From a virus (Duplodnaviria; Caudoviricetes): 32,058 nucleotides of DNA. Each line of letters starts with the position of its first letter. Within the stretch, counting starts at the first letter, position 1. The position numbers were made by a program, and so were the translations under genes. Below the pieces are notes generated by a model. That model had not been told where the DNA came from. It saw only the letters and a list, made by a program, of their open reading frames with translations, and did no database searches. The DNA lies in the IMG/VR virus record IMGVR_UViG_3300022895_000020, positions 1 to 32,058 of that record. One strand, 5' to 3'. Positions 1-32,058 of the stretch are shown here, one piece after another.

Positions 1-497
1 TTAATGAATCTTCCTTTTAAAGTGCTGCTTACCATCGCTTCGTAGATTGGAGTATCTTTTTGTAATGTAAGATTACCAGTTAACGTCCCACCAGTGTTAT
101 TTAATTTATTTGTTAAATCAGTATTTAATTTAGTGATCTGGTCCGCTAATGTCTTTCCGTACCTGGCATCAAGCGCAAATCCCGATGCTGTGGTCTGTCC
201 GTTATTAACCAGTTTGCTGAGTGTAAGCAATGTGTCCTTTATGGCAATAAAGTCTTGGATAAACTTTCTAATTTTGCCTAGAAAGGTTTTACTACTCTCA
301 CCAGCACTGGGCACCGGAAATTCTGTTGCTATGGCATCTACGGTCTTTATGGTGGTATCTGAAATATCTCCGCCAGATGTGTTAGCTTTCTTGTTGATTT
401 CGATGTCCAGAGTCTCAAAATTTTCAGTGATATCCACTATATCAATCGGATCCCCGCCTTCAGGAATCTTCATATTAAGGTTCTGTGTATATTTCAT
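1..497 (-). CDS. Tail fibre protein, N-terminal part (runs off window; absent from ORF track)
   Basis: Manual translation from ATG at 497 after an AAGGAGG RBS: MKYTQNLNMKIPEGGDPIDIVDITENFETLD...GFALDARYGKTLADQITKLN...GGTLTGNL; open to position 1; follows the XkdU-like gene. Confidence 0.8.
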   Translation of the reverse strand, partial: MKYTQNLNMKIPEGGDPIDIVDITENFETLDIEINKKANTSGGDISDTTIKTVDAIATEFPVPSAGESSKTFLGKIRKFIQDFIAIKDTLLTLSKLVNNGQTTASGFALDARYGKTLADQITKLNTDLTNKLNNTGGTLTGNLTLQKDTPIYEAMVSSTLKGRFI

Positions 498-504
498 ACT
501 TCGA

Positions 505-1119
505 TCATGCCTCCTTCAATGTTCTGATGCTGTCCCAGGTAAAGCCTGAAACACTGGTCCAGCTTCGGTTGATCAGTTCTCCCCAGGTTGTGTAACGATA
601 CTCAAAGGAATAGGACAGGTGTGCGGGTTTGATATCTTCCAACATAGCGATGAACGCATTCATGTTTCGAGGTATGCCTTTAACGCCTATAAACCGCACG
701 ATAAAGTGATAGTTCGGATTATCTTCAATCACCTGAATCTCTCCACCTGAAAATGTCTCCGCAGTTTCCTGTATCATCTGAGCAGTTGTGGTTCCCTGCC
801 CCCGGAGCTTGGCCACAAGGATTTCCCGGCGCTGCTCATAGGAAAGGGCCATATTAGTTACCAGCCCATAGACTTGCTCCCAGCGGGTCAGCCCCCAGGT
901 TGCAGTTGAGATAAAGCACTGATCCAGCAGATCAGAAAGCTCATGTTCCAGCAACCCAACCGCATAGCCTTCCGTTTCATAAATGGCCTTCAGCTCCCGG
1001 ATCTCCGCCAGGAAGGGAGGGGCATATCGTGCCAGGTCTACATAGTAGTCTTTCTGTTCCTCATCGGTGTTTTTCTCCTGGGCGTACTGGATCAAGCCAT
1101 ATTTATTTATTCCATACAT
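505..1119 (-). CDS. xkdU: Baseplate wedge protein, XkdU/YmfQ (DUF2313) family
   Basis: Motifs DQCFISTATWGLTRWE, YEQRREILVAKLRG.GTTT, IKPAHL; position after the baseplate J gene. Confidence 0.88.
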   Translation of the reverse strand: MYGINKYGLIQYAQEKNTDEEQKDYYVDLARYAPPFLAEIRELKAIYETEGYAVGLLEHELSDLLDQCFISTATWGLTRWEQVYGLVTNMALSYEQRREILVAKLRGQGTTTAQMIQETAETFSGGEIQVIEDNPNYHFIVRFIGVKGIPRNMNAFIAMLEDIKPAHLSYSFEYRYTTWGELINRSWTSVSGFTWDSIRTLKEA

Positions 1120-1122
1120 GGC

Positions 1123-3309
1123 TTACACCCCCTTCAGATCGTCCCAGGTCAGGCCGGTCTTTTTTAGATATGCGCTGTCATGATTGTGAGTCTTGGCCGC
1201 TGCGTCCGTGATCCCGTATCCGGCCAGATTGGTGGGATTGGTACCACCGGTCACGTGCCCCTGGGCGTTAACTGTCACTGAGCGGTATGTACCCGCCGTT
1301 ACGCCGCTGTTCGGATGTGCATAGACCGTATCTGTAAACTTGGCGCCTGATGGCACATCCGCATTCACTGTATGGCCATTTACGGTGTCGGCATTGCCAC
1401 CTTCGGCGGGTATTGAAGACGGAAAGTCCGTAATATCAGCCTTTGCATGGACATGGGAAGTAGCCGCTGCTCCCACTTGTGCCGCTGTCACGCTATGCGG
1501 GTTACTCTTATTACTTACATGGGTGTAAGCGGCATTCCAATTGTTAAGCAATATCTGAGTGATGGTATCTAATACGCTCTTATTTGCATGAGTGTGATTC
1601 TGGCTAGTGTCGATATCAGCGGCCGTTATATACCCCGTATCATTCTCAAACTCAGACACCTTGGTTGACATATCGGTTATCTGTGACTTGGTGTGCATGT
1701 GCGCTGCAGGGGCGAAACTGGTCGGCTTTCCGGAGATCTCACTCCAAGCATAACCTGGTTTAGTAGATGCTTTCGCCCAAGCCGATACATCGGAAGCTGG
1801 CAGGGATGTTGGTTTATTTTTAATAAAGGCGTCTGAGGTCGTATCCGTTACATAAAAATCCGCCTGTACGTTTACCTCGGCACCAGTAGCAATACCAGCC
1901 AGCTTATTCTTATCAACGCTTGTATAGTCGTTTGTGGAAAGCCCCTTTCCAGGTACCGTATCTACCTTATCAGAAACCGTATTCCATGCTGCCCGCTCCA
2001 CAGCCGTTACATGTTTCACTGCGTCAGAAATATGGGTATATGCAGCATTCCAGTTTGTGATCAGTGCAGAAGTGATTCCGTCAAGAATAGTCTTGTTGGA
2101 ATGGGAATGCTTCTTGCTGTCCGCATCGTTCCAATTGGTTCGTTCCGTTGCTGTGATGTGCTTCACTGCATCACTGATGTGGACAAAGGCGGCATTCCAG
2201 TTATCTAGCAGGGCCTGCGTAATCGTATCCAAAATCCCCTTATTTTCATGTTCATGCCTTTTTCCGTATGCTTCGTTCCACTGAATCAACAGCGTCTCTG
2301 TGACCTTATCAATGGTGGCCTTATTCCCGTGGGTATGCTTTTTACTATTTGCATCGTCATAGGCAGCCTTGTCCTCCTTGGCTAAAAGCCCGTCCACGCT
2401 TTGAGTGGCCTTGGGGATGGCGTTGGCCGATATGACCACCCATACCGTACCGTTGTAACGGTAGGTGTAGTCCGTATCCTTCACATTGACAGTCCAACCG
2501 TCCTGCGGATTTGGATAAGCTCCCGCAATATCCGCATAGCTGTTGACTGTTTCTTTCCAGTCAATGGCATTCTCCAGGGCAGCAAATTTATTGTCCACCT
2601 CATTTCTGGTATACTTATCATCCCAGTTTGGCTTGTTACTCTGAATGGTACCTCTTATGGATTCTTCAGCGGCAATAGCCCTGGTCTTTTCCGCTGACAG
2701 GTTTTCTGTCAGAGTGTTTTCAGCAGCCTTTGCCCTTGTTGTCTCTGCGGTGAGATTATCATCATTGATCTTTTCGGCAGCTTTTGCCCGGGTAATTTCT
2801 GCGGTCAGGTTTCCTGAAAGCTCCTGCTCTGCTCCCTTGGCCCGGCTGATCTCTGCGGACAGGTTTCCGGCTACCGCCTGCTCTGCTTTTTTCGCTCTGG
2901 CCACCTCTTCTACCAGATCTTCGGCAATATTCTGTTCTGACTCCCCGGCCCGATTGATTTCTTCGTTAACCGCTTCCTGGGTACGGACCATTTCATCCTG
3001 CAGCTGGTTGACGTCATCCGCCTCTACGGTATCCCCTTCGGCCTCATAGCTGATATAGACCGTAGGCACATCTGCATAAACCCTTATAACTTTCTTCCAG
3101 GGAGCAAGGCTTGGCGTAGAAATTACATAGGTCTGGATCCTCTCCCCTGTCAATTTGGGACCGGTATAAACAGAAAGGGTGGAGGTATTAATGTTATCGT
3201 GCTGCAGTGGGGCATCATACACGCCTCCTGTCAGCTCCACCTGTTCCTCCACCACATAGATATTTCCATCTATTTTGTTTAACTTTTCATAAAATCTACA
3301 GATCTCCAC
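1123..3309 (-). CDS. Repeat-rich tail fibre/baseplate-associated protein (728 aa)
   Basis: GTG start abutting the XkdT stop; coiled-coil EI.RAK.AE repeats, H.H.NK..LD.IT repeats, C-terminal HxH motifs and a GTYRSVTVNAQGHVTGG...YGITDA fibre motif. Confidence 0.8.
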   Translation of the reverse strand: MEICRFYEKLNKIDGNIYVVEEQVELTGGVYDAPLQHDNINTSTLSVYTGPKLTGERIQTYVISTPSLAPWKKVIRVYADVPTVYISYEAEGDTVEADDVNQLQDEMVRTQEAVNEEINRAGESEQNIAEDLVEEVARAKKAEQAVAGNLSAEISRAKGAEQELSGNLTAEITRAKAAEKINDDNLTAETTRAKAAENTLTENLSAEKTRAIAAEESIRGTIQSNKPNWDDKYTRNEVDNKFAALENAIDWKETVNSYADIAGAYPNPQDGWTVNVKDTDYTYRYNGTVWVVISANAIPKATQSVDGLLAKEDKAAYDDANSKKHTHGNKATIDKVTETLLIQWNEAYGKRHEHENKGILDTITQALLDNWNAAFVHISDAVKHITATERTNWNDADSKKHSHSNKTILDGITSALITNWNAAYTHISDAVKHVTAVERAAWNTVSDKVDTVPGKGLSTNDYTSVDKNKLAGIATGAEVNVQADFYVTDTTSDAFIKNKPTSLPASDVSAWAKASTKPGYAWSEISGKPTSFAPAAHMHTKSQITDMSTKVSEFENDTGYITAADIDTSQNHTHANKSVLDTITQILLNNWNAAYTHVSNKSNPHSVTAAQVGAAATSHVHAKADITDFPSSIPAEGGNADTVNGHTVNADVPSGAKFTDTVYAHPNSGVTAGTYRSVTVNAQGHVTGGTNPTNLAGYGITDAAAKTHNHDSAYLKKTGLTWDDLKGV

Positions 3310-4332
3310 CTATATCACCTCCAAGGTAATAGTGCCAGGTACGGCGATTTCCTCATCCTGCAGCTCCTGGTTGCCGGCTGCGCCATTGATCAGAAGACTT
3401 GTAAAGTCCTCCACCCCTGCTGTGTTAAGCAGCAGATTTCCGACCTTTGCCACACTGATATATGAAACGTCAAAAGCATTCTCCTGCAGATATTCCGTAA
3501 GTGCATCTTCAAACAGATTCTGGACTGTACCTAGATTCAGCCCGTTTTTCAGCTTGATGCCGGCAGACACATTGATTTCCTTTTCTGTTGCCGACACTAC
3601 TGACACATCCGCTCCGATGGGGCGTACACTTTCAATGTGATCTGCAACCAGGGCCACCAAGCCAGCGCCGGCGCCGGATCGGTTGGAATCCGCAATCACC
3701 ACCTTCACGGTACCGGAGCCGCCTGCCAGAGGAAATACCTTTGCAGCACCTACTCCTTTGCATTCCATGGCCCAGTTATAATAATCATACCGATTCCCTC
3801 CGGTAGATGGCTTTTGCAGTTTTGTAAGGATACGTTCTCTCAAACTCTTGTCCGTTTCTTCCGCCTCTCCTGGTGATAACAGTTCTGTCAATTCCGCCCT
3901 AGTCAATCCATTAATATAGTCAACAGGCACAAGAGATCCCAACTTACTATTTGGGCCTGTACCCGCAACTTCACATTGTAATCTGTATATGCCTTCTCCT
4001 AGTCTCTCCAGTACTGTATAGTTGAGCATATCCAGAGAAAACCGACTGCCGATGGTGATATCCATATTAAACTCACCTTTTAATTCTGCATAAGTGGCCG
4101 CTTTCGGATAGATCTTCCTCTCTTTCCCCAGACGGATCAGGTATTCACGGTCTGCAGTATCCGCATAAGCTTCCTTCAATACTGTATCCAATTCAATATA
4201 CATGATGGCAAGCTCCGCCGCAGCCGGGGCAATGGCCGTATAGATAATGGAACCTTCCCTTCTATCAAGTTCGGCTGGTACCCGGTTAAGTAGCCTCTTT
4301 AAAATAACTTCATAGGTTACATCCTCATACAT
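3310..4332 (-). CDS. xkdT: Baseplate J/gp47 family protein (XkdT)
   Basis: DRREGSIIY..APAA.ELA, GGN..DY..WA....GV, RPIGADV motifs. Confidence 0.92.
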   Translation of the reverse strand: MYEDVTYEVILKRLLNRVPAELDRREGSIIYTAIAPAAAELAIMYIELDTVLKEAYADTADREYLIRLGKERKIYPKAATYAELKGEFNMDITIGSRFSLDMLNYTVLERLGEGIYRLQCEVAGTGPNSKLGSLVPVDYINGLTRAELTELLSPGEAEETDKSLRERILTKLQKPSTGGNRYDYYNWAMECKGVGAAKVFPLAGGSGTVKVVIADSNRSGAGAGLVALVADHIESVRPIGADVSVVSATEKEINVSAGIKLKNGLNLGTVQNLFEDALTEYLQENAFDVSYISVAKVGNLLLNTAGVEDFTSLLINGAAGNQELQDEEIAVPGTITLEVI

Positions 4333-4334
4333 AT

Positions 4335-4736
4335 CTAAACACTCACCTCTTTCTCAGCGTTGATATCTCCTATGGAAGTATGTATCGTGAACTTCGCAAG
4401 GAGCTTCCGGCCGGTTACTTCAAAAGAAAAAGCATCAACGCTTAGGATCCTGTCATCCTGCATCAATGCTTCTTTTATCCGCTTTTTTAGTTTAGACTTC
4501 ACAAGCCCAATGGACTGGCCAAATAACCGATCCAGCTCCACACCGTAATTCCAACTGTAGATCAACCATTCAAAACGCTCTGTATGAAGCGTACAATATA
4601 CAACCTGTCGGATTGCTTCTAGGCCATCTGTCATTTCAGTAATCCGCTGATTCCCTATATCAACCTTGAAGGTTTTAGACGGTTGCTGGACGATTTCAAA
4701 ATCCTGTTTTAGAATACTTCCTGATTCAGGGAGCAT
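4335..4736 (-). CDS. xkdS: Baseplate protein XkdS/DUF2634 (gp25-like)
   Basis: LHTERFEWLIYSWNYGVEL, RIKEALMQDDRI motifs; ATG at 4736 has an AAGGAG RBS (track start 4745). Confidence 0.88.
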   Translation of the reverse strand: MLPESGSILKQDFEIVQQPSKTFKVDIGNQRITEMTDGLEAIRQVVYCTLHTERFEWLIYSWNYGVELDRLFGQSIGLVKSKLKKRIKEALMQDDRILSVDAFSFEVTGRKLLAKFTIHTSIGDINAEKEVSV

Positions 4737-4751
4737 GTCGCACACTCCTTT

Positions 4752-5066
4752 CTACCACCGGTCGATAACTGCATACTGCTGTCCGCCTCGCTTTTGCAAC
4801 ATGAGAACTCTTTGGCCAGACTGTAAGCCGCCTTTCACCGTGACTGAAACTTCTCCTATTCCTGGAATGGCCATCTGCTCCGTACGATCCGTTAAATGCT
4901 CTGGTACGAGAATCTGATCGCCGGAAAGGATAGTCTTCTGATCTATCTGCACTGATAAGGGAGAAACCTTCGTTACAGTGCCCGGAATAATGTCACAGGG
5001 ATCCCCTTCCTCCATGGCTTTTAGGACGATCCTTTTCATATTCTCTACCCAAGCTGCATCAGCCAT
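4752..5066 (-). CDS. xkdR: XkdR/DUF2577 family baseplate spike-like protein
   Basis: GTVTKVSPLSVQID and GGQQYAVIDR motifs; synteny. Confidence 0.85.
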   Translation of the reverse strand: MADAAWVENMKRIVLKAMEEGDPCDIIPGTVTKVSPLSVQIDQKTILSGDQILVPEHLTDRTEQMAIPGIGEVSVTVKGGLQSGQRVLMLQKRGGQQYAVIDRW

Positions 5067-6015
5067 TTATCCCAACTCCTCTCAGCGTTAAATCCATGGT
5101 ATGAATCCCCTCATCAATCTTATGAGTGACGGATTCTACCAACAAATAGTTTTTCAGTTCCATTTCTTTTATATCTAAAAATACCGGAATCAGGCAGCCG
5201 GCTCTTACCCTTATATCCCCAAACGCTTTTTTAATGCTTAAGCTCCTTGAAGGACGGTTATAAAGGCTTAAATACCTCTCAGCCACTGCTTGACCGTTCA
5301 CGCCATTCTCAATAGATACATCCTTTTGAAGGATTCCCCATTTATTGATTGTTCCAGTATCTTTTGTCATGTAGATATCACGTTTCTTTGTTTTGTTGTT
5401 GTCATAATAGACCTTGATCTGGTTATAGGTATCGCTGTCAATACTGATTTTATAATCATAGTCCTGGGCTGTGCTGCTATCAATCATGATATTTAGCTTC
5501 ATATTCTCCACGTCGTTCAGTACCAGCTTCCCGGCATCGTCATACAATACATACATCTTTCCGGTATGGATCAAAGTTAAGTCTGAAGAATCCAAAATAA
5601 TATCAAACAGAGTTTTGTCCTGCCTGTTCCTGGACAGCTTATATCCGGTATCAGCAAGGGAGCCGGTACGCAGGTTATAATCCCAGGCGATCATCATAAT
5701 CACTTCCCCGGTTGACAGATTGAAATAATTATAGCTGTTTGTGTTCATTAAATACCGAAGCTGATCATAAGCTGTAACTTGCATTTGTCCGTAACAATTC
5801 CAGCTTCGTTCAAAAATGAAACCGAAAAACACAGTCTTCCCATTTACTTCAAAACGTATTGCATTCCCTTCCTCAATCTTAAGTGTATTATCTGGCATAA
5901 TTGTGAAAGTGCATTTCCCAGGCCGGCCTTTGCGTTGCGACTCCCAAGTGATACTTCCCTGTATTACCGGCTCATATACGGTCTGACCATTCTGGATATA
6001 TAAATGTGTTTCCAT
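5059..6015 (-). CDS. xkdQ: XkdQ/YqbQ-like baseplate hub protein
   Basis: VFFGFIF, AYDQLRYL, SIDSDTYNQIK, WGILQ, GDIRVRAG motifs. Confidence 0.87.
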   Translation of the reverse strand: METHLYIQNGQTVYEPVIQGSITWESQRKGRPGKCTFTIMPDNTLKIEEGNAIRFEVNGKTVFFGFIFERSWNCYGQMQVTAYDQLRYLMNTNSYNYFNLSTGEVIMMIAWDYNLRTGSLADTGYKLSRNRQDKTLFDIILDSSDLTLIHTGKMYVLYDDAGKLVLNDVENMKLNIMIDSSTAQDYDYKISIDSDTYNQIKVYYDNNKTKKRDIYMTKDTGTINKWGILQKDVSIENGVNGQAVAERYLSLYNRPSRSLSIKKAFGDIRVRAGCLIPVFLDIKEMELKNYLLVESVTHKIDEGIHTMDLTLRGVGING

Positions 6016-6025
6016 CTTCTACCTC

Positions 6026-6694
6026 CTATGGCATAGTAAGCACCTGATCGGGATATATCAGATTGGGACTTCTGATTTTATCTTTATTAAGATTGTATAT
6101 CTCCTGCCACCGACTTCCATTTCCCAGCTGTTTTTTTGCAATGGCCCAGAGACTATCGCCTTTTACAACCGTGTAGGTTTTTGATACAGGCGGTGTCCCC
6201 TGACGTTCCGGTTCAGGTACTGAGGTTGTTGGGACCGCCTGCTCTTCTACGATCACAAAGTTCATGATTTTAGTTCCATAGCTTTTATACTCTTTCATGG
6301 AAAGAGAAACAATGAGGTCTAATCCTTCCTTTACATCATCAGATACCTTGTAATCTTCCAAAGTTACATCCATGTTAGTATCAAAAAAACTGTTATTCCC
6401 CGGCCCGTCCCGGATTACGATAAATTCAAAGGAAGTCCCATCTTCTTTAAGTTCTTTCAATTTCTCCAAAAAATCTTCTGCATTTTCAAAGCTTCCATCC
6501 CATATCGCAAAAGGATAGTCCGTCTGAGGGATCACCACATCAAGGCTAATCTCTGCAAGTCCAGGGGGCCTAATCATATTTATCTCTTCCCCATTGATAA
6601 GGGTGGCAGTTTTATTCTGGCCAGTATATTTAATAGGGATCTTCTCTGGAGGCAGTGGGAGGAGCATATCATCAATATAAACTTCATAAGCCAT
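6026..6694 (-). CDS. xkdP: XkdP-like tail tube initiator with C-terminal LysM domain
   Basis: C-terminal YTVVKGDSLWAIAK...IYNLN...PNLIYPDQVL LysM; directly after the tape measure gene. Confidence 0.9.
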   Translation of the reverse strand: MAYEVYIDDMLLPLPPEKIPIKYTGQNKTATLINGEEINMIRPPGLAEISLDVVIPQTDYPFAIWDGSFENAEDFLEKLKELKEDGTSFEFIVIRDGPGNNSFFDTNMDVTLEDYKVSDDVKEGLDLIVSLSMKEYKSYGTKIMNFVIVEEQAVPTTSVPEPERQGTPPVSKTYTVVKGDSLWAIAKKQLGNGSRWQEIYNLNKDKIRSPNLIYPDQVLTMP

Positions 6695-9348
6695 TATAAA
6701 TGTCCTCCCTCTGCTGCTGTCGATAGAATCTCATCCGTTAGGTCATTTAACATACCATTCATCCGATCAAAGTCAGTCTCTGTTTTTAAGGTATTGTTAT
6801 TGGTAAGGTCAATCTTAAGCTCTGCGAGAGTAAACCGGTTAATAACCTCCTGCTCTGCCGCATCACGCATATATTTAATCTCTTCATCCAATGCGTCCAT
6901 AGTATCCGCCATGCGTGCCGTGTTGCCGGCAGTCTTCCCTGTGTTACCAGCTGTATCATTTAAGGCTGATGACATCCATGGATCGATTCCTGCTTCACCG
7001 GCACCTCCGTTAGCGCCTGTGCCTGCAAAAAACCCCTTTAGCTTGGCTTCTTTTTTTGCTCCCCATTCATAAGCCGATGATGCGGCATCGGTATAGCTAA
7101 TAAAATCTCTCTGGGCAACGATCTCTTTCCATCCTGATGCATCCTTCGCTTCCCTGGAAGCTGCTTTTATCTGATTTTGGAACCCATCAAGTCCAGCTGT
7201 GATATTTACCTCTACTCCCGGGATCTTGTTGATTACATTTTCTATTGCGTGAGCCATATTTGTAATATATCCTACTACCGTAGTTGCCAAGTCGTAGAAT
7301 AAAATTTTTACCGACGCTATGGGATCATTCCACACATTGTAAAAGAAATTAATAAAACTGGCAATCACGTTCCAGATGAAAATAAAATTATTCTGGATAT
7401 GTGCCGCTAAAACTCCAAATACCGCTGCTATAACACCGGTGGCGCTAACCGAGGTTCCGGCAAACTTATTTAAGGCACCTATTCCCATATAAATGACTGC
7501 AATTAAAGCAATAATAGCAAGCATGATCCAAGTGAGGGGGCAGGCAAGTAAGGCAGCATTAAATGCCAACTGGGATGTTGTCATTCCCGCAGTGGCTGCC
7601 ATCTCTGCGGTAATTGCGGCTCCATGTGCCGCTGAACTGATAGTACTTGCAGCTTTTATAGCATTGCTGATTCCTTGAACTATATTATTAATGGTAAGCG
7701 CTGCAGTATAAAACCCCACAGCAAACGCTACCCCTAAAATAACAGGAGAAATTATAGACCAGTTGTCTGCTATAAACCCGCCAACCGCGCCCATAACATC
7801 ATAGATCCCCATTGCCGTTCCCACAACAAAATCCATTGAATTTGCAATTGAGTTAAGAGCTTCTTCTACCTTTTTTCCAAAACCGATTACCATTTCCATC
7901 GTACTGGGTAAACCATGTGAAGCTAAGGCTGAATCAGTTTCGGTTATTATACTAACCCAACCTCTTGTGATTGCAGCGCGCATATTTGCAAAGGTTGTAG
8001 CCCATGTGTTGCCTGCCTCCTTAGCTGCTCCAGCTGATATCCCAGAATCCAATGCCTCAGATACCACGCTGATAAAGTTAGCAGCTGATATAGTGCCTTT
8101 ACTTAGATCTTTTTTTACGGCACCAACTGACTTGTTAACTGCCTGAGCATAAATTTCAGCAGCTCCTATGCCCGCATCAAAAAGACGATCCAACTGATCT
8201 GCTTCTACCTTGCCCTTACTGTACATTTTACCAATGGCATCTACTACGCTTTGTAGTTGTTCATTTGTACCTTCGCCGTAAAAGGAAACCGCATCAGCCC
8301 AAACACGTACCTGATTGGTTGCCGCACCAAGAGACATGCCTCTTGTTTGGAATCCCTGTGCAGATTTGCTCGCAACGTCAAGACCATACGCAGTGCCAAG
8401 GGTAGCGTCTTTTAACTGTTCTAATGCTGCCTTTGCTGCGTTGGAATCGCCTGTCAAAACAGTGATTGTTTTTTGAAAGCGGTTCATTGTATCAATTCGA
8501 TTAAACGCACCGCTTGTATTCATAACCCCGAGACTTCCAAGCGTGCTTTTAATCAGCCCAATGGTTTGATTAGCAACAATAATTCCTTTCTGCCAGCCTT
8601 TAAACCCTTCTGAAACCTGCGCTACATAACCATTACATTGATTGACCGCACTGTTAAAACGGCCCTGTTCGCTTGTGTTATCACGAATGTTCCGCTCTAC
8701 CTGCCCCATGATCGAATCAAGTTTCTGGTATGCCGTATTGGCCTCACTGATATCCATTCGCCCCATTGCCTGATTCAATGATTCCTGGACCGTTACCACA
8801 GAGCCAAGCTTTCCGCGAAGAGATTCCAGTTCATTATTAACCTGATCCGTTCTTAAATTCACCGGTATGTTATTGAGCTCCTGAACCCTTAAGGATAATG
8901 CCTGCACCCGGTTTTCCATAGAAGCCATATCATTTAGCATTCCTAATGGCGTCACTCTCATGCTCCTGGCCTGGTCAGATATGGCCTTCTGGCTTTCATA
9001 TAGCTGCCTTGCCATCTGATCGGCTGCTTGGTACTCCGCCTGAAAACGATCGGCACCAGAGTTCATGAAAACGCCTAATGCTGCTGTGCTATTCCAAGCT
9101 GGTTCTGGAGGGGTGGGAGGCGGAGTGGTTGCGACTCTTTCCACCTCTTCCCGATACCTGGCCATTTCAGCCGATGCTTCTGCGATTCCCTGCCTTGCCG
9201 CATCTATGGAAGCAGCATTTAGTCCTGCATCAGACGCCGCCTGTGCCTGCTCAAAGGTAGAGAGCATAATAGACATTGATTGTGTGATGTTGTTTAATAT
9301 CCCTGACATTCGATCCTGCAGTTGAATTGAAGTTTGTAATCCTGCCAC
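6694..9348 (-). CDS. Tail tape measure protein
   Basis: 884 aa Ala/Gly-rich helical protein with a hydrophobic region (NAALLACPLTWI); between chaperone and LysM genes. Confidence 0.92.
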   Translation of the reverse strand: MAGLQTSIQLQDRMSGILNNITQSMSIMLSTFEQAQAASDAGLNAASIDAARQGIAEASAEMARYREEVERVATTPPPTPPEPAWNSTAALGVFMNSGADRFQAEYQAADQMARQLYESQKAISDQARSMRVTPLGMLNDMASMENRVQALSLRVQELNNIPVNLRTDQVNNELESLRGKLGSVVTVQESLNQAMGRMDISEANTAYQKLDSIMGQVERNIRDNTSEQGRFNSAVNQCNGYVAQVSEGFKGWQKGIIVANQTIGLIKSTLGSLGVMNTSGAFNRIDTMNRFQKTITVLTGDSNAAKAALEQLKDATLGTAYGLDVASKSAQGFQTRGMSLGAATNQVRVWADAVSFYGEGTNEQLQSVVDAIGKMYSKGKVEADQLDRLFDAGIGAAEIYAQAVNKSVGAVKKDLSKGTISAANFISVVSEALDSGISAGAAKEAGNTWATTFANMRAAITRGWVSIITETDSALASHGLPSTMEMVIGFGKKVEEALNSIANSMDFVVGTAMGIYDVMGAVGGFIADNWSIISPVILGVAFAVGFYTAALTINNIVQGISNAIKAASTISSAAHGAAITAEMAATAGMTTSQLAFNAALLACPLTWIMLAIIALIAVIYMGIGALNKFAGTSVSATGVIAAVFGVLAAHIQNNFIFIWNVIASFINFFYNVWNDPIASVKILFYDLATTVVGYITNMAHAIENVINKIPGVEVNITAGLDGFQNQIKAASREAKDASGWKEIVAQRDFISYTDAASSAYEWGAKKEAKLKGFFAGTGANGGAGEAGIDPWMSSALNDTAGNTGKTAGNTARMADTMDALDEEIKYMRDAAEQEVINRFTLAELKIDLTNNNTLKTETDFDRMNGMLNDLTDEILSTAAEGGHL

Positions 9349-9354
9349 TTCTTC

Positions 9355-9534
9355 CTACCCCCTTTTCCTTCTGGCCCTGGCGGCATCCTTCTTGTCGTTT
9401 TTAATCTTCATCTCGACCGCTGCAATGACAACAGCTTTCTCATAACGAGGAAGCCCCAAGTACTCATGGGGCCACTTGTGAAGCTTGTGGAGGCAATAGT
9501 AAGCGATGTTTGCTTCCAAATCGCCTCCTTCCAT
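9355..9534 (-). CDS. Tail assembly chaperone C-terminal (-1 frame, gpT-like) segment, 59 aa; not in ORF track
   Basis: MEGGDLEANIAYYCLHKLHKWPHEYLGLPRYEKAVVIAAVEMKIK...; in the -1 frame relative to the XkdN-like ORF, behind the A AAA AAC heptamer. Confidence 0.8.
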   Translation of the reverse strand: MEGGDLEANIAYYCLHKLHKWPHEYLGLPRYEKAVVIAAVEMKIKNDKKDAARARRKRG

Positions 9535-9962
9535 TAGTTTTTTGCTTCTTCCACCAGATCTTCCAGTGCAATATCAAAGCCGTTCACTTCCTGTACCTTA
9601 GATAAATACTCCCGATACTCTCCCGGCGTAAGCATCTTTTTAAGCAAGGCCTCTGCTCCCATTACCTGATAGGAATCCTGAAGCTCCTTGTTGTTAAGAT
9701 CGGGAAACACCGTACAAGCCACAGCCAGTCTGCCAACATACTGATCATAGTCTGTTTCCGGCATGTAGGCTCCCTTTTTCCCAGGGATCGGCCTCCGCTT
9801 TGTACATTCCTTTTTAATCAGCTCATCCTGCTCCGAAGTGATGCACTTGACTTCCCATTCCACCGGCTTCTTATCTTTATCCATAAATCTCTTAGACGCT
9901 GCATACTTCACATTCTCCACGGTCACAGCATTCTGACTTAAAAAACAACTTAAATCTCCCAT
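9534..9962 (-). CDS. xkdN: Tail assembly chaperone, XkdN-like
   Basis: PDLNNKELQDSY.VMGAE.LL..ML.PGEY, VQEVNGF, EEAKN C-terminus. Confidence 0.9.
   Translation of the reverse strand: MGDLSCFLSQNAVTVENVKYAASKRFMDKDKKPVEWEVKCITSEQDELIKKECTKRRPIPGKKGAYMPETDYDQYVGRLAVACTVFPDLNNKELQDSYQVMGAEALLKKMLTPGEYREYLSKVQEVNGFDIALEDLVEEAKN
9537..9543 (-). other. Programmed -1 ribosomal frameshift heptamer A AAA AAC
   Basis: GCA AAA AAC TAA at the end of the chaperone ORF fits X XXY YYZ, with an open -1 frame to 9355. Confidence 0.8.
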
Positions 9963-9984
9963 ATTTTCTTATCCTCTCTTTCTT

Positions 9985-10458
9985 CTACTGCATTCCTGCT
10001 AGCGTACTAAACTTCTCCGGCATTTCCCAGCTTTCAAAGGAGAAATCAAATTCATCTTCCAGATAATCCGCATCCGCATCGAACTTAGCAATGGTCCCAC
10101 CATCAAGGTTACAGTCCTTTAAGATGACAGTCTGACGTCCCACACTGGAAGTTGGGTCTTCATTGGTTATCTGGATATCAAAATAGACATCCTTGCCAGT
10201 TTCCTGAAACTGATATAAAAGCTCCCTAAAAATACTGGTATTGTAATGAAACGTTGCGGAGCCGCTCCCTTTAGATCCAACAGTTTTATTTCCCTTCATG
10301 GTTCTTCCTAAAATTGGCACTTCCGTTTTTGTCTTCTCGATCTTAGCTTCAAGGTTAAGAGCCTGCATAAAATTGTACCGGTTATTACCGATCGTGACAT
10401 AACATTCTGCCTGAGCGGCACTGATGGCGTCCCAAGCATTCATAGTGTTCTGGTTCAT
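9985..10458 (-). CDS. xkdM: Tail tube protein XkdM
   Basis: YFDIQITNEDPTSSVGRQT, LEDEFDFSFE motifs; follows the sheath gene. Confidence 0.93.
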   Translation of the reverse strand: MNQNTMNAWDAISAAQAECYVTIGNNRYNFMQALNLEAKIEKTKTEVPILGRTMKGNKTVGSKGSGSATFHYNTSIFRELLYQFQETGKDVYFDIQITNEDPTSSVGRQTVILKDCNLDGGTIAKFDADADYLEDEFDFSFESWEMPEKFSTLAGMQ

Positions 10459-10474
10459 AATCCTTCACTCCTTC

Positions 10475-11773
10475 CTACGAAACCACTACGGTCATATACA
10501 ATTGACTCATACAGTTAATCGGTTCTACCGGGAAATTCACCACGACAGACCGCTTGCTGGAACCCTTATTAACCGTGATTGCATCAGCCTTCACCGCTTC
10601 AATGGCCCGGAGTGTGGTAAGCTGTTTTCCATAGGTAACGATATCATTCCAAAGGCTAACCCGGCCTGCAGCATCGTTGGGAATCTTACCTAGATACCGG
10701 GTATTGAACAGGGAGGCTATATCGTTTCCAATCTGATCCAGAACTCGGATTGTCTGATTGCTGGAAAAGTCCTCGCCTTTCTCTTCTGTGTAGGTCACAA
10801 GGGTATTGATATCCATCAGAACCCGGATTTCACTCCCGACCATATGGAATAGAAATCTTCCTGCCTGAATTCCCTCTTTGAGCTGAATTTGAGTGTAATC
10901 AGCCTTGACAGAATATTCTCCGTCATAGGTCTTATTCTCCGTGGTCTTATTGATGGCACAAGAGGCCTCCGCCCCAGTGGTCCAGTAAACTAATCCAGAC
11001 TCCAACTCCTCTGCTTCGTTCTCCACGGAAATGACTCCCTCATAATTGGCTTTTGTATACCGGTATAAAACAGTCTGAAACTTGACCCCGTTTTCGTCTC
11101 TCATCCGCTTTGTGAATGCCGAAAAGAGCGCCTTTACATTCTCATCAACCGATGGACAGCAGAGAACCTGGAAAGAATAATTTTCCATTTTGGCAAGAAA
11201 AGCTGCATAGTCTTCACCGGTTACTGCTTCTCCGCTGGTCCCCCCGGTAAATGTCATACCGGCCGTCTCTGCAAGAGTCGCAGTTTTCTTAAAGGTTATG
11301 TAGGCGTTATCCTTTAAGCCACTAGCACCGGCCACAGTCTGGACGTCTACTTCTATCCCTGCAAACAGTGTTTTAACATCAAACTTAGTTTCATCATCAA
11401 TGTTCTTGGATATCACAATTTTTAAATTGTTCCCCCGGACACCGCCGTAAACAGAGGTACCATAATCATTTTCTGCCTTTGCTCCGACATTAAGACGATA
11501 AAATATTCCCTTTGTCAGATTTCTAAACAGTTCTCTGACCGGGATCATTGCTGCATCATCATAAGAGTATCCGAAGATCTCTCGGCTCTTTCCTTGAAAA
11601 TCCTCTGCCGTTACTTCAAACACTTTCTTTTCCGGTCCCCAATCAAGTACCATGGGAATAGCTGCAACTCCTCGTTCTCCCATAGCCGCCCCTGCAGAAG
11701 CAGCATTGACAAAATTGATATAGGCACCTGGGAGAACCTTATTTTGAGTTGTAAAATTTCCTCCGCCTAACAT
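10475..11773 (-). CDS. xkdK: Tail sheath protein XkdK
   Basis: MLGGG.F..QNKVLPGAYINF, NQTIRVLDQI.NDI, GKIPND..GR motifs. Confidence 0.95.
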   Translation of the reverse strand: MLGGGNFTTQNKVLPGAYINFVNAASAGAAMGERGVAAIPMVLDWGPEKKVFEVTAEDFQGKSREIFGYSYDDAAMIPVRELFRNLTKGIFYRLNVGAKAENDYGTSVYGGVRGNNLKIVISKNIDDETKFDVKTLFAGIEVDVQTVAGASGLKDNAYITFKKTATLAETAGMTFTGGTSGEAVTGEDYAAFLAKMENYSFQVLCCPSVDENVKALFSAFTKRMRDENGVKFQTVLYRYTKANYEGVISVENEAEELESGLVYWTTGAEASCAINKTTENKTYDGEYSVKADYTQIQLKEGIQAGRFLFHMVGSEIRVLMDINTLVTYTEEKGEDFSSNQTIRVLDQIGNDIASLFNTRYLGKIPNDAAGRVSLWNDIVTYGKQLTTLRAIEAVKADAITVNKGSSKRSVVVNFPVEPINCMSQLYMTVVVS

Positions 11774-11970
11774 ACACTCACCTTTCCTTTCATGAACTTT
11801 TCAAGCAGCTCATCCGCCTCTGCCATCGTATAGGCCTTTCCGGGTTTTAAAAGGGCATTGATCATATCCTTTTTTCCACGATACCGTTTAGAATTGGCCA
11901 ACTGCTCCTTTGTATAGCGAACAGCCACTCCCGGCTCCGCCTGTTTACTCGTTTTTCCTGCCATAACCAT
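11767..11970 (-). CDS. Small conserved phage protein upstream of the sheath gene
   Basis: YTKEQL..SKRY...D...ALL..GK.YT..E...L.KFMKG pattern; RBS favours the ATG at 11964. Confidence 0.75.
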   Translation of the reverse strand: MVMAGKTSKQAEPGVAVRYTKEQLANSKRYRGKKDMINALLKPGKAYTMAEADELLEKFMKGKVSVC

Positions 11971-11977
11971 ACTCCTT

Positions 11978-12391
11978 TCATTTTACTGTAATATTATCCA
12001 TAGCCTCTTCAGTTTTGCCGGTCCGCAGCCCGAACCGGTCGTAATTTACAAAGAAGGACAATACTCCATCTCTTGATACTCCGCTTCGTCTTGTTCCCCG
12101 CATCAGAGAGCCATCAGCCAGAGAAAGATATTCCATGGATTCCATTAATATTTCAAGAACTCGGTTCAACTCCCTTGCAGGCTGCTCCATCTCTTCAGGC
12201 ATATATTGGACATACATTCCTGTACTACGGAAATACCGTTGACCAAGAAGAGCTTTTTCAGATGGTTCCAAAAATCCCACAAAAAAACAGGGCTCTATTA
12301 GTCCCTGGTCTACTTTACTGGTATAGACGGTGGTTTCCGGAAAGAGAGTGTCAAGCTTTCTGGTCACCGCGTCCATGATGTCGTTATACAT
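11978..12391 (-). CDS. Putative tail terminator/completion protein
   Basis: QGLIEPCFF and DGVLSFFVNY motifs; position between the HK97-gp10-like gene and the sheath. Confidence 0.75.
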   Translation of the reverse strand: MYNDIMDAVTRKLDTLFPETTVYTSKVDQGLIEPCFFVGFLEPSEKALLGQRYFRSTGMYVQYMPEEMEQPARELNRVLEILMESMEYLSLADGSLMRGTRRSGVSRDGVLSFFVNYDRFGLRTGKTEEAMDNITVK

Positions 12392-12920
12392 GAAATGCCC
12401 CCTTTAAATAATCGGATATTTTTTTCTCGATCATCTTAGGAGCTTGTTCTTCCAGCTCCCGCTCTGATATAGTCAACATGAACTGGCCAGGCACCCAGCC
12501 TTTATGATTAGCGGTTCTATGTCCATATTCCACGTAGGAGGCATATTCCGTGGGGTTGACAATTTCAATGGAATAGCCCTCATCGGTTTTCACCACCTCA
12601 CCAGCTGTCCATCCGGCACGAAGTACACCACCTTGCTTACCAGTTTTCGGCGTGAATGTAATGGTTTTAGGGTTTTTCGTAACAAAATCAACCTCTTTAC
12701 CACTTTTCGTTGTGAAATGAACCTTTTTCCCTGCAGGCGTAGTAAATGTAACAGGCTTATCATATTGGCCCACAGGAGTTCTCTTCTTAACCTTCGCCAG
12801 TAAACGTGCCGCCAGATACTTAGCGCAGTCCTCGCATAATTTATCCCTGTCTTTATCAAGTTGCTCAATCTGATTTTGAAACTGTCTGATCTCTTTAAAA
12901 TCAAACTTTCCTCCAGACAT
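12384..12920 (-). CDS. HK97 gp10-like neck/tail completion protein
   Basis: KRTPVG, G.LRAGW, NPTEYASYVEYGHRT, G.FML motifs; start re-placed at ATG 12920 (GAAGGAG RBS). Confidence 0.85.
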   Translation of the reverse strand: MSGGKFDFKEIRQFQNQIEQLDKDRDKLCEDCAKYLAARLLAKVKKRTPVGQYDKPVTFTTPAGKKVHFTTKSGKEVDFVTKNPKTITFTPKTGKQGGVLRAGWTAGEVVKTDEGYSIEIVNPTEYASYVEYGHRTANHKGWVPGQFMLTISERELEEQAPKMIEKKISDYLKGAFHV

Positions 12921-13315
12921 TATGCTTTCTCCTTCCACAGTTCCAGGACAATTTCCTGATGGCTGCCATATACTGCCGGCTGGCCGCTTCTGGAATAGAA
13001 CTCGGTACGGCCAGCCTGAGTGACTTCTATTTTGCTTCCGGGCAACACCACGATTTCCGGAGCAAGAAATAGCTTGATCACTTGTCGGAGCTTGGAAACT
13101 GTGCCTACATCGTCAGTAGATGAGATACTTGAAAAAGAAAGATGGCAGGACCGATCTTCCACCACCTTCTTCATCTTCTGGCTGGTCACTTTTGTATCCG
13201 GATCCTTATACGGCTGCTTTTCATAGATATTACAGGTCCCGTCATAAGTAGATTCAATAACCTTCCGGTGTATCTTTCTGGCCTGTTTCATTGCATCAGA
13301 AATCATTTTTATCAC
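12920..13315 (-). CDS. Head-tail adaptor/head closure protein
   Basis: KLFLAPE..V.PGSKIEVT...YGSHQEI motif; synteny. Confidence 0.75.
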   Translation of the reverse strand: MIKMISDAMKQARKIHRKVIESTYDGTCNIYEKQPYKDPDTKVTSQKMKKVVEDRSCHLSFSSISSTDDVGTVSKLRQVIKLFLAPEIVVLPGSKIEVTQAGRTEFYSRSGQPAVYGSHQEIVLELWKEKA

Positions 13316-13647
13316 CCGGTCTTTCGATATCGATTCAGCTGCACCTTGTAGTTTTTTAAGATACTTTCCTGTAAGGCACTGGCCGCACTGGTAAAGCTGG
13401 TTTTGGTATCCCCTTCCGATATAGAAGTGACTGTAACCGGAACTTCTCCTTCTCCCAGCCCTTCATGCCTGTATAAATCTATCGCCATGCGGTAGCAGGT
13501 ATTTACAAGCCCTTCTGGTACGTTTTTGATATGGCAGTAGTTCCTTACCGTTTCTTCCACGTCCTCCATGATAAATGTAAGCTGGGGATCCTGGGAGACA
13601 TCTTCCTTGGATATCCCCAGTAATTCTTTTAATCTTCCCAGTTCCAT
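13312..13647 (-). CDS. Head-tail connector protein (gp6/gp15-like)
   Basis: VRNYCHI..VPEGL, SISEGDT..SF, QLNRYRK; start MELGRL at 13647 after AAGGAGG. Confidence 0.85.
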   Translation of the reverse strand: MELGRLKELLGISKEDVSQDPQLTFIMEDVEETVRNYCHIKNVPEGLVNTCYRMAIDLYRHEGLGEGEVPVTVTSISEGDTKTSFTSAASALQESILKNYKVQLNRYRKTG

Positions 13648-13657
13648 AGAATCCTCC

Positions 13658-14677
13658 TTATGAAATGGTAGCAACAAATACCTGATCGGCATAAGGGAAG
13701 GAAGGCAGCGCCGTAGCCACGGCCTTGATCCACTTGGCCACTGGATCAATGGTATTGTACTGGCAGACAATTATCTTCCCAACCTCGGAAATTTCAACAT
13801 CAGAGTTCCTTCTAAGTTCTAATTCCTCTGCAGTTACTCCGTAGAAGGTATCTCCCATCTTACCCTCGGGCATCATGACAAAAGCATTTTCAGGAAGGAA
13901 ACGTTTTGCACTGTATTTTCCTTTTGTATCCTGAATACGGTACTTTTTATCGTAAATAGCAATCTGAGGAAGCTTCTGCTGGGCAAGGAATGCATTAAGC
14001 TCTGCCACAGTCAAAAGCTTGGAACTGTTTACACCAAACACAGCCGCCCGGATCCTTTCATCACGCAAGATGGCGCTTAAGTTCTTCTTGGAAGTCAATG
14101 CTCTAACGGGAGTAAATCCGGTATCATCCACAATGGTTTCCACCATCTCTTCCATGTCTTCCAGGATTGTAGGACTTCCGGAAAGCCAGGTCTTGCTTGT
14201 TTTATGTTCTGCCGGCATTCCGTAATCAATGGAGGCTTTGACCCCATTTTCATTAATCACAATCTTACCAGTGGAAAGGGCCTCCATTCTCATGCACTCT
14301 ACACGAGTACGGACAGAAGCAACCAGATTATCTACATCACGGAAAATATTCTTAATCATATCCTCCTCTTCCCTGTCATTTCTAGGACTTTCCAGGGCGA
14401 TGATAGTTTTCTCCGGAATCTTGATTTTCTTCTTAATCAGAGCCAGATCCTGAGTGAATACTTCAGCACCTTCTCTGGACCCGATCTCGGCCTCAGTATC
14501 AAAGGCATGGACCTTTGCGGATACAGGTAAGTTGCTGGCACCCTTTACCATGTCAATTTCCAGCGCTTCCTTTTTGTCTTCCGGGAATAAATATTCCCCC
14601 ATATAGGGTTCCTGAGCGCGCTCCTTTGTGTAATCAATTAAATCTCTTGGTGTTAATAATTCTTCTACTCTGGCCAT
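13658..14677 (-). CDS. Major capsid protein (phage capsid E-like family)
   Basis: RVECMRMEALSTG, IDYG.P, KAVATALPSF motifs; start MARVEE at 14677 after AAGGAGG. Confidence 0.92.
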   Translation of the reverse strand: MARVEELLTPRDLIDYTKERAQEPYMGEYLFPEDKKEALEIDMVKGASNLPVSAKVHAFDTEAEIGSREGAEVFTQDLALIKKKIKIPEKTIIALESPRNDREEEDMIKNIFRDVDNLVASVRTRVECMRMEALSTGKIVINENGVKASIDYGMPAEHKTSKTWLSGSPTILEDMEEMVETIVDDTGFTPVRALTSKKNLSAILRDERIRAAVFGVNSSKLLTVAELNAFLAQQKLPQIAIYDKKYRIQDTKGKYSAKRFLPENAFVMMPEGKMGDTFYGVTAEELELRRNSDVEISEVGKIIVCQYNTIDPVAKWIKAVATALPSFPYADQVFVATIS

Positions 14678-14678
14678 A

Positions 14679-15089
14679 TTAGTCCTCCTTAATCTGTAAC
14701 TGTCCATCAATAAAAAATTTGATAAACGGCATTTTTACAATGAGCTGCTGTACGGCTTCCTCGATATAATCCCCCTGAAGGCGTTCAGCATTAACGGATC
14801 CATCAATCATCAATGCCCCCGGCTGCTGACCATGTGTTACCTCCACGGTGTCAAAAAGGATCCCGGCAGGTGCTGCTGACAAAGCATAAGTATAGGAACC
14901 GGAAGAGCCGCTCCTTGTCACCTTCACCGCTTTTCCGTCTTTGTCCAGAAGTGTACCAGCTGATACAAACTTCTTTCCATACTCATCAGCTGTTACGCCG
15001 GTATCGTTTACCGTGCAGCTGATGTTTTGGTACTTTTCACTTTTCAAAAATTCTGGGGTGTTCCCAAAGGTCTTCTTTGATAAAAACAT
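14679..15089 (-). CDS. Head decoration/cement protein
   Basis: GKK.V.AGT, GILF..V.VT.G...GA....G.V...RL; between the scaffold and capsid genes. Confidence 0.75.
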   Translation of the reverse strand: MFLSKKTFGNTPEFLKSEKYQNISCTVNDTGVTADEYGKKFVSAGTLLDKDGKAVKVTRSGSSGSYTYALSAAPAGILFDTVEVTHGQQPGALMIDGSVNAERLQGDYIEEAVQQLIVKMPFIKFFIDGQLQIKED

Positions 15090-15114
15090 TTTATTACCTC
15101 ACTTTCATTTTTTA

Positions 15115-15732
15115 TTAGCCCCATGCCTTGGCATAAGGATTTTCTGCTGCTTCAGCAGTCTTATTTAAGGTCTCTGCAATTCCCTTCCCGAAACCATTTT
15201 CGTTGGTACTACCAGCTCTGGGTTTGTAGCCTCCTGTACCTGATTCTTTTCCAGTACATCCTTTGCCCGGATCGGATTCTTTAAACAGAAATGCTTTGGA
15301 TTCCTTTATGGTCTTGATCTGCTCCTCCAGGCCAGATATCTTGCCATCATCGGCCAGTATCAGCTTTGTTTTATCCACAAGTCCGGTGACAATATCAACA
15401 TCATGGGCAGAACCGGCGAGAGCTACCTTAATAGCTGTGGAAAGCTTCAGTTCTTTCATGTCTGCCTCATTTTTCTCCTTAGCGGCTTTATTTTCTGCCT
15501 GCAGGGTTTCAATCGTCTTTTGCAGTTCTGCATTGTTTCCACTGTTCTTTTTCAAGGTTTCCAGCTGTTTATCGCGGTCCTTGATATCATTTTCCAGTTG
15601 TCCTTTCTCCTGATTAGCGGCATCATAATCTGCCTTCGGAACATAGGACTCCAGCTCCTTTTTAGAAGCTTCTGCCGCCTTTGCGGCTTGCTCCTCACTG
15701 ATTCCAAGTGCAATGAATTCTTCTTTTTTCAT
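15115..15732 (-). CDS. Capsid scaffolding protein (Gp20 minor structural family)
   Basis: MKKEEF..LG.SEEQ, KDRDKQLE.LK, GLEEQI..IKESK.FLF; start re-placed at 15732 (AAAGGA RBS). Confidence 0.9.
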   Translation of the reverse strand: MKKEEFIALGISEEQAAKAAEASKKELESYVPKADYDAANQEKGQLENDIKDRDKQLETLKKNSGNNAELQKTIETLQAENKAAKEKNEADMKELKLSTAIKVALAGSAHDVDIVTGLVDKTKLILADDGKISGLEEQIKTIKESKAFLFKESDPGKGCTGKESGTGGYKPRAGSTNENGFGKGIAETLNKTAEAAENPYAKAWG

Positions 15733-15843
15733 GATCTCATCCTTTCCATGCAATAAAATAACGCCCAGGAAGTCCTGCGCGCTTGATAGCTGTAAGGCAG
15801 CTTCACCCCGCCACCCGGAGGGAGATAATTGGATCACCTCCTA
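15733..15843 (-). promoter_or_regulatory. Structured leader upstream of the scaffold gene (hairpins, terminator-like end)
   Basis: GGAGGTGA/TTATCTCC stem and a CGCGCAGG-ACTT-CCTGGGCG stem followed by TTATTTTATT. Confidence 0.5.
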
Positions 15844-16116
15844 TTATTCTGCTAGTTCATAAGTAGCTTCGAAGATATCAGGCTTGCAAGGATAAAGTTC
15901 TCCTTTTACGCCCTTGATGATGTAGTTACCAACAGAAGCAGCCATTGTCCCCTCCAATGTTTTAATGCAACACTGAACATCAGGACACCCGATATTCCCA
16001 AATAATACCTCTCCTTTTTTAATGGCTTCCACAATCCATACCGGATCCTCTTCCTGATCGGGTCCTCCTGTCCACTTAAAAGCCTCAATTACCACGGGTT
16101 TCTTTCGATATTTCAT
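15844..16116 (-). CDS. Conserved small phage protein, candidate Acb4-like nucleotide sponge
   Basis: KYRKKPVVIEA...TLEG.M.A..G.YIIKGVKGELYPCKPDIFE.TYE; strong GGAGGG RBS; family assignment from memory only. Confidence 0.55.
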   Translation of the reverse strand: MKYRKKPVVIEAFKWTGGPDQEEDPVWIVEAIKKGEVLFGNIGCPDVQCCIKTLEGTMAASVGNYIIKGVKGELYPCKPDIFEATYELAE

Positions 16117-16131
16117 TCCATTCTCCCTCCT

Positions 16132-16147
16132 GTTGCGATATCACAAC
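16132..16147. promoter_or_regulatory. 16-bp near-perfect palindrome GTTGCGATATCACAAC
   Basis: 7 of 8 symmetric pairs match; directly upstream of the RBS of 15844..16116. Confidence 0.5.
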
Positions 16148-16160
16148 TTTTGAATATAAG

Positions 16161-16194
16161 AATACCACCGGCCTTTTTACTGACTGGTGGTATT
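16161..16194 (-). terminator. Stem-loop directly after the immunity-like gene
   Basis: AATACCACCAGTC-AGTAAAAA-GGCCGGTGGTATT followed by a weak T-rich tail (CTTATATT). Confidence 0.55.
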
Positions 16195-16399
16195 ATGACC
16201 TTGCTATTCTCAAGGCCTCCTCTTCACTGACTACTTCGTAGCAATCAAACTCTGGCGCATCTGGATAAAAATATCCCAAAGACAGGCCTCGTCTTCTCCA
16301 TTCCCCGTTTTTATAGTCAAAAAACTTGCGGCCCTCCTGTTTGATTATCGTTCCCCGATTGTCATAATCGGTCAATTTTAGATATCTTACATTATCCAT
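16193..16399 (-). CDS. Putative immunity protein for the MuF toxin (IapK-like position)
   Basis: 68 aa, overlaps the toxin ORF end by 8 nt, acidic/aromatic C-terminus YEVVSEEEA; polymorphic-toxin operon layout. Confidence 0.7.
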   Translation of the reverse strand: MDNVRYLKLTDYDNRGTIIKQEGRKFFDYKNGEWRRRGLSLGYFYPDAPEFDCYEVVSEEEALRIARS

Positions 16400-17054
16400 A
16401 ATTCTTCACCTTTTCAATGTCATTCGGTACTGCCATGGAGTCCGATAGTTCAAACATCTCATCATCTAACTCCATATACTCTTTGCTACTCATATCCTTA
16501 ATCAGGCGCTGCTTTTCATACAACTCATGCATTTTCCCATTTTTCACTTCAAAACTTTCGGAAGTATGATATTGAAGCTCAAAGGCCTGCCCGCTTGGGG
16601 CCCTTAAAGTCGTATTGATACCATTGTATGGGTTTAGTTTATCTGGCCAATAATTTTTAATCTCAACTGTATTATATCCTAACTGTTTATGCTTATCAAT
16701 AGCAGCTATCGTTTTATCAGCAAGTGACTCCGGTGTACCTGTGTATGTATACCGCAAAATGTCCTTAACTTCGTATTCATTGCCCAATGGGTCGTATTTT
16801 CTTCGTATTTTTGTAAGATAAGAGTCCTTTGACTTAACTCGATATTGAAGACCTGACGCACTCATCTTCAATTGCTCTGCAACCTGCTTGACATGTGCGG
16901 TTATATCCGGCTCATTTTCAAGGGCCTGATTATAATATGTCATCCCTCTGCTCTGAGCTTTTAAAATACCGTATTCTAACTTATCCGTGTATTTTATGTT
17001 CTGGAACTCATTAAAGCAGCAGGTACTTCTTTCCCAAGAGTTTCTTTGTACTTT
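16392..17054 (-). CDS. RelA/SpoT-fold (Apk2/Tas1-like alarmone synthetase) toxin domain, out of frame with upstream MuF
   Basis: YRVKSKDS...KIRRK, DILRYT, KNYW, YNGIN, FELQYHT motifs; frame is open from 17054, well upstream of the track ATG at 16943. Confidence 0.82.
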   Translation of the reverse strand, partial: KVQRNSWERSTCCFNEFQNIKYTDKLEYGILKAQSRGMTYYNQALENEPDITAHVKQVAEQLKMSASGLQYRVKSKDSYLTKIRRKYDPLGNEYEVKDILRYTYTGTPESLADKTIAAIDKHKQLGYNTVEIKNYWPDKLNPYNGINTTLRAPSGQAFELQYHTSESFEVKNGKMHELYEKQRLIKDMSSKEYMELDDEMFELSDSMAVPNDIEKVKNYG

Positions 17055-18184
17055 TCATACTGGGTTCTGTCAGACGCTTTATTCTTATGCATCTTCTCCA
17101 GTAAGACCGCCTGAGGGTCATTCTCCACAAACTCCTCATGCCATTGCTTATAAGTCATGCTGGCCGGCACTTCCATAGATTTGCCTGTAACTGGATCTCT
17201 GGCTGCTCGCATTTCTGCAACTGAAAACTCATCGTCAAAATAAGGAACTGTTGTTGTCCTACAACGCGGATGAAATGGGGGCGCGGTAACTCCGACTTCA
17301 TATTCTGACATATAATAAAATGGTTCTTTTTCGCTTCTCCCCTTACCGTCCATATTCCGGCATATCTCCGAAGTATGGGAATCCAACGTAACCAGGTTTT
17401 CATATCGATCCACACCGAGCTCCTTATAACAATCCTTCTGAGCTGTGGAGGCTATGGCCGCTGATTCCGTCATGATTAAGTTTCCCGCCTGACTTCGGCT
17501 TACGTCCATCACCTGCGCAAGGTTCCGAATCGCCTTCTTCGGATCAGATCCACGGATTATGCTCTGAGAAAGCTCTGTATGCAACTTAGTAACCAACTTC
17601 TCTTTGTTAGTCCATATACGTTCTGAGAAGCTGGATCCGTCCTGTGCCCATGGCTTACGAATGACCGTGTCTATTATCTTAGGGTCCAAGCGTGTCAGAT
17701 TACTCCCCACTCCTGTTCCCCTGGCTATTTCAAAGGCGGTATGGTAATAATTTTCTGTATATGCATTATGGAGAAACCCAATCGTGCCACCCTCATAAGT
17801 TGAATATAGAAGTTCAGCGTGCTGCCTGATCTGCAGTTTCATAGCCTCAAGCCTGGAAATATGGTATTTAGCAGAAGCATTTTCTAATTCTTTTAACCAG
17901 CGCTGATCAACAGCATTCTCTTTTCCGGCTTTTATGTACTGCTGAACGGTCCATTTAAATTCATCCAGTTCACTGGCCTTAAGCATTTTCTTGGCCTTGG
18001 CATAGCTTACTCCGTTATTATCCGCCAGTCGATTATACCAGCGTTCAATATCCATCTGCAGAAGCTTAGATGCTTCATCAAACTGTTTTTCCAGATCCCG
18101 GTAGTATGCCACACTTCGGCTGTACTGCTCATCTTCAAGTGCTGCCATTCGTTCTTTCCAGTAAGAACTATTCTTCTTCGCCAT
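16994..18184 (-). CDS. MuF / SPP1 gp7-like minor head protein (toxin carrier N-terminal part)
   Basis: FSERIW, TLD..TS.ICR.MDG, APPFHPRCRTTTVPYF, VPASMTY.QW motifs; directly after the portal gene. Confidence 0.92.
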   Translation of the reverse strand: MAKKNSSYWKERMAALEDEQYSRSVAYYRDLEKQFDEASKLLQMDIERWYNRLADNNGVSYAKAKKMLKASELDEFKWTVQQYIKAGKENAVDQRWLKELENASAKYHISRLEAMKLQIRQHAELLYSTYEGGTIGFLHNAYTENYYHTAFEIARGTGVGSNLTRLDPKIIDTVIRKPWAQDGSSFSERIWTNKEKLVTKLHTELSQSIIRGSDPKKAIRNLAQVMDVSRSQAGNLIMTESAAIASTAQKDCYKELGVDRYENLVTLDSHTSEICRNMDGKGRSEKEPFYYMSEYEVGVTAPPFHPRCRTTTVPYFDDEFSVAEMRAARDPVTGKSMEVPASMTYKQWHEEFVENDPQAVLLEKMHKNKASDRTQYEKYKETLGKEVPAALMSSRT

Positions 18185-19607
18185 CTATTTCACCGCCTTG
18201 GTCTCCCTCTGTCTGCTTTTGAAACGCCCTTCGGTATTCGTCTGCTTCCTCTGCGGCCTTTATTTTCTCTTTTTCCAGCTGTTTTTCTTCTTCATCAGCA
18301 TTTTCCACAAACGGATGGTTTTTAAGGATCGTCTTATTGGAAACCAGACCTACACTCTTCTCACATATATCAGCAAGTTCAGAATCACTCCTTATTGCGG
18401 ACCGGGTCCAGGTCTGAATGATCTGACCGCATTGAGCACCGAGGTACTTACAAATAGCACGAACCAATCGTCCAAATCCCAATTTGAACTCTGTTTCCAT
18501 AAGACCGGCTTTTAACTCTAAAAGGGAATATAAATATTTCAGTGCTACCCCCGATGCATTACCGAACTTCTGCGGATCCGGATCCACGCCCTGACCTTGC
18601 TCAAATATCGCCTTCCTGGTCATTTCCAGGAATTTCTCCCTAGCCTCAATCGGGATACTGATTGTCAGGGTCTCCACACCTGTTTTATTGCTATCGTCCC
18701 CATCATCATCAAGCTTGATCATCTTATACTTTTTAAGATCGTCAATGAACTCCTTTTTATCTTCGCCGCCATAATTGGTAAGAATAAATATCACTTCCTG
18801 GATATCCTCCAGATCATTCAAAAAGCCGGTGAATACCTTGTCATAGGCATCTACCAGCGGTTTAATGTTCACCAGGTCATTGGTTGATATATTATTGTTG
18901 TTAAAAGAGATAAAGGGAACCTCACCCCAGCCATGATTAAAGATATTTCCTTTTTCAGCAGCTCCATCTTCTGGAAGCCCCGGAAAAACATTGTATTCAG
19001 AAAGACCAGCAGTGGAAATGGCGCTGCTTGTACGGTAATAACTGTAGCATCTTTCATTATCCCAGTATTCCCAGATGGTGATTTCCTTGCCTGATGCAAA
19101 ATCTATATCTTTATAAGTCCTTAACACAGCTATCAACGCTCGATCCAAATCGCTGCAGTAAATGGGAATGATCTGTTCCGAATCTACAACACCATAGCAG
19201 AAGTTTCCACTTTCATCTTTCCAATAATGGATCCAGGCACATTCGTGATTAGAGGCGTTAACACATAGATCCTTACATATCTTTGGGTAAGAATCTCCCA
19301 ATAAATCTGCAATCCGTTTATTCACTTCCTCTTTACCAATATCAAACAGCGGAGGCGCTGCAAACATATAGGCCGCCTTTTGATTTACCAGAAGGCCGTG
19401 AAAGTTACGAGGGATTCGATTATCAGCACTTCGGAGTGGCCCGGAATCCTGTCCCCTTACTCCACGTTTCAATATATCGTTTTCGTTCCTATAATACCGA
19501 TCGGCCTCCTGGCAGCGCTTCACATGCTGCCTGTGCCAGCTGGCCCGGTTCTTAATTAGTTCTTTTACCACTTCAATGTTGGGCTTTTCGTCATTCACTC
19601 TTCTCAC
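18168..19607 (-). CDS. Portal protein, SPP1 family
   Basis: ADNRI..NFH.LLV.QK..Y, HGWG.VPFI.F.NN, LVDAYD, GNASGVALK motifs; true start may be GTG 19598. Confidence 0.95.
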   Translation of the reverse strand: MRRVNDEKPNIEVVKELIKNRASWHRQHVKRCQEADRYYRNENDILKRGVRGQDSGPLRSADNRIPRNFHGLLVNQKAAYMFAAPPLFDIGKEEVNKRIADLLGDSYPKICKDLCVNASNHECAWIHYWKDESGNFCYGVVDSEQIIPIYCSDLDRALIAVLRTYKDIDFASGKEITIWEYWDNERCYSYYRTSSAISTAGLSEYNVFPGLPEDGAAEKGNIFNHGWGEVPFISFNNNNISTNDLVNIKPLVDAYDKVFTGFLNDLEDIQEVIFILTNYGGEDKKEFIDDLKKYKMIKLDDDGDDSNKTGVETLTISIPIEAREKFLEMTRKAIFEQGQGVDPDPQKFGNASGVALKYLYSLLELKAGLMETEFKLGFGRLVRAICKYLGAQCGQIIQTWTRSAIRSDSELADICEKSVGLVSNKTILKNHPFVENADEEEKQLEKEKIKAAEEADEYRRAFQKQTEGDQGGEIDGEEE

Positions 19608-19612
19608 CTGCC

Positions 19613-21013
19613 TTATTTAAAGATTGATATTCCTGATTTCTTACCACAGTTTTCTGCAATTCCCGTTGTGGCATCTGGGGCGTCATCATGCTTATTCTGG
19701 CCTTCTCTCTGGTACCGGTTCATGGCATTATAATATTCCGGCCAGCGGTTTTTCCAATCCTTTGGGTAATAAATGTGCTGCATGACCCATGAGGAATTGG
19801 AGTAGATCCTGGCTTGCTTATTTTTACTTTGATGGAACCATTTGATCGTTGTGTGATTGCTATCATATTTCTCCTGAAGGATCCGTTCTACGTTACGGGC
19901 AAAACTGCGGCCGCCGTTATTTGACTCTATCTTGGAAACGTCCACGCCATCTTCATAAAGCATTTTTGCCGTTGCCGGCTCCGTTACCTCCATAGGCTCT
20001 TTGGTATAAAGAACGTCAAGGACGTAAGCCTCATTGGCAAAGGTAACTCCATAATCGATACTGCAAAGATAATCTTCGCCGGTATCAGCCGTATCGGTGT
20101 AATTCCGGATCTCTTTAAACTCCGGTAACTCTCCACTATAGGTTTTAAAGCTGCTATACAGTTTTCCTTTCAGGTCAATCGGTTCCTGCTGGTAGTTAGC
20201 AGATGCAATATCTGCGCCCATGGCTTTTATTTTAGCCTGATAGGATTTGTAAGATAATACCTCTGGGCAAAGCATCTCATGTGTTTCAGGATTCAACAAG
20301 GCCTTCATGCAGATGTGTCGAACCTTAGCGCCTGCCTCCTTGAAATGCTCCAATGCCCGGCCTGCCAAATCGTCGCTGGCCCATCTGGTCATGATGATAA
20401 TAATTTTACCGCCCTCTTCTAGACGGGATAACATAGTATCGGTAAACCAGGACCAGTGCTTTTCCTTGGTTAGCTCATTGTTGGCTTCCTCCGCATTTTT
20501 GATCAAGTCGTCTATGATCAGAAGGGACGCTCCAAAGCCTGTGGCCGTTCCAGTGGGTGAAGTGGCCAGATAGTTATTGTATCCCCCTTCCAAGCTCCAA
20601 AGGTTCATAGCTCCATCACCCTGTTTAATGCATACACCTGGGAATATATCAGTAAACACAACCTTGCCCTGATCTGCCTTTAATTCCTGGATATCATTAC
20701 GGACGTTTTTGGAAAACATAGTGGAAAGCGTTTCATTGTAAGATCCGGTCATAATCTTTTGTGATTGATCATTCCCCAGTACCCACTCCACCAAAAGGCC
20801 TGCTGTTCGACTTTTTCCATGACGAGGTGGTTCATTAACGATCATAACTTCATCGTCTGATTGCATAAAGTCCTGGAAGCCATTACAGAGCTCTATCAGG
20901 TACTTACGGTCCTCTTTGTAGAAGTCCGGCGCTTTCAGATTGCAATAAAAAAAGAACTCACGCCTAGCAAGTTCTATCTTTGCCCCTCTGATTATTGTCT
21001 CTCTATCCACCAT
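19613..21013 (-). CDS. terL: Terminase large subunit
   Basis: Walker A PPRHGKS, Walker B LLIIDD, MTRW, YQQEP, HDDAPDA nuclease motif. Confidence 0.96.
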   Translation of the reverse strand: MVDRETIIRGAKIELARREFFFYCNLKAPDFYKEDRKYLIELCNGFQDFMQSDDEVMIVNEPPRHGKSRTAGLLVEWVLGNDQSQKIMTGSYNETLSTMFSKNVRNDIQELKADQGKVVFTDIFPGVCIKQGDGAMNLWSLEGGYNNYLATSPTGTATGFGASLLIIDDLIKNAEEANNELTKEKHWSWFTDTMLSRLEEGGKIIIIMTRWASDDLAGRALEHFKEAGAKVRHICMKALLNPETHEMLCPEVLSYKSYQAKIKAMGADIASANYQQEPIDLKGKLYSSFKTYSGELPEFKEIRNYTDTADTGEDYLCSIDYGVTFANEAYVLDVLYTKEPMEVTEPATAKMLYEDGVDVSKIESNNGGRSFARNVERILQEKYDSNHTTIKWFHQSKNKQARIYSNSSWVMQHIYYPKDWKNRWPEYYNAMNRYQREGQNKHDDAPDATTGIAENCGKKSGISIFK

Positions 21014-21503
21014 GGATCAGCTTCTTTAATTCGTCTGTAGTTAGGCCCGCATAAGGATTTACGGTCTTGACCTCGCCAGATAATTCCACATTCTGCTTAT
21101 CTCTCCATATATCTGGTTTACGGTTCTTTAACCAGAATATCTGAGCTGTTGTGTCTGGCGGAATATATACTTCTTCGTCAGCATATTCTATATGCTCTTT
21201 TTCACTTTTCCGTTTCCCGTTCTCATATATAACCTCTTTGACCTTAATGGCTTTCTTCACCGTCTTATTAAATCCGGTGGCTTTTTTGAATAAAGCATTT
21301 TCCACCTCAACATCAATTACTTCTTTTCCCCTTTTTAAGGCGTCGGAAATGTCGGGATACTTTTTCTTCCAAGTGTATAACGTATCCCTGTTAATCCCGA
21401 TATTTTTTGCCACTTGCTCATCAGTCAATCCATCTCTCGCCCAGGCTTCCAGCAACAGCAAGCCATCAGGCGTTAACCAATATTCATATTTTCCTTTTGC
21501 CAT
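21003..21503 (-). CDS. terS: Terminase small subunit
   Basis: WARDGLTDEQ.A..IGI...TLY.W, VENAL.K.A.G, PDTTAQIFWLKNR; start re-placed at ATG 21503. Confidence 0.9.
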   Translation of the reverse strand: MAKGKYEYWLTPDGLLLLEAWARDGLTDEQVAKNIGINRDTLYTWKKKYPDISDALKRGKEVIDVEVENALFKKATGFNKTVKKAIKVKEVIYENGKRKSEKEHIEYADEEVYIPPDTTAQIFWLKNRKPDIWRDKQNVELSGEVKTVNPYAGLTTDELKKLIHGG

Positions 21504-21543
21504 CAGTCTCACCTCACCTTCCAATCTGGCTAATTTTTATATT

Positions 21544-21570
21544 AAAAAAGAGACGGGGTTGGCCGCCTCT
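21544..21570 (-). terminator. Rho-independent terminator between the Cys-rich moron and terS
   Basis: AGAGGCGG stem pairing with CCGTCTCT, followed by a T run. Confidence 0.75.
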
Positions 21571-21581
21571 GAAATCATATA

Positions 21582-22007
21582 TTAATTAAAATCTTTTCTA
21601 ATAAACACCTCAACTCTGCTAGTGTTAATAGCTTCATCAGATAGTCCCAACCGTCTTAAACAATTATAAAACTCATCTCTTCCTTTTGTATTAGCTAAAA
21701 AGATTGAATTATTAATGGCATTTATACACGATTGATCCCATGTGCTGCATGAAGCGACCGCTGAATTTATAATTCCGCTTACAGAATAAATTGTTTCATC
21801 GACACACCGCCTAAAAATAGCCATATCATTTTCAGCTACATCTGGATAACTAAAACCAATGACTATACCATATTCTACATACCTGGTACTAATACAGGGA
21901 TACTCAAATTCTACGCACTCCTCAAAATAACAGGATTTTCTTTTGCATTTAGTTATATACGTCTCTACGGTTTCATATACATGTATCTTTGTTTCAAAGT
22001 ACGCCAT
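21582..22007 (-). CDS. Cys-rich, AT-rich hypothetical protein (moron), 141 aa
   Basis: Start MAYFETK at 22007 after AAAGGGAG; visibly AT-richer than flanks; own terminator. Confidence 0.7.
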   Translation of the reverse strand: MAYFETKIHVYETVETYITKCKRKSCYFEECVEFEYPCISTRYVEYGIVIGFSYPDVAENDMAIFRRCVDETIYSVSGIINSAVASCSTWDQSCINAINNSIFLANTKGRDEFYNCLRRLGLSDEAINTSRVEVFIRKDFN

Positions 22008-22179
22008 GTTACTCCCTTTATATAACCTCTTAATATAACATATACGATTACATCGGAAACGTGTGCCTTCTTCGAGGAGAATACCCATCGACCAAATTTC
22101 GACAGGCGTTTTCAAAAAGGAGAATAAGTATGAAATCAGCTGCCAAGCTGTTACACCTGGCAGCCGTAGGAGAGTTTAT

Positions 22180-22932
22180 TTAAAAATTTTTGATAATAAG
22201 CTCTTTATATTTTCGGCTTTCACTCTTGGTAACAAGATTGTCCGCACGTTCTACCTCAACAAGCGTATACCCCTCATATAGCTCCCTGATCCGGGGACAG
22301 TCATTATATGATAATATAAACTTGCCTTTAATGCCACCAAGGCAATCACACAGTCGCTTGTGATCCTCTGGATTAAAACGATCCGGATAATACTTTTCCG
22401 CTTCATAATAAGGCGGATCCAAATAAAACAAAGCATCAGGACGATCGTAGCTATTAATCAGCTTCTCGAAGTCTTGGTTTTCAATAACTACTTTGTTGAG
22501 TCGGTTAGATACTACTTTTAGATAATCCACTGCTTTCTGCATATCTCTGGCGCTGCTTCTAAAAGTGTGAAGATTAGCTCCAAAGCTTTCCCGGATTATA
22601 CAAAAGTACCGGGCCGCTCTCTGAATGTCTGTCAGGCCACTGGTATTCCTGTTCAGTTCATCAAAGAACTGCTCCCTGGACATAAGTAGCCATTCTAATT
22701 CCTTTTGTAAAGCTTCCGGGTGATGCTTCACAATTCGATATAGATTAATCAACTCACCGTTTGCATCATTGAAAACCTCCATTGCTGCATGTTTATCACA
22801 AGCAAACAACACCCAACCGGCTCCCCCAAATACCTCTATGTATCGTTTAAAGGAATCCGGATCCGGAAACTGCTCCAGGATCTTTTTGCGTAAAAGTTTT
22901 TTACCACCTATCCAACTAATGAAACTATTCAT
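22180..22932 (-). CDS. DNA adenine methyltransferase, D12/Dam family
   Basis: WIGGK, YIEVFGGAGWV (motif I), FND, LTDIQRAAR, FYLDPPY (motif IV), LSYND. Confidence 0.93.
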   Translation of the reverse strand: MNSFISWIGGKKLLRKKILEQFPDPDSFKRYIEVFGGAGWVLFACDKHAAMEVFNDANGELINLYRIVKHHPEALQKELEWLLMSREQFFDELNRNTSGLTDIQRAARYFCIIRESFGANLHTFRSSARDMQKAVDYLKVVSNRLNKVVIENQDFEKLINSYDRPDALFYLDPPYYEAEKYYPDRFNPEDHKRLCDCLGGIKGKFILSYNDCPRIRELYEGYTLVEVERADNLVTKSESRKYKELIIKNF

Positions 22933-22981
22933 GTTACCATCTCCTTTTCAATTGATGATAACAAAATTCCTGTCGGGATTT

Positions 22982-23006
22982 AAAAAGGGCCTCCTCTCGG
23001 AAGCCC
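22982..23006 (-). terminator. Promoter-proximal terminator
   Basis: GGGCTTCC-GAGA-GGAGGCCC followed by TTTTT. Confidence 0.75.
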
Positions 23007-23020
23007 AATACCACGTTATT

Positions 23021-23064
23021 AGTATAACATACCTTTAAAAAAACTTTTCCATCCGTTTTCCATC
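23021..23064 (-). promoter_or_regulatory. Putative late promoter: extended -10 plus tandem direct repeat
   Basis: TGTTATACT at 23029-23021; GATGGAAAA twice at 23064-23056 and 23053-23045; no canonical -35; right after the ArpU-like gene. Confidence 0.65.
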
Positions 23065-23515
23065 ATTTACCACTTTCATCAGTAAACAACTCCTGATGAG
23101 TCTTTTCAAAAGCCAGTAAAGCCTCTCCGTGCTTATTGATTATATATTTATACGAGTACCCCATATCGCAGGCAATCTTTGTAAAGTTCTTCTCGCTGCG
23201 CACATATCTGTGGTACAGAATATCAATACACAAACCGTCCTTAAGGTCATGTATCTGATCTATTAATTCGTGCTTCAATTCCATGTATTCAATAATTTTA
23301 CTTTCAATATCCTCTTCCAGAGACACGATCCGTAGCGCCTGGGATTCTGTTTGCTTGCCAGTGGATCCGGTAAATGAGGTCTGAACCTTCCCGTCTGTTC
23401 CATCTGAGACTATAATAATTCCTCTGTTACTCTTTGCCTCCTTAAGCTCCTGCTTTTTATGCCTGATCTTTTTATTAAGATCGTCCAACTGGCTAAGATA
23501 CTCTTTTACTGTCAA
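23063..23515 (-). CDS. ArpU/RinA (DUF1492)-like late transcriptional regulator
   Basis: KEYLSQ N-terminus, IL..RY....F..IA.DMGYS....I...HG.AL sigma region-4-like HTH; upstream of the packaging genes. Confidence 0.85.
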   Translation of the reverse strand: MTVKEYLSQLDDLNKKIRHKKQELKEAKSNRGIIIVSDGTDGKVQTSFTGSTGKQTESQALRIVSLEEDIESKIIEYMELKHELIDQIHDLKDGLCIDILYHRYVRSEKNFTKIACDMGYSYKYIINKHGEALLAFEKTHQELFTDESGK

Positions 23516-23522
23516 TATACAG

Positions 23523-23984
23523 TCACCTCCCCGCAGCCGATGCTTTCTTCATTGCTCTGGCTTTTTTCTGCCTCAAAAGCTCTATGTATGTCATAGTCAC
23601 TGACCTCTTGGGATCTTCCAAACTGACCAACTCTACGATATAGGGGAACTTCCTCACCACAACAACCTTTTCAGATGCAATCCGTGTCCCCCTGACAAAG
23701 TCCTTGCGGAAACTCTCGTAGACAAATTTGGTCCCGACCTTTAAAGACCTCTTAAATTCTGCCAGATCTAGTGCCGTAATATCCGCATTCACCTGCCGTT
23801 TATCCCCTACATCGTCCTCCTGTATCGCCTTGAACGTATACCGGCCCTTATAGGCTCTTCCTTCACGGGCATAATCCCTTACAAGGTGTACAGATACATG
23901 TAGCATTTCTGCCCATTTCTTTGATGTGTGCACTCCTTGAATCTCCCCGTTGTCATACATTGCATAAAGATATTTCAACTTCAT
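23523..23984 (-). CDS. Hypothetical phage protein, possibly DNA-binding
   Basis: AGAAAGGAG RBS, HTH-like N-terminal segment (WAEMLHVSVHLVRDYA). Confidence 0.7.
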   Translation of the reverse strand: MKLKYLYAMYDNGEIQGVHTSKKWAEMLHVSVHLVRDYAREGRAYKGRYTFKAIQEDDVGDKRQVNADITALDLAEFKRSLKVGTKFVYESFRKDFVRGTRIASEKVVVVRKFPYIVELVSLEDPKRSVTMTYIELLRQKKARAMKKASAAGR

Positions 23985-24171
23985 GATCTGACTCCTTTCT
24001 ATGCTCTGGCGGCTCCCGACGTGCCGGATCCGGGCATAAGCTTGTATATGTATAAGCCGGATGTGTTGCGCTAAATGTATCGGCTTTAGGCCCTTTCAGG
24101 ATATGGCCCTGTTTTGCAGCCCTTGCATGTTCCGTAGAAAGCGTGGTTGCATGTTCATCTTTACTGCTCAA
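23953..24171 (-). CDS. Hypothetical phage protein
   Basis: TTG start after an AAGGAAGGTG RBS; C-terminus overlaps the next gene. Confidence 0.55.
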   Translation of the reverse strand: MSSKDEHATTLSTEHARAAKQGHILKGPKADTFSATHPAYTYTSLCPDPARREPPEHRKESDHEVEISLCNV

Positions 24172-24242
24172 TTTATCACCTTCCTTGTGAAAATATCAGT
24201 TCAACTACTTAAAATCATTTATTATTGGAGCCGTACATTTAA

Positions 24243-24271
24243 TTGCATTTTAAACAGCTTCAATCTATACT
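24243..24271 (+). promoter_or_regulatory. Sigma-A type promoter of the membrane-protein moron
   Basis: TTGCAT-17 nt-TATACT in an AT-rich intergenic region. Confidence 0.7.
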
Positions 24272-24380
24272 ATATATAATACAGCCGTCTTCATTCTCTC
24301 CATGGTTTATCAAAACTTTCTGAAAATATTTGGAAAGAGTTGATACAGATAAACAATAATAGAATAAATCAGGGGGCCAT

Positions 24381-25256
24381 ATGAAAAACATTGTAAAATT
24401 TTTAGTAGTTTACGTAACATATTTAATAGTATTTATTCTTGTGAACGGTATGATGCCATACTCACAGGCGTTCATGGAAGCTAGCGCTCGTACAACGGCG
24501 GGGCCTCTGGATTTACTGTATGTAGCGATTAGCTGCCTGTGGTTTAGCTCTACCATCTGCTATACTGTATCCCATACAAAGTGGAAAGGCGCAAAACTAG
24601 CCCTCGGCGTAATCGCCATGATTAGCCTGGTTCATCCGGTTTTGACTCAGATTGAAACATTGTTCTTTGGGAGTGCGTTTGCCATCATTTCCAAAAGCGA
24701 TATTCTGTTGATTATGCTGGCAAATATTTTACCGCTTTTAGCATCCGTTCCATTGGCAGTTAAAATGTGGAGCAAAGGAAAATCGAACGAATCCGTTTCT
24801 GTTTCCCCTATCGATATGAAGAAGCTCTTGATAAGCATCTCGATGGTCGGGATCGCCTATATGATTATATACTTTGTTTTCGGTTATTTTATCGCGTGGA
24901 AATCTGAAGCCGTGCGGATATTTTACTCCGGCACTTCGCATGACATAGGCTTTTGGGCTAAGCTTAGAGAAAACTGGAGAGAGAATCCGGCCATCTACCC
25001 ATTCCAATTTATGAGAGGAGTCCTGTTTGGGGGAGCCGCTTCGCTACTGCTATTTATGGGTTGGAGTCGTCGGGGAGACTTCATCATTAATATCTGCCTG
25101 ATTTATCTGTGTACAGCTGTTGTACTCATTATTCCAAACTTTCTTTTCCCTGATGCGGTCAGATGGGCGCATTTTATTGAAATGTTTTTGTCTATGCTGC
25201 TTTTCGGAATGATGACAGGATTGATAATGACCCACGACCCTTTAAGGAAATACTAA
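24381..25256 (+). CDS. Multi-pass integral membrane protein (moron, opposite strand)
   Basis: 291 aa with about 8 hydrophobic segments; AGGGGG RBS; own promoter. Confidence 0.85.
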   Translation: MKNIVKFLVVYVTYLIVFILVNGMMPYSQAFMEASARTTAGPLDLLYVAISCLWFSSTICYTVSHTKWKGAKLALGVIAMISLVHPVLTQIETLFFGSAFAIISKSDILLIMLANILPLLASVPLAVKMWSKGKSNESVSVSPIDMKKLLISISMVGIAYMIIYFVFGYFIAWKSEAVRIFYSGTSHDIGFWAKLRENWRENPAIYPFQFMRGVLFGGAASLLLFMGWSRRGDFIINICLIYLCTAVVLIIPNFLFPDAVRWAHFIEMFLSMLLFGMMTGLIMTHDPLRKY

Positions 25257-25257
25257 T

Positions 25258-25743
25258 TTACTTTTTCAAAGATTCCTCATACTCCTCAATGACTTTAAAA
25301 AATTCACTTGCCTTTATTTCCTCAAACTCTGTGGGATTTTTAAAATCACAATCCGCTTCAATGCTTGCATACAAAATATCTTTTATCATAAACAGCCTGC
25401 TCCGTGAACGTCCCCAAACCCTTAATTCAAATCCTAAATTGGGTTTATTCGGTGATTTCAGTCCTAAAACTTGACATTTATCAACCCACGCTTTTGCAAT
25501 GGGAGAATTTTTCTTAAACAGTCCGGGGGCGTCTTTCTTAAAATACTTTCCAAACTTATCCGTGTCACCATCAGACGGACAAATATGTAAGTACTTTGCC
25601 GACTGATAATACTCATGAGTTTCAAAACCCTGCTCTTTTGCAAACTCCACAAACGCAATATTTACCTTTTCCGACATGGCCTTGTAATCCAAGTACTCTT
25701 TATGGATCGAGCTGCTGGGTGTAACTATGTAAAACTTTTCCAT
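25258..25743 (-). CDS. Hypothetical phage protein
   Basis: Start MEKFY at 25743 after GAGGAGG; C-terminal EIKASEFFKVIEE. Confidence 0.75.
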   Translation of the reverse strand: MEKFYIVTPSSSIHKEYLDYKAMSEKVNIAFVEFAKEQGFETHEYYQSAKYLHICPSDGDTDKFGKYFKKDAPGLFKKNSPIAKAWVDKCQVLGLKSPNKPNLGFELRVWGRSRSRLFMIKDILYASIEADCDFKNPTEFEEIKASEFFKVIEEYEESLKK

Positions 25744-25747
25744 TGTG

Positions 25748-25879
25748 TTATTCCTCCTCTTTCCACTCAATTAGTTCGCCACAATCTTGGCAAAAACTCT
25801 GGCCAAGTTCAATCTCATCGTTTCCGCACTTAGGGCATTCATATCCCCAGCCTTTATGATCCATTTTTATATCTGCCAT
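25748..25879 (-). CDS. 43-aa zinc-ribbon protein (not in ORF track)
   Basis: MADIKMDHKGWGYECPKCGNDEIELGQSFCQDCGELIEWKEEE; two CxxCG motifs; AGGAG RBS; fills the intergenic gap exactly. Confidence 0.8.
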   Translation of the reverse strand: MADIKMDHKGWGYECPKCGNDEIELGQSFCQDCGELIEWKEEE

Positions 25880-25888
25880 CTTGATCTC

Positions 25889-26110
25889 CTATTCTTTCGG
25901 CATCTGGAACTCATCTGTTCCATTCGATTTGCATGAATATTTGCATGAATATATCTCCGCCAGGACTTCCGCAGCCCTCTTCATGTTTTCATACCTTCCA
26001 AGTTCCTCACGTTTTCTACGGTCTGAGTCAGGCGTGCATTTTACAATAGTTCCGAAAAAATGCACCTCATGGGTAAAATGTTCATTGCCCTGCTGATCTA
26101 TAATTTTCAT
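25889..26110 (-). CDS. Hypothetical phage protein
   Basis: LG.YE...RA.EVL.EI...FQMP pattern; tight operon packing. Confidence 0.72.
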   Translation of the reverse strand: MKIIDQQGNEHFTHEVHFFGTIVKCTPDSDRRKREELGRYENMKRAAEVLAEIYSCKYSCKSNGTDEFQMPKE

Positions 26111-26113
26111 GGC

Positions 26114-26338
26114 TTATTTACCTTTCCTCTCTTCACTCCTCCACATTCTCTGTCCAAACTCCGCTATCATTTCAGCAATCACCTGCTCCATGAAAGGATA
26201 CTTCTTCATCAAGACCACTGCCCAGGTGTTCATGCGTTCCCATTCATCTGAATGCCTTTGAAGAATCTTCCCACGGTAATTGAGCCAGAACTTGTTATAC
26301 ACCTCATCAAAGGCTTTCTGTACTTCCTGATCCGTCAT
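26114..26338 (-). CDS. Hypothetical phage protein
   Basis: ATGA overlap with the RusA stop codon. Confidence 0.72.
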   Translation of the reverse strand: MTDQEVQKAFDEVYNKFWLNYRGKILQRHSDEWERMNTWAVVLMKKYPFMEQVIAEMIAEFGQRMWRSEERKGK

Positions 26339-26730
26339 AGACTTTCCACCTTCACGTATATGCCAGGGAGATCAGCCCAGTACTTTTCAATCACTTCTGA
26401 CGCCACCTGTGCATCATCTTTCCAGAAATGCAGCTCCGTCATAACATCCTTAAGAAGCTTTACTAGATTGTCTGTGTCAGGCTTGCTGGTCTTATACTCC
26501 CCGTTCTTATGTTTGCCAGTAACAGGGAAGCACCACCACGTTGTTAACCTCACAGGACCAGTGAACCTTTTTTCCGGTACGTGCTGCCCCAGGTATGCCT
26601 GAAACTTCGCCCTGGCTGCTTTCAGTTCTTCCGGTTCATAAAAGATCGGTTTCCCATTTACCACATGAACTTGCTTCTCCTGGTGAGTCACGGTGGGAAC
26701 CTTTTTCATAGGCATGAAAAAATCAATCAC
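26335..26730 (-). CDS. rusA: RusA-family Holliday junction resolvase
   Basis: KPDTDNL.K.L.D.M....FW.DDAQV catalytic motif; start re-placed near GTG 26730 (GAAGGAG RBS). Confidence 0.9.
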   Translation of the reverse strand: MIDFFMPMKKVPTVTHQEKQVHVVNGKPIFYEPEELKAARAKFQAYLGQHVPEKRFTGPVRLTTWWCFPVTGKHKNGEYKTSKPDTDNLVKLLKDVMTELHFWKDDAQVASEVIEKYWADLPGIYVKVESL

Positions 26731-26881
26731 CAAAACCATCTCCTTCATAATCTTCAAACAGGCAACATGTACGGCAATCATTCTCCGCAACTCCTTGTGG
26801 AGTATCCGCACCTTTGCATAACGGATAGGGATCATCGTTTGCTGTATAACATTCTGGTCTTTCAAATCTATCTTTCCCCAT
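26723..26881 (-). CDS. 52-aa Cys-rich small protein (not in ORF track)
   Basis: MGKDRFERPECYTANDDPYPLCKGADTPQGVAENDCRTCCLFEDYEGDGFGD; GAGAGGT RBS; stop overlaps the RusA start. Confidence 0.7.
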   Translation of the reverse strand: MGKDRFERPECYTANDDPYPLCKGADTPQGVAENDCRTCCLFEDYEGDGFGD

Positions 26882-26943
26882 TTGCTTTACCTCTCTAAAT
26901 TATTAATGTACGAAACTTTTATTGCTTCGGAAATTCGCCTTGC

Positions 26944-27185
26944 CACGGGGAGGGGGAAGGGACAGGGCGGGCAGTGCTTAAGCCCGTCCTTTCCTACCCT
27001 CGTGACCACGCTTGCGGGGGAAAAATATATATATTTATATATAGTGTTTTTTTCCGCAATTGCAAATAACTTTAATTCCTGTTTTTTTCCGCACTATTTT
27101 CCAATGTTGCAGGAAACGTAATTTATGTTTTTTTCTTCAATATTATAAGAATTGCAGAAAACGTCTTACTCTGTTTTTTTCTGCA
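26944..27185. repeat. Putative phage replication origin: GC-rich hairpin, (TA)n tract and iterons
   Basis: Imperfect inverted repeat 26944-27004; AT tract 27021-27043; TGTTTTTTTC(C/T)(G/T)CA at 27045, 27080, 27126, 27172; TTGCAG(G/A)AAACGT at 27107 and 27152. Confidence 0.65.
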
Positions 27186-29382
27186 CAACTCCGTCAACGA
27201 TTTCAAAGCCACCATGCTCTTTTATCCGATCTCTGACAGATCGTTCAGATATTCCCATGGCCCCTGCAAGGTCGGATAGTGTAGGTGGATCTCCAAAATT
27301 ACAGTTTTCCACGGAGCTCTCTAAAGCTTCCTTCCTCTCCTGCTTCTTTTGCTCTTTGGGCTTACGGCTATTCATTGCACGTTTCCACGGTGCCTGTTCT
27401 GCTTCTGGCTGAATATCTCCCAGCACCCCAGACTTATCCAGCTCATGTACCGGATAATTAAACCAGAGGTTCTGCGGTTCAAACTTAGAAAACTCTCTTA
27501 GGGTCCCCTCGATACGCCATGCAGTCATGCCCTTTACCTTAGCCTTAGCAACTTCGATATTACGCTCCAGGACAGCCATCTGCCACTTTTCAAGCTTCTC
27601 TTTACAGTACTCCATCATCTGGAAGCTACTGCATAAATCGTCCTGTGAGAGATCGCCCTCCCACTTGGTATTAGCATCAAGGTACTGCTTGCAGGCGTCA
27701 CAAACTGCCCGGTTTTCCTGTTGTTTCATCAGTTCTTCGGTCGTTTCTAGTTCAATAAGATCAATAAGCGCATCGGGATCCCTGGCGAATACGCCAGACC
27801 CGCTGGCCCGGTCCATGGACTTCTTTCCGCCCTGGCTTCCTTTGCTGTGATGATGGCAGTAGATCACCGCCACACCAAGTTCCGTGCACACCTTGTCAAA
27901 CTGGTTGCAGAAATTAGACATCTGATCGGCGCTGTTTTCATCACCAGTAATTACCTTATAAATAGGGTCAATCACGATGGCTATGTAATTCTTTTTCGCC
28001 GCCCTGCGTATAAGCATTGGGGCCAGTTTGTCCATGGGGCGTGACTTGCCTCGCAAGTTCCAGATATCTATGTTTTTAAGGTTTTTAGGCTGCCACCCAA
28101 GCGCCTGATACACATCTTTAAAACGATGAAGGCAGCTGGCCCGATCGAGTTCCAGGTTTACATACATGATCTTACCCTGCGTACAAGCCCAATTAAGCCA
28201 CTGTTTTCCCTCAGCTATAGCAATACACATTTCGATCTGTAAAAACGATTTCCCGGCCTTTGAGGGGCCCGCAATCAGCATCTTATGCCCTTGTCGTAAC
28301 AGCCCGTCAATCAGGGTCGGTGCCAACTCCGGAAGGTTATCCCATACAACATCAAGGCTCTCCGGATCAGGAAGATCATCGTTGATGGACTCGATCCATT
28401 CTTTCCATTCCGTCCAGCTCTCTTTACCTATATTAGTATCAACGATAAACTGCTTCTGACCGCCTCGCATGACGCCGGGCATTCTGGATAGTCTGGAAGG
28501 GTTCTTGTTTTGCTGGTCAATAGCGAGTCCATTTTTCTTGCAGATATCATAGAGATAATCCACCCGCTTCCGATATTCTGCCTGATCGGCAGCATCAATC
28601 CTTACAATGGCATGAAGACTTTTCCCTCCACTATGGACCAGACAGGCAACCGGCAACTCTAACTCCCGGATAATGGCGTGCTGCTTTTCAATGTCCATCA
28701 AATCCGATTCCACCAGGGCGTATTTAAAGTCAGAGACATTGTCATTCTTTACACCTTTCCCATCCAAAGGATTAAATCGGATCCATGCCCCACCTTCTGG
28801 ATCATAATCCCCCAGCACGCTGCCTATATCCCCATTGCACTGTGACAAAAGCTCAATCAACTTTCCTGCGGTCCGGCCATAGGCTCCCTTATCAGCAGGC
28901 ACCCACTTTTCCTTGCCTTTTTCTTCTTTCTTCCAGCTCTTTACGACATAACCTACATTTTCCCCGGCTTCAAAAAGTGTTTCCAGGTATTTTATTAATT
29001 CCACCGCTGGGTTCCAATGTTTTGGCTGAAGCACTTCCCTGGCCTCTACCCAGCTGCTGTCAACAATCATGCCTTCTGCTGACACAGTATCATTCCAGTC
29101 AAGGGCTGTCCCAGGATCATAGGGAGGTGTCCACCCCTGTTCCCTGGCAAACTGGACAATGGTTCCACCTGTCACCGGAGTACCGGCCCCGTGGAAGCCC
29201 CGCCATTTTTGCTCACACTCCCCTGCGTGATAACGCCGGTCATTCATGCTCCAGCGGTCCCATACATCAACGGAATACCCTTCATGCTGCAGAGCCATGC
29301 CAACATTAACCCAACCCTGATAATCAAGCTCTGAGGGGTCTATATGATTTAGGACCTCCATGAGGTCGTATGTACTATCCAT
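27166..29382 (-). CDS. Primase-helicase (PriCT-2 + primase-like + AAA_25/RepA-type helicase)
   Basis: LDYQ.WV.VGMAL (PriCT-2), LVESD, HSGGKSLH, NPSRLSRMPG, Walker A GPSKAGKS, IVIDPIY, HHHSKG. Confidence 0.92.
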   Translation of the reverse strand: MDSTYDLMEVLNHIDPSELDYQGWVNVGMALQHEGYSVDVWDRWSMNDRRYHAGECEQKWRGFHGAGTPVTGGTIVQFAREQGWTPPYDPGTALDWNDTVSAEGMIVDSSWVEAREVLQPKHWNPAVELIKYLETLFEAGENVGYVVKSWKKEEKGKEKWVPADKGAYGRTAGKLIELLSQCNGDIGSVLGDYDPEGGAWIRFNPLDGKGVKNDNVSDFKYALVESDLMDIEKQHAIIRELELPVACLVHSGGKSLHAIVRIDAADQAEYRKRVDYLYDICKKNGLAIDQQNKNPSRLSRMPGVMRGGQKQFIVDTNIGKESWTEWKEWIESINDDLPDPESLDVVWDNLPELAPTLIDGLLRQGHKMLIAGPSKAGKSFLQIEMCIAIAEGKQWLNWACTQGKIMYVNLELDRASCLHRFKDVYQALGWQPKNLKNIDIWNLRGKSRPMDKLAPMLIRRAAKKNYIAIVIDPIYKVITGDENSADQMSNFCNQFDKVCTELGVAVIYCHHHSKGSQGGKKSMDRASGSGVFARDPDALIDLIELETTEELMKQQENRAVCDACKQYLDANTKWEGDLSQDDLCSSFQMMEYCKEKLEKWQMAVLERNIEVAKAKVKGMTAWRIEGTLREFSKFEPQNLWFNYPVHELDKSGVLGDIQPEAEQAPWKRAMNSRKPKEQKKQERKEALESSVENCNFGDPPTLSDLAGAMGISERSVRDRIKEHGGFEIVDGVVQKKTE

Positions 29383-29395
29383 GTTTCAAGTCTCC

Positions 29396-30979
29396 TTATT
29401 CCGGTATATATTCCTGCGGATTCACGCCGGAGGGTGCTCCTCTCCAACCTGCCGCTGCTATACGGTCAATCATGTTTTTGGCAGAATCAAAGTTCCACGT
29501 TCCCACATGCTGAAATCCGTACTTTTCCAGGCAGCGGATCTGCTTTGGTGTGCTCAAATTTTCTTCCTGCCGCTTGTGCAAACGGTCCAGGATTAAGCTG
29601 GCCTTTCCAGCATTGTCTATCTGATCAGGGAGGATTCCCCGCTTTTCAAGCTCTCTTTTCTGGCTGTCTGATGGGGGTGCCATTTCCCAACCAAAGGCCG
29701 GCACATATCCAGATAAATCCTCCGCCTGGATACTCATTTCAAACTGCAGCGGATCCACCAGCTTTTTCTTGCGATTCCGCATTTCCTTAAGCTGCTTTGC
29801 AAGGGCTTCCTCTCTTTGAGCGACAACATCTTCTGCCGCCTGTTTTTCTGCCTCTTCAATATCCATAGGGCAGCCAGCCTTTTCGATGTTCTCAGTCATT
29901 TTCTTTGCGACTTCCTCATCCTGACAGATCAGACTTGCAGGGTGGCAAAGCTCATGACGTTCTGTGTGCCATAGAAAGTCCAATAATAATAAATGGTCTT
30001 TCCCTGGGAATAATCTGGTACCACGCCCTACCATCTGGCTGTAAAGACTACGGACCTTCGTCGGCCGCAGGACTACAATACAATCTACACTTGGACAGTC
30101 CCAGCCTTCGGTAAGAAGCATGGAGTTGCATAATACGTTATAATCTCCCCGATCATAGGCTGCCAGGACCTCCGCCCGGTCTTTGCTGTCCCCGTTTACC
30201 TCGGCGGCCTTAAAACCCTTTTCATTCAAAATGTCCCGGAATTTTTGGCTTGTCTTAACTAAAGGAAGGAATACAACAGTCTTCCGGTCCCTGCAATGCT
30301 TTTCCATTTCATCCGCTATCTGATACAGATATGGATCCAAGGCCGTTGCCAGATCTCCGGATTTAAAGTCCCCGGACTGCATACCAACACCTGATAGATC
30401 AAGCTGCAGGGGAATAGTAAGAGCTTTGATTGGGGATAGGAATCCGGCCTTGATTGCTTTGGGAAGCGTGTATTCATAAGCCAGACTGTCAAAACATTCA
30501 CCCAGGTTTCTCATGTCGCCCCGGTCCGGAGTGGCCGTAACACCTAGAATGTTGGCTCCTTTGAAATAATCTAAAATCTTTTGGTAACTGTCAGATAAAC
30601 AATGATGTGCTTCGTCGATAATGATGGTGTCGAAATAATCCACCGGGAATTGTTTTAGTCTCTTATCTCTCATTAGGCTCTGGACGGACCCGACTACAAC
30701 CCGGAACCAACTCCCTAAGCAGGTTTCCTCTGCCTTCTCGGTAGCGCACCCAAGGCCCGTTGCTTTTCCGATCTTATCGGCAGCCTGATCCAATAGCTCT
30801 CCCCGATGGGCCAGAATCAACACTCTGTTCCCCCTGCGGACACAATCTTCTGTTACCTTGGCAAATACGATTGTCTTACCGCATCCGGTGGGGAGGACCA
30901 GGAGCGTCCGTTTGACGCCCTTGTCCCATTCTTCAAAAACAGCAGCCTTTGCCTCTGACTGATATGGTCTAAGCTCCAT
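29396..30979 (-). CDS. SF2 DEAD/DEAH-box helicase
   Basis: LRPYQ, PTGCGKT, DEAHH, TATP, LTEGWD, QMVGRGTR. Confidence 0.95.
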   Translation of the reverse strand: MELRPYQSEAKAAVFEEWDKGVKRTLLVLPTGCGKTIVFAKVTEDCVRRGNRVLILAHRGELLDQAADKIGKATGLGCATEKAEETCLGSWFRVVVGSVQSLMRDKRLKQFPVDYFDTIIIDEAHHCLSDSYQKILDYFKGANILGVTATPDRGDMRNLGECFDSLAYEYTLPKAIKAGFLSPIKALTIPLQLDLSGVGMQSGDFKSGDLATALDPYLYQIADEMEKHCRDRKTVVFLPLVKTSQKFRDILNEKGFKAAEVNGDSKDRAEVLAAYDRGDYNVLCNSMLLTEGWDCPSVDCIVVLRPTKVRSLYSQMVGRGTRLFPGKDHLLLLDFLWHTERHELCHPASLICQDEEVAKKMTENIEKAGCPMDIEEAEKQAAEDVVAQREEALAKQLKEMRNRKKKLVDPLQFEMSIQAEDLSGYVPAFGWEMAPPSDSQKRELEKRGILPDQIDNAGKASLILDRLHKRQEENLSTPKQIRCLEKYGFQHVGTWNFDSAKNMIDRIAAAGWRGAPSGVNPQEYIPE

Positions 30980-30981
30980 AG

Positions 30982-31431
30982 TTAAAATGTCCCTGCTTTA
31001 AATTTTTTAGGTTCATATGGAAGATACCTTTTTACATGGTTAAACTTTTTACTTGGATCATCTCTGCCTGGAGTTACCTCGATTGTAGCTTTTCCCTTAG
31101 CTCCGGGAACTGCTGGCCAGTTCATTCTTACCTTGCCATCAACTTCCTTTTCACCAATGCAAAGGAAGAACTGTGCAATCTTCCATTGCATTTTATCGTA
31201 AAGAAGCAGACTTTCTGTTATAAGAGCAGTCCCCTCTGGCGTATCAATTCTCAACTTTAATATTGCTTTGTTACATTCAGGAGATCTATCTCCGCCTGGA
31301 TGTCTTGCACGTTCAAAAGATTCTACAGTGAAATCATAATCTCCAGGAGGAAGGAGGACAAAGTCCCCGCCCCCTTCACCTTTTTCCACTTCATCGTCCC
31401 AACCTAATTCTTTTGCTTCATAATCTGCCAT
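30982..31431 (-). CDS. DUF669-like putative single-stranded DNA-binding protein
   Basis: F..LP.GDY.F.V N-terminus, ..N.VKR C-terminus; between the Sak4-like NTPase and the helicase. Confidence 0.7.
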   Translation of the reverse strand: MADYEAKELGWDDEVEKGEGGGDFVLLPPGDYDFTVESFERARHPGGDRSPECNKAILKLRIDTPEGTALITESLLLYDKMQWKIAQFFLCIGEKEVDGKVRMNWPAVPGAKGKATIEVTPGRDDPSKKFNHVKRYLPYEPKKFKAGTF

Positions 31432-31444
31432 CTATTTTTCCTCC

Positions 31445-32058
31445 TTAATTAAACACTAAGCTGTCTTTTTCTTTCATTTCCTTAATCATGGGATATACCT
31501 GATCCCAGGCTCCTACCAACACACCAGAGATAAAGTCCGGCGGATAATCAGCGACCGCCATATCTGCGGGGAAGTATCCTCTGGCAGCCACTACGTTTTG
31601 GATATCCCACTCGTCAACCTGATTGTGTATCATCAGATCCAGGAGGGCTTTAGGAATCTTCTCATCCACTTTTACATCTGGGGGGTTCATAGGTTCTGAC
31701 TTTGTATCCACCGGCGGAGCTGTCTTCTCTTCCTTTGGAGGCTCCTGAATGCTTTTACTGACTGTACTCCCGGATTCTTCCTGCCTCGTCTGTGAAGTGG
31801 ATGGGGCTGCTTTTCGCTCTTCCTTTGCAGGTGTTGCCGGACCTGTCGATTCTTCAACAATGTGACGAATGGCATCATATTCAAATAGAACTTCATCAGG
31901 GAGCCCATACCGGTTCTTAGCATCCCAGCAGGAGTGATGGGTCGTGTACATAACACGTCTGCCGCCCTGAGCTTTGTTCTTGCCCTTCTGGGCGCCTTGT
32001 CCATCCACGTTGACAACCATCGTCTTATAATTACAGAAGAGGACCATATCCGCCCATT
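31445..32058 (-). CDS. AAA_24 / Sak4-like NTP-binding recombination protein, C-terminal part (starts outside window)
   Basis: WADMVLFCNY, GG.RVMYTTH...WDAKNR.GLP motifs; frame open to the window edge. Confidence 0.85.
   Translation of the reverse strand, partial: WADMVLFCNYKTMVVNVDGQGAQKGKNKAQGGRRVMYTTHHSCWDAKNRYGLPDEVLFEYDAIRHIVEESTGPATPAKEERKAAPSTSQTRQEESGSTVSKSIQEPPKEEKTAPPVDTKSEPMNPPDVKVDEKIPKALLDLMIHNQVDEWDIQNVVAARGYFPADMAVADYPPDFISGVLVGAWDQVYPMIKEMKEKDSLVFN

Follow-up and report, generated by a model that had tools for sequence, protein, structure and literature searches.

This locus raises the question of why a phage carries, behind the gene of its MuF minor head protein, an alarmone-synthetase toxin domain that lies out of frame with it, and what becomes of the two parts. 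The window, by which we mean the whole stretch of 32,058 nucleotides analysed, is a linear virus record of 32 kb that is derived from a metagenome and is 70% complete. Its minus-strand late genes, identified by a Pfam scan, encode terminase, an SPP1-type portal, MuF, scaffold, capsid, sheath, tube, tape measure and baseplate, a set that indicates a contractile-tailed phage. The nearest prophages were found in genomes G003 and G011 (87-93% DNA identity), which belong to the same genus as G001, the genome behind locus L023 (Lacrimispora sinapis), and from this we infer that the host is Lacrimispora. The MuF gene sits between portal and scaffold (Table 1). Compared with G004 over the head/neck module (12032-15843 and 16124-20221, approximately 7.9 kb), the lesion described below is the sole in-gene frame-breaking indel, so the phage does not look decayed. 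No drug-resistance families were found among the 36 window ORFs scanned. A 291-aa ORF on the opposite strand (24381-25256, +), a possible moron, had no Pfam, PHROG or PADLOC match.

Table 1. Features of the MuF locus and of its surroundings in the window
Feature	Position	Strand	Basis
SPP1 gp6-like portal gene, upstream in head module	18168..19607	-	PF05133, E 6e-116
MuF (SPP1 gp7-like) minor head protein ORF, 396 aa	16994..18184	-	PF04233, E 4e-13; TIGR01641
A_AAG tetramer in the MuF frame, also in in-frame relatives	17051..17054	-	
T_TTA tetramer, put into the MuF frame by the lesion	17012..17015	-	
Weak AU-rich hairpin, starts 15 nt after T_TTA	16961..16996	-	
Linker and Apk2-type alarmone-synthetase domain, -1 frame, 220 codons	16392..17054	-	SaEAS/Tas1 matches
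Predicted immunity gene, 68 aa, IapK/Tis1-like position, intact	16193..16399	-	Own SD, homologues after toxin
90-aa phage ORF, function not assigned	15844..16116	-	phrog_419
Capsid scaffold gene, closes module	15115..15837	-	PF06810, E 1e-43

An earlier, sequence-only reading of this DNA had described a MuF ORF and a toxin domain split by a single -1 frameshift, and this layout was confirmed. The MuF ORF ends ...LGKEVPAALMSSRT*, and the -1 frame, which opens after a TGA at 17057-17055 and closes with a stop at 16394-16392, contains all of the motifs RVKS, DILRYT, KNYW, YNGIN and ELQYHT. Repair of the frame had been expected to yield a fusion of about 597 aa with a restored linker; the in-frame relatives are exactly 597 aa long and show EVPA[S/T]FNEFQNIKY at the linker. 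A clean 1-nt deletion had also been proposed. The net change of -1 is correct, but the single-base part is not, since DNA alignment placed the lesion at 17018 (-) in the MuF-toxin linker, outside any homopolymer, where two bases of the in-frame relatives are replaced by one. Residues 1-391 of the MuF ORF match the in-frame relatives L003 and L004 at 97-98% identity, and the last five residues are out of frame. MuF and toxin share one frame in L003, L004, X3 and X7/X8 and are separated in the window. The window therefore does not hold an intact Apk2: its allele of this Apk2-type gene is broken at 17018. The toxin part itself differs from that of L003 at 2 positions in 621 nt and encodes an identical protein.

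The identification of the domain as a MuF-Apk2-type toxin, made earlier from its motifs, is right. The toxin frame matched SaEAS (8VX3) with E 6e-10 by sequence and E 8e-20 by profile, and by profile it also matched Tas1 (6OX6; E 2e-5). A pneumococcal phage MuF, behind which lie a small gene and then an HD_4 gene, has a C-terminal domain that shares 37% identity with it. All motifs of the synthetase domain are intact, and its AlphaFold model is confident (pLDDT 91). Synthetases of (p)ppApp are distinguished by RYT, GxN and YH from (p)ppGpp synthetases and RSH enzymes, which have AVR, SxH and IR (PMC12226406); the window domain has DILRYT, YNGIN and ELQYHT. Profile databases gave little: Pfam had no match at E<=0.001 for the toxin frame and none for the immunity ORF, PADLOC had no match, and NCBIfam returned only sub-cut-off matches to the C-terminal part of XopAD. 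The homology of the synthetase domain to SaEAS and Tas1/Apk1 is evident by both sequence and profile; those enzymes, however, are Sec-exported or T6SS-delivered and are not linked to MuF.

A 68-aa ORF (16399-16193), which the earlier reading had missed, overlaps the toxin stop and has a Shine-Dalgarno (SD) score of -8.5 kcal/mol. Its homologues come after the toxin at many loci, and it aligned with the gene that follows MuF in phiARI0462, the iapK position (hhalign probability 86%, E 4.6e-6). Based on position and homology, we predict that it is the immunity gene. With regard to the (p)ppApp hydrolase gene aph1, there was no HD_4 match in the window, a 70% complete record; aph1 is variably present and is regarded as optional (PMC10083569). 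The 90-aa ORF was considered as an Aph1-type hydrolase and rejected, because HD_4 matched nowhere in the window.

By domain, signature, position and partner gene, we assign the gene on sequence grounds to the Apk2 MuF polymorphic toxins, which are described from prophages of S. pneumoniae (SPNA45), B. caccae, M. haemolytica and P. multocida (PMC12226406, PMC10083569). As in those systems, a MuF N-terminus lies in the head module, the C-terminal synthetase carries RYT, GxN and YH, a small putative immunity gene follows, and the domain identity of 37% to the pneumococcal phage protein comes with the same layout. The window differs in that the toxin is out of frame in the linker, in that its 70% complete record has no aph1 gene, and in that the carrier is a contractile-tailed phage of a presumed Lacrimispora host.

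The locus is one of active polymorphism. In close MuF relatives (76-97%; L007, L017, L033-L039, L135-L139), the C-terminal domain and the immunity gene behind this linker are exchanged for others, among them a second Apk2 variant whose immunity gene is of another type. At L115:2183-3055 and L116:1948-2814 the synthetase domain has a different N-terminus of about 100 aa, which we take to be DUF2513-like, and lies downstream of a separate long MuF gene; in the sister loci L118 and L119 it is MuF-fused. Another MuF-Apk2 gene, L184:949-2554 (G008), is frameshifted near the toxin C-terminus in an apparent decayed prophage.

The lesion is not confined to the window. A second viral record (L002) has the same lesion and is 100% identical over 3861 nt, and it was found in Logan contigs of four studies: X1, X2 (depth 29), X4 (depth 13.5) and X6 (depth 5, the broken contig being 88 nt long). 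The comparison covered X1-X8, that is 8 of the 24 runs listed, all as contigs, and left out X9-X24 (RNA runs among them; 0.22-0.34 of words). The contigs of X5 do not cover the break, and those of X7 and X8 are identical, look like one data set and were counted once. Also left out of the counts were L028, which equals the window in length, and P0046, a predicted protein of 183 aa whose contig measures 1.6 kb and which may owe its length to the contig edge rather than to a second break. X1 and X4 are possible sources of the window, whereas X2 (study P2, 2021) and X6 (P5, 2024) are not so flagged. In-frame alleles were found in X3, X7/X8 and a second contig of X6, so that X6 assembles both alleles. 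Over 16236-18300, only the lesion and one SNP separate the window from X3, a run of the study that also includes X2. X4 has two silent SNPs common to in-frame relatives, while the in-frame X3 has the window's letters at these positions. This points to a lesion on two SNP backgrounds, through recombination or a repeated event, although a mixed metagenome contig could mimic the pattern. Runs with the lesion allele date from 2018 to 2024, and contigs of JGI, Logan and ENA all have entries for the 396-aa MuF protein.

Taken together, these observations make it likely that the window carries an inherited, polymorphic frameshift allele of a MuF-Apk2 gene, which probably disarms the phage and leaves the head protein and the immunity gene working. 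A disarming mutation was among the options of the earlier reading, and it is supported by the in-frame twins, by the recurrence of the same lesion across records, by the length of natural short MuFs, by the SD scores and by the lack of any other in-gene frame break against G004. We predict that ribosomes translate MuF residues 1-391 and stop five codons past the lesion. The 396-aa product would then contain everything that natural short MuFs have, and would still be packaged via the portal. The window MuF extends beyond its closest natural short counterparts, L140 and L141 (347 aa, 67% identity), whose ends fall near its residue 353, and because the product spans them it probably still works as a minor head protein. 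SPP1 gp7, which lacks a toxin domain, binds the portal and supports infection (PMC10083569, PMC6316719). Similar to these proteins, the window product covers the full span of natural short MuFs of 340-347 aa, the closest at 67% identity; it differs in its recent frameshift origin, in about 40 extra linker residues, and in the complete toxin frame and immunity gene behind it.

Because the synthetase frame lacks an SD-led start and its slip sites are weak, we predict almost no expression from it. The immunity gene, with an SD of its own, would still be made, and lysogens would stay protected against armed sister phages. Several observations count against disarming. The toxin DNA is undecayed (2 of 621 nt from L003), which fits a recent lesion and would also fit continued use; the allele's occurrence in runs from 2018 to 2024, on two SNP backgrounds, is a broader spread than a gene that died only recently might achieve; and a -1 slip at T_TTA would yield a full-length product. 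The allele could have spread by drift or by selection. By itself, the frameshift is an ordinary mutation, a polymorphic knockout and a useful natural control.

That the host is already immune through a chromosomal immunity gene, which would make the phage toxin useless, was also considered. About 20 genomes of the genus have a gene 69-79% identical to the window immunity gene. This idea was not supported for the nearest hosts, as G003 and G011 have no immunity gene beside the chromosomal synthetase and G011 has no match at all.

The alternative that survives best, although we judge it improbable, is that the break frees the synthetase: re-initiation or a start at ATG 16943 would give a 183-aa toxin, the length of the ORF from this codon, that forms a toxin-antitoxin pair with the immunity protein in the lysogen and acts in addiction or abortive defence. 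The ATG lies 50 nt past the MuF stop, and its Met, the point where the catalytic domain begins, is unchanged in all 20 of the domains aligned. The host genus also has toxin-immunity cassettes free of MuF, including an island in G039 with a TGA just before the same Met, as well as a genus-wide chromosomal copy under purifying selection. Further, weak ribosome-binding sites sufficed for the toxicity of Apk2tox in E. coli (PMC12226406). However, ATG 16943 has no usable SD, as the sequence-only reading had noted: its score is -2.5 kcal/mol, compared with -7.8 to -13.1 in 11 of 12 other late genes. A good SD precedes the same Met in just 1 of the 42 in-frame genes, whereas 39 of the 547 other internal Mets have one, and these scores lower the case for a conserved internal start. 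The window allele lacks the independent toxin start expected of a toxSAS-type pair, since no good SD precedes this Met here or in 41 of 42 in-frame genes. In addition, the chromosomal copies start further upstream, with a conserved SD scoring about -6 in 12 of 12, and PADLOC gave no match.

Less probable still is functional low-level -1 frameshifting at T_TTA or A_AAG, which would give mostly short MuF and a few armed copies in a selected ratio; we consider this very unlikely. The lesion does put T_TTA in frame, a slip there would give a product of native length, and the allele persists across studies. A purine-rich SD-like run (judged by eye) ends 10 nt upstream of T_TTA, and a weak hairpin lies downstream (z about -2). 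The hairpin (-9.2 to -13.5 kcal/mol in windows of 62-82 nt, z -2.1 to -2.4) is not convincing as a frameshift stimulator, and the SD-like run is nearly the same in in-frame relatives; since these flanking signals are common to in-frame relatives, they probably did not evolve for slippage. Nor is the split conserved. The earlier reading had itself named in-frame close homologues as the finding that speaks against programming, and its proposal fails that test because the close homologues are in frame, including L003 and L004, which at 98% DNA identity to the window are single 597-aa fusions. In the MuF cluster of 22 members, 13 of the 15 listed are full length and 2 end in the window allele's tail. 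Of 243 viral toxin loci the best 80 were compared: the frame is closed and at least 483 aa long in 71, a contig edge truncates 6, the N-terminus is a different one in 2, and L052 (the same as L002) is the only one split at the linker.

The signals at the break itself are also poor. The overlap has no X_XXZ_ZZN heptamer, as had been observed before, and offers the two tetramers only; such tetramers occur at 20 of the 396 MuF codons. In E. coli, bare tetramers gave 0.147% frameshifting against 0.112% without a motif, and U_UUA reached no more than 1.8-3.6 times background when the IS3 pseudoknot was present (PMC4066793). At 2-3 copies of MuF in each head, our own arithmetic gives less than 1% of virions armed. 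What a real site looks like can be seen in the tail assembly chaperone gene of the same phage, a candidate for G/GT-type programmed frameshifting: it has A_AAA_AAC just 5′ of its stop (9537-9543, -; heptamer at 9543), an open -1 frame (9348-9534, -) and a hairpin of -19 kcal/mol, and the heptamer is unchanged in G005 (86% identity). The MuF locus resembles tail-chaperone frameshifts (lambda G/GT, SPP1 17.5/17.5*; PMC6316719) in having overlapping frames offset by -1 and a short and a possible long product, but in those systems both the heptamer and the split are conserved, and the MuF site has neither.

A sequencing or assembly error, the remaining option of the earlier reading, retains almost no probability as far as contigs can tell, for although the window is a metagenome-derived record and L002, X1 and X4 are possibly not independent of it, the identical non-homopolymer lesion is present in X2 (another study, 2021, depth 29) and X6 (2024), X6 assembles both alleles side by side, and the 396-aa protein comes from JGI, Logan and ENA contigs alike.

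Beyond the probably disarmed allele, our analyses also revealed relatives of the toxin domain in the host genus. A toxin profile search of the genus gave matches in 46 of 49 species genomes, and 42 of the 49 carry it as a frame of about 210-280 codons without MuF. In a sample of the family, the profile matched 5 of 301 genomes, G003 included. No MuF match was found in the 38 stretches checked, some of which come from the same genome; the same MarR gene is present in 31 of them, and ABC-transporter genes then follow in the longer stretches. The synthetase copies are chromosomal in the loci examined, and databases label their proteins hypothetical. Our analysis covered 31 copies, taken from 30 of these 42 genomes (loci L020, L022, L023, L158-L167, L169-L182 and L187-L197, in the genus of G003).

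All four motifs are kept in 30 of the 31 chromosomal copies. Median pairwise dN/dS is 0.136 (range 0.02-0.25) over 78 pairs with 0.03<dS<1, pairs that are not independent of one another; for the phage toxins the value is 0.094 over 23 pairs. In a midpoint-rooted tree, the chromosomal copies form one side of a branch (99/95) inside the MuF-fused phage toxins and share a clade with the window toxin (96/97). The 12 chromosomal starts examined have a common SD scoring about -6, and remnants resembling the MuF linker were recognized by eye 5′ of several copies. An immunity-like gene follows 14 of the 31 copies, a fused fragment follows 1, and there is none nearby in 16; dN/dS is 0.11 with the immunity gene versus 0.14 without it. 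Similar to toxSAS modules (FaRel, PhRel and CapRel, named in PMC12691689), the Lacrimispora copies look like stand-alone synthetases with a small partner gene in 14 of 31. They differ in being MuF-Apk2 derived and mostly beside one MarR-ABC locus, and in that 16 of 31 have no partner gene nearby and nevertheless show a low dN/dS.

Other arrangements were also observed. At L193:5642-6424 (G043), the chromosomal synthetase continues in frame into the C-terminal part of the immunity protein, and similar frames of 247-265 codons occur in G013, G023, G024, G025 and G033. L185:5300-5989 (G018) and L186:6321-6938 (G035) hold a MuF-free second Apk2 subtype with the same two neighbour genes, and are probably mobile-element remnants. 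G039 (L183:8783-9533) has an orphan toxin-immunity cassette without MuF, 78% and 95% identical to the window pair, with a TGA just 5′ of the conserved Met; it lies in an island with a serine recombinase between pieces of feoB. This cassette and the chromosomal clade together indicate that detachment at the linker has happened more than once, though nothing shows that the window allele is on the way to a detached state.

With this in mind, we offer a broader reading only tentatively, and hold it to be possible rather than probable. Toxin tails may detach repeatedly at the linker, and one such copy may have been domesticated by Lacrimispora as a genus-wide (p)ppApp-type synthetase that stayed constrained after the immunity gene was lost in about half of the sampled lineages. 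A phage weapon would thereby have become a host signalling or defence enzyme, and the window allele would be a snapshot of the first step.

In the literature searched, no report of a frameshifted MuF-Apk2 allele or of the Lacrimispora synthetase was found; the supplementary Apk homologue lists of PMC10083569 and PMC12691689 could include Lacrimispora proteins. The word frameshift is absent from the main text of PMC5576092, PMC11699363 and PMC10083569, and Lacrimispora is absent from the text of PMC12691689.

What MuF toxins do for the phage is considered an open question (discussion of PMC10083569; report in PMC12254948). Near-isogenic armed and probably disarmed alleles exist in nature, as in X3, where the lesion and one SNP are the only differences from the window in 2 kb, and in X6, which has both, and such a pair allows a direct test of toxin packaging, injection and usefulness. 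The genus-wide synthetase is the weightier finding, since a (p)ppApp-type domain known as a killing toxin is kept there without MuF and often without an immunity gene. If the Lacrimispora synthetase is active, this would suggest that (p)ppApp has a physiological role other than as a toxin product, or that the host acquired a defence from a phage.
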